A DNA stretch of 60,962 bases, the filler included, from Circinaria calcarea (taxonomy: Eukaryota), in NCBI GenBank assembly GCA_051942165.1. It is 15 parts of 15 records of this genome, joined end to end, with 100 filler letters (N's around TTAATTAATTAA, not from the genome) between each part and the next. Parts side by side here need not be neighbours in the genome. Positions count along the whole stretch, not along the records: positions 40,746 to 44,713 come from JAVECS010002530.1; 14 more parts are not named here. One strand, 5' to 3'. Below the pieces are notes generated by a model that saw only the letters and a program-made list of their open reading frames with translations, was not told the DNA's origin and ran no database searches. Numbering within the stretch: the stretch's first letter is position 1; each line of letters opens with the position of its first letter. Shown one piece after another: positions 1-60,962 of the stretch. Position numbers and translations under genes: made by a program.

Positions 1-195
1 ATATTAATAATTAAATATTAATAATAAATTTAATTAAAGCTATATAAAAGTAAATAAATATTAAGGCTGTATAAATATAAACGAGTTTTAATATTAAAAT
101 TAAACGACGTCTAGAATAGGTTTAGCTAGTTTTTTTATTAAATTTAATGAAAGGATTTAAGCCCTGCTTCTTTAAAACAGACTAGTAGGGAATAT
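1..195. repeat. AT/TpA-rich relic, probably the edge of a RIP-degraded repeat
   Basis: Abrupt very AT-rich, TpA-rich block at the contig end next to much more GC-rich genic DNA. Confidence 0.5.
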
Positions 196-799
196 TATGC
201 GCTACCATTCGGTGCTGTCAGGACTCTGTATAAGGTGTTTGACGGGAAGGAAAAAACCAGCTAATGTAAGGCATGCCTCGCCCAACGAGGCACAGCTTGC
301 TGGGGTAAAGGCGACTCCGTGTTGTAAGATTCGTCGAACACAGAGCAGCCATCCGAGCACCTATCCCCGATGTAACGTTACGCCAACAGTGGGCGAGATC
401 TACAGCCTATCATACTGCCCTATGGGAGATCGTTTGGCGTCATGTGCGCGGCTCCATGATACGACGCTTGCGCTAGAATAGTGAAAGAGCGTACCCCCAC
501 CCCCAATACCCACGAATTGTCTTCGGGAGCAGCTGTACTACCACGCATATTGAACTTGCCATGACGGCGGTTTTCTTTCCCCTGTTTTGGGAGATAGCTT
601 TCTTTTGACAAAGTTATTACTTTCGGGAAGCTGTCCCCATTCTGAAAGATGTGCGGGAGGCAACCTATGGTAGCCGAGGGACATATCATTCTATAATTTT
701 GCTATTCTCCGTCTTGCATCTCAGAGGTGCTCACCCTGCTCTCTTTATCCTCTTGAGGATTCGAACTGCGCCGATATCCTTCGAGGCTGGATTATAATC

Positions 800-2354
800 A
801 TGACATACGTCAACGAGAGGAGCGTTCTCGCCATCGGCATTCTATTCATCATCTTAGGTGTTTTGGTTGTCCTTGCTCGCTTCCATGTCAGACGCAAGAA
901 GGTTGGCTTTGGGCTTGACGACTGGCTATGCATACCGGCATTAGTACGACTTACTGTACTTACAATCTGAAAACCCATGTCTTACGTGACATAGGTACTT
1001 GTTGTTGCGGAATGTTCTATCATGATTATAGGTGGGTCCGACTTGTCCCCTTATTCTTACTTCGTACATGCCATAATTTGATTGTATGTGCTGCAGGATC
1101 CGCGACAAACACTGTGGGCTCCCATTCTCCTTCACATATTGGCGCCGGTGCGGTATTTTACAATGGGGCGGACCAGATTACACTCGAAGAAGTGAGTGCA
1201 AGACTTTCTGCATTCTCGGCGAAAATCCACCAACTGCATTTCACTGACAGGAATAATCCGTCTTAGCTCGAGTTCCCTTTCGACCTGATGCAAATTACGA
1301 CGCTCATGACCTTGAAACTTGTTATCCTATTTTTCTATCGGCGGATATTTCGTGGACGAGCGTTTAACATTGCAAGCTGGACGCTGATCGGAGTTGTAAT
1401 TGCGTGGGCTATTACCTTCTTCGTCGCGATCCTTGCGGCATGCCGTACGTCTATAAGAGCCAACTTCGAAACACTTGGAGTGCTCAAGGCCGAGTGTGTT
1501 AATACGTTTGTTGTTCTAATCTGCCTCGCGGTCTTTGATGTGATTGTCGACCTGGCAATAATAGTTCTACCGATGCCTATGGTATATAACTCCGGTGAGC
1601 CTTAGGTTGAAGTAGCTAACGGCGAGACATACAGATTTGGGCATTGCAAATGCCAGTAAAACAGAAAATAGCTGTGACGGGTACTTTTCTGGTTGGCGCT
1701 TTGTCTGTATACGCCTCTTGGAAATATCATCATCCGGATTAACGTTCTGCAGAGCTATCGCATGTGGCATAACACGTATGGCGATCTTTGCTGATGTTCT
1801 TGGCCCAGCGTGTATGCACTGTTACTCTCCTACTCTCGATCTATCGCGCTGACCTATCTCAGTATTCTCTCAGTCGGACGTAGCCGGAGTCGCCTCCGAT
1901 GATTCAATCGGTACATATTCTTTTCTGCCCTTCCCTCTCTTCATCTCCTTTCCCGCTCGACTCACCTCCCATAGGAATCATCAGCATCCTCATGTTCTGG
2001 GGTATGCTCGAAATGGGTGTTGCCATGATTGCCGTCTGCCTCCCCACCCTTCGGCCCCTTTTCCACGGCTGGTCGCCCGAAAGCATCATCCGCAGCTTCC
2101 GTTCCGCTCTCTCTCTGGGTTCGACTGGGTCGAGGAACAAGGGCTATCGCGCATCCGCGGCACATCCGCACGACAGAGCGGAGTCGGAAGCATCCCTCGC
2201 CGACGTCAAGTCCTTAGGGTACGCGAGTCCAGCAAATCAACATCACGCATATGCGATGGGGCCGGTGACGGTACGGCAGGGTGGGAATGAACACATGCCA
2301 CAAGGGGATATCTACGTGAATAACAAGCTCACCCAGACGGTGGAGGCCGTATAG
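800..2354 (+). CDS. PTH11-like (fungal rhodopsin-type) multi-pass membrane receptor, multi-exon, no CFEM domain seen
   Basis: MTYVNERS...VLARFHVRRKKVGFGLDDWLCIPAL; intron 944-994; later exons give TLKLVILFFYRRIF, DVIVDLAIIVLPMP, W-M...K, and WGMLEMGVAMIAVCLPTLRPLF, all family hallmarks. Stop TAG at 2352-2354. Confidence 0.88.
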
Positions 2355-3476
2355 GGGGAAATTTATCTGCCTCACCGTTTTCGGTAGAAAACGGCATTTG
2401 CGCGCAAGAAATCACAAAATGTATATACGTTATATATCCTGCTTGCACACTGAGCATCCTACTGGATCCGCCGCTACACAAGGCGGAAAGAGTGGGAGAA
2501 AAAGACGTTTGTTTCTAAAATGTAATTGATATAGCGTAGCAACCAGCAGCAGTACGCATTGTTTAATTATCAGTGCCGAGTCCTGCGCTGCACCGTTAGC
2601 GTCAGCCCTATATGGTACAGCGCCCTATAAGGCCAGTCGCAAGCCACACCCCCTTTTACCCCTAAACCTTAATTACCCTGGCTTAAAGTCCCTGTATACA
2701 CATCATGGCTTCACTTTTAACGCGTACTGCAACCATCTACACCACTTGTAGCGCCGGTGGCAATCTATTGCCTTATCTTACGCTGTCCTCCCTTTTCGAC
2801 ACCATAAGAATTGATCATTGTCATTCAGTCAGACGCCTGAATAAGCCCCTCCTTCACAACTCTTATAAACCCCCGAGTCCCGACTCTCTGCACCATCCCC
2901 TCGGACCCAGGCAAGTTTTTCCCCCTATTCTAACCAATAAAGAGAGACATGGCTGGGAGTTGATAGCCATTATCGGGGCCCAAGGAAGACGAGGGTTTGC
3001 GATTCGTTATATCTAAACTTCTAGGTGGATATCCTGACGTTGTGTCCTGATAAGGTTCCGGTGGTATGTAGCATATCTTTTGGCGGATTTTATGAAAGTA
3101 TTATTTTAGCTATGATCGCGATCATCCCGGCTTTTTATGGATCTCAATCCGAGTATCCCTTCAATATTCCTTGACCTTTCTTTCTTGGGATGGCTGATGC
3201 TATTCAGCTCTGTTGTTGTTATTATGATCTCGGCAGCGAATCAGCAAGTTCAAAAGCTACGCGTGCTAGATGATTTTAGGATTTTACTTGAGAGTCTTGT
3301 CGATAAGAATGGTGGATGCGCAGCCTGCAAAAATGGCTTTTTCTTAACGAGAAAGAAATCAAAGTTGCTCGTTGTCTGTTTATAGTTTTGAAATTCCATG
3401 GCTAGATTCGAAGGCACTCCTAAGCTTGATACCCTTTCCTTCCGGGCTGCTAGCTGACGCGACCTTTCATGATTCC

Positions 3477-3916
3477 TCAACTCGCACCTTGAATCGTGTT
3501 CATAGTTTCCGCCGCTTCTCGCGCAATCCTCCTCGTCTTCTCCTCCAGCTTCTCGTTGCTCCCCGCCTCCGTAAATCCCTGTCGCCACCTGGCCCAGGAC
3601 TCTCGACTAGGAGGCATGTCGAGCTCCGGAATCGAGAATCCGCTTTCGTATATTTCTCGGCCGGAAATCATGATCCACTGCGCGGCGGCCGGCACGAGGC
3701 CGTCGAGCGCCCGGGAATCGGATGATGTTGTTTCTCCCGTCTGGCTTTGCTGTGGCTGAGAAGTGCTTTCCAGAGGGTCACGCATCGTGTAGAAGCCGAA
3801 GCGTAGGAACGATTCGTCTGGTAAGCGGACTAGGAGGCGTGTGGCCCAGGCGTTGATGTTTATCCACTCGGTGCGGTATTCGGATTGGTAGGTGTTTGAG
3901 GTATCTGGGTCGGAAT
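3477..3916 (-). CDS. DUF3632-like fungal protein, last exon (5' part outside the contig)
   Basis: EWININAWATRLL...FGFYTMRDPLE...LVPAAAQWIMISGREIY...WARWRQGF; preceded by branch point CTGAT and acceptor TAG (~3917). Confidence 0.65.
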
Positions 3917-3979
3917 CTAGAAGGGGACGCGATCAGTACCGGCTAAAAAGCGAGGGAGGGGAGAAAGGGGGCAGAGGGA

Positions 3980-4079
3980 NNNNNNNNNNNNNNNNNNNNN
4001 NNNNNNNNNNNNNNNNNNNNNNNTTAATTAATTAANNNNNNNNNNNNNNNNNNNNNNNNNNNNNNNNNNNNNNNNNNNN
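3980..4079. other. Artificial contig spacer (N44-TTAATTAATTAA-N44), first of 14
   Basis: Identical 100-nt spacers with stops in all six frames separate contigs 1-3979, 4080-8058, 8159-12135, 12236-16212, 16313-20287, 20388-24361, 24462-28434, 28535-32506, 32607-36577, 36678-40645, 40746-44713, 44814-48778, 48879-52840, 52941-56901 and 57002-60962. Lengths never increase, going from 3979 to 3961. Confidence 0.98.
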
Positions 4080-5887
4080 CCATTACAGCGGTAATACCAA
4101 GCGTATCGGCCGTCTGCTCGGGATCCTCGACTTGTGAATACTTCACCTCGTTCTTTTGCATAACTTCATGCATTTTCTCCCCAACATCCCTGAGGATATC
4201 ATCTAAGAACTTGACGGTGCCTTTCCTAGTACTCATGCCAAGCACCATACCAAAATTAATATGCTGACACTTGTCCGAGATTTCGTTGTGGCCCATCAAC
4301 TCCAAGATTTTGAAGAGCTGCGCAAGATGCAGGTCCTGCTGCGACGCAACAACATAGATCATCTTATCGAAACGGTAAAGTTCGTACCGCTTGACCGCTT
4401 CTCCGATATCTCTGGTGAGATACAGAGATGATCCATCTCTCTTCTGCACTAAGGCTTTGCCTAGTTTCTTAGTTTTTGGGTCCTTGGTGAGGTCGACGAC
4501 CACTGCGCCCTGAGAGTCTTCCGAGACACCAGTGTCCTTTAGTCTCTTTGCGGCATCATCCATCCTAGACTTTTCCACCTGAGATTCTCCAGAGTAATAA
4601 TCGTAATGGATGTTCAACCTAGCATATGTTTTCTTGTACTTGTCGATACTCAAGTCCCTGAATCGTTTCCATATGGCGCGAGCTTCGCTATCACCATTCT
4701 CAAGTCTTGTGAAAAATTGCCTGGCCTTCTCATTGGCGCTTTTAGCCTCTAATGCTGCAATCTCATTCTCTAATGCTGTCGTATCCGACTTGTTCGCCTG
4801 AGCCTGCTTTAACTCCTCTGCCTTGTCCTTAATCTCATCCTCCTCCGGCTTTGATACTTTGTTGATTTCAACATATATGTCATACAAATGTCCTATCGGA
4901 TCTTTTTCCAATTTCTCTTCGCTACCATAGATCTCAAAGGCATTAGCTAGCAAACCAAATTGCCTTCCCCAGTCCCCAAGATAATTCATTCGAATCACTT
5001 CCCACCCTGCGGCTTCGTGCAGATTTGAAAGGAACCCCCCAATAATTGTACTTCGTAGATGGCCTGCATGAAATGGCTTTGCGATATTCGGAGAAGAGAA
5101 TTCGATAATCATCCGCTTCCTCCCCTTTGATGGGTCGGAAGGGACTTTAAGTCCAATCCATGCATTTGTCCCATACATCTCCTTTTCCTTTAATATCGAA
5201 GGAATAACTACCTGGGTGAGACGGTCGGGTTTGAAGAAGAATTGAAGGAAGGTGCCAGCCACCGTGGGTTCCTCAACCAGATCGGAATCCGGAAACTATG
5301 AATCCACAGGTTATTTAGCCAAACCAGAAAACACCCTCCCCCCCTCTCCCTTCTAAATCCACAGGACACTTGCATACCTTCTCCACCCATTCAGCAGCTA
5401 GCTCATTGGGTTTCTTGCCCTTGATCCGCAACGCCGGGACGGGTAGCATGAGATCCCCCTTATCTTGCGTCTGCGTCCACTGGATCTTGGACGAGATCTC
5501 CGTAGCGGCCACCCCGACAATCGGTGCCAGAGCCTCTGCGATATGCTTCCGATAGATGTCAACCGGGTTCACGGCATCCAAAGACGCCTTGACCCTCCTA
5601 GTATCATCCGAGGGGTTTTCCATCCCCCCAGAAGCTTGCTGCGTAGTGCCGTCCGTCTGAGGGGTAGTTTTAGATGTTGCAACATCCGGTGTCTGCGTGA
5701 CTGTTGGGTCCTCCATTCTCCAGGTGCCGCTGTACAGTTGTCGATGTAAGCCCGATGGATTACGGAGGTTCCGTGCCTGAGGCTGATAGAGACGCCGTGG
5801 AGGAGGAGGATTTGTGCCTGTGATAAATGTTCTGAGGGGCCTGGACGACGCTGAGAGGAGCCGTGACAACGGTTTGCAAGATTTCAT
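4080..5887 (-). CDS. Arginyl-tRNA synthetase (class I), 3' truncated by the contig end; intron 5296-5377
   Basis: IEFSSPNIAKPFHAGHLRSTIIG (HIGH motif), MNYLGDWGRQFG, YVVASQQDLH and GMSTRKG; R/S/L-rich N-terminal extension. Confidence 0.97.
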
Positions 5888-6380
5888 CAAAAACGTGACG
5901 AATAATCAGGGACACGTACTTTTTAAACTCACAGGGTTCAAAGATTCAACCTAGGCTACCTAAGCGCGTTTTAGCGCGCCGTTCCCGAGAGCCGCATTAT
6001 GGTAAGGCAAGGAAAGGTCGACGGCTTTTGATAGTCAGCCCAACCCAGACAATTCCTGGTTATGGGTAATTTGTCTTAGAGTACTATTTATTGTACAGGG
6101 TTGAAGCTATGTACTTTTCGTCTAATAGAAATACAGTTAACGCAAAAAATCGGTCATGACAGTGCTATGTAGTAAAGTCGAAGAACAGTCTCAAATGCGA
6201 CACAACACTCAGCAATGTAGCAAAACGCCATATCCCTATGCTCTAAACACGCTCTTATTGACTGTCCTCACCAACCTTGTTTTCTAGTGCAAAATCCTGA
6301 GCTTCATAATCCATAGCTTTATTTAAAAAGACAATAAGAAAAGGGCCGCATTAATACAGGAGCGGTCGTATCGAATGGGA

Positions 6381-8058
6381 TCACCATGTTTCCTGGCATA
6401 TATTAGTCCAGACTGCTGCAAGCCGGCTGGCTTGTGACTCACGGCAATGTATTGTCCACCCTCTTTCTTTTGCGTCCAGAAAGCCTCGGCCTCTTCCTTG
6501 TTTAGATTCCCCTTGTCCATTGCTACATCGATCAGGGCAGCCTCCACTCCTTCGCCCATGCCTTTACTACTTCCACATACAAACACTCTACCATCCAAAG
6601 CATTAATTATGAACCACACCAGGTCAGCCTGAAGCCTGACTTCTTCCTGTACATATCTTCCTTCGCCTCGGCGACTTTGGACCACTTTCTTGACTTTGTC
6701 CTCCTCAACACCCCATTCCCCACTGTAGAGCTCGTCAAGTAGAGAATCTCGTACGCCTTGCAGTACCCAGACCTTGTTGGCGCAATTGGCAGATTTTAAC
6801 CGTCGATGTATGAAGCCACGGAACGGCGCGACACCCACACCTGCACCGATGAGGAGCATTGGCCCGTCAGAAACAAACTCGCGCGCCAGGGGATTCGCCA
6901 TCAGGCCTCGGAACATCGGAACGCGTAGATCAAGATCTGCAGGATTGACTCCAGTTTCTTCTGCCTCGATCAACTTCCGGGCGAGCCGCTCAAAATAGCC
7001 GGATCCAACACCTGTCCTGGGTCCACCTCGCCAATTGGGTGTCTCGTGCACTGTAACGGCAATCTCTACCAGGCGACGGCGGTTAGAATCATCTCGGATG
7101 CTGGAAACCTGCGGGTCCTGAGACAGGGAGTAGAAACGAGGCATGAGAGTGTTGAGTACCGAAAGCAAGTGTGAAAGAGGAGGTCTCGAAGACGGGAAAG
7201 CATTGAGGAGTTGAGCGATGGTTACGTGGGGCCCGGTCCGCAAATCGCAGAAAGACCCTTGCCCTTGAGCCGAAGTAAGGTAGAGTAGTATTTTCTTCTC
7301 ATTTGGTGCTTCGGCGTACTCGCCAAGAAGTCTCAGTAGAGGCTTTGTTGGGGGGTAGGATTGGAGGTCCGAACACCATGTAAGAAGCTCTCGCCGCGTT
7401 GTGATAAGTTCTCGGGCCATTTCGTCGCCCCAAATCGTCGGCCATCTTCCGTTCGTAGTACGAAGCACGACCTGCTTGTCTCGTACAAAGTTTGGTACGT
7501 TCAAGGTGTCAAAAACATCATTAACTAGGTCGTCTGAGTTTGGAGCGCAAACGCCGATGGCTCCACCAACAACAAAATCAACATCGCCGCTTTCCTCGGG
7601 GTAGTCGGTGATATCTATGTCAAAGTGATAGGTTCGTTTCTCAGCTCCCGGCTTTGTCAATGCTCTCGCATGATAAATTTTGGCTGAATGTACAGCGTAT
7701 GGGGGATGAGGCGTTACGAATTCAGGAGGGTGCGTCTGAGCAGATTTTGGTCCTGTTGCCTTCGCAGGTATGTTTTCGAACGAAACAGTTTCCTCTGGGA
7801 GGTCCACAATTTTGCTCAGCTCTGTATCCATGGAAAGTGGGGCCAGACGAAGATGCAAACTACGAAACGCGTCGTTGTCGGGTAATGGAAGAGGTGCAGC
7901 GTCCTTTGTGGTAGGGTCTGGCTGGGGGGCATTCATAAAACAACATCCTCCTCCGCAGCATACTCTCTCAATCAAATTTGTGCCCCCTTCCCCAAGGATC
8001 CGTTGAACATCCTCTGGGCTCTTCGAAATCAACACAGTGGACGCTCGGCGTATTCGAG
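6381..8058 (-). CDS. FAD/NADPH-binding FNR-family reductase (methionine-synthase-reductase / P450-reductase-like), 5' truncated
   Basis: PRFYSLS, LIGAGVGVAPFRGF, YVQE and VFVCGS motifs. Final intron 6393-6442 (GTGAGT...CTAAT...CAG) gives C-terminus ...QYIAETW*, the terminal aromatic residue typical of the family. Confidence 0.85.
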
Positions 8059-9409
8059 NNNNNNNNNNNNNNNNNNNNNNNNNNNNNNNNNNNNNNNNNN
8101 NNTTAATTAATTAANNNNNNNNNNNNNNNNNNNNNNNNNNNNNNNNNNNNNNNNNNNNGGGGGAGGGGTGGCGAAAGAGGGCTCGCCCGGACGGAATATA
8201 GTCGGGGGTAACATGAGGAGTAGGGAGGGGGATTGCGGGCTTAATTTGGGGAGGCGATGTAGCGATTTGGGATTGCAGCCCAGGCTCCGAATACAATCCG
8301 CTTCGAGATGTTTGTCTTAGTGCGGCTGGATATAGACGATGCGGTTCTCTGGGGGACTTGATCAGTCTCTTACCAACCAGCATATCGCTCTCGTCCTCGG
8401 CCTTCTCCGTTTCATTGTGTGCTGGAGCCTCTGGGCTAGGGCCATGTATTCGAAGCTCCACTAACCGAGCAGGGCTTTCTCTAGTGAGTGCAATGGTTCT
8501 AGTGAGTACTTCGCCGCAAAGGAACCCTATGACGGTTGAAGGCGTGATGTGATATACAGGGTATATGAGGGGTAAGTGGTCATAATTGCAAGTGAGAAGG
8601 AAGGGAAAGAGTTAGGGGGACGTAGGATAGACCCTGAGAGGCTGAAGGTGTGAAGGGATGGAAGCTAGAAGGACAATGATGATGGATTTCTGCACGACGA
8701 GAAAGTCGAAGAAGGGGTGGAGGAGTAGAAATGGAGGCGTGGACATGATCAAGGTCGAGACGAATGAAATATGAAACGATGGACCACAGATCGGGGGAAC
8801 GACCTAACCTTATAAGGTAAGGTCATGGTGAACCAATCTTTACAACGTAGTAAGCGTTGATAGTGAGGCCTTGCTGCCCCTCCAATGATAAATCGCAACA
8901 CCCACGCACATAGGCAAATAATGCACGTACAGCTCATACGTGTTCCTGTGCTAGCTGCAATGCGTTATACTTTGGTAGAGAGAGGTACCTTAGTGGCAGA
9001 TTACCCTTCCCACCCACCTGCACCGATGCAACTCCAATACAATCCACCCCATTTACTGTTGTAACACACGGTTTCCTTCCATGGACTTATCCGCTGCCCG
9101 TCACCCGCCCCCAAATACCCCCGGCCTTTCATTAAGTGGTGTCATGCATGTCACCTCGCACGGTCATTTTCTCAAAGGTTTTGATACTGAGTGATTTACT
9201 TACTGGCTTGCTCACTCGCTAACGTTTTGGAGCTCGGGAAGCAACAAGATCTATTCACCCTCACCCCCTAATAGATATAGCTTTCGGGCCCTGGTTTATT
9301 CCCATTCCTTCTTGATGCGCGTATAAGTCTTTCGTTTTCCACAGCGTTCCCGTGACGTTATAAATTACGCGCCTTCTGTATTTTCATCTAAGCTAGATGA
9401 CTCGAGACA

Positions 9410-10743
9410 ATGTCAAGCAGGAGTCCTGAACAAATTAACCCTGGTCCGTTGATATTAGTCCCGAAGCCGACCTTTATTGTATGTTGAAGTTCGAACCTTG
9501 TTGATCCCATGGCAAAGATATTATTGCTTTGGCCAATGGCTAACACTCCAACAAGGCCATTGTGTGGACCTGTGTAGGCGTTTCGTTCTGCTTCATCCTC
9601 TTTAGGCTATACGTCCGCCTCCGTGTTTTCCACCGAATTTTCGACGATGATCTCTTCGTTCTCCTGGCATGGCTGATATTGCTCACGTGTACTATCCTTT
9701 GGCATGTGCGGCGAACACTCGATATGGTCTATCTGTCCTTCTATGTGGGATCTGGAGCGGAAACGCCTCCCCCATATTACATCAAGCAGTTGACAAACTG
9801 GCTTCGTATTATATTTGCTGAGCTATCCCTGAACATGGTCGGCCTATGGTGTATTAAATTTTCATTTTTGGCCTTCTTTCATAGACTCGGTTATAAGGTC
9901 CAAGGACAAAAGATCCTATGGTGGGTTGTCACGATACTTACAATCGCGGCCCTGGGGATCTCTGTAGGGGTTTCCTACTTCCCGTGCATATTCGCAACCT
10001 TCGAATTCGTAACAAGTAAGTAAACTATCGTCTCCCGTCGAATGGAGGTTAATCCGACTCAGCATTCTGCCCTACACCTGAAGGCGGAGATGCAATCGCT
10101 AGGTCATATCGCATCCAATTCGGTTGCGATTTTGCAACCGACTTCCTCAGTAACGTCCATGATCGCTTACACATGAGCGTTCAAAAGCTGACAGGTTGCA
10201 GTTCTGCTTATTCCTGTCAAGCTCCTTTGGAAAGTGCGAATTAGTTTGCGCCAGAAACTTGGCCTCTTCGCCATATTCTTTCTTACGGCTATCACTATGG
10301 TCTTCTCCCTTGTACGGGTTGTTGTGGGCCTAAGAGCTGCTCGAGAAAACAACGTCTGGTTTTTCTTCTGCGCCACTATTGAGTTGACGATTGGTAAACA
10401 TCACCGGGTATATCCCACCTCGAAAATCTTCAATAATTTAATCCTATCTCTAGCAATACTGATCGCTTGTCTTGTCTCCTACCGCGCCTTGTTCGTGCAG
10501 GAATTTAAGTCTAATTTTCGAAATTACAACACATATGCTACCACAAGTCGCTTTCGCAATAAGATGACCGATCGAAGTAACCCCTATACCGGAGTCGCCG
10601 ATAGTACTACCAGCGCCGGGAGAGACGGATCAGGAAGTCGGAGCTCGACAGTCCAAGGTAGGGTCGAGGTTGTGCCCTTGGACGTGATTCGTGTCCAGAA
10701 CGAGTTCACGATTCACTCCCCCCCCTTAAACAAAGGTGGATGA
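9410..10743 (+). CDS. Second PTH11-like multi-pass membrane protein, multi-exon
   Basis: FRLYVRLRVFHRIFDDDLFVLLAW, LWCIKFSFLAFFHRLG, IPVKLLWKVRISLRQKLGL, IELTIAILIACLVSYRALF; GT-AG introns starting at 9479 and later. Confidence 0.85.
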
Positions 10744-11212
10744 GAAGCTAGAATAATGTTTTAGATAACCAGAGAAACTTGTAGACTTAGCGACGTTAGC
10801 TTTGAAGATGAAGAACTTCTAAATGGGTAGGGTACTTTTGCTCTGCCTTCTTCTCATTAATGTGAGAATTTATAATCGCCATATATACAACCTGATCAAT
10901 CTGATAGACGTGGAGAGACAAAAGGACGAGATCTCAAACGCGACTGCTGCCAAGAAGTTCCTCCAGCAAGTAGGCTATAGGCTTTCTCATTGTCGGATGC
11001 AATATATGCCATAATTCCTGAATGGGCAGGATGCCTCACAGACCCCCAGGCTCACGGGGCCAGAAATACACGAAATATTACTTCCCGTCTTTCCGATCTA
11101 CTCAATCCCCCACCCCGTATATCTTTGCTTGTTGCTATCTTTCCCGAATAACTTTACCTCCTCTCTGCCAATCCTCCTGGATGTAAATCCCCTACCAAGT
11201 TCCACACGCACA

Positions 11213-11862
11213 ATGATACACACCTCTGTTGAAATAGCGGCAGCCCCAGAGCGAGTCAGGCAGATAGTAAACCCCCCCCACTTTCTCCATCACCATCATC
11301 ATCTCCATCTCCCCCTAACGCCGTCTCGCCCCCCCTTAGTTACTCGACTTCTCCGCGCTGCCGACCTGGCAGCACTCCGGCTTCATAATCTCCATCGCAG
11401 CCACCGATGCCTCGAAACCGCTCGAAAAGGACGCCACCATCTTCGGAGTCATGGGCGGCGTGAACTTTACCGCCGTCATCCTCGTTTGTGCTCCCCCAAG
11501 AAACCGTCCTGCTTCCTGCTTCCTGCTTCCTTGCTCCTCTCCGCATCGTTTTATGACTGACCAAAGCACCGCGGCCGGCCCCCGTTTCGTTTCGTTTTCA
11601 GGAATCCTCCCCGAGCACCTTCTCGTGGACGGGCCCGCCCCTCTACCACCTCTTCGGCGGTGTGCACACGTTCCGCTTCGAGGCGTCCGCGCACACGCCG
11701 GGCGGGACCACATTCACGCAGGAGAAAAGCTTCACCGGAGTGATGGCGTGGATGTTTGCGCCGTGGATGCCGTTGGGGAAAATCACAAAGGGGAAGTTTG
11801 AGGGCTTCAATGAGGATTTGAAACACGCGGCGGAGGGGACAAAGGGCGGGGAAGAAGAATGA
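11213..11862 (+). CDS. SRPBCC (polyketide cyclase/dehydrase-lipid transport) family protein, 2 introns
   Basis: Spliced product MIHTSVEIAAAPERVRQILLDFSALPTW...FSWTGP...GVHTFRFE...TTFTQEKSFTG...FEGFNEDLK. Confidence 0.8.
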
Positions 11863-11959
11863 AGGGGGATGTGAGGGATTGGGAATTGGCTACGAGGCAA
11901 GGCTTACCAGTGCGGACCTACATGTACTGTATCTGGGTGAGGGGAGGGAGCAAGAGTGT

Positions 11960-12135
11960 TTTTAAATAAGCGGAGTAGGGTTTTTTCTAATCGGACCCGC
12001 TATAGTAGTAGCTGCAATAATCGATACTAATTCAATTCTCTACCCTTATTAATCCCGTATATATAATATCTGTTATTAGTAAGCAGCCTGATAAACGATA
12101 AATAATATAATAATTATTAAAATCACGTTAAATAA
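11960..12135. repeat. AT/TpA-rich RIP-like relic at the contig end
   Basis: Sharp compositional shift to TpA-rich sequence. Confidence 0.4.
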
Positions 12136-12779
12136 NNNNNNNNNNNNNNNNNNNNNNNNNNNNNNNNNNNNNNNNNNNNTTAATTAATTAANNNNNNNNN
12201 NNNNNNNNNNNNNNNNNNNNNNNNNNNNNNNNNNNGGGAATGGTAGGGTAGGGAAGGGAAGGGTAGGTGGTTTTCTTAGGTCTCCCCTCAGGGTAGTTTG
12301 ACTGATCGCGTTCAGTTGTGGGGGGGGAGGAGGAAGGGTAAATCACACATTGCTTGGACGGATCCTCGACGGTTTAACTCCGGGGCTAAAAAATTTTTGG
12401 GGGGAGTCCAATCACACAGCAACTGAGGGTTTTGTCTGGTCGAGGGAAGATATATATATCATGTATAGAAAGAAATGGGTAGCGTAACAGATTAAAAATT
12501 TAAATATCTTTCTTCGATAATGTTTGTTTGTATTCGACAAGCGTTCGCCATGCCGTCCTTCCTCGTTAAATTCCATTCGCCAAAAAGATAAAAAGACAAC
12601 GGTTCCCAGAAATCTGTGAGAAGGTTCTCTCCGGGCTGCTGTAGTTGTAATGCCTAGCCTTTCACCGGTGTCGTGCTAGGTAGGAGATGCCGCAATAGCA
12701 AATTTTGAGGACATATGGTCGAAAGAATTCGATAGACTGTTCCCTTTATCCTCCGAACCAGATCAGGACCGGACCACTT

Positions 12780-13700
12780 GAAAACAAACGCTCTTTGGGT
12801 CGCTATTGCAGGACAAACCAAATAAAAAGTCATTCGGAATCCGTTTGCTAGCCCCAAAAACGGGGAGAGTTGCGTTTTGTCTATATTCCTATGAGTATAT
12901 TGTAAGGAGAGTTTATTCGAAATGGTCCTTTCTTACCGTCGTTTCTGCGTGCATCTTGGACGTCCAGTCAGGTATGCAAAAAAAGCTGGGGCAGCGTAGA
13001 ACTTGGGCAATCCTTTCCATCCTCGTTTTCTATTATCAAAGAAATATGTTGAAGGTCAGTTTTATCCTCCCCACCCCCAATACCTAGTTAGCCCCGTCCA
13101 GCGATGTATTAGCCCGCAGCCGGGTTCTTGACCTTTGGTGCTAAATGGCAATTTCGGAATAGTACTCGTAGCTGATGGTTGGCATCTTTGTCCTGCAGGG
13201 CTTCTAGGCGATTATATAATAGAATATCGATGATAAGTCATTGTTAAGGATTCAGGCTTCAGCTTTTAGAAAATATAAACGAGTTCCGGGTTATCTTAAC
13301 TATATTCACTGACCATCAATAATATTAGTGTTATAGAATGATAGTGATTAGGTAGCAGTCAACATACGGCATAAAGATGAAAAATCGGATTGCTTCGATT
13401 TTTAGGCAAACTTCAAATATAGTCGAACATATCATATATAATCAACATTAGTCAACATTAAGCTTTTCTGATACCTCATTGAGCGACAAGGTCCTGGCTT
13501 GTTGAGAGGGAGCCATAAGCACTTTTGATTCCGCAAGGCCCTTGAGAATCTCTAGGATGATAGGTTTGAAGTCTTTGAGGTCCCGGGGGTAATGAGTCCA
13601 GGTCGTCGGGGTAATGAGCTCGCCGTATTCCTTATAGACTTTGTACTCAAGTCGAGTAACAGTTCGCGCTCCTGACGTTTAATACTCATAGCGGCTCATA
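12780..13700 (-). pseudogene. Degraded member of the PD-(D/E)xK nuclease-like family seen at 31735-32506
   Basis: Allowing single-base indels, the minus strand reads IIDILLYNRLEALQDKDANHQLRV...YIAGRAN*VLG...EDKTDLQHI..LIIE...STLPQLFAYLT.VQDARRNDGK...NSPVFGLATDS. This is collinear with LILVDRLRNL...RGRADWAIG...AQLMVCM...VFGMVADS in contig 8. Confidence 0.55.
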
Positions 13701-15761
13701 AGAGGTGATAACAATTCTAATTTTAAATTCCACCACTAAATAGTTGGGCGACCTTCTGCTTGGACTGGTTAACTAATATGAAAAGGACGGACATTCAGCG
13801 CTGTAAGGACTTGGTAGTATTCTGTACTCGGTATAGGTACGAATGGCGTGCCCCCCCGCCGAGCTTTTATAACTGTTCTGCTTTTTGCGTCTGTTTCTAC
13901 TTGTTTGAAGTTTTCGGAAAGAGTCTCATTGAGGGTTTACGAAGAGATATCTTCGTTTCTGGTTCCTCTAGTTTCCACGACGTAAAGTCAGCATGAACTA
14001 CTCCGTAACAGGGCTAGGCACGCTAAAATCAGTGGGGCACTCACTATGTTGGAGGGAAGATCCGGAGAAAAGAGGAAGCTCGAACCTATTACATAGAAAA
14101 GGAACGTACTATAACGAAGCATGTAGCATCACATGAGATCTTACCGCCTAGGGCCTGATTGGTCATTCATCCAATGTGAATCGTACCTGCTCCTTCAAAC
14201 CCCGATACCTTCATACACTCCCATTTCTCCACTCTCTCGAGTCTCTCCCTTTCAAACGACAACCCAATTCCCATTTCCTTTCCGTCCAAACCCAAAACTC
14301 GCACGCCCCAGCCCCCTTTAAACTTCGACACTAAACCCAACCGGGCAATCGCCGCCAATTCGGAGGCCTGCCACCAGAGTTGGTCTTGCAAATTATGAAG
14401 CAAGCATCCAAGAGTCCTGGACTGCGGGATATGAAGGCTTTGGCGTTGAGCAGCAAGATAAACCACGGCTTGTGAAAGAATTGCAAGAAGGGAATGTTCA
14501 GATACGCATTACGGAAGTACGCGGAGTTCGAGGGGCACTTTGGGGAGATGGAGGGATTCTTGGAACTAAGGAGTAAAAGCGAGGTGGGTCTAATGACAGA
14601 TATGGGATCACATTGGGTGAAAATGGAGGCGAAACAGACAGAAAAGCAAACGAGTTGGATATGGAATGCCGTCCTGAAGGAGCGTAACTTGAGGACTGGG
14701 TTGGAGGGGCCTAGCTTGAAGCATTCTTTCAAGAAGAGGGTTGAACTGATCTCTAAGGGTGGTACTGCTTTTCTGGATATGCTGGAGCGACTTTCAAAAG
14801 TAATGGATGCCGATTTTCGGCATTCCAGACCATACCTAGCAGCGACAAGGTTGAAGAGCGATTGGCTCGGAAAGCGCTGCTGCTTTTGTGGGCGAAACAA
14901 TGGCGCCAGCTGGTCAGCGTCAGCAAAGAAGATACAACATGGCAAGATCCTTGTTGGGAGACCATGACCCAAGAGAACTTAGTCCGGGATCAGCCAACAG
15001 AAGTTCGATTGACATTTGGTCAAATCCTGCAGACTGTGCTCGAGCGTACGGTAAATAAGCTCTGCATGGTTGAAAAGGGCTTTGATGCGGTTAAGGAACA
15101 CAGGAAGAGGGTCACGAGTGACGGCTCAATACTACCGAGGCCCATCATCCTATGAGCGCTACCGAGATGGAAAGATAGGTTGGGCGGCAGGCTTTTGCAA
15201 TGCTCCTGCATTTCACTGGTGAAAGAGGTATATAGGATATGGTCCGTATTACCACCTCCGATGCCGAATCAAGAGGGCAGGAATGGGTGCAAAGGATGAT
15301 TTGTATATATATTGAAGTGGTGTGGAGTCGGATTGCGGCTCTGGAGAGTGATGGGGTGGAACTGATCGAGTCCACGGACGAGTAGAACTTCTGGATAGCT
15401 TTGCAAAAGGATGATGGCGAAAATGTGTGGTCCTCAGTGGGCCCCCAATTCAGATGTACAAGAAAGGCGTAGATGAGATGTAATGAAAAAAGGATAGAAG
15501 CCTATGGTTTTTATATAGCTGTTAACTGAAATGCTATATACAAAAGAGACATCGGTGAAAAGCAATTTTCGTGCACTGCAAATGCAATGAAATCTGGCAA
15601 AGTAATTGTGAGAAGCCATTGGAACAAGCAAGGAAGTAATGATACGTGCGATACATCACCGGTTTGGAGACTTCAGGAACTAAGAAATGTATTGTCCGTC
15701 TGAAGTCCCATGGGACGTCCAGAAGAAGTAATCATAAGGAAGTCATTCTGGGTAAACTGCC

Positions 15762-16159
15762 TTATCTTTTCACTGGCCCAGGAGTCCAAGCTTCCGGCTG
15801 CCAGCTCTCTCCAGGATTACCTCGCTGTTGCTTCCATGGATTAATCTTTTCACGCTTCTTCTCTGGTCTTGTAGCTTCTATGTCTCCGACCTCACCTAAT
15901 CCACCCACAGCATTTCTGACACCCTCCTTCTCATCAGATTCAGTCTGCCCAACGTAGCCGGCTTTATCTCTTGGTATTGTTGCTGGTCCTGGTTGTGATG
16001 TCTGACTTGGTGCGTCGAGGAAAGACGGCTTCGAAGCCCAACGTTCATCCGCCAACCGTGCTAATTGTTTGAGTTGCGCTTGCCTTTGAAGATCGGACTG
16101 TTGTTCATGAATGCTAGGGGCATCCGCTCGTAGATGGCGAAGCCAGGAATGCCACTGGG
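15762..16159 (-). CDS. NDUFA12-family / NDUFAF2-like complex I assembly protein, last exon
   Basis: QWHSWLRHLRADAPSIHEQQSDLQRQAQLKQLARLADERWASKPS...NPW...WQPEAWTP; acceptor TAG at ~16160. Confidence 0.8.
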
Positions 16160-16312
16160 CTATTGGCGGCTGCATCAGTAATGAAGCATACCACAAAGCT
16201 ATCTTGACAATGNNNNNNNNNNNNNNNNNNNNNNNNNNNNNNNNNNNNNNNNNNNNTTAATTAATTAANNNNNNNNNNNNNNNNNNNNNNNNNNNNNNNN
16301 NNNNNNNNNNNN

Positions 16313-17484
16313 AGATAGTCGAATCCGCGGCCAAACATCTTAGTGAGAATGGGTTCATTAACTACTACGGCCTCCAGAGGTTTGGTACTTTTTCAACACG
16401 AACTGATACTGTTGGTGTCAGTATGCTCCAGGGTGACTTCAAAGGAGCCGTCGAAGCCATACTGGAGTACAGTGAGGCTAGCCTTGCAGCAGCCCAAGAC
16501 CCGGACGCCGGGAAAGATAGAATCTCTTCAGATGACAGATTTCGTGCTCAAGCGTTACACGCATTTCGAACCTCCGGTAGAAGCTATCCAGCACTTGACG
16601 ACCTACCCAGGAAATTCTCCGCGGAAGGAAGTCTCATTCGCCATCTCGGCGGCCAAGGCCGTGGCAATGATTATCTGGGTGCCTTGCAAGCAATTCCCAG
16701 GAACCTAAGATTGATGTACGTTCATGCATACCAGTCATTAGTATGGAATGTAGCAGCAAGCGAACGCTGGAGACGCCACGGTAATCATGTACTTGCTGGC
16801 GATCTGGTCCTGGTTGACGAGCACAAGGAGAAAGTAGAAGAAAGGCGGGGAACCGAAGATATCGACGCAGACGGGGAAGTTATCGTACAACCGGCATCTG
16901 ATGACAGTGCTATCAATCTAGAAGATCGATTCACGCGAGCACGTGCACTGAGTCAGGAAGAAGCACAGAGTGGACAGTACACTATTTTCGACATTGTTCT
17001 GCCAACCCCAGGTTACGACGTTTTATATCCTGGCAATGTACTAGCGGACTTCTACAAAACATGCATGGCCAGTGAGCGCGGAGGTGGACTTGATCCACAT
17101 AATATGAGGCGGCAGTGGAAAGACGTCAGTCTCAGTGGAAGTTATAGAAAGCTCATCGTCAAGCCATACCAAGATATTACTTTCGAGGTTCGATCCTATA
17201 CTCACGATGATGAGCAATTTGTACAGACGGACGTTGACAGGATTGAGAAGCAGAGCAGACAGACGATTGGACATGCCAATGAACCCAACGTAGTCGAGAA
17301 GGATCAGAAGGAAGACGATGCAGTGGCACGGCAAGAAAAGGATGAAACGGGCGAGGTGAAGAAATTAGCGTTAATCCTCAGGCTTCAGCTTGAATCTAGC
17401 CAGTACGCCACAATGGCTTTGAGAGAGCTCATGAAACTGGGAGGCGTCAAGACTTATAAGCCCGACTTCGGCGGGGGAAGGTGA
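16313..17484 (+). CDS. PUS7: Pseudouridine synthase Pus7 (TruD family), C-terminal part
   Basis: GFINYYGLQRFG, IPRNLRLMYVHAYQSLVWN, DIVLPTPG, LSGSYRK and SSQYATMALRELMK. Confidence 0.93.
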
Positions 17485-18052
17485 TGAGGTCTATGCAGCA
17501 TGGTGAGAACATCGAAGGCCCATATTTGGGATATGGGTTGGCTACCACCTTAGTATTCGGCACTGTTCTACTGGCTTGCAAGATCTAAGACCTGCCGATG
17601 AAACAGTCTAGTTGAGATGAAAGCCAGCTATAGGCACTCGGCTTGAGCCCTGAGGGAATCCATTGGCTCCCACCATCTGACAGTGAAGACGGAGAAAGAT
17701 CTCTTCCTGTGCCTTTGTGTGTCTGCTTGTTCACATCACCTCTCCCGCCCTATTGCTTCCGTTCTCGATTGCCCCGCCTGGAGACCGTTGACACGTCTTA
17801 TGAGGAAACATACGTTTAGCGACTTTGGTTGAGGATAAGTCGCATCGGGCGGTGTCACCTAAGTGTTTCGCATTATATCACCTATCAAGCGCGGAACCTT
17901 GATGACTAGGTATGAAGGCAATGCATCTCCACTTTATTGGTGCAGGACGCTGCCTACCTATCTGTGATGCCCCCATATTCCTCCACCCCTAGTCGTGCTC
18001 CTTCCCTCTTACCCCAGATTCGCTTATGATAAGCGACAATTCGGCATCAGCC

Positions 18053-18551
18053 ATGCGAAACGTCTATCTACTGGTCATCGTAGCCACCACGATTCTCACC
18101 ACTCCCCTTTGCCTCCACGGTTTCCCTGACCACACCATCCCAGTCCAGCACCCTCCCCAGCACCCTGGACACTCTCTTCCCTCGCGTCCACTCCAGCCCC
18201 GATCCGTGTGAACGTTAACATGCGCGAGAAGATGACCGGCACAGCCGTCGCCATGCTTCTCACCGAAGTCTCGGGCGTCACCGAGGACACCGTCCATCAA
18301 CTCTCGGACGGATTCATGCGCCCGCCCAGTTCCACGTGGCACGGCCAAAACGGGCTCAGCCTCAAAATCTGGAGTAAAATACCGCGGAGCTGAGGTGGGG
18401 TATAATGGGGCAAACGATCAAGGACGTGGCCGGGTGGATGGAGGTGAATGGGTGGGGTTTGGCGAGCTTTGCCATCCATCAGAACGGGGTAAGGATGGGC
18501 ACCGGAGTGATCTATAAGGCACGGAAAGTTGGAAGGAGCCTCCGGTTGTGA
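18053..18551 (+). CDS. Small putative secreted protein, frameshifted (sequencing error or pseudogene)
   Basis: Signal-peptide-like MRNVYLLVIVATTILT; joined frames give ...WHGQNGLSLKIWS...ELRWGIMGQTIKDVAGWMEVNGWGLASFAIHQNGVRMGTGVI. Breaks at or near homopolymers. Confidence 0.5.
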
Positions 18552-19441
18552 TTTAGGGGAGAACAGCCTTCAAGCCAACCTATAAAGTAAGCTGTTACCT
18601 TTCTAATCATTCATTCCAAAGGGCAAGAAAGCGTGCCCGGCCAGTTTCCCCCCCATTGTGCGCGATAAGGCGTTCTTGTTCCATGCTCGACAATGATGGA
18701 TCGGTGAGAGGATTTTCTAAACTCAGGAGCGGAGAGTGTCTCTCTAGAGTAAGTGTCTACCGTGGAGTCCAATACAACAGATTGGCAGTGAATTGGGGAG
18801 TGGGCTGGGCTACACAAGTACTAGTGTAGGATGGTTTCTTGGCGCATCACGAACGTGAGAGCCTACCAGTACTGTACTGGTACAGCTGGTCTTGAAATAG
18901 TAGGCGCTTTTTTAGGTTCCTCTTTGCTTTTTTTTTTTTGATAGTGTTTACTAGCAAATTATTAATGGTACAAGGTACAGACAGCTCGTGTATTCTAGCC
19001 CGAGCTGTCTGTATTCTGTATAACTATCCTAGCTAGCGCCTTCGCCTAATCCTTGCAAAGATCGGCAAAAATAAGGAACCTCAAAAGCGCCTACCATTTC
19101 AAGATCAGCCGTGACTTAAGGTTGTCTGCCTTGATGGCAGCCTCAACGAGGCTGAGCGAACTTCGAATGGATGGGATTATTACATTAGTAGTAGAACTCC
19201 GGGCGATACTTCAGCTGGATACTCCACATATGGTTTCAGTTGCCACTTTATATGACCGACCGTGCATTGCTCATTATGGCTTCTTTTTCTGCCCCTGTAT
19301 ACGCGACCACATGGCAAGATCTCGCGCTGTCCATTGCATGAACATTTTGTTATCCATGGTCCATAGGTTGTCTCTTTAAGCTACTCTACGAGACGGATAT
19401 CTATCGCTCCTTAAGAACCTCTAATCAATCTAATCTCCAAA

Positions 19442-20287
19442 ATGGCCGCTGTCGAGTTACAGCGGATGATCACTGCTGCAGGTGGACCAGTTGCAGATGA
19501 TCCAGCGCAACAGCAAGAACGTTACTTTATTAGAGAATATGGTCTTACCGATGATGTGTTGTCTATGGTATACGGAGCCGATGACCACCAGAGGCGGCTT
19601 CTTGGTCAACAGACTCAATTCGAGATTCTGAAGGAAGAGAGTATGGCTTTCTTAGTTGTCTGGTTTCTAATCTCTTCCACGTTGTTTTGACAGTGGGACT
19701 TCGCATTGATGACTGTCTAGGTTATGGCACTTCACAAGTAGAGTCTAGGATCAAATTCTACCTCCAACATGGTGAAGAGGACCATAGACCGCATATGCTC
19801 ATCTGGTTTGCCCCCGTCCACTCTTGGTTTTTCCTTCATGTACCTGACCAAGGCTGTCCTAGTCAAATTGATCCTGGATCTCCACTTGCCAAAACAAGAG
19901 GTTTACGCTATGTAAGTGACCTCTTGTCTCTGGGTGGGCACACGTTGAAACCCTTCCAGGTCAGTAGCAGGTTGCCGTCATGCTACTATAGCAGTATGGG
20001 AATGGGTATCAACAAGGACTTACTAGGTGAGGTTGGCTGTTAGACCATCAGGGAATTGTGATGCTAATGAACCTATCAAAGAGATATCCCTTAGCCTTTC
20101 AGAATTTCAATGGCTGGAGCTACAAGTCCTGAACGTTGATTTTAATACCGACCTGCAGCCTTTTCACCAGCCAATCCACTTTGTCTATAACCTTCGAACT
20201 GGGCGTTCAGTCTATCTTTTATGCGATGTGAAAGTACCGGATCTAACGGCCGTGACATATGCCGGTCAGCCGCGGCTACACCCATTC
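19442..20287 (+). CDS. Hypothetical spliced protein, 3' truncated
   Basis: ATG at 19442, successive ORFs 19442/19687/20027 linked by plausible GT-AG introns; no recognised domain. Confidence 0.45.
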
Positions 20288-20387
20288 NNNNNNNNNNNNN
20301 NNNNNNNNNNNNNNNNNNNNNNNNNNNNNNNTTAATTAATTAANNNNNNNNNNNNNNNNNNNNNNNNNNNNNNNNNNNNNNNNNNNN

Positions 20388-21159
20388 CTGGGATAGTCTG
20401 TACTTGGAAAACCACGACCAGCCGAGAATCTTAGGCCGCTGGGCAGATGATAGAACTTATAGGAGTGAAAGTGCCAAGATGCTGGCCATCTTCCATGCCA
20501 CTGGAAGAGGCACATTGTACCTGTATCAAGGTGTGCCTAATCGAAAGTTCGGCGTGAAGGATTAAGAAGCTAACATCAGAAACACAGGACAAGAAATCGG
20601 GATGACCAACACAACCTGGACGTATGAAGAACTGCGAGATATCGATGAGATCAACTTTTACAACTTCGAGAAGGCAAAGCGTGGAGAAGGGGCAGACATG
20701 AGCGATGTACTGAAGCAGATACAAGTGATTGGTAGAGACAATGCGAGAACGCCTATGCAGTGGAATGATTGTGACAGTGCTGGCTTTACGACCGGACGGC
20801 CATGGATCAAAGTCAACGAAGACTACAAGGAATGGAACGTTCAGAAGCAGCAGGATAACCCTACGAGTGTTTTGTCGTTCTGGAAGACGTTACTGAAGAT
20901 ACGGAAACAACACACAGGTCTGGTGTATGGAATCTTTAAGATGCTCGACAGGACGAACGAGGAGGTATACGCGTATACCCGGACTGACGAGACAAATCAT
21001 TATTTGGTGATATGCTCTTTCAGCAAGAAGGAGGTTACATGGGAATACCCAGTCGAGAGAGGAAACTTGTTGATATCGAATTATTCGGTTCAAGAAGTCG
21101 GTGAACAAAAGGTAAAGCTGAGACCCTACGAAGCGAGAGTGTATCGCCATAAGCCCTGA
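20388..21159 (+). CDS. GH13 alpha-glucosidase / oligo-1,6-glucosidase (maltase), C-terminal part
   Basis: YLENHDQPR, GTLYLYQG-intron-QEIGMTN, GRDNARTPMQW, AGFTTGRPWIKVN and LRPYEARVY. Confidence 0.93.
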
Positions 21160-21396
21160 AGAGGCTCTCTGGCCGTAGAGTAAGAATTTGGTCCGCGTAT
21201 GGTCCCTCAAATCCATTGATAGCATGACTTTACGGAAAATTGCAAATTTAATCCCTCAAAGTACGGAATTTGCAATCTTCTCCCCCGAGTTGCAATTCTG
21301 ACCCCACCCCCAATTCCTTTTGTGATTGATCTTCTGTTAGTGGAAGGTGATTATCATTGTCACAGCGGAAGGTCACTATCACTACCGCAAAGACCC

Positions 21397-21456
21397 ACTA
21401 TCGCAGAGGTCACTATCGCAGAGGCCATTGTCGCAGAGGTTATTATCGCAGAGGTC
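21397..21456. repeat. 15-bp tandem repeat x4 (ACTATCGCAGAGGTC consensus)
   Basis: Four adjacent units differing by transitions. Confidence 0.85.
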
Positions 21457-22048
21457 ACAGCCGCGACACAGCGACATAATACGACAGCGAGACGATGTGA
21501 CAGCGACAGCGACCCACTGAAAACCGCAACAGTGAGCTTAGCTTATTAACCTCAGGCCGGTTTTTAGGCTACCACCCTCCTGACAGTAGTGTATTTTTCG
21601 GGGTACTCCCTGAAATTGGGCGAGGGGTTTGCAAACGAATGGCAACATCTCGCCACAATCACAGTGTCACAGGATGATTCGTTAAGCTTCGATCTATTAA
21701 ACACTGTACGTTGGAGGGGTATTATATGCCACGCTATTGTACAGGTGTATGTCATGTCATTCCTAGCCACACTAGAGCACTACCAATGGAAACACCTTAC
21801 AACGTTCTCGCTCCCATCATCTTACCTTCCGATTCTCATCAAGGAATTTGCCAACAAGAATCGAACTTTGATAGATCACACATCCAAGATACTTGCTTCT
21901 ACTTGATACTTCTGCGTCTTGCCTTGGCTCAACTCCTGTGCAACTGCCCCATCAACCACACGAGATCCTCCAATTTATCACGAGAATTCAATCCCTAGCT
22001 ACAGATATATGCCCATTGCCATCCACAGATATATGCCCACTACCATCC

Positions 22049-23509
22049 ATGACTTATGCCCAGATTCCCGAGCTGGTGGCTATCACTATGGGGTTTCTAC
22101 GAGAAGATGGCTACAACTTAGTGAACTGCACAACGGTGAACAGGATGTGGGCAGAGGAGGCTACTAACGTTATATGGGAGTGGCTACACATGCGGAAAAA
22201 AGCAGGGACAGGTTTAAGCGTTTCAGGCGACAGAGTGTCCCTTGATTTTTGCCCTATACTATTAGATATGCCTAGGGAGCGACTTGAATGGTATGCTAAG
22301 AAGGTCAGAAAAGTAACATACGTCTGTGGAGAGGAGCCATCCCAGCGTAAACTTGACCTGGACAGCGGAACAACGATGCACCAGCAGCTATCTGGTGTGG
22401 CCTTTCCGCGGCTGAAATCACTTCATATACAATCGGTGGACCTTGCCCACTCTCTTATAGTGCCTTACCTCCAGGAAAACTTACAAGACCTTAGCTTATT
22501 CGATAGGCCATGTTCGGACTTTGTCCTTGAACAATTAGCGGTATGTCCTTAGGAAAATCACACTACGATATACTAATCCCAACAGGAAAACTGTCCCATA
22601 CTGGAAGAGTTGCTGCTTGGCGATCCGCAAAGCCTTACAGGAGGAGCACTGTTAAAGTTCCTACAGAAATGTACCTCGCTTACACGTCTCCGAGTTCGCT
22701 CCTACATGCGAGATGTCTACACCAGCGCCGTGTTCTACCACCTAGCTAACCGATCTACTCTCACATGTCTCGAATTCGCCTCACGCATAACCGAGTCGAT
22801 GACATTGGCCGTTATCTCGGCCTCTACAAATTCGTTCTCTAGCCTACGGGTGTTGCATTGCAACATAGATGCGAGTGCTATGGAAAACCTCTTCTCACAA
22901 TTGCCAAATCTTGTCGACGTCTTTCTCGATGTGAAGGGACACGGACGTCATCTTCTTAGGCATATAGCGCAGTCTACCAAGCTTCAGTCTATATCGATCT
23001 TTTTTGAGTTCGATACATTTCTTGATCAGCAGGACATCATAAAACTGGCGAATAACTGTCAGGCTGTGCAATCATTGTATCTTCTATCCGAGAATAAACA
23101 TCCATCGTTCACTCCAACCGCCGAAACTTTCCAAAAGAGCATTGAAGAGGTCACCAGGAGACTCACCAGCCTTGCTCATTTAGAACTTAGACTTTCTTCA
23201 CCTATGCCGGTCAATTTGCTTAGGGCCATAGATACACCATGCTCCTGCCTAGCTAGCCTCGGATTAAACGCCCTGCTGAGTCTGTCGGACCTTCACTTGA
23301 CGACAGCTTGTACATTCCCGAATCTCCGGATTTTAGACTTACGCGGCCTGGACAATAGTCAAGAGCTGCCGCCTTCAACAGTGAGCGAAATTATCCGGCA
23401 TCACGCACCATTGCTGGAAGATCTAGACCTCCGTGATGAAAGCGCCTTCAACTCCGCAGTCACAGACATATTGGGGATAAGCCCTGTGAAGTCCAAGCTG
23501 AGTAGGTAG
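22049..23509 (+). CDS. F-box-like / leucine-rich-repeat (RNI-like) protein; intron 22541-22585
   Basis: N-terminal IPELVAITMGFL...LVNCTTVNRMWAEEATNVIW, then repeated FPxLxxLxL-type units (FPRLKSLHI, CPILEELLL, FSSLRVLHC, FPNLRILDL). Confidence 0.72.
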
Positions 23510-23708
23510 GAACCTAATGGACATGAAAATTGGGGGGTTTGAATCTGGAAACTACGGTACAAACTGGACGGGTGGTATGCGGTCGCAGTGGCGGTCCGAT
23601 GATCAAGATGACAGATCTGACAAGGGTACACGAACACGATATAACAGACAGGAATACTCAGACAGGAGTAATGAGCCAGAGGCTGTGTGACAGGATAAGG
23701 CAGGTACA

Positions 23709-23760
23709 AACAACTAGACACGAACAACTAGACACGAACAATTAGACACGAACAACTAGA
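23709..23760. repeat. 14-bp tandem repeat, ~3.7 copies (AACAACTAGACACG)
   Basis: Directly visible. Confidence 0.85.
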
Positions 23761-24251
23761 TAGCAGCAATCAATCAAGCAGGAGCAAATAGACAAAATTA
23801 TCACACCAAAGTACCTATAACCACACCCTTGTAATTCAATTGGATCACCAGCCAGCCAAGTAACTCCCTACCGCACACCCTACGTAAAATCTAAACTCAG
23901 CCCCCTCCAGGCCTATCTACCCCCACGCATCCCCTTTCCCCCTCTCAAAACCCCCAAGGCTTCCTTCCTGTACAAAGTTATCATAAACGAGAGGAAGCTG
24001 AGGTTTAGAAAGATCATGCCCGTGTAGGAGAGATGGTAACGAGAAAAAGTAGGAGGGATAGCTTTACTTTCTACCTGGGGGGAAAAAGGAGAGTACGCAC
24101 GGGAGAGGGGGGATAAGGTTGATTGATGCAGCTTATACAAGCAAAGGACAAATGTAACCCTGAACGCCATACGGGATCTCCATTAAAAAAAAAACACGCA
24201 ACGGGGCGCCGCTTTTGGGAATGGAAACGTCCCTTAGTTTATCATTCTTTC

Positions 24252-24293
24252 CCAAATCCAAATCCAAATCCTAATCCTAATCCTAATCCTAAT
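24252..24293. repeat. Hexamer microsatellite (CCAAAT)3(CCTAAT)4
   Basis: Directly visible. Confidence 0.9.
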
Positions 24294-24798
24294 CTTCTAC
24301 AAATAGCCCTCCCCCTTTCCCCCCAAACCTCCAATCTCACCCTCAGAACAACCAAAACCCCNNNNNNNNNNNNNNNNNNNNNNNNNNNNNNNNNNNNNNN
24401 NNNNNTTAATTAATTAANNNNNNNNNNNNNNNNNNNNNNNNNNNNNNNNNNNNNNNNNNNNTTGTATACTATCAACGGTGTCATCAGCTCGGTCATCAAG
24501 GGCTAGATTGATTGGGGGGCTAAAGAATCCAAAGTATCGTCTTCATTAGTAAAACGTACTTCTCCATGTCATTCTGCTTCTCGTCCGGCTCAAGGGTATA
24601 AACCATAGTGGAAGTTGATTAAGCCCCTTAGGCCCATGTACTACAGCTCTTGCAATGTGCAGGAAATTTGAGCCGCCAACGAAAGCTGACCCAGCCAGTT
24701 CAGTTTCAAGAGTTTCTTAACCCGATGCTCATATTCCCGAATAGCTCACCAAATTGTGGCTGTGATCACGACGAGGGCGGTGCTATTCAAAGCAACTA

Positions 24799-25011
24799 CT
24801 GTGGTCGCAGGCATAATAGGTGTTAGCGCGGGTTTCGACCAACTCCGGTACACTCAGCAAAGGCTGTATGAATTCTTAGAAAATGGAGGTGTGATGTGAA
24901 GGAGATCCTCCGGTGTATATTCCAGCTTTTTGTATGAAATCAACTGCCGATTGGCCTTCTATGATTATTGCAAGACAACCACGCTAACATCTATTATACC
25001 TGCGACCACAG
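24799..25011. mobile_element. MITE (Tc1/mariner type), 213 bp, ~30-35-bp TIRs, TA target-site duplication
   Basis: TA|CTGTGGTCGCAGGCATAATAGGTGTTAGCG ... CGCTAACATCTATTATACCTGCGACCACAG|TA; the two mismatches in the outer 30 bp are transitions. Confidence 0.82.
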
Positions 25012-25271
25012 TACGCCCGATGGTTGCATCCAGCACTAATCTTGTCGCTTATAAGTTATAAAACATGGACTGCAGGCGTCGGAGTGTCATTGGTCCTGCT
25101 TATATTCATGTCTATCAAAGTCTGGTCGACTGTGGCAGAGCAAATACATGACATAGCAGAGGACCGGAAGTGCTGAGGCTCATTCCGGGAAAAAGGTCAA
25201 TATATTTCTTTATATTCTCCTCTAAGGGATGTTAGGAAGAGTACACCTAGATACTATATGTTTACACAATC

Positions 25272-26597
25272 ATGAAGAAATTGTTACCTAATCTCAGAAC
25301 GTTTGCAAAACTCGCTGGGATGAGAGCATCCGGAAGAAGTGGCAGCATCATCGCTCCATATGCGTCTGTTGAGGCATTGGACCATCCATTAAGCATTGAG
25401 AGTACAGACAATTCAGCTATCCGTCCTTCTATCCCTCGGTCGAAACGCCTCTTCAGTGGCTGGCGGTTCGGTGTCACTATTGGTACCCTACTGGCGACAA
25501 TTGTATTCTTGGAATGCGCTGGGTAATATGCATTGCACCGTAAGTCAGCGCGCTCTTAGAGATTCATTCATCGGCTCTGACATACACGCAAGGTGATAGC
25601 CATGATTAGTCTTACCTACTCCTTGTTTTCCACTCGGGCAGATTCGGAGCCCTCATGGAACGTTGGAGGCGGCGAGGAGGACGTCTCCAATCTCATTCAA
25701 TCTGAATTCAACCGCAGCTTTTTAACCACTGTAGTTCTTGTCAATCTTCCTTAGCTCATCGCCTCCTACATCTATGTTGTCTACAACAGCCTCTTCACAT
25801 GTATGCTACTCACCGTAGAGTGGAGCTAATACGCTCATCATCGCAAGGGCCTTCGAGTCACGTATCCTAAAGGTCATCAACGCTCAACCTACTATTTACA
25901 GCTACCGTATAGATATGCTATCCCGCTGCTTATTGTCTCGGGTCTGCTTCATTGGTTCATCTCCCAGAGTATCACCATGGTCCGCTTAACGCTTTTTAAC
26001 CTTAATAACATCAGATACCAGACCATCTCAGCGTGCAGATACTCTCCATTAGCCCTAATCCTGTCCGTGGGCTTAGGAGTCCTCTTGATAACCGTGGCTT
26101 TAGTCATCGGATTCCTTCGAAAATATCAGCCGGGTATGCCGTCCGCAGCAACCAGCAGCGCTTCAATCAGCGTGGTTTGCCATCCGCCTGAAGACGAGGT
26201 TGATGCTGCCTTTTTACCGGTCATGTTTGGAATAGTTGAGGCGGGGGATGGAGTTAAAAGGGCCACGTTTAGTAGCAAGGTGGTTACACCAATAGTTCCA
26301 TCCTCGACAACGCATGCGGCACCACGGCCTTATGATGGGACTTCTAGCAGTACTACTCAACACAAGTCTTCACGCCACGCATGTCTTCCAAAACGGTCAT
26401 TCGTTAAGAAAACGGGGCTCCGGGATGCAAAAATTGACAACAATGAGAGTATGCTGGTGGAAGAGAAGGGAATGTTGCAATTGGAAAATCTTCCAGCGGA
26501 GAGTTTGATGAGCATGATCGGGGACGAGTGGAGTTGGGAGGAGAATGGGATGATAGGAGAGACGGTGGAGCAGGTTTTGACCAACGATACGGACTAA
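25272..26597 (+). pseudogene. DUF6536-type fungal multi-pass membrane protein pseudogene (internal deletion plus nonsense codons)
   Basis: SGWRFGV at the N-terminus, then NLP*LIASYIYVVYNSLFTCMLLTVEWS*YAHHRKGLRVTYPKGHQRSTYYLQLPYRYAIPLLIVSGLLHWFISQSI. Stops TAG 25752-25754 and TAA 25827-25829 are consistent with CAG/CAA>TAG/TAA. Confidence 0.72.
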
Positions 26598-28534
26598 TGG
26601 TCTGTGTTCAGGATAATAGCAAAATAGCCAAGGGGATGTGCTTGGATTGGGGTGAGCAGACAGGAGGCTGGGGGTTTTTGGAGACGATTTTCTATGTTGA
26701 TCATATGTATCTTAATAGATACTCATTTAGTTAATCTACGGGGGGGCTTCCTCCATGTTGACGTGGACCGACCATGTAAGAGGAAACCATCTCGGTTAGG
26801 TTAGTGTAGTGCTGGCCTCGGACTTTTCCATTGCTGCTGAAGGACAAGGTATCTTTCCAGAAAATAACTATTGGCCATTGCTTTTGCAAGAGTGTATCTC
26901 CTAGCGTTACGACATTTGGGTTCCTAGCCTTGCAAATATTAAGTGGACGAGATTTGCAATCGGAAAGTATCTGCGGACGTTTTTACCACCGTTCGCTGAC
27001 CTGGAATCTTTTGTTTATTTTGTTTTTCGACCTCGTCCAAACGATAGGTAAGAAGCTTTCTATCTTTAATATAGCACGTCCTCTTGAGTATCGCTCAGCG
27101 AGGCTAGTAAAGATGGGGCCGAGTCGGAAATAGATGTTATCTTCTCAGTATAGTAGATTTCAAGTACTCGGGGGAAAAGATCTATATCTTCTGGCCACTA
27201 TTTTCTTGCAGACTCGGTATCTATCAAATACCCCCCCTTATTTTTAGATCATGTGCTCTACAGTAGGCGTCTTATTCCGATGCTACAACTCTGCTGTATG
27301 GATAGGTTTAAAACAACGAGGAGTCCAATAAATAAGTTTGCGGCCCGGGTGATTTGAGTCTTTCATCTCTGCGTAGTTGGCGGTACTCGATGTGGGCCTT
27401 TGTTTATATATCAGGGGACACCTTACTCACCTTTCTGCGTCATCCTACCCGTACATAATTCTTGTAGTTGGAAGTCCATATGAAAAGATAGGGAAAGTTT
27501 GGTACTACCCAATGTTTCCTTTATTATAGTAAAAAGTTTGCTCATCGCGCCGTCCTAGCACCCTTGATGCACATACGCCGCCTGTGCTTACCCCGTTACT
27601 CACACATAGCTCTGTCCCTTATCCACCCGTGGTATATACTCGAGTCACGACCACATGAATCGAAGTAAAGATCCTTCGTTTCGAAGGCATGTTCTAAAAC
27701 CGTAGACTAGGGGAAGATTTCGCGAAAGAATGTGTGCACAAAACCCCAATTTCATTTGTGCTAAATCTCCCCTAAAAACTGGGTGAACTTCTCCCCCTAC
27801 CAAAACCCCATCCCATTGCACTTTTTGATCCCCCATCAAACCGCACCCTGTTCATCCCACTCCTTTTCCCCTTATATCCCAAACAGGACCAGCCCCCCAC
27901 GAACCTCAGACCGCGGCAACCGTCCCGGGTGCGAAGGTGCTCCGTACCAAGGATCCTGGATCACACTACGATGTTAGGCAAAATAAACCTTAGCGCGAAA
28001 TTTCGATAGCTCTTCTAGCAACCTAAATTAGGCTTTAAAATTCTCAACAAAAAAAAAACCCCCCCGTAGGTATAATTCCGAATCATTGTGCTTGTAGTCG
28101 CCGTCTGCTTTATCACAAAAAATTTTGAGGTTTTCGGGGGCGGGGGTTTAAATGAAAAAAACCACGCTATGGTAGGGGATTTTTTCTGGCCTGACAAATT
28201 CGTAATAAAAGTCCACGTAAAAACCCGTTCGAGATAAAATTCCCCCCGGAATTAAAAAAAGGCCCCCCCCCCCCCCGGCGCTTCTGAGAACTAGGGGGCC
28301 CTGGGACATTTTATTCGTCTCGGATCAGATGCTTTGCTTATACTCCGTATTATATGGGTTACGGCGACGGGGACGCAAACTCACCCTTGCGTAAACCAGG
28401 AGGGGGAACGGCCTTCAGCAAAAAAAGGACATATNNNNNNNNNNNNNNNNNNNNNNNNNNNNNNNNNNNNNNNNNNNNTTAATTAATTAANNNNNNNNNN
28501 NNNNNNNNNNNNNNNNNNNNNNNNNNNNNNNNNN

Positions 28535-29392
28535 GTGTAGATGATCAAGAAGGGAAGCAGAAGTTCCTCGACGCAGAAGGGGTGGAACTTTGTCTGATCA
28601 TGCTCAAGGAAGGAAAGATGAGTCGCCCACGTGCACTGCGCCTTTTGGACCATGCTCTGGGAGGTGAAGCGGGCGTTGCATGCTGTGAAAAGCTCGTGGA
28701 AGCCGCAGGCTTGAAAATACTTTTCACTATGTTTATGAAAAAGGTGCGAGAACTAGCTCCAATAGGTATATGGGTATTACTAACAATGTTCAGCATGACA
28801 ACCTAACTTCAGAGCATATCCTTGGAATCTTTGCGTCAATGCTCCGTTTACTACTTGGAGATTCTGCACCTAGGATACGTTTGCTAGGAAAATTTGTGGA
28901 GAAGGACTACGAGAAATTGAATAGGATAGTCAAGTTGCGTAGAGAATACGCATCCAAACTAGCTGCTGTCGATCGATCTATTAAAGAAGAACGAGCGGGA
29001 CTTCCGGCCGGTGAGCAGCAGGATCATACAGATGAGTGGTTATCGCGGCGGTTGGACGCCGGGCTTTTTTCTTTGCAGGTGAGCACAAAACCTGCTAATC
29101 TTATGGTTGTTTCTTCTAATAGTCCGAGAAGGCTATTGATGTTATCCTCGCTTGGCTCATCGCCGAGGATGATGGGGCGCGTTCGAAGATACGAGAGCTG
29201 ATGGCCGAACGTGATGAGACCTTCAGCAGTATCAAGAGCACTCTGGAAGGTCAACATTAAAGTCCCCCTATCTGAATTGGTTCATATGATGCTGACCCAA
29301 TATCAGAACAACTTGACAGTATGAGCGACCAATCAGACGACACCGATGCCACGATGAAGGATATGCTGAGTACTCTCATACAATTCCTCTAG
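28535..29392 (+). CDS. CTNNBL1: Beta-catenin-like protein 1 (Prp19-complex associated), C-terminal part, 3 introns
   Basis: KFLDAEGVELCLIMLKEGKMSRPRALRLLDHAL, RLLGKFVEKDYEKL, WLSRRLDAGLFSLQ-intron-AIDVILAWL. Confidence 0.9.
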
Positions 29393-29675
29393 GTCCTGGC
29401 GGAGTCGAGTCAGCATAATCTCCTGAAACTACTCACGCAACATAAAACTTAAACGAAGAAGGTAATCTTCATTTAGTATCATTAGCAAGGCCACCGACAT
29501 GGTTTGTGGCCGCAATGACTTTAGGATTTGACACATTGATGTGACTACAAATCATCTAAGAGCTAGATATACATTCCATTGTCACTATTGCCATTTTAGG
29601 TATACACCGTTTTATACAAGTGGGAGAAGGTAAAGCATTATAAACCAGAAGCCGCACTGTTTCAAAGACGGCTTA

Positions 29676-30340
29676 TCACCAATAGGGCTTCTTCGCATAG
29701 CCAAAGTCCCCATAACCCAGTCTCCCACTCCAACAAGACCAATACATACCCACCAGTCGACCTAAAAACAGTGGACAGACAACCGACCAAGACAACACCA
29801 ACAAAGCAGTTATCCACCTTGTATGGGGGTCACTGGAGCGGTTTACTATCCCTGCCCGAGGCATTGTCAACCCCCTGATCTCGAAGGTCTTGCAATGCAA
29901 TAGTGTTGAAGAGAATTGCCCCTATTATCGCGAACACAGGTATGCACTGCCGTTAAACTCCATACCGGACCCACACATCACGTGGAGAGCGCCGACCTCG
30001 AAACTTGTGTAGCCCGTGGCATTGAAGAGGTTATGAAGGACGAAATACTCGTCTGCGCCCCAGAGGTCATTGTACCTGCAACTAAGAACAACCAGAGCGG
30101 CCGTCTCCGCAACGGCACCAAAGCTCCAGCCTACAGCCAACATGGAAGGGATTACTACCAACAAGAGCAGCCGGCTCTGGTCAGATGTCATTCGGCCTGA
30201 TGGAAGTGGGGCGCTCAGGCTTGTTGATTGAGTCTTCAAAAGCAGAATGGGGAAGACGTTGGTTTGGGAGATTAGAATAAGGAGATTACGGTATCTCTTA
30301 AGCTATTGCTCTAGCAGACCAACCGAACACGGATAGCGGC
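29676..30340 (-). pseudogene. UbiA-superfamily prenyltransferase / membrane terpene-cyclase-like gene, frameshifted
   Basis: Joined frames give NQRLPHS..EDSINKPERPLPSGRM, YNDLWGADEYFVLHNLFNATGY, TIALQDLRDQGVDNASGR and RWITALLVLSWSVVCP; at least three frameshifts. Confidence 0.7.
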
Positions 30341-31734
30341 TTTGATGCGCAACTGCAGCTTCGTACGGTCTCAGTCAGGATTCTGGTGAGGGTCGTGGTC
30401 AGTCTCTCGGTCAGAAATTCGGTCAGGAGCTCGGTCAGGAGCTCGATCTATGAACTCGGTCAGGATTTTTCTCGGCGGGAATCGTGATTTAAAAAACTCC
30501 GTTAGGATCATCAGGAACTCAGCTAAAAGCTTTATTGGGAAATGTACTCTGGATTTTAATTAAAATCCTAGTTGAGGAATACCATCCTTAATTTAAAAGA
30601 TTATGGTGTTCGATCTTTTCACCAGCCCCTTTCTTTTCGGAGATTCCGAATTTAATTTTATTATTAAAGCTGTGGCAGGGAGGGGCTTAAGCAATGCATC
30701 AAGACGGTATTCAGTGTGTACGCAGTAGTCGATATATTGTGTAACGTATATACGCGATGATGTAAAGATGTGTGGTTCGCAAAGTGCGAAGCCAAGGGGA
30801 AAACCCTGTAGCCCACGCTAGTACTAATACGGGCAGTGCAGAACTTCTACATAGCATACGGTGTGCTTGGCTCTCTATTTAACAGGAACGTGACCAATAT
30901 CCATATTTAAACCCCATTTGTTTATTCAAAAAAAAAAAAAAAAAAGCACGGAGGTTGCATATATTCCCCGTTTCTCATATTTTTTCATCCCCTAACCCCT
31001 ATCCCACTTCCTCTCTTCCATTTCCTTTACCCCCTATTCCCCGGTCTCCACGCATATTCCCCACACTGGCTAGACGTGCATGCAACACGTATACGCCACA
31101 CGTATACGCCACACGCGTATACTATCTACGCCGACTACGCCTTACATATGCAATTTCCCAGCAACCTACAATACATGATCAACCGGCGATGATTGTGCTC
31201 CGCTCGAACAAGCAGTACTCGGCTCGGGTGAAATCTCGGCCTCCCCCCACCCCCCCCCCAATCAACTCTCTCGCATTTGCCCGCATTTGCAAGCTACCCA
31301 TACTTTTCCATCCTTAGCTGTCTTGTAACAAGAGGGTACCATAATATGAGAACCTAGGACCTAGGCTAGCACTTTTCCGCGAGCAGTATCGTTCCTTCTC
31401 AGAACGCGTTAGCCCATGATAACCGTATCCGTTGGCCCTTGTTGGAAAGCTGGTTGCCATCTGAGTGAGAGTTACGAGTCAGGGTGAGAGGATGGGGTTA
31501 TGACCAGTTAGATGGTCGACTGAAAGGGAACGCGAGCGAGAGAGATTCAATATGGAGATGGGAATAAAATAGGGGCAGTAAGGGACAATGGATTACCCGG
31601 TATGAGGGACGGGTGCCAGCCAATCCCTATCGTGTCAGCAATCAGCCTTCGAGAATTGGGTGACGGTCAAAAATTTCAGTTTCGATGTTTGGTGCTCCTA
31701 AAATCGAGATACGACAAAAACCCCATCTGCCGCC

Positions 31735-32506
31735 TTAGCTTTTAGTTCTTACAGCCATAACGCCTTGATCCGTGACTGCATTCATACACCCATCACCGCC
31801 CATTTCTTCGTTTGCCTCCTTTCCCTCTTCTTCCTCATCCTCGCCGAACTTCCAGTTGGCCTTTAGCGAGCGCGGAGACCCCTGCAGACTCATGTTCCTC
31901 GTCCCAGTATACGGCGCCGTTCCAACCAACTCGAGCAATATCTCATCGAGGTAGCGAAGAATGATGAACTGTTGATTTGACCATTTGAACAAGTTCGACA
32001 GAAAAAGCTTCTTCGTACCATCAAGAAAGGCAAACTGAAAGGTGCCTGAATCGGCCACCATTCCGAAGACACCTTCGCTCCTCCGATAGCCTCTTGATTC
32101 GAGTACAGCAGTCATACACACCATCAGCTGCGCCAACCTCACCGATCTCTCTCCCGACCGTTTGGCTCCAACGACCACAAACAGGAGAGATCCAGTATCG
32201 GCCTCGTCTTTCTCATGCCCAATCGCCCAATCGGCCCGTCCACGGACGATTTCATCGTTCCCATAACAGTCTTTGACTCTGACCTTAACGGGGACTTCTG
32301 TGGATAGGCATAATCGACGACGAGCATCTTGCTCTCCAAGGTTCCGAAGTCGATCAACGAGGATCAATTCGTGAAATATGCGCGGAACTACCTCCCCACA
32401 TCGGCTGCCGAGATAGGAACTCGTTTGCATTTCTCGAATCACCGTCACTATAGACAGATTAGAATCTCCCCACGCCCAATATTCAAGTCGAAAAGCATCC
32501 AACACA
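31735..32506 (-). CDS. Fungal PD-(D/E)xK restriction-endonuclease-like protein, 5' truncated
   Basis: EVPV...RGRADWAIG...VVVGAK...AQLMVCM...VFGMVADSGTFQFAFLD layout; the expected ExK glutamate is Gly here. Confidence 0.55.
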
Positions 32507-32606
32507 NNNNNNNNNNNNNNNNNNNNNNNNNNNNNNNNNNNNNNNNNNNNTTAATTAATTAANNNNNNNNNNNNNNNNNNNNNNNNNNNNNNNNNNNNNN
32601 NNNNNN

Positions 32607-33140
32607 CTCCGAGGAATGATTCGGTTGAGACACGAAGTGACAGTATCATCTCTCCAAGAGCAATCTCGTCTGGGGTCTTTGGGCCGGCTGTGAGGCTCTG
32701 AAGTAGGGACTGGATTGCTGGCGCTTTCGAGAGCCAACGATTGGAGTCACATGCTCTGTTTGGTGTCGATAACCGAGTTTCTAGGAAAGAGTCTGCACGG
32801 GATGACCCTTCCCTCGATGGGTCTTTGGACGTTATCCCACGTATCGAATCTTTATAGCGATCACTACCCTCTATCTTGGATACGCTGTAGGTAGACCCAT
32901 CAGAGAGATACACAGCGGATGTCCTGGAGTAAAGTATTAGCTACAGAATCACAGAGGAAAGGCCTGTAAAGTCCCACCCGTAGTCCAAAGCCAAGTGAAA
33001 TCCAACACCCGGATAGTCGAAGTGGTTCGGATCCGGACAACCATCACACATGATAGTAGCGTTGATAACTGAGATTCAGGGGTAGAAGGCTTCAAATGAA
33101 GCAGACACAAGGAAAACAGGAATAGTCTTAACGAAACATA
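32607..33140 (-). CDS. Hypothetical fungal protein, 5' portion, possibly disrupted
   Basis: GVGFHLALDYG-intron-TSAVYLSDGSTYSVSKIEGSDRYK...MILSLRVSTESFLG; the upstream hydrophobic leader contains an in-frame TGA. Confidence 0.4.
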
Positions 33141-33584
33141 ACTGTCGGAGATGTTATCTCCAAAAAAAATATTCCTCTACGTCTGAATTTATACACAGAC
33201 TATTCTGGGAAATGAACGGCCGAAGCCCATAGACGCGCCCGAGAAAAGGAAATGGCCGTCTTGACGCCTACGTGACTAGATAAGACTTTCCTTACCGTTA
33301 GATATATCCAGAAGCTTCTTGCTGTAACCAATGATCACAGCGCAAGTCCTTAAAAAGTCGGTCTTGTCCTATAGCTCGGGGCGTAGGTGGCTGGACATTG
33401 TTGAAGCCTATAATAGGTACAATCTCATCAAGTATCTGATGCTGGCCCCTTTTCTGATTACAGCATCGCGAGCTGCAAGGGGCAAGTAACGTGCACAGCA
33501 TATCTTAAGGAGGCTAGTGTCACAGTTCAAAATGGCAGCCCTTGAACACCAGCATCGTTCTGCACAGGGTGACACTGGGGTATC

Positions 33585-34771
33585 ATGGCCTATCTCTTGT
33601 TCAAGTATGCCTCGATATTGACAGCCGGGTTAGTTGGTTTCTACGCTGGTTTCCTCGGAACTGCTCAAAACGCCTTCCTTCTAAGCTCATATTGTCTCTC
33701 TTCATAAAATACAAATGACCTGGTTTAAGGATCTCGACGTTCCTGAAACTTTTGGCTTCCTCCGCGGCCAGACCACCCCGTTTTCCATCCGGTCCTCCAC
33801 TGGCGAAATGCTGTACGCCTGGCATATTCTACCCGTCGAATTATATCGTCAGCACGAGCTTGCCCTAGTGGCGGAACCCTCTGGCTTCGCATCAGATATC
33901 ACAACCCGCTTCGCCTTTAAGCTACTGCGCAATGATCCTGATGCTCAGTTGATCATCCACATGCATGGAGCCGCAGGTACCGTCCGGTCAGGCTACAGAG
34001 TTCCCAATTATCACGCACTGCCGGCAAGGCAGCCCAAAAGGATCCATGTCTTGACATTCGACTATTGAGGTTTTGGACGCAGCAGCGGCACGCCATCTGA
34101 GCGTGGACTTTGCCTCGATGCCGTTACGGTCGTCGAGTGGGCGACAAAAGTTGCCAGTATCCCACCCTCCAGAACCCTCATCTTTAGCCAATCTCTAGGC
34201 ACTGCTATAAGCCTCGCTGTTTCGGAGCACTTTGCATTGCAATGTCCGCCCATAGTATTTGCAGGCAGCGTCCTAGTCGCACCGTTTGCCGACGTGGCGA
34301 TGCTCGCGGCGACGTATCGTGTCGCCTGTTCAATCCCCATTTTGTCACCGCTGACCAGGTTTCCACTGCTGTCCAACTACCTCAGTACCTTTATACAGGA
34401 TAAATGGTTGAGCAAGGACCGTATCGCAGAATACATACGGGCCAACGAAGCTAATGGGGAGAAGTATCAGCTGACTTTGATCTATGCTGAGGAAGATTAT
34501 GACATTTCGTCGCATCACGCTAAAGTCGTCTTCTGGCACGCCGTTAATGCTACGGTGCCCCGAGGGATCAGCTACGACGAACTCGAGGAGACGAAATATA
34601 AGTCGAAGACGGATCTGGGCGCTGCCCGGGTCGATCATGGAGTGGCGGACGGAAAACGGCGTTATCAGAGAGGAGATACTAAAAACCGGCCTAAATGATA
34701 TTGTTATGGGCTACCCGGTAATCACCATGACCGTTATGCCGATTTCAGAAGCCGGGCGGATCCTCGTTTAA
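33585..34771 (+). pseudogene. ABHD12/Bem46-like alpha/beta hydrolase pseudogene
   Basis: LYAWHILP, HMHGAAG, VLTFDY*GFGRSSGTPSERGL (TGA 34066-34068 in place of Arg), SQSLGTA (for GQSLG), TAA 33682-33684, frameshifts near 33660 and 34625. Confidence 0.85.
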
Positions 34772-36132
34772 ATAATGCGTATATGAAAGGAGGGAGATCT
34801 TTAAAAAGTCGTCCACCCTCAGAATAGCTGTAGCTCGGTGCAGAAACATACTACCGGAGTAGAGCTGGCCCGCTGGCATAAAGGCTAGGCCTCGACGAGT
34901 TTGAGGACGTGTGGTCATGGGATCCGAGGGTAGCCTTCGAATTGCCTACCTGCGAGTAGAGCTCCTCTGATTGATCATCGTATAGCTGGGCCTTATTATT
35001 TCGCGGTCGTGCCTTTCTGTAAATGAGGCTAGGAGTCGTCGAGTGGTTGTCCTTCCTCGTTCACAGGCATTTGCGTCTCTATCTTTGCTGGTATAGGATT
35101 GTTCATTCCATCCGAGCTACAAGCTGAATGATGTTGTGCTTTGGTAAAGTGCTATTAATAGACTGGATCAAGCTGCCCACCCATCCCATGAGTTTCCCGC
35201 GCTCTGACGGGCCATACCATATCTCTAAGTTCTTTAGTGTAAATCAGGAACTCGGGAATATGTCATTGCTGCCTGCGCGGAAAAGCAACGCATAGCTATG
35301 TGTTTCCCGGTCCAATCTTGACGATCGTTACTCTGCGGTGGTAAAAGGAAGTAATACGGATGCACGGAAGGCAAGTACGCCCGGTCCAAGCTTTTCTGGA
35401 ATGACCCGGCTGCGGTCCGCTTCGACCGAACCAATGACCGACCGCCAAACCCCCACGCTGTCACTTCCTCGGTAGTTGCTTCTACGTTTCGTCTCAGTTG
35501 TGGTACGGACTAACTATGTCGCATGACATCTGACATGTGCTGTCGCATCACCCGCGTCTCCCCGATGAGGTTATGACTCCTCGATCTGTAGGCGCCACTT
35601 CCATGATTTCCTTCAATGTTTCCTTTTCTACAAGTGGACATCTCCACCATTGTTCATATGGTCTCTCCGCCGACAATCCGAATTTCTTGAATTGGCAAAG
35701 GCTCGCGAGCTTTAATTTTAAACATTGTCAGAGCGGATTGCAGATTTCACTTCATGTCGGAACCCAAATCGGCGGCGTACCGTGGTTGAGGAAGTCTACG
35801 TTCGGATTCGGATGTCATGGCGTTTAGCGGAGATTAGCCGTCAGCATCGAGAGTGGAAGGTGAGAGGTAGATAAGAAACCGGGGGCTGTCGCGACCTCTT
35901 GAAATCCCGGATTGCTGAATAGAGAGAAAAAAGGGTCATCTTTTCCCTCATAACTGTTTTGTGCTTTCAATTTTTTCCTGGCTGTATTCCTGTTGTCCGA
36001 TTACGACTTTTAAAAAAGTAAGAATAGAAGAATCGCGTATTGCTGCCTAGGTACGCTACTGCATCAGTCATACTGGTGTCAAACATTTCTACTCCAGTCC
36101 CTGCCTGCAGCATATCCCTCATACAATATACC

Positions 36133-36577
36133 ATGGACGCATTGAGATCAGTAGCTCTCGAGCACAGTACCTCAATGAGCTCAGAGCCGTCGACTCTCCG
36201 TCAACCCCTGCAGTTATTGCCTGCTACACCACTCAATAAGCGGCCGACGCCGATTCATATTACCAGCTCGCCTTCGAAGCCCTTGTGTGTACAGACCGAA
36301 CTGTTACAAGCACCGGTACACTCGGACAGGGGCGATGTACTGACACCCCCACACACGCCAGGCTCGACGGTGACCCAAGACCCGTTCTTGAGCACTTCGG
36401 GAGGGAGTATTGATGTGTCGGAAAAGGATGACGAGAAAAGGCAGAAACACCTAAACTGGTCGGATACCACTCCAAAACCTTATCGGCGAAAACACAAGCT
36501 GCTTGGTGGTGCATCCAGCAGCGGTCATGAAGAATTCGGGCGAGGAGTGTGGAGTGTAGTTTACCGCGCCGAGGAAC
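36133..36577 (+). CDS. Probable Ser/Thr protein kinase, N-terminus only
   Basis: S/T/P-rich leader followed by the Gly-rich loop EFGRGVWSVVYRA at the contig end. Confidence 0.6.
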
Positions 36578-36910
36578 NNNNNNNNNNNNNNNNNNNNNNN
36601 NNNNNNNNNNNNNNNNNNNNNTTAATTAATTAANNNNNNNNNNNNNNNNNNNNNNNNNNNNNNNNNNNNNNNNNNNNACTTTACGTGTTTGATTACGCCC
36701 GAAATAAATCCTCACATAGAGGTAGATCTCCATGTGGTTTTGGTCGCTACCCACACCAGCTTTGGAATCAATATTGAATTTTATTTTGAAAATATTCCCA
36801 CTTCATTTATCAATGGTAATTTTTCGACGCAGCGTGTCACAAGAGGCAGACACGAAGCAAGAGGCCTTGAAGTCGGCCTTCGAGCTGAGATGGAGTATGC
36901 AGATTCTACA

Positions 36911-38731
36911 TCAATCTTTTTGATTTACGATGCCCTCGCGTGACACAGCGCCTAGCGGGCTTTTCTCCTTCTGGTGCTTATCGAAACAACCTTTGACCAA
37001 CTCTATCAACAAGGGCGCCGCATCTCGCGATACCACCAATGCTGCCCGCAGCTCGGCCAAGCTCCGCAAGCTAATCTTCCATCGCCCGAGTTCGAAGCGT
37101 CGATGCAATTCATCATCTGTCAGCACCTCGGAGGTCGACGAGCCCACTCCGGAAACACTGCGCGCATAGATCCAACGATCTCCATCCCTCGTATTGGTTG
37201 GGAAAAAGTAGAGCCATTCGAGTTTGTTACAGTCGACATGTGACGCACCACGCTCGCGGAGGCCGTAAAAGAGACATTCGCAGGCGTAAACCCGGATGCA
37301 AGGAACTGCAAGGAGTGCATCGCCCACGCTGATAAATGCTACCGCAGCATCATAGAGCTCGGAATTATTCATGTTGGCACCGGTGAACCATACGGCGCTA
37401 CGGATCAAAGGGTCACCGGTGACTGCCTTGATCTCAACGGATTGGTGTATCCTATCGAAAACCGTCTCGGGAAGTGAGCCGGTAAAAATCCAGTCTGCCT
37501 GTTCGAGATACGTAGAGAGCTATTGCCAGGAAACAGAGTCCTCCGAGTAGGCGTATACCCCACGAGGATGTATCGTGATCCGATACTTGGATAGCTCAGA
37601 TAGCAGCGTCATAGCATGCTGGCGATTTTCGATCGTACGTTCCTCCCAAGTCTTACCCACAACGACACTTTGCCTTCCGGCAGCTGCTCCTTCTACAAAA
37701 TAGTATATTACGCTCCTTGATATTAGCCATAAACCCTGGAAGCCAATCCAAATGTAGATGATCGTAGCTGGTTCCTGGTTCAGGAAAATAAAAATGCCAA
37801 ACAGTCCAACACTGTTGAAGATGGTCCCTACGATCATTGAAGTTTTCCAGAGCGAGTGTCGTCGGACAGTTGAAGGAATACCAATGATTAGCTTTCCGTC
37901 TTCACCAGCGTGTATAGGGGTTGGCAGAACTCCAGCTAGGATGTCCTGATTAGACTTTAAAGGGTGGTCTCTTCCTAACCCGGACGACTGGAGGACGATT
38001 GCTGCAACGAAAGCGTGAGCCCATCCTATCATTGTCCAGTACCAAAGGTCCTTGCTTCCTAACCTCCACAGGCAAAACACTTCCAATAGTTTTACTAACG
38101 ATGCCAACAATATAGCCCAGTCCTTCCAACCGGGGATTATACCGTCAACATCAGGAAGATACTGATGAACCAATATTGCTTCTCCACGGTCGGTAGCTTG
38201 AACGGTATCGAGGACCAACTTGGAGTTCTGGTCAAGTGTGAAGACAGCCATCGCCTTGCTTTCGAACCACTGTAGTGGTCCTCGGGTATAGGTCTCCCTG
38301 AACACCTGCCTAAGTCCCTTGTCGAACTGAGTAGCTAGAGTCCGCTCTCGGTTGCTACTTGTCCCCCGACTCGTTCCGTCAAACACAGCGATGTCATTCG
38401 ACCTTTGTGAGGCTACCCTAATGGCACACGCATCACCCAGGTCGACCCGGTTCTTAGATTGCTTGGCCTGGTCAATTGGCAGCATAACCCCGATGGCCTT
38501 GTCCACCACGGCATTCCTGAGCCCCATGGCCTCGCGTAGCCAGTCCGGAACTGAGGCCGAGAGACATGCTTTGGCGACGTGGATTTGGCCAAAGGAGCTG
38601 ACGGGGGCCCATACCATGCCACATGCACCTTTGAGTCCGTGCATCAAGGCCTCGGCAATGGGAGCGCCGATAATGGTGGCAACGGCGGATATCTCGACCA
38701 GACCTCCGCCTACCCTTTCAGCAGGGTTCAT
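36911..38731 (-). pseudogene. Uncharacterised fungal multi-pass membrane protein interrupted by one in-frame TAG (37520-37522)
   Basis: ORFs 37520-38731 and 36911-37408 are in the same frame and the sequence between them is open; several hydrophobic segments. Confidence 0.65.
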
Positions 38732-40126
38732 ACTTTGGTAAATCTCTCCTCTTAAATTTGATATGGGAGCCTGCGTGGGAAAGCCATCATAAGAGAGAAA
38801 ACAAAAGCATACAAGGAGGGCACTACATCTTTAATGCAATGGCACTCTCGTGAGCATTTATGCGTATAAAATTCGGGAGATACCTAGAATATATGGCAGA
38901 ATGTACGCGCTCTCTCGATTAGCGTCGCTCCCCCCCCCCAATTCGCCTATTTCTGCCGCTTTCGGCACAACCCGTTTTCACGACCAACTCACTAAGGGAA
39001 AAAATCAAAGCCCCCTGAAAACGGGCTAAGCAGAAAGGGTTGGAAGGTATGCGTTGGGAAAGGAAGCAGAGAAATCTTGTCCTGAGGGTGCGCACAATAG
39101 GCTATTTAAGCCTCAGCCATCTATCTCGTGTGCTAGCATTTCGATGTGTCCAATACGAAGGAGTTCGTATTGAGTCTTCCCACTATAGGCCACCAAGACT
39201 TGGTGGGGATATTCGCTTACTTGCGCCCCGCCCATAGTGGAAGACTAAATACGAAACTCCTTTGTACACATCGTTACTATGTCAAAATACAGGCGCTCTC
39301 TTTTTTGGTGGGCGGGGGGGGGAGTCCAGTCCTTTTACAAAGGGTTACTAATAAGCGAAAGCGCTAGCTAAATTAGCCGGATTATACCTGATAATTAAAC
39401 CCACCCGAAAGACCGAGCGGACGGTACTTCAACTTCTTAAGAGGAGGGGTTCAGTGTTCAGGTGTTTGGAATCCGGATTGGTAGGGGCAGGAAAAGGAGG
39501 AGAGGAGGAGGGAGGGGAAAAGGGGAAGGGAATGAAAGGGTAGGAGCAGCGGTGCAGGGAGTGGAATGGAGTGGAATGGGAGGTGGGTGACCCCCCGTCT
39601 TTGGGTTTCACATGGCGGGTATTGAGACAACATCTTGGAGTGAAGAGAACCCAGAACGGCCTTTCAATTCTAATAATCTGTAGATACCGGAAGTGAAACG
39701 GCAGTCATTCATTTACAAGAAAAAGGGGCTCTCGAACTTCTAAGTCTATTCGTCATGGACCCCCGCTGATTCCACTTCCATTATCCAGTGAGCTGTCAAG
39801 GGTGACCTCCCAACTCCGCTTAATCACATCCCTCCCTCTCTTTGCCTATATACAGGCCATTTCCGTAGTTTTTTTACATGTCGTGAAAAGTACAGCTGCA
39901 ATATCGACATCATGACGAGGAGACAAGACGCATCTGTCTCGGTCCAATATGACCAATCCATCTCCAATCCTGTTTTCCATCCCTCTTCCAATTTACACTC
40001 TCTTTGCCATCTTCCCCAGATGTTTCTTCTCGCTTGAGGCTCGCGAGATTCTTTCTGTGAAGGTCGGTTTGAGTCTAATAAAAGAGCAGACAATTTCTCT
40101 AATGCGTTTGTGATTGCAAACCAGAT

Positions 40127-40645
40127 TTAGGGTTTGCTCAGTTGCTCCTTCCTGAAAAAAGTGAAAAACCCAATGCAAATGACCAACTGGAAGATCAAGG
40201 CAACCCAGAACCATGCCTTGGTCAATCCATCCCCGATTCCGGCGCTGAAATCGGGAAAGACGTCACCGGGACCAATCTTGTTAGGTGCAACAGCACGAGC
40301 AAGAATCGTAGCGATGGATCCGAGGACTTGCGCGGCGATGAGGGTAAAAGCAATGTGAATTCTCGTCAATGTCTGGAGTAGAATCATACCAAAGCCAACG
40401 CCTTGAAGGGAATCCAAGACACCAAGCCAGAGCCACAGAGCTCTACCCACGAGCGCAGAAGCCTGGGGGCCACCAGCCCAAGGAACGTATTGGCCAATGT
40501 TGGACGTTCCCCATAGCATCTGACACCATCTTGGAGCGCCGAGTCCGATGGCGAAGACAGGTAGAATCCAGCTATGATCTTTGGACAGGATACCGAATAT
40601 CCAAAGGAATATGGCCCAGACAACAACAAAGAAGAGAACACAAAG
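40127..40645 (-). CDS. ags1: Alpha-1,3-glucan synthase, C-terminal membrane domain
   Basis: GLGAPRWCQMLWGTS, LWLWLGVLDSLQGVGFGMILLQTLTR, APNKIGPGDVFPD and FFRKEQLSKP*. Confidence 0.93.
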   Translation of the reverse strand, partial: LCVLFFVVVWAIFLWIFGILSKDHSWILPVFAIGLGAPRWCQMLWGTSNIGQYVPWAGGPQASALVGRALWLWLGVLDSLQGVGFGMILLQTLTRIHIAFTLIAAQVLGSIATILARAVAPNKIGPGDVFPDFSAGIGDGLTKAWFWVALIFQLVICIGFFTFFRKEQLSKP

Positions 40646-40745
40646 NNNNNNNNNNNNNNNNNNNNNNNNNNNNNNNNNNNNNNNNNNNNTTAATTAATTA
40701 ANNNNNNNNNNNNNNNNNNNNNNNNNNNNNNNNNNNNNNNNNNNN

Positions 40746-40799
40746 TTTGCATATTTTTTAATAATAGTACCTTTAATAAGTCTATTTGAAAATAGTTTA
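40746..40799 (+). CDS. cob: Mitochondrial apocytochrome b, last transmembrane helix / C-terminal segment; the frame stays open into cox2
   Basis: FAYFLIIVPLISLFENSL matches the conserved ascomycete Cob ending (YFxYFxxIVPxxSLxENxL); only 18 codons are visible. Confidence 0.8.
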
Positions 40800-41207
40800 G
40801 CAGAGATGCCCGTTAACTTAGAAAACATTAAATCTAACACAGAAGATTCTTTTTCTCTGTCTCTGCCTCTGCAAGCAGGTTTTACAACGCAAGTATCAGG
40901 CAAATCCTCTAATTTAAAAGAGTGAACTGTAGATTACAAAGTGGACTACGATAGTCATGTGTATAAAAACGACCTAATAGCTAGATTCGAGGAGGAGACT
41001 AAATTATGTTATGAGAGATTAGACCAACTTTATGATGATAACTTTGCACTTCGTCAGATAATTAAAAGATTAAAAGAAAAAGAATATCTTGATAGTGAAA
41101 AAGATTTAAATCGTAAGAATGATGACAAAGATGATGTCTTAGTTAGTTCCATTTTACCAGCCAAGATAATAAGTACATATAACCTATGCTTATTCTCATG
41201 CGTTTTA

Positions 41208-41978
41208 ATGCTAACTTATTTAGCTAATGTTATAAAAGGTTATAACCTTTTAGAATACTGTGATACTCCAAGACCTTGAGGTGTATATTTTCAAGATAGT
41301 GCTACACCACAAATGGAAGGTTTAGTAGAACTTCATGACAATATCTTGTTTTATTTAGTAATTATCTTATTTGGTGTTGGTTGAATCTTAGTTTCAATAG
41401 CTAGAAATTACAGGACTGAAGAGTCACCTATTTCACACAAATATTTAAATCATGGTACATTAATTGAATTAATTTGAACAATTACACCTGCCTTGATTTT
41501 AATACTTATAGCCTTTCCATCTTTCAAGTTATTATACTTAATGGATGAAGTTAGTGATCCTGCTATGTCTGTTTTAGCAGAAGGACATCAATGATATTGA
41601 AGTTATCAATATCCTGATTTCTTAAACAGTGACGAAGAATTTATTGAATTTGATTCCTATTTAGTTCCAGAATCTGATTTGGAAGATGGTGCACTAAGAC
41701 TGTTAGAAGTCGATAATAGAGTTATTTTACCAGAATTAACACATGTTAGATTTATTGTTACTGGTGCGGATGTTATACATTCTTTTGCTTGTCCTGCTTT
41801 AGGTATTAAATGTGACGCATATCCAGGTAGATTGAGTCAAGTTTCTGTTTTAGTTAACCGTCCAGGGACTTTTTACGGTCAATGTTCAGAAATTTGCGGT
41901 ATTCTTCACAGTTCCATGCCAATTGTAATAGAATCCGTTTCCATAGAAAAATTCTTGGCCTGATTAGAAGAACAGTAA
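41208..41978 (+). CDS. cox2: Mitochondrial cytochrome c oxidase subunit 2 (code 4), intronless
   Basis: [42 protein letters not shown] and CuA motif [18 protein letters not shown] at conserved Trp positions; nearest in-frame ATG at 41208; TAA at 41976-41978. Confidence 0.98.
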
Positions 41979-41994
41979 TTCTAAAAAAAAAAAA

Positions 41995-43725
41995 ATGACA
42001 TTTTTAAGACCTGTATTATATTTATTACCTTCTATCTCCTTACAACTAATTAAGGATAAAAGTCTCTTATCTTGCTTTATTTACTTCGCACTAAATTTTA
42101 TTTGCATTGCGGTTGGCTCTTTAACTACAATTTTAAATTGTTTGATTAATTTAATGAGTGCTCTACCAATGGGTTTTTTCTTCGTTATTTTACTTATTAT
42201 ATTATATATATTAAGATACCTTTATTCTAATAAACCTGAAGTTATTTTTAAATGGTTTAAATTCTTTTGGATTTTACATTTTAGTATATTAGCTATTATA
42301 TTATTATGGAATAGTCCAGATTTAGCTTTAAGATTATATCCTATGGATAATGTATTTAGTAACCTATTTAATGAGAGGTTACTAAGCTGTTTTTATTACT
42401 ATACTGTTTTAGCTTCTCTCTCACTATATATATATACTATAGTATTATATAGTGTAAAATTAAAAGATAGTTGTAGTAGTTATAACTATTATCTAGCACG
42501 CATGTATGTATTATATCTTACATATAAGGAGAGGATTTCATGGGGTTTAATCTTTAATCTGATATTGATATTAGTAATGTGCATCTTTTTTAAATTTGCA
42601 CTCTTGTGCTTTATCTGTTTTGTTTCTAGTGTAAAGCCCGGTATATATATAATATTTTTTCTAAATATATCTTTTATACGTATACTAGCCTTTTTTTATA
42701 ATAAAGTCTATAAGTTAAGAGAAGAAAAGCCAATAAGAACTGTTTTATTTTCTATTTTTATTACATGAATTTTGGCTATTTCTATATTTGAATTAAATTT
42801 GTATCTATTTGGTGGATGCTTTATTGTTTATTTATGATACAACTATTTTGATGATAAATTGATCTGTAATAAGACAAATATTTTATCTTTTGATAATTAT
42901 GCGCAAAAAGCTGAGTATATTTCTAACCTGGAGAATTTATCTGATTTAGATAAATCCAATTTGTTGATGGACGAGATAGTTAATGTACATAATGAAATTA
43001 ATAATAATACAAGAAATAAACAATTTAATAGTAAGATAGAACTGCCACAAATAGAACTGCCTAGTGAATTTTATGATTCTGATTCTTGATTTAGAGGGCT
43101 AAAAGATTATACTTATCAGCTTTTTAGTTTGCTTGGTGAAACGGCTATGCAAAATAATAGAGCATTTTCTCAATATTTTCCTAATTCTTTAGGTATAGAC
43201 GGTTTAATATTTGAACCAAGATATGTTGATATACATAGAATACATGCACTTAGTGTCCTCCATACTTCTAGTGATATATGTAAGGTAAGACATCAATGAT
43301 CTTTAAAAGCTTATGATATTTTACATGATCCTCGTCGTTATCCTACATATCCTACAGATGGCTCTAGGAGTGTTAAATTTAGAGATCTAGAAAATATAGA
43401 TCTAGAGCAATATATGTTTATTAAAAATATTGTACAAAAGTTCGGGGATGCACATTTTAATTCTAAATTAGAAGATGGTGTAACTTCTGTTAATAATGTT
43501 TTAGTAGCTTTACATGATCACATGCACACTTTAGAAGAAATGGCATATAGAATGGATCGTTTGTTCACAAAATCTTATAAGAAGATGCATGAATTACATG
43601 AAGCAACGGATAATCTTTATCTACCTCTTATTTCCAAGAATATATCAGATGGACACTTACCTTTATTTAAAAGTAAAGGTATAGTCTTACCTTTTCCTAT
43701 AGTATTCTTCGGAGATCGATCTTAG
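41995..43725 (+). CDS. Unidentified mitochondrial ORF, 576 aa (code 4): hydrophobic multi-TM N-half, soluble C-half
   Basis: Track ORFs 41995, 42859 and 43414 share one frame and are separated only by TGA codons; the gaps were read codon by codon with no TAA/TAG until 43723-43725. Confidence 0.8.
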
Positions 43726-44021
43726 ACTATATTATTTAGTATAAACCAGAGGGTTTAACCCTTATTTATTTTTATTAAGCTAATATATGCTGGAAGATAT
43801 ACTTATAGTATAACCCTCTATAATATTGTTATTAATACACAATATTTTTAGACGCTCGACCCAGTCGAGGATCTTAGATTTTTGGTGATAAAGTATTTTA
43901 TTTTTTATCAGTTAATTTTTTTTATTAAAACCGGTATTTAGATATCATAAATATATGATCTAAATACAAGTTTATATTTAGAAAACTAACCTTTCTAGAT
44001 ATAAGCCGGATTATCTGTCCG

Positions 44022-44092
44022 AGGATATGCGTAGATGGCTCTACATATTGATTGCAGATCTTTAATTAAGGGTTTGATTCCCTCTTATCCTT
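44022..44092 (+). tRNA. trnC: Mitochondrial tRNA-Cys (GCA)
   Basis: Acceptor AGGATAT/TTATCCT, D stem GTAG/CTAC, anticodon loop TTGCAGA (GCA at 44054-44056), T arm AGGG-TTTGATT-CCCT; the anticodon stem is weak. Confidence 0.7.
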
Positions 44093-44193
44093 TTCTTTTA
44101 TTTAATTAACTTAAGTTAATATCTAAAAGTAATTTTATAGATAACTAGTATAAGGTTTCCTTTCTAGAATAACAAAACAAAAAATAAAAATAA

Positions 44194-44418
<225 letters not shown>

Positions 44419-44493
44419 TCACATATTATAATTATATACAATATAGATATTTATTCATTATCTCTCTCTTCCTCTTACTCATCCTCTTCCTCT

Positions 44494-44595
44494 CCTCTTC
44501 CTCTTCCTCTTCCTCTTCCTCTTCCTCTTCCTCTTCCTCTTCCTCTTCCTCTTCCTCTTCCTCTTCCTCTTCCTCTTCCTCTTCCTCTTCCTCTT
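44494..44595. repeat. (CCTCTT)17 microsatellite in the mitochondrial contig
   Basis: Perfect hexamer array, directly followed by a 14-bp-stem hairpin at 44599-44634. Confidence 0.92.
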
Positions 44596-45820
44596 CCCTC
44601 ATCATAGTTTTTATTTAACAAAAAACTATGATGACCGGACGAGAGTTTTCCGGGAATTTATTTAGACTTCTAAAAAAAAAATTCTCCAAATTACATTAGT
44701 GGAGTTAATTAATNNNNNNNNNNNNNNNNNNNNNNNNNNNNNNNNNNNNNNNNNNNNTTAATTAATTAANNNNNNNNNNNNNNNNNNNNNNNNNNNNNNN
44801 NNNNNNNNNNNNNGACCAGGAGGGGGAGGCGGTGGCGGCAGTCTTGGCCGCCTTGGGTTCCTATGGTGTGTTAGCATGCTAATTGTCGACAGGAGGTTTG
44901 ATACTTACCCTCGTGAAAAAAATGGGCGCCACATTGATGATGGAGCCTTGGGGGAGGGAGGAGAGGTCGTACTGCTTACGTTTCGTCATTACTACAGAGG
45001 CTGTTAGCTATACCGACGAGGGATCAAGGAGACCAAGAGGGAGTGAAAAGAGGTATACCTACTGTAAGAGTACAGCGAGGTGGACTTGGGGAAAAGATGA
45101 ACTGGGAGGGGCTACGAGGTCTATATATATTCACTGGAGACAGGCATCAGCATCATTCACGACTTATCACATCATCATGATTACGACAACTACATCCACC
45201 CCATTACCGCTGGGATTCACCTTTGGCATGTGGTAGCGGGGACATCTCCGGGTATGGCTTCCGAGTTTCCCTCTGCTAACCCTAACTACGTCTCTCGTTT
45301 GATATGCTGTCCCTGTTATTGATTTCTTTAATCCATGTATCGAGCGTGCGATTTACTAGGAGACTATTGCATTTCATCTCCGCGCATCAGTCTCTACGTA
45401 TCATGCTCTCTGTATCTTTCAGAGTGAGTTGCGAATCGATGGCCTCGATTTTGCTGTTGTTCCTTCCCAATAAGGAATGTCTACACGTTTAACTTTAGGG
45501 TTTGAGGCTATCTTCCGATTGGTCCAACGCATGACGTGTGCAACTCTTCCCGACGAGTACAGCTCCCCATTGGCTGGATTCGATTGCGATGACGGCGGGG
45601 GGGCCTTCGCAATGACGAACGGTCCACCAGGGGGACCGTCGAGGTTATGGGAGTCTGGTGGGTAAGGGGAAGATCGGGTGCAGGGGGGGATCGGGTGCAG
45701 GGCAGGGAGGCATCGTGCATTGAGGGCCTTCTCCTTTCTTTGTGTCCACGTACATATTTCAATTGATCATTATTGATTGAGTATCTTGTGTCTCTATTGT
45801 GATCTAACGACGTGAAGATA

Positions 45821-47948
45821 ATGCCTTCACAACAAAAGCGTGCTCGGCAAGTCTCTGACGACTCAGTCGTCCCAGAGAATACGGGGAGTGCCCCCCCCTT
45901 GCGGAGATCTAAACGGGCCTCCGTTCCTACTCGTCGTCCTGCAGAGGCTGACGCTGAGATAGGAGATGACCACGACTTCGACGAGAAGTCCGATGGGGAC
46001 GTCACAGATAGTGACGTTGCACCGCGGCCACCTAGGAAGAGAGGTAGAGTCGTGGTTGAGGAGGATACTGATGAGGATACAGTAGACTCGAAGCCCTTCA
46101 AGGAGGAAGAGGCCGTGGAGCCCTTCGACAAGAAAGAGGCTATCACAAAGGGTTACGCCGTTGTGTGGGATTCTGATTCTGAATTAGAAGATGAGGAAGA
46201 CGATGATGATGCTTCCGATGGGGATGAGTTCCTTGATGAGGAAGTTGAAGGGGATGGGGATGAGGATCTCATTTCAGCTGGTAAGGGCTACCGTTTCTGT
46301 ACTATGTTCTTGATGTTTATATATGATATATATGGTTGCTGCCCCCTGCTGTGTGATGTATTCTTTTCCAGTATACGTTATCTACCTTTTGCTTTGGAAC
46401 AAGCAGCTGCTTTCCAGCATGCCTGTGTTTATGATGCTTTTCAGATGAGATTTTCTAATAGTTTGGCCCAGATTCTAAAGTCGCGTTCTTTGAAGCGACG
46501 CTCAGGTATATACTCCTGACTATGATCACAATGGCAAAAAGTCTTGTCTATAGTGATTTCTGTAATGGGGATGAGCGCCCAATTCTGATTAGCTGGTGGT
46601 CATTCTTGTCAAACGTTGATATCGAGTTTCTAATGGAGGTATACCGTGGTGCTATACCAAGGAGAGTGCAACTTGTACTTGGTAATCCGGTAATCAAAAC
46701 AGCTGATCTCCTAGGTTTGGAGGTGAAAGATGGTTGGAAGATCTCCTCCTGGGGAGTTTATGTCGATGTGCTAACCAAATCTACTGACCCGGGCTGGTCT
46801 AGACGCTACGTTGGAAGTGGCACGTCTAAGGCTAGAGACCGGTCTCCGATTTAGGGCCTTCGGGACCGCATCGCAACGTACTTCAAGTGGTTTCGTTGTG
46901 ATAGGAACAATATACCCAAATGCTATTATAAGCAAGGGGGGCTCACTTCAGAGCAATGATGGAACCCAATGTGATGATACATCCTATCGTTATTGCTAAG
47001 TTTGTTGCAGGTATACCTAGGTCGTATGTCCTTCTGCTTGAAACGGCTATGATGTTGTACCTTCAAACATACAAGAGGCCAGCTTATGGGGGCTATTGGG
47101 CGCCACGCTGTACATTCGATTGGCAAGAGGCAGCTCAGCCTTCCACAATGGAGGATATTGACAAGCTGATCGGCTTGAATAGAGCTTGGCCATTGATGCA
47201 AGGTACGTCAAGCCGAAAATCTGTCGAGAAAATCTGCTGTCACTGTAAGACAACAGAGTCTATAGACTGGTTCAACGCAGATCCGACAAGACCTCTGGTT
47301 GAATTGCGTTGTTCCCCTTGTCAGCACTTCAAGCGTAAGTACAAAGGGACACAATTTCGTACGCCGCAGATGGAGAAGTCTCGGCAGCGAGTAGCCAAAG
47401 GAATTCACAAGTGTGACTGTTGCGGCTTTGACCTACCGGACAAGCGCTACGACAATCCGGAATTGCCTGGTAAATCTCCTCACCTATACTTCTGGGCGGA
47501 GACCGGGGAATACCTCTGTCATGCGTGCCGGAAATGGCGCCACAACGGCTATGAAGGGCCTAGGCCACTTGAACGCGGGTCTTGGTTAACTGATAAAGAT
47601 GCAGTGAAAAAGCTCGACATACCGGAGGGCCCAAAGCCTCGAGCCGCAACGAGTCAGAACTCTTCCAGGTTCTGTGGGGCATGCGGTACTACGGACTCTG
47701 GAGCGACAGGGTTTCAGATATCCAGAAAGCATGATCAGAAAACACGTTGCACAAAATGCAACGCTTCCATGCTTCGAACTATCAGTGATCGGAAGAAACG
47801 GCTTGCATCCGCAGCTAAGCCTAAGAAGTTTAAACCGTCTAAATATAACACAGAAGCTGATATTTTGAAGCATTACAGTAGGAGCGAGCTGTCAAACCAG
47901 ACAGTCGCCTCTTCTTCCTCTGGCCCAGTGCCGGATGGTTCAACATGA
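45821..47948 (+). pseudogene. GIY-YIG-like nuclease plus three C4 (GATA-like) zinc fingers; intron 46281-46471; one in-frame TAG and one frameshift
   Basis: Basic/acidic N-terminus; WGVY...RRYVGSGT...GLRDRIATY...YVLLLETAM; CHCKTT..DW...CSPC, CDCC...LCHAC and CGACGTT...CTKC. TAG at 46852-46854; frameshift at the G-run 46936-46941. Confidence 0.65.
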
Positions 47949-48678
47949 TCGACTTGATCTAGTTGAATTACCCTGATTGCCATGTCTAGGGCCGTGTGCC
48001 ATCAGGGTAGATCTTCGAGCAATGTCTATGGACTTGTGTCGAGATCTGCGTCATTCTGTCTGGCCTAGTGCCGGATGCTTGACAAGATAGCTTACCACTA
48101 TCTGCATTGGTTATTTTGATTCTAGGGAATCGAAATCTTTGATGTCATTGCTTCTTTCAGCTTGTCTGATCGAGTGGAGACGTCGTTTCTGGCAAAGGGA
48201 AAGAGAAGGAGAATAGGGGTGGTGTAGGCTTCGCCTATCATATAGGGAATAGTGTATCGACCATGTAGTTGGCACAATTAGCACTCTTAACAGCCAGTAG
48301 CAGGAATGTATTCCTGACATTCCGAAAATAGCATTGCATCAACTACACTTGGTTCAGTGCCTGCTTTACTACGCCAATCTACTGGCTTAGCCAGTAGCTA
48401 AATAGCACGCTGTAACCCCCCCCCCCACCCCCCCTTGCCTGGTACAGCCCTAAGGTTATCAGGATTAAGCGAGCGATGACGAATGAGTTTGCCTAAATTG
48501 CAAACATTCTCTTTCGTGTCGCGTTTGTCACTCTTTCAGGTGTCGGCTAGGATACTTCATCTTGAGTCGTCTTTGAGCTACGACAACTAAATGACCAAAT
48601 CTCTCTTCAACAGCTGAGGAGGTTACCTTTCATAAGCATAAGAACACTGCCATCCTCGAACACTTGGTTAGGTCAAAG

Positions 48679-48778
48679 ATGGACAATGAGACGGTGGGAC
48701 AGTTTATCAGCATCACCAACTCATCTGCCGAGAGAGCCCAACAGTACCTCGGGCTTACGGATGGCAATATCGAGCAAG
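48679..48778 (+). CDS. UBX-domain-type protein, N-terminal UBA-like domain only
   Basis: MDNETVGQFISITNSSAERAQQYLGLTDGNIEQ fits the UBA-like pattern F..IT.....A..YL....GN.E.A. Confidence 0.65.
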
Positions 48779-48961
48779 NNNNNNNNNNNNNNNNNNNNNN
48801 NNNNNNNNNNNNNNNNNNNNNNTTAATTAATTAANNNNNNNNNNNNNNNNNNNNNNNNNNNNNNNNNNNNNNNNNNNNGGGCAGTAGGGAGGAGGAGCTG
48901 TTTGGTGTTTTTTTTTTTTTCATTTTTGGTGGAGCTAGTTGATTAGGATTTCGGGGTTCTT

Positions 48962-49262
48962 TGTAAGGGTGCTAGGAAAAGCTAAACCGGCATAAGGGAT
49001 AGAGTCACTCCGGTGTGCACGATTACTAGGAGCGTAATATGGGTCTGTTGTTGTTCCATGAATGGCTATAAGCATGCTATTCTAAAGAGCGGGAATAGCC
49101 TGCTACATATTTTACCCTGCTCACCCTGCTCACCTCCATGAGCATACTGAGCAACCCTTCGTGCTTCACCTTGCTCGCCTCCATGAGCATACTGAGCAAC
49201 CGGTCCAGGGATTCCTCCGTTCCGGAGCTAGCCTTTCCTTAGTATGGCCTGACACCATAACA
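48962..49262. mobile_element. Solo-LTR-like element, related to 60120-60487
   Basis: TGTAAGGG...CCATAACA termini; shares CATGCTATTCTAAAGAGCG(A)GGAATAGC, GCACGRTTAC, CTGCTCA/TGAGCA arrays and AGTATGG..CCATAACA with the contig-15 copy; no TSD seen. Confidence 0.62.
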
Positions 49263-50250
49263 ACGATCTACGACTTCTTAATAATTTATTATGCTTATTT
49301 CTAGTTGAATATTGTGGAGCGACTTCCTTTTCCTTAGGGGAAAAAACGCTATTTTTGTCGTATTAGACGAGGGGTTCCAGCTTGAAAGTAGAAGGCATTC
49401 CACTCAAAAATTTTGGCAGTAGAAAATCAATGAACAAATCACGCACCGAGTAGCTATGATTTACTGAATTTCTACGAAAGCTGTCTCAATTTTCACTACG
49501 ACCCGGATATCGAGCATATATACTGCCCCACGCTTATTTTCTGCCTGTCCACAGTCGTTGAGACCTAGTGATTGGAATGCTCCAAATGGTTTCTACGTTG
49601 CTGACGCTGAAGATCAGGTTTGGACAAATAAAAAATTTCTAACGCTGTTCTAGACGGAGACAGACCTCGAGAAAGTACAGACAAAGTCCAGAAAACGGCA
49701 CTCAAGATGTTTCATTACGTTCCTAAGCCACTCTTTATGGCATTTCTTGAGTAAAGAAGAAAAGTATCGCCGCGCACCGGCGGGGAAACCCAGGGCTGCG
49801 TTTGCAATTGAACCAAAACCTTCAGGTATCTATATTCTATTACGTCTCTTTTTAAGGGCTGCACATTACCACGTCATATAGGAGTCGCAGGTTTGAAAAG
49901 GAAGACCAACGCGAAGAGTAGTAGACTCCGCGGAGTGTGATGTTTTAAGCCTAGCCCCAAAGGAAAGATCCGGGTTGTATACTATCAGCGGCGACTGGCC
50001 CCTGTTATTTTCGAAACTATCAGCTTCAGGCTCAATTTTATATTCGTTAATTTTACGTCCGCTAACTCGATATTCGTCAGCTTCACATCCCTTAACTCCA
50101 TATCCCGCAGATCCACGTCTCTTAACCGCACGTCCTTAAATCTCACAACCATCGCCTTTCACCTCCCCGTATTCCCCCTTCAATCTATTACGTATGCGAG
50201 CGAATAAATAGAAAGTTTATTAGCAAGCACGTGTGCAGTTTTTCCGCCTT

Positions 50251-50540
50251 TACGGCCAGGTACTTTATTAATTTTATATCGCGGGGTGGTTATCAGTGTC
50301 TGGCTTCGGTCCACCTGATTCCCCTCGTTTATTAATCTTTTACATCTGGCACCTGTCGACTAAAAAGTATCATATCTGCTCGCATTATTACAGCCGGGTA
50401 TTTCTTATACCTACGTCGTGGCTGTGGTTATCAGCATCTAGCTTCGGTCGGCTTTTTTTATTCCATTTTTTAGTCAATCTTCTCTGTCTAATAATTATCG
50501 ATTAGAAGTATCTCTACTCGTGTTATTACGGCCGGGTATA
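50251..50540. repeat. Degenerate 138-bp tandem repeat (~2.1 copies) in a RIP-like relic
   Basis: TAC(G/A)GCC(A/G)GGTA recurs at 50251, 50389 and 50527; GGTTATCAG..TCT.GCTTCGGTC recurs at ~50289 and ~50426. Confidence 0.65.
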
Positions 50541-51039
50541 CTACTCTTCCCTTTGCCTCGTCGAGCCAAGCGCTATGTATACCGTATCGGGCATAAAGCA
50601 ACCAATGTTCTTATGGTAGCTCTACGGAGTTTGGTGGATAATAAACGCTCAAAGAGCGTCGGGTGGAGGCAATTAAGCCGATGATTACCACTCTTAAGTT
50701 GCTATAAATAAGAATTGTCCATCACCAGAGCCTATAGCCAAGCGTGGGAGAGGCCATCAGACCAGAGTTGGTAGACAAGCTTAGAAAATACGGGGCAGCT
50801 ATCAGATCCGGGACGTATGAAGAAAGCGAAGAAGTCGTAACGGCAAGCACGGAAGCTGTGGGCCGAAACGCGGTGACGAGTAGAGCCAGACAGACAGAAA
50901 TCCAGAATCATACCCTTATGGAGGACTTCACAGCTCGTGATGATCAGGTGGATATAGTAGGGCAGATTTTACACCTTTCGTCGGAGGTAATCCCGGGGCA
51001 TAGGCCGTGGTTACAACCGGACTTTCACATCGCACATCA

Positions 51040-51777
51040 TTACGAGCAGAATATCGCATGGATGCTGAAATTAGAGGCAACCCAACGTTCGTTTATTAGT
51101 CGACCATGTTCTTCGAACACGGCTGATCTTTTCCCGAATGTGGCAGCGGAATCTGTGAGCATTTCTCGGGGCTGTTCATAATGGCTAGCCCGGACCACCT
51201 GTCTACGTAATTCTGATGGAGCTGTGCATCTTGCAAGAACAAGGTTGCCTAATATCGGGAAAGATGGAAACATCTTAATATCTCTATGATTATTTGCGCG
51301 AAACAACGTCTCTTCTGTCAAGATCCTATCAGGACAACAGCCATCTTTATGGCGCTCCCGGAGATAGCTGCGACTCGGATCTGGAGCCGTATATATTATA
51401 TAAAGGAGGCTTTCATCCTCTGGATTGAAAAGGAAATCTGGCCAAATCTTTCGTTTAAATAATAAACGCTGAATTACTAAGGACACGCCCTCGTGAACGG
51501 TCAGGCCGTTGGCGCTTCTAGGCTCTTTCTGGTCTTCGTGACGACCCAGAGTGCGCCGCGGAACATTACCGCTGGGGAGAGACAGCTTCTGGCCTTTGCC
51601 GTTTCGTCGAGCATGCGTCGTCCTTAAGATTCTAGGCGCCCTTGAGCGCTGCGAGCAGTATAGGCAAGCTGTGCTCACAGTGGAAAGAGGAAATCTTGTC
51701 GCCCAGGGTAAGATTTGGAAACTTAGCATCTTTTTTCGGTGATGCTTCTGTAGCCCTTGGGGTGGTGGTCCCACCAC
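51040..51777 (-). CDS. Hypothetical protein or gene relic
   Basis: 245-codon ORF, no recognised motif, boundaries uncertain. Confidence 0.3.
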   Translation of the reverse strand: MVGPPPQGLQKHHRKKMLSFQILPWATRFPLSTVSTACLYCSQRSRAPRILRTTHARRNGKGQKLSLPSGNVPRRTLGRHEDQKEPRSANGLTVHEGVSLVIQRLLFKRKIWPDFLFNPEDESLLYIIYTAPDPSRSYLRERHKDGCCPDRILTEETLFRANNHRDIKMFPSFPILGNLVLARCTAPSELRRQVVRASHYEQPREMLTDSAATFGKRSAVFEEHGRLINERWVASNFSIHAIFCS

Positions 51778-53475
51778 CCACGATATCCGATCCCACCGCC
51801 TCCTCTACCGCCTCATATCAGCTGGAAACGTCGTGCCCGAGTATTCTAGGGTTCAGAGTATGCTCTTTCTATAGAATACCAGGAACTACTACATATATGG
51901 AACAGGGAATAAAACTACGTCGAATAGAAACTCCAAAAGAGAGTATGAACACGCTGCAGAAGTCCCGACCAGTAATAAAAGAATACTGCTAGGTTAATCG
52001 AATAAAGTGTGATCGAGTTGGAAACCCAAAGCGGCTGACCTCACAGAAAGTGGCGGCAACTAGGGATCAAAGAGTGACAGAACTGACATAATAGATATCT
52101 GAACTATAGGGGTCAGTACCTGGATTCCCTCAATCAGATAGATTATCTTCGAGCTCAGCTAAACACGACCGGCGGGCATCTTCTACTGAAACGTCAAAGG
52201 ATGCGGTTAGCTAAAAGACTATCGAGTGAATGAGATATTCGAGGACTCGGATCCACTCTCAAGGAGAAAGGGGGGGTTTTATGGGAAGTAGAGTAGGTGG
52301 AGGGCGGGCCGGGATCCATCGCAATCCTAACGAAGATCTTATAGTAAACAACGACGTATTGATTTCGTGGTTGACTTTCAACTAATCTAGAAACTCCGAA
52401 GACTGGGCCAATCACCGCCATAGCATCAGGGAGAAACCCCTTATTTGAAAGCTCAACCTCTATCAGGTGGCTAAGAACTTGTTAGCAATCATTGACTGTT
52501 TTGAGGACTAAGACCATCGATGTCGAAACCCGTCGTCAGAATCTGCCTGTTTTGCCGAAACAACCACAATAGAAGTCATAGAGAATTATGGGGTGAAGTC
52601 TGCCTGGTTCCTGAATCGGCAGCTGTCCCATGGATCAAAAAGTCAACATGGGGGATAGTCAAATATTAGTCAGTTCAGTATGCTCAGCGGTGCAAGAAGG
52701 ATACAACCTTCTCTCGGACAATATATAAACCTCTAAGGTACCTTACCCTACGGTTATATTTAGGCAAATAGTGAGTATCTTTTGAGCCTAAAGACATGTT
52801 GAATAGAATAGCTTAAAGGCACGCTAGGCAAAGACGGCCANNNNNNNNNNNNNNNNNNNNNNNNNNNNNNNNNNNNNNNNNNNNTTAATTAATTAANNNN
52901 NNNNNNNNNNNNNNNNNNNNNNNNNNNNNNNNNNNNNNNNGGAGTCAGAATATGGGATTGGGGGAAAAAACACAAAAGGAAAAGGGATGGGGAGAGGGAG
53001 AAATTACGTGAAGAATAGAACACAAAATGCAAAAGGATCTACCTCCGCCCGCCCCAAGAGAATACGGAGGAGAACACGTACGGTTCAAACGAGCATGCTT
53101 CTTAGTTCAGGATGAAATCCCCCCCCCCTCCCTCCTCCTCTCAACTAGTAAGGTTCCTGGTAGAAAGCCACGCCGCGACAGAGGGCATTCTTTCATGGTA
53201 CTGTTGAATGATACTACCACAAGTTCCACTTGCCCCGCCATTGCACATCCTTTCTGTTTCTCTCAGTATCACTCAGACGAGAAGCAGACACAAATACATA
53301 CAAAATCTATCCCGTCAGCGTACAAGAGAGTATAGAACTAATAATGTACAAACATCAGTGGAGATTCTGGCTTATGCAAGGGTCCGCCTCAACGCCTTTC
53401 CCTATTTCCATCGCTGTACAAATGCACATCACAGCTTGAAAGGGAAAAAAAACATTGCGGGTTTCACCTATCCCT

Positions 53476-55014
53476 TTATTTGAGGATTTGAGTGACCAGC
53501 CCTGTAGCAACGGTTCTACCGCCCTCTCGGATATTGAAGCGCTGACCGCTCTCGACAGCTACCGGATTGTGGAGCTCGCAGACCATTTCGACATTATCAC
53601 CGGGCATGACCAACTTGGAATCCCGGTCTGGGGTGTCGTCTGGCCAGTTGAGGGCAGCGGCTTCGTCTATAAATTGTTAGTTACAACAGTCATAGGACCT
53701 TGACTTGAGACCAATCCTTACCAGCAGTTCGGAGGAAGATTTGCGGGCGGTAGTTATCCCGGAATCCAGTATGCCGGCCGCCCTCCTCCTTCGTCAAGAC
53801 ATACATGGACACCATAAACTTCTGGTGAGCCTTGGTGGTGCCGGGCCTAGCAACCACCATACCTCGTCGAACATCTTCCCGCTTAACACCTCGAAGCAAT
53901 AATCCAGAATTATCGCCTGCCCTCGACTCATCACATGATTTCTTGAATGTCTCGATATCAGTCACTTTGGTCTTTATCGGCTCGCCGACCTTGCCAACCA
54001 ACTCGACTTCTGCATCTCGTTTCAAAGTACCACGCTCAACACGACCTGAAGCAACCGTTCCACGACCGGGGATAGAAAAGACATCTTCCACAGACATCAG
54101 AAATGGCTTCTCCGTGTCTCGAACCGGTTCTGGAATCCAGGTGTCAACTGCGTTAAGGAGTTCGTCAATCTTCTCAACACCAATATCAGGTCGTCGACCT
54201 TCTAGTGCGCAGAGAGCAGATCCAAGGACAATCGGTGTCTCGTCTCCTTCAAATCCATATGTTGTTAGAAGCTCCCTCATCTCCATTTCCACGAGCTCCA
54301 ACATCTCTGGGTCCTCGATTGCGTCCACCTTATTCACGAATACAACAATCTTCTGGACACCGACTTGGCGAGCAAGTAGCAAATGTTCTCTGGTCTGAGG
54401 CCTGTACCGTATTAAATTTAGTCCCCCAATGAAATCTTATCCCTACTCACATCTGACCGTCCGAAGCTGCTACCACAATCACTGCCCCGTCCATATTCGA
54501 AGCTCCAGTAATCATGTTCTTGATGTAATCCGCGTGACCGGGACAATCAACATGGGAGTAATGCCGTAGGTCGGTTTGATATTCGATATGTGCCGTTGAG
54601 ATTGTAATTCCACGCTTCCGCTCTTCGGGCGCCTTGTCAATGGCTCCATAGTCGAGGAAGGCGGCATAGCCCTTTTCAGCCTGTCGCTTCGTTATAGCAG
54701 CAGTGAGGGTAGTCTGTGCATTGCAGATTAGCAAGACTAGAAAGCTCAGGACCGCTTGCGGGGGCGCGCACCTTTCCATGATCAACGTGCCCGATGGTAC
54801 CTGTATGATTAGCCTCGGAGTTTTCGTGAGTGACTCAAGGCCCCATACCAATATTTACGTGCGGCTTGTTCCTCTCAAAGACTGTAGCAAGCCCTCGAGC
54901 ACCATTACGATCACGCCCAAACACTTGCTGGATCGGATTGACGCCTCTCTGTTGTCGGATGGCAAGTCGACTCGTCCTCAATAGAGGTGTCAATGATCGC
55001 GTGAGGGTAGACAT
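53476..55014 (-). CDS. TUF1: Mitochondrial elongation factor Tu, multi-exon
   Basis: Presequence [68 protein letters not shown] and [10 protein letters not shown]. Confidence 0.98.
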
Positions 55015-55695
55015 CCTGTAACGCCCGAAATAACAAACCTACAGAGGGGAGCTTGAAAACAGTATGTGAAGATATTCATGCACTTGCGTGGTACGGACGA
55101 GTCTCTGGTCATCGAAATTTCTTTAGCGCGAAATTCTAAAATCTCGCCGTTGATTCGCTGAAAGCTCTAGAACAGCCGAAGAGCTTAGATGTGTAGATAA
55201 ATAATTAGGGTATACCGTTTATAAACTACAATGGAGCAGAAGGTTATAGGGAAGATTCATAGGGTTACAACCTCAGTCTTCAAATATGGTTTCTCTCAGC
55301 TCGGATCTGCATATTATAAGATTCTTTGAGTTTGGATTAGATCATATATCAACTCCCCAGCAGCATTGCTCAATGCTATCTATCATCCTGACCTTGTAGT
55401 TTTTTGAAAGTACCTACAAACCTGTTATATACGGCTCTCTCCACCACTGTCTGTGATTGTCTTCGGGAACGGCAAATTGTTTTCTCGTCTGTGAAAGACT
55501 CGAGCGTGCATTCTACCCTAGCCCCATCACAGCGAAGTGTTTTTGCAATGGAAGCCTTTGTCAGTCACTCAACCCAGCGGCCAGAAGGGGTTTCGAGTCA
55601 AAGCCTTGGCTGTATCAAACCCCAACGTCGTAAGGGCCCTCAGTGGAGAATCTGCGCTAGATTCCGAAGGTCCTGCCTCCCTCAACTTCCAATCC

Positions 55696-56412
55696 TCATT
55701 TCTTCACCTTTGCTTCGACAAACATCGTGACCATTCCTCCCGGTACTCCTTGCATCTCCTTCCACTCCTTCGCCCCCTTCACTTGCGCGATTCTCTCCTT
55801 GATCCTCTTCACTAACAGTGCCGCCTCATCCATGGTGACCTTCCGTCCCTTCTTCTTCGTCGCAATGATAATTTCCACCCGTCTCCCTTGCTCCAAGAAC
55901 TCCTTCATCTTCTTCATCCGGTGCCCTAGGTCATTGGCATCAATTGCCCATCCCAATTCCAATTGCTTCGTTGTATTAGAAATGTCTTTGGCGGGCTTCG
56001 ACTTGGCCCGCTCGGCTTCGCGGACTTTGATTTTATCCAGGATCTTACAGACGGGCATATCCTCGCTATCGGGAGGTGATACCTGGACTAGATAGTATTT
56101 CTGGCGGTCAAAGGACGAAAGGACGGAACGTAGTGATTCGGCGGGTTTTAGTGAGCCATTGTCGTCGACGACGCGGACGTCACGAGATCTAATAGCTTCA
56201 TCACGTAAAGGACCTTCTTGCTGCTGGGGTTTATAAACGCGCCCACTCACAAAAGTGAATTGCCTGCGCTGTCGACAGGAAACTGGAATTCGCAAATGGG
56301 GCTGACATGCTGGAGCTCGAAGACCAATAGAAGAGGTAGTCACTGGTACAGTCACTGGTAAGAAGACTCGTCGCAAAGCTTCAGCGGTATTAAATAGCTG
56401 CTTAGTATGCAT
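55696..56412 (-). CDS. Mitochondrial translation initiation factor IF-3-like protein
   Basis: RDEAIRSRDVRVVDDNG...LVQVS...PVCKI...KQLELGWAIDANDLGHRMKKMKEFLEQGRRVEI, the IF3-N / IF3-C layout, with an Arg-rich presequence. Confidence 0.85.
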   Translation of the reverse strand: MHTKQLFNTAEALRRVFLPVTVPVTTSSIGLRAPACQPHLRIPVSCRQRRQFTFVSGRVYKPQQQEGPLRDEAIRSRDVRVVDDNGSLKPAESLRSVLSSFDRQKYYLVQVSPPDSEDMPVCKILDKIKVREAERAKSKPAKDISNTTKQLELGWAIDANDLGHRMKKMKEFLEQGRRVEIIIATKKKGRKVTMDEAALLVKRIKERIAQVKGAKEWKEMQGVPGGMVTMFVEAKVKK

Positions 56413-56585
56413 AATCGTTGATAGAGCACAAGTCTCCCGATTAGATAGATATTGGGGAAGAGGCATCAAACTCTCGGCGCTGTCCAACGCACGGACAATC
56501 TTTGCGTGTAGTTTTCCCCAATCCAACCTCACTCCGCCCAAAAGCTCCGCAACTGAGAGCAATCAGACAACGCCATGACCCTTCG

Positions 56586-56901
56586 ATGAACCATATGCCC
56601 CACAGCATCAAGAAACTCTTCAACCCCAACATCCCCACCCTCTTCGGCGCCCAGTCGCTCCCCTCCCTAATCATCAACTTCACCAAAGGCGCATTCTTCC
56701 TGCACCTCTACAATGAATACATTGGCTCCGTCAAATGGACCGCTGGGCCTTCGATGCTCCCCACCTTAAACGCGCATGGCGACGCCGTCTACATTTCCAA
56801 GTTCTATCGTCGAGGCCTGGGCATCCGGGTGGGAGATGTGGTGAGTGTTAAGCATCCGATGTTTCCGGGGGTGGGGGCGTCGAAACGGGTGCTGGGGATG
56901 C
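56586..56901 (+). CDS. IMP1: Mitochondrial inner membrane peptidase subunit (S26, Imp1-like), 3' truncated
   Basis: GPSMLPTL (catalytic Ser), VGDVVS...P and SKRVLGM (catalytic Lys). Confidence 0.85.
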
Positions 56902-57001
56902 NNNNNNNNNNNNNNNNNNNNNNNNNNNNNNNNNNNNNNNNNNNNTTAATTAATTAANNNNNNNNNNNNNNNNNNNNNNNNNNNNNNNNNNNNNNNNNNN
57001 N

Positions 57002-57447
57002 AGTTGTTGCCAACGCTCAAGCTCGGCTTTCCGCACAAATACAAGTTCGTAAAGGTCAGTAGTCCTTTGCTCAAACTCGACGCCCATACCTGGACGGAAA
57101 CGGTAGTAGTCCCAATCGTCATCATTACGAATTTGAATAAAATACGCGCCCGCTTCGGTAGTACCCATGGCCGGTAGCAGCTTCACATGTTCCGACAGCT
57201 TCTCTGCAACAGACCTAGGAAGCGGTGCACCAGCAAAGTAGATATATTTAAGGTCCCGGAGACGCTCGAGGCCAACAGGGTCGCAGCAAAGAGTTTCTAT
57301 CAGGGAAGGTGGCATGATGGCTCCGGCAGCGTTGCCGAATTCAAGGATTTGAGTGACACTGGCAGCTATAGCGGGACCTAAACTACCCGGACCGATTATA
57401 ATAATAATATTAAGAAAAACGGTTATCTGCAGAACGATAATATTAAG
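57002..57447 (-). pseudogene. NRPS-like (adenylation/reductase type) enzyme, downstream part of the A domain
   Basis: PPSLIETL, LKYIYFAGAPL, MGTTEAG, DWDYYRF and LYELVF; Ile-rich VFLNIIIIIGP suggests G>A damage. Confidence 0.8.
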
Positions 57448-57737
57448 CTACGGCGTCACTAATAGGCATTGATTAATGAGTGAAAGAGTGAGTGGTGCAA
57501 CTACGTGTACGGGTTGCTCTGTGTGTAACTGCTATGCTGCATGCTATGCAGCGAGGAAATCTATCTATGTGTGCGTGTGGGCGCTTGGAATAATATGCGC
57601 CCGAGGAGCTAATCTAAAAGGTTTGATAAGACCGCCAAAAAAAAACCCCCCCGGGCTGAAAAAGCGCCCACTATTTTGCCATCAACGATAATGTTCCAGC
57701 TAAAGCAACGGCCCAATTATCGCATCTCAACTTAGTT

Positions 57738-60116
57738 ATGTCTATCAGCTCCTCCAAACTTTGCTCAGCTTGTTCATCACTTGATCTCCGACGTGATGAT
57801 TTCGAGCGGCCACCATTCGAGCCAGAAGGCAGGTACAACAGCCTTGTTTTGACAGGCTCGATGGGTTATCTCCGCAGCAAAAAAAACTCATGCCCACTTT
57901 GCCACCTGGTCTTACATGCGCTATGCAGAAATGAAGGGCAAACTATAGATAAACAGGGTGATGAGACCAAATGGGAGATGACATGGAGCCAAAATAATCA
58001 AGAGTATGACCCCGAGAGCAACGAGGCTGAGAACTTCTATGGTTCCGGGCTCTACCCTAGATTGAAAGCGGAGAATAGTTACACTGATCATTGCATCCAA
58101 TTGGTGGATGAAGCGTCTACAGATGGTTTTTTAAGAGGAAGAGACATTCCGGAGTCGATTGACCCTGAAATGATACAGGGCTGGATACGAAGGTGTACGG
58201 AGACGCACGGCGAAGGCTGTAAACAATCTTACCTTCGGGTTGCGCCGCATCCAGCTGCAATGATGGAGTTTATGGTGATTGATGTGAACAAGGAGTGTCT
58301 TGTCAATATGCCATCTAGGGCGAAATACGTTGCGTTGAGCTATGTATGGGGCCGGGCAAAATTTCTCACGACCGTCAAGTCTGTTGTATCAGAATTCCAC
58401 ATGCGAGGTGCGTTCAACAAGAGAAAACCTCCCAAGACTATCCAAGACGCAATTGATCTCACTCAAGCTCTTGGATTCCAGTATCTCTGGGTAGATGCTC
58501 TCTGCATTGTCCAAGATGAAGAGAAGACCAAAGGACTTCTTATCTCCAACATGGACGCAGTGTACGGCCATGCAGCGCTTACAATTGTTGCTGCGTCAGG
58601 ACTTGATGCAGATGCTGGTCTCCGCGGATCGAAGAGTAGTCACCGGGAGCGACACATCTTTACTGAGGACATGGGACCTGGTTGGAAGCTTGGAGTGCTT
58701 ACTGCATTTGATGCCACAATTATGAAATCTCCTCACGCACAAAGAGGATGGACGTAAGCTGTCATCATTTCTGCCTACATGGGCTATAAGATGCTCAAAA
58801 ACCAAAACAGATATCAAGAAGGTTGCATATCTCCACGATGCTTAGTGATACTCGATGGCAAGGCGTTCTTCTCTTGCCGAGCTTCTATCTGGCGTGAAGA
58901 TGTCATGGCAGAAGTTGACGGCGTGAAGCCGTTTGAAGGAGCAAACATTCTGGGCCGAACGCCTTCTCCTTGGCCTCTTCGAAGGTATTCACAGATCGTC
59001 CAAGCGTATACGATGCGTCAACTTACGTATCGGTCCGACGTTCTAAACGCGTTCGCGGGTATTGCGAAAGCAATAACATATTCGATGGCGTCTACAAGAA
59101 TGTTCTATGCCATGCCAGCTGTGGCGTTTGATTGGGCCATTCTCTGGACACGCCACTTGAGGTTAAGGAACTTGAAGCGTCACTCTGGCTTCCCTAGCTG
59201 GGCTTGGGTTGGATGGGAAGGTGAGATATTGATGGCGGGTGATACTTATAGTTCCTTTGATCAGCATTGGCTCTTGACACGGACATGGGTAGAATGGTAT
59301 ATAGTCCTCGAGGACGGTGAAACGGTTCTTATATGGGATCCTGAACGGGACAAGAGTATTGTTTCAACCCTCACTATGAGTGATACCGAAAGCGCCGGCG
59401 GAAGCTCCAATAAAGAAAAAGAAGACGGCGGAAACGAGGAAAGCGACGGGGAAGATGACGAAGACATCTGTCCCACGTACGACAACCCATCATCGAATAA
59501 TAATCCTTACGGACGAAAATTGAAGCCGCAACTTCTCTCAGCTCTTCCAGAACAGCCGGATTCGAAGCAGCGTAAGCCATCCGATCGGTCTCGTGTCTCG
59601 CCCGGTACCCTCCTCTTCTCGACTGTTGTAGCTAGATTCACACTCGAATCTGCAAGCTCATCAATCCCAGGAGGGACGTTCATTTCCAAACTCCGTGATT
59701 CCACTCACCGTATGTGCGGCTTCATCTGGGAAGACTTAGAGCGGGTTGCCTCAGAAGAGTATTTACAGGAAGCACGAGAGATCCTTTTGCTTTCACAAGT
59801 CTCGCCAGGGACATCAAATATGTTCAACCGGAAGGATGTGGGCTTTGCTGATGAATACCGACAGCGGATGACGAGAGAAGAGGCGTTGGAGGCGTCATCG
59901 AAAGGAGAGGAAGTAGATGGAGAAGATATCCTTAATAAGTGGCATAGCTGGGATTTTTTCAATGTTATGCTTGTAGTAAGGGTCAACAATAAAGAAGAAA
60001 GCGGTGATGATGAGCTGTGTGTGTATGAACGCGGCGGGATTGGGTTTCTCCATAAAAAAGCTCTTGCTTATGCGCTAAGTCCAGATCCATATTGGAAAAT
60101 AATTTATTTAAAATAA
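57738..60116 (+). CDS. Heterokaryon incompatibility (HET-domain, TOL-like) protein, 773 aa; intron 58754-58810
   Basis: YVALSYVWG, PKTIQDAI...LGFQYLWVDALCIVQD, MDAVYGHAALTIVAASG, RGWT-YQE, YTMRQLTYRSDVLNAFAG and FPSWAWVGW; both exons are open. Confidence 0.95.
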
Positions 60117-60119
60117 CCG

Positions 60120-60487
60120 TGTAAGGGCGCTGCAATCCTTGGGGCTTATTGAGGAATATGATAAGTCCCGATTGGTGACAGCACGGTTACATAGGGTGTA
60201 GTTGAACTGTTGCCCTAGGCTCAATATAAAAGGAGTATATTGAACTCGTTATGGTTCTATTAACATGCTATTCTAAAGAGCGAGGAATAGCTTGGTTATA
60301 TAATAGCCTGAGCACTCCGAGCACCCTGAGCACGCCCCTGCTCATTCTGCTCTCCCTGCTCAACCTGAGCACCCTGAGCACCATGAGCACTGCCCTGCTC
60401 ACTCTGCTCAGTCTGCTCCGTCACGTGTGGTGAACCCGCTAGTCCATTCTTGGCTCTGGACCCTGAGTATGGTGTCGCGCCATAACA
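60120..60487. mobile_element. Solo-LTR-like element, related to 48962-49262
   Basis: TG...CA ends with an imperfect terminal inverted repeat (TGTAAGGG / TGTTATGG), TATAAAA box, and blocks shared with the contig-13 copy; the flanks do not form a TSD. Confidence 0.62.
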
Positions 60488-60506
60488 CGAAGTTGGAATT
60501 TCTCAC

Positions 60507-60962
60507 CAGTAGTTCCTAACGTGTGGAAGATTAACCAAGGATCAGATCTGCCTTCCTCCTACGATTTATTATAAGGGAAAGAACGAGCCTTCTCGTCCCG
60601 TAGCCATGCGGACGTTTCTGGGATCTCTATTGATCGAATTTCCGATGTTTTTTCAACGACTTGATTGACTAGAAGTCCACTGGCCGCTGCATGAAGATAT
60701 GTACTGCATTTGGTGGCTTGAAGTAGATGGATTTGCGCATCTGGTGTTGCGAACGGCGAGGGTAGCAAGAGCTTGCAAAGTCGTATATTAGCTACGATCT
60801 TGTCACGTGGATCGTGATTTCCATACCTGCTTGCCAATTTTGACTACTGCCACAGCAAGAATAGGATACCTTAAATCTTTGGGTCCGGCATATGCTATCG
60901 TCTCGAACTTGTGCGAGGATCTATGTAGATTTTCTTGAAGCCACCATGAAGCGTGATCTATA
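60507..60962 (-). pseudogene. NRPS-like enzyme, upstream part of the A domain
   Basis: IDHASWWL...FETIAYAGPKDLRYPILAVAVVK..LLLPSPF...FPYNKS*EEGRSDPWLIFHTLGTTG. TAG at 60559-60561 (likely TGG) and the P-loop HTSGTTG changed to HTLGTTG (TTA 60517-60519). Confidence 0.82.

What the first reader, a model, noticed from the sequence alone, without database searches (positions are those of the whole stretch)
40746..41978. Mitochondrial cob reads in frame through a ~154-codon linker into cox2: candidate Cob-Cox2 polyprotein
Seen: in code 4 one frame runs from the first base of the contig (FAYFLIIVPLISLFENSL, the Cob C-terminal segment) to the cox2 stop at 41978 with no TAA/TAG; the only stop-like codons are TGA=Trp. 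The linker (40800-41261) staying open for ~154 codons in very AT-rich DNA is unlikely by chance. It contains a charged helical stretch (DLIARFEEETKLCYERLDQLYDDNFALRQIIKRLKEKE) and a hydrophobic segment ([23 protein letters not shown]) just before the usual mature Cox2 start (DTPRPW). Established: the Cob C-terminus faces the matrix, the Cox2 N-terminus faces the intermembrane space, and fungal pre-Cox2 is cleaved there by Imp1. Inference: the extra helix would resolve that topology and let Imp1 release Cox2, co-translating complex III and IV core subunits and leaving Cob with a long tail. Alternative: transcript processing creates the cob stop and cox2 starts at ATG 41208.
Basis: partly seen in the sequence, partly recalled or inferred. 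Interest (0 to 1): 0.8.

Follow-up and report, generated by a model that had tools for sequence, protein, structure and literature searches.

The report
Fused cob-cox2 gene, lichen-type mitochondrion
In this fungal mitochondrial contig the cytochrome b gene runs without a stop codon through a 154-codon spacer into the cytochrome oxidase subunit 2 gene, a real arrangement already reported for lichen fungi in 2020, and how two proteins are made from it is still unknown.

Summary
Under code 4, one frame is open from the contig's first base (40746, last 18 codons of cob) to the cox2 stop (41976-41978). The 154-codon linker has 0 stops against 6-17 in the other five frames, and 0 of 20,000 shuffles stay open.

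It is not an artefact. All 5 database proteins that share this linker carry Cob and Cox2 in one ORF, one of them a full-length 772 aa. Another 15 of the 120 listed Cox2 relatives are Cob-Cox2 fusions with unrelated linkers. Metatranscriptome contigs bridge both junctions.

It is not new. The cob-cox2 fusion was reported in Umbilicaria pustulata and noted in Usnea ceratina in 2020 (PMC7186782). This scan has found it at least 8 times on other DNA.

The mechanism is unresolved. A polyprotein cut at the normal Cox2 maturation site (Cys|Asp, 41261|41262) is favoured: the frame stays open, 22 of 23 linkers have one hydrophobic segment, and 6 of 23 have no Met. The window keeps an ATG at the canonical pre-Cox2 position (41208), and unfused relatives use GTG starts, so separate initiation is not excluded.

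The parts
40746..40799 (+). 3' end of cob (last 18 codons of the conserved part, FAYFLIIVPLISLFENSL), cut by the contig edge; no stop codon follows
   Evidence: It aligns with the Cob C-terminus of 20 fused relatives and of unfused Cob tails. An RNA contig continues upstream with codons reading LGQISTVIYF (table 7, X2 at 40749).
40800..40880 (+). Conserved N-part of the linker (27 codons, AEMPVNLENIKSNTEDSFSLSLPLQAGF). It starts with the natural Cob tail (xE[LM]) and contains an SLPLQ motif like the natural Cox1 C-end.
   Evidence: 25 of 27 residues identical to P0002 and 18-21 of 27 to P0003, P0005 and P0006. Motif count.
40881..41153 (+). Fast-evolving middle of the linker (91 codons), charged, with a predicted long helix at 40956-41111. 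It is absent from relative P0005. It contains TGA=Trp at 40923-40925.
   Evidence: 60 of 91 residues identical to P0002, whose mature Cox2 is 99.6% identical; 89 of 91 positions are gapped in P0005. AF2 helix at residues 71-122, block pLDDT 82-91 for residues 71-110, in a model that is poor overall. No Pfam match. No credible homologue among 1.84 billion representatives.
41154..41261 (+). Conserved C-part of the linker (36 codons). It holds one hydrophobic, transmembrane-like segment (about 41160-41243) and ends in Cys at -1 of the predicted Cox2 maturation site.
   Evidence: 36 of 36 residues identical to P0002. Kyte-Doolittle segment at linker residues 123-146, maximum 2.18. AF2 helix at residues 139-166.
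41208..41210 (+). ATG 18 codons before the mature Asp: candidate independent cox2 start, at about the canonical pre-Cox2 start position
   Evidence: In unfused relatives the nearest Met lies at -13 or -12 in 55 of the 64 that have a Met. In P0004-P0006 this position is Val, codon unknown.
41259..41264 (+). Predicted maturation site, Cys|Asp (TGT|GAT), where the Cox2 presequence is normally removed
   Evidence: +1 is Asp in 70 of 70 unfused loci, 13 of 13 fused loci and 21 of 21 Cob-fused proteins. -1 is Cys in 68 of 70, 12 of 13 and 18 of 21. That cleavage happens here, and by Imp1, is recalled from yeast and Neurospora and was not tested.
41262..41978 (+). Mature cox2 (238 codons) plus TAA stop
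   Evidence: Pfam COX2_TM and COX2; 97-99.6% identical to P0002-P0006.
41995..43725 (+). orf576, an unassigned mitochondrial ORF downstream (neighbour, not part of the fusion)
   Evidence: No Pfam match and no PDB sequence match. Covered by long RNA-library contigs from relatives whose listed indels inside it are multiples of three (+GGG, +GCT, +GTA) or cancel out as a +1/-1 pair.
44194..44418 (+). atp9 (74 codons), a neighbour that confirms the contig is mitochondrial
   Evidence: Pfam ATP-synt_C, E 7.5e-14.

Best explanation
This is a genuine mitochondrial cob-cox2 fused reading frame of the kind found in lichen-forming Lecanoromycetes. Shown: cob has no stop after its conserved ENSLxE tail. 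The same frame continues through a 154-codon lineage-specific linker into cox2. Relatives keep this frame open although the linker sequence and length change freely (48-279 residues). RNA-library contigs contain the linker and bridge both junctions. Inferred: mitochondrial ribosomes that start on cob read on through the linker into cox2 and make a Cob-linker-Cox2 precursor. The single hydrophobic segment at the end of the linker spans the inner membrane. It carries the chain from the matrix side (Cob C-terminus) to the intermembrane space (Cox2 N-terminus). The precursor is then cut at the ordinary Cox2 maturation site (Cys|Asp, 41261|41262), presumably by the inner-membrane peptidase. Cox2 is released and Cob keeps, at least at first, a tail made of a fast-evolving helical stretch and an extra membrane segment. 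The ATG at 41208 may be a relic of the old cox2 start or a second, parallel way in.
For: (1) Open frame far beyond chance: 0 stops against 6-17 in the other frames, and 0 of 20,000 shuffles open.
(2) A search with the linker alone found 4 of 4 hits of near length and 1 of 1 longer hit carrying Cob and Cox2 domains in one ORF. One is a complete 772-aa Cob(Met1)-linker-Cox2. No relative with this linker has a stop or frameshift.
(3) 15 of the 120 listed Cox2 relatives are Cob-C-terminus+Cox2 ORFs with unalignable linkers. Their nearest named Cox2 sequences are Peltigera, Heterodermia, Lecanora and Gomphillus. A frame that stays open across such divergence in AT-rich DNA, where intergenic frames carry ~8% stop codons, implies selection against stops. 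That selection is expected only if Cox2 synthesis depends on read-through.
(4) The middle of the linker differs at 31 of 91 residues from P0002, while mature Cox2 differs at 1 of 238. P0005 lacks this middle part altogether. The sequence is nearly free to change, but the frame is kept.
(5) 22 of 23 Cob-fused linkers have one hydrophobic segment ending 0-25 residues before the mature Asp, as the matrix-to-IMS topology requires.
(6) The cleavage context is the same as in unfused pre-Cox2: +1 Asp in all, -1 Cys in 68 of 70 unfused and 30 of 34 fused.
(7) 6 of 23 Cob-fused linkers have no Met. In Cox1-fused relatives, 4 of 10 loci examined have neither ATG nor GTG within 45 codons of the Asp, and the only linker ATG of L020-L022 is ATC in L023-L024.
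(8) RNA-library contigs bridge 40799|40800 (X3 record 16 with 0 differences, X4 record 24) and 41261|41262 (X2 record 10 and X3 record 20 with 0 differences, X4 record 27). No RNA contig joins across the linker.
(9) Published: in Umbilicaria pustulata a Trinity transcript carries the uninterrupted cob-cox2 frame (PMC7186782, passage read). Cob lacks a stop after ENSLIELA in 19 of 19 Ramalinaceae mitogenomes (PMC13706191, sections 12 and 15).
Against: There is no protein evidence and no mapped transcript ends. The laid runs are assembled contigs, which cannot show RNA starts, ends or single molecules, and RNA libraries can hold DNA.

The RNA contigs over the middle of the linker differ from the window by 18-39 letters, so they come from relatives and not from this haplotype.

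The window keeps an ATG at -18 (41208). It would give an 18-residue presequence much like canonical ones.

Where unfused relatives lack Met at the canonical place, they have GTG there in 10 of 10 loci examined. Non-AUG initiation therefore exists in this group, and Met-less linkers do not prove read-through. P0004-P0006 have Val where the window has Met, and several Met-less linkers have Val near -18.

L035 has a 279-residue hydrophilic linker with no hydrophobic segment and a GTG at -16. That fits separate initiation better than the topology model.

The set of fused relatives is partly ascertained by being fused. The tree-based count of state changes was unreliable.

A complete cob upstream is not seen in this window.
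Confidence: 0.55

Rival explanations
1. Two separately translated proteins. cox2 is translated on its own from the ATG at 41208, a canonical pre-Cox2 with an 18-residue presequence. cob translation ends without a stop codon because the transcript is cut in the linker (a non-stop mRNA), or a minor fraction simply runs on. On this view the shared frame is a historical accident of losing the cob stop.
For: ATG at -18 in the window, ATG at -23 in L026, GTG at -16 in L035, and ATG or GTG at -17 to -20 in 3 of the 7 Cox1-fused loci examined. Unfused cob-stop-spacer-ATG-cox2 adjacency exists (L048). Unfused cox2 uses GTG at the canonical place in 10 of 10 loci examined. L035 has no hydrophobic linker segment. 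The Ramalina paper cites 3'-end mapping in budding yeasts in which processing removes encoded stops from nad4 and nad5 mRNAs (PMC13706191, section 15).
Against: It gives no reason for the linker to stay stop-free and in the cox2 frame across lineages with unalignable linkers of 48-279 residues. 6 of 23 Cob-fused linkers have no Met. 4 of 10 fused loci with DNA have neither ATG nor GTG nearby, and the ATG is replaced by ATC between close relatives. No tRNA or known RNA element that could mark a processing site lies in the contig. RNA-library contigs bridge 41208 and both junctions.
Confidence: 0.33
2. A stable, uncleaved Cob-Cox2 fusion protein that physically tethers complexes III and IV through the long linker.
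For: The frame is continuous and the single linker membrane segment makes the topology possible. The 2020 paper words its suggestion as 'a single fusion protein'.
Against: The Cys|Asp maturation context is kept exactly as in unfused pre-Cox2, which suggests the same cleavage. Linker length ranges from 48 to 279 residues and the middle part can be absent, which is unlike a structural tether. In the analogous cox1/2 ORF of Acanthamoeba two products arise, as cited in PMC5626475 (passage read); the original paper was not read.
Confidence: 0.06
3. Artefact or pseudogene. Either a mis-assembly or indel hides the cob stop, or the 18 cob codons are a duplicated fragment or a nuclear copy of mitochondrial DNA, with normal genes elsewhere.
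For: Only 18 cob codons lie on the contig, at its very edge, and no whole genome is held to look for a second cob.
Against: An independent DNA contig (X1 record 1, 805 nt) covers 40746-41315 with 15 substitutions and no gap. 5 of 5 relatives with this linker have at least 210 Cob residues upstream in the same ORF, one of them the whole Cob. All 7 TGA codons sit at Trp positions, cox2 and atp9 are intact, and the contig is AT-rich, unlike its neighbours. The fusion is published for complete mitogenomes.
Confidence: 0.03
4. The linker is an intron or other spliced or mobile insert that is removed from the RNA.
For: The middle 91 codons are absent from relative P0005, so they behave as an insertion or deletion.
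Against: No Rfam intron or other family matches. The only hit at E<=1 is a sub-threshold miRNA model at 43923-43976. No RNA contig skips the linker, and the two skipping joints occur only in the DNA run, with unknown letters between (table 5). Removing the linker would still leave cob without a stop.
Confidence: 0.02

Closest known systems
cob-cox2 head-to-tail fusion in the mitogenome of Umbilicaria (Lasallia) pustulata, also noted in Usnea ceratina (Greshake Tzovaras et al. 2020, PMC7186782; passage in section 23 read)
   Same: cob has no stop and reads in one frame into cox2. There is one transcription unit with an uninterrupted frame in RNA. The same open question remains: how the two proteins are separated. 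atp9 is retained in the mitogenome there, and an atp9 lies on this contig.
   Different: The organism here is unnamed and may or may not be one of those species. I could not compare linkers because the paper's supplementary figure 18 was not read. This lineage has a long (154-codon) linker with a fast-evolving helical middle part that one relative lacks.
cob lacking a stop after the ENSLIELA motif in 19 of 19 Ramalinaceae mitogenomes (PMC13706191, 2026; abstract and sections 7, 12 and 15 read)
   Same: The same conserved Cob tail motif (here ENSLAEM), followed by no stop.
   Different: A word search of that paper's main text finds no 'cox2', 'fusion' or 'fused', so it does not link the missing stop to cox2. 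Its Supplementary Table S4 was not read. It also reports missing stops in cox1, nad3, nad4 and nad5, which cannot be examined on this contig.
cox1-cox2 fused ORF of Pleosporales (Stemphylium, Corynespora, Exserohilum), and of Acanthamoeba and Dictyostelium (PMC5626475, PMC8598970, PMC8956966; passages read)
   Same: An upstream respiratory gene without a stop runs in frame into cox2 through a short hydrophobic linker ending at Cys|Asp. 11 such loci were found here (L001-L003, L020-L024, L041, L077, L083). For Acanthamoeba the cited work reports one transcript and two proteins.
   Different: The upstream partner is cox1, a subunit of the same complex, and not cob. Linkers are much shorter: 17-53 residues against 48-279.
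Conventional fungal pre-Cox2 with a short N-terminal presequence removed in the intermembrane space (yeast and Neurospora; recalled, no paper read)
   Same: The same Cys|Asp-[AT]-P-R-P-W context, and an ATG at a similar distance (-18 here; -13 or -12 in 55 of the 64 unfused loci that have a Met).
   Different: Conventional genes have an in-frame stop just upstream of the start (70 of 80 metagenome loci). Here the frame is open back into cob.

Membership tests
Lecanoromycete-type cob-cox2 fused ORF | cob has no TAA or TAG after its conserved C-terminal ENSLxE tail | tested here: met
   Unfused Cob tails stop 13-19 codons after ENSL; here none does.
Lecanoromycete-type cob-cox2 fused ORF | The same frame continues without a stop into a complete cox2 | tested here: met
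   410 sense codons to the TAA at 41976-41978, with Pfam COX2_TM and COX2. 0 of 20,000 shuffles of the linker stay open.
Lecanoromycete-type cob-cox2 fused ORF | A complete, functional cob lies upstream in the same ORF, and it is the only cob | tested here: inconclusive
   The contig starts 18 codons before the end of conserved cob, and no genome is held. Relatives with the same linker have 210 to 385 Cob residues upstream. An RNA contig continues upstream as Cob (table 7).
Lecanoromycete-type cob-cox2 fused ORF | cob, linker and cox2 are present on one RNA | tested here: inconclusive
   Metatranscriptome contigs bridge both junctions and tile the linker. These are assembled contigs, partly from relatives, so they cannot prove a single molecule or exclude DNA carry-over.
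Lecanoromycete-type cob-cox2 fused ORF | The host is a lichen-forming Lecanoromycete | tested here: inconclusive
   The nearest named Cox2 is Lecanora cinereofusca at 90%. Other Cob-fused forms sit next to Peltigera, Heterodermia, Lecanora and Gomphillus Cox2. The window's own clade (P0002-P0006, P0008) has no named member.
cox1-cox2 fused ORF (Pleosporales, Amoebozoa) | The upstream partner in the ORF is cox1 | tested here: not met
   The upstream residues are the Cob C-terminal helix. Only a 5-residue SLPLQ motif resembles the Cox1 end.
Conventional stand-alone pre-Cox2 | A start codon 12-18 codons before the mature Asp | tested here: met
   ATG at 41208, position -18.
Conventional stand-alone pre-Cox2 | An in-frame stop and a non-coding spacer upstream of that start | tested here: not met
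   No stop back to the contig edge. 70 of 80 metagenome cox2 loci do have one.
Mitochondrial polyprotein cleaved after translation | A precursor protein spanning both parts, and cleavage products, seen at protein level | not testable with these tools
   No proteomic or labelling data are available. Only sequence inference.

The most novel reading that the evidence does not exclude
Cox2 synthesis in this lineage depends on ribosomes that started on cob. Cob-linker-Cox2 would be an obligate polyprotein that couples the output of a complex III subunit and a complex IV subunit one to one. The last linker segment would act as an internal signal-anchor cut by the inner-membrane peptidase. Mature Cob would carry a rapidly evolving matrix helix plus a ninth membrane segment. 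The SLPLQ motif in the linker may be a relic of an older cox1-cox2 fusion into which cob was recombined.
Probability: 0.4. Interest if true: 0.6.

Novelty: new member of a known kind. Interest (0 to 1): 0.3.

Why it matters
Fungal mitochondrial mRNAs are normally translated gene by gene under gene-specific activators. A cytochrome b that has no stop and runs into cox2 would mean either a polyprotein joining subunits of two different respiratory complexes, or translation of stop-less mRNAs. Neither has been shown at protein level in fungi. The arrangement itself has been published (2020) and is widespread in lichen fungi, so this locus adds an example and not a discovery. The comparative points gathered here sharpen the experiment that would settle the mechanism: one hydrophobic segment in 22 of 23 linkers, an unchanged Cys|Asp site, Met-less linkers, GTG starts in unfused relatives, and one exception without a membrane segment. 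The result also has a practical side. Public annotations give such cox2 genes ad hoc starts (for example 241-aa proteins beginning M-H-C-D or M-S-C-D) or mark cob as 3'-partial, which hides the fusion.

Tried and rejected
- Whole-genome search for a second cob: no genome is held.
- tRNA punctuation between cob and cox2: no tRNA on the contig.
- Rfam at E<=1 over 40746-44713: one sub-threshold miRNA model outside the linker, and no intron or ribozyme.
- Pfam on the fused protein: only the two COX2 domains, nothing in the linker.
- HMMER search of the linker against 1.84 billion representatives: 2 hits. Both are tandem-repeat proteins whose scores sum many weak repeats (32 and 5 stretches), so I treat them as spurious.
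- AlphaFold2 on the 21-sequence alignment: poor model (mean pLDDT 51.4, pTM 0.25). I used it only for the two linker helices and made no fold search.
- Cox2 tree of 204 rows to count gains and losses of fusion: 14 changes for Cob-fused against the rest. The 'short' label is unreliable for database proteins, because annotated or called starts can hide an open upstream frame. For example, the Peltigera, Lecanora, Heterodermia and Gomphillus entries sit next to fused ORFs. I draw no conclusion from this count.
- Viral-contig scan: 4 loci, 3 of them Cox1-fused mitochondrial contigs and none Cob-fused.
- Literature searches for a cob-cox2 fusion that returned nothing relevant. Searches found the two relevant papers.
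- dN/dS of the linker: not possible, because no DNA of the close relatives P0002-P0006 could be fetched.
- Depth figures of the laid contigs were not used to rank expression.
Full report
**What the window is.** The 60,962-base window is a chain of about fifteen ~4 kb contigs joined by N44-TTAATTAATTAA-N44 spacers. The finding lies on the contig 40746-44713. That contig is AT-rich (24-34% G+C against 40-55% for its neighbours). Under table 4 it carries the end of cob, cox2, an unassigned orf576 and atp9, all on the + strand. No tRNA and no Rfam family at gathering level lie on it. No whole genome is held for this window.

Translation of 40746-41978 with table 4 gives 410 residues and then TAA. 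There is no internal TAA or TAG. Seven TGA codons are read as Trp, one of them in the linker at 40923-40925. Residues 175-398 are Cox2 (Pfam COX2_TM E 6.7e-36, COX2 E 3.5e-59). The first 18 residues are the last Cob helix and the start of its tail. The ENSLxE motif is invariant in an alignment of 21 fused proteins. It also occurs in three unfused Cob genes, which stop 13-19 codons later.

The 154-codon linker (40800-41261) has no stop in frame, against 17, 16, 15, 6 and 11 in the other five frames. None of 20,000 shuffles stays open. The nearby intergenic stretch has 11-14 stops per ~155 codons.

**It is not an artefact.**
- A search with the linker region alone found 4 proteins at E<=0.01 among 345 candidates of near length and 1 among 498 longer candidates. 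All five carry Cob and Cox2 Pfam domains in one ORF.
- Four of them begin inside Cob, probably after an intron or a caller's internal start. The fifth, P0006, is a complete 772-residue Cob(Met1)-linker-Cox2.
- An independent DNA contig (run X1, 805 nt) covers 40746-41315 with 15 substitutions and no gap.
- No relative that shares the linker has a stop or frameshift in it.

**It is widespread.** Among the 120 best Cox2 relatives listed (of 7,869 at E<=1e-30), 15 carry a Cob C-terminal domain in front of Cox2. Six carry a Cox1 domain, plus one more by eye, P0110.

In a blind survey of 80 metagenome cox2 loci, 2 are Cob-fused (L026, L035) and 8 are Cox1-fused. The other 70 are conventional, with an in-frame stop and a short leader. 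Of 4 viral-collection loci, 3 are Cox1-fused.

The nearest named Cox2 sequences to Cob-fused ORFs are Peltigera, Heterodermia, Lecanora and Gomphillus, all Lecanoromycetes. Their public entries begin with ad hoc starts such as MHCDAPRPW, or with M placed where the fused ORF has V. The window's own clade (P0002-P0006, then P0008) has no named member. Its nearest named Cox2 is Lecanora cinereofusca at 90%.

**It is already in print.**
- Greshake Tzovaras et al. [quoted passage not shown] They leave open how the proteins are separated.
- A 2026 paper on Ramalina (PMC13706191; abstract and sections 7, 12 and 15 read) reports no stop after the Cob motif ENSLIELA in 19 of 19 Ramalinaceae mitogenomes. 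A word search of its main text finds no 'cox2', 'fusion' or 'fused'.
- The analogous cox1-cox2 fusion is described for Pleosporales, Acanthamoeba and Dictyostelium (PMC5626475, PMC8598970, PMC8956966; passages read).
- I found the 2020 paper before consulting the scan's notes. The notes list at least 8 earlier reports of the same fusion on other genomes, all pointing to that paper.
- Four further literature searches found nothing on a cob-cox2 fusion.

**Anatomy of this linker.** Comparison with P0002-P0006 splits it into three parts.
- A conserved N-part of 27 residues (40800-40880): 25 of 27 identical to P0002.
- A fast-evolving middle of 91 residues (40881-41153): 60 of 91 identical to P0002, although mature Cox2 is 99.6% identical. 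It is gapped at 89 of 91 positions in P0005.
- A conserved C-part of 36 residues (41154-41261): 36 of 36 identical to P0002.

The middle part is charged and is predicted as one long helix (residues 71-122; block pLDDT 82-91 for 71-110). The C-part is a hydrophobic helix (residues 139-166). The model as a whole is poor, with mean pLDDT 51.4. The linker has no Pfam domain. It has no credible homologue among 1.84 billion representatives. The two hits there are tandem-repeat proteins with summed weak matches.

**Evidence on mechanism, for read-through.**
- Linkers of the 23 Cob-fused forms range from 48 to 279 residues and are mostly unalignable, yet all are open and in the cox2 frame. In DNA where unconstrained frames carry about 8% stop codons, this implies selection against stops. 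That selection makes sense only if translation has to pass through.
- 22 of 23 linkers have one hydrophobic stretch ending 0-25 residues before the mature Asp. This is what is needed to bring the chain from the matrix-side Cob C-terminus to the intermembrane-space Cox2 N-terminus. That topology is established knowledge and was not tested here.
- The site itself is unchanged. +1 is Asp in 70 of 70 unfused loci, 13 of 13 fused loci and 21 of 21 Cob-fused proteins. -1 is Cys in 68 of 70, 12 of 13 and 18 of 21.
- 6 of 23 Cob-fused linkers and 8 of 16 Cox1-fused linkers contain no Met.
- Among 10 fused loci with DNA, 4 have neither ATG nor GTG within 45 codons of the Asp. The single linker ATG of L020-L022 is ATC in the close relatives L023-L024.
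- In three biocrust metatranscriptome runs, contigs bridge the cob/linker junction (X3 record 16 with 0 differences, X4 record 24 with 2). Contigs also bridge the linker/cox2 junction including 41208 (X2 record 10 and X3 record 20 with 0 differences, X4 record 27 with 3). Contigs of relatives tile the middle, and their listed gaps cancel to keep the frame. No RNA contig skips the linker.

**Evidence on mechanism, against read-through or neutral.**
- The laid data are assembled contigs. They cannot show RNA ends or single molecules, and RNA libraries may hold DNA.
- The window keeps an ATG at -18 (41208). It would give an 18-residue presequence much like the canonical one. The nearest Met is at -13 or -12 in 55 of the 64 unfused loci that have one.
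- In all 10 unfused loci I examined that lack Met at the canonical place, the codon there is GTG. GUG initiation of cox2 evidently occurs in this group, so Met-less linkers are weaker evidence than they look. P0004-P0006 have Val where the window has Met, and I have no DNA for them.
- L035, a Lecanora-like locus, has a 279-residue hydrophilic linker with no hydrophobic segment and a rare GTG at -16. That looks like separate initiation.
- Unfused cob-stop-spacer-ATG-cox2 adjacency exists (L048). The fusion can therefore arise simply by losing a stop.
- My attempt to count gains and losses on a Cox2 tree failed, because database start calls hide fusions.

**Verdict.**
- The locus is a real member of the published lichen-type cob-cox2 fusion, with confidence about 0.95 for that part.
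- I rate a polyprotein cut at Cys|Asp at about 0.55, separate initiation at 41208 with stop-less cob translation at about 0.33, a stable uncleaved fusion at about 0.06, and artefact or intron at about 0.05 together.
- Both routes may coexist.
- The finding is a new member of a known kind and of modest interest. The mechanism remains an open and testable question.

Noticed in passing
window 40860-40874 (SLPLQ within the linker); P0093, P0118; Cox1-fused P0007, L020-L024: The linker holds S-L-P-L-Q at residue 21. This resembles the natural Cox1 C-end (..FVSLPLQS) that precedes cox2 in Cox1-Cox2 fusions. S[LI]PL occurs at linker residues 16-21 in 4 of 23 Cob-fused linkers, from 3 independent lineages, and 0 of 5,000 shuffles reach that. 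I chose the motif after seeing the data, so the test is biased. It may be a relic of an older cox1-cox2 junction.
   Followed up: partly
window 41995-43725 (+): orf576 starts 16 bases after cox2. Its N-terminal half is rich in hydrophobic stretches and its C-terminal half is hydrophilic. It has no Pfam match and no PDB sequence match. Long RNA-library contigs from relatives run from cox2 through it (X3 record 21, 2,694 nt; X4 record 28). Their listed indels inside it are multiples of three (+GGG, +GCT, +GTA) or a cancelling +1/-1 pair. That suggests a conserved coding gene of unknown function.
   Followed up: partly
window 44466-44597: A CTCTTC hexamer repeat of 22 copies, 95% matching, lies just downstream of atp9. 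It produces spurious poly-Glu and Arg-Gly ORFs on the minus strand.
   Followed up: no
L031, L039, L064, L066, L074, L075, L078, L080-L082 (unfused cox2 loci): In these conventional cox2 genes the codon at the canonical start position (-13) is GTG and not ATG. Six of them have no ATG at all between the upstream stop and the mature Asp. cox2 in these Pezizomycotina therefore probably starts at GUG.
   Followed up: yes
P0011 (421 aa): In this ORF an N-terminal Cox1 fragment of roughly 90 residues, and not the Cox1 C-terminus, runs in frame through a short hydrophobic linker into cox2. This is a third kind of upstream partner, possibly a duplicated cox1 exon.
   Followed up: no
whole window: The window is a concatenation of ~4 kb contigs with identical artificial spacers (N44-TTAATTAATTAA-N44). 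Features cannot be read across 40646-40745 or 44714-44813.
   Followed up: yes
L035 2350-4605: This Lecanora-like Cob-Cox2 ORF has a 279-residue hydrophilic linker rich in Ser, Gly, Asp and Glu and lacking any hydrophobic segment. It is the one exception among the 23 Cob-fused forms.
   Followed up: partly
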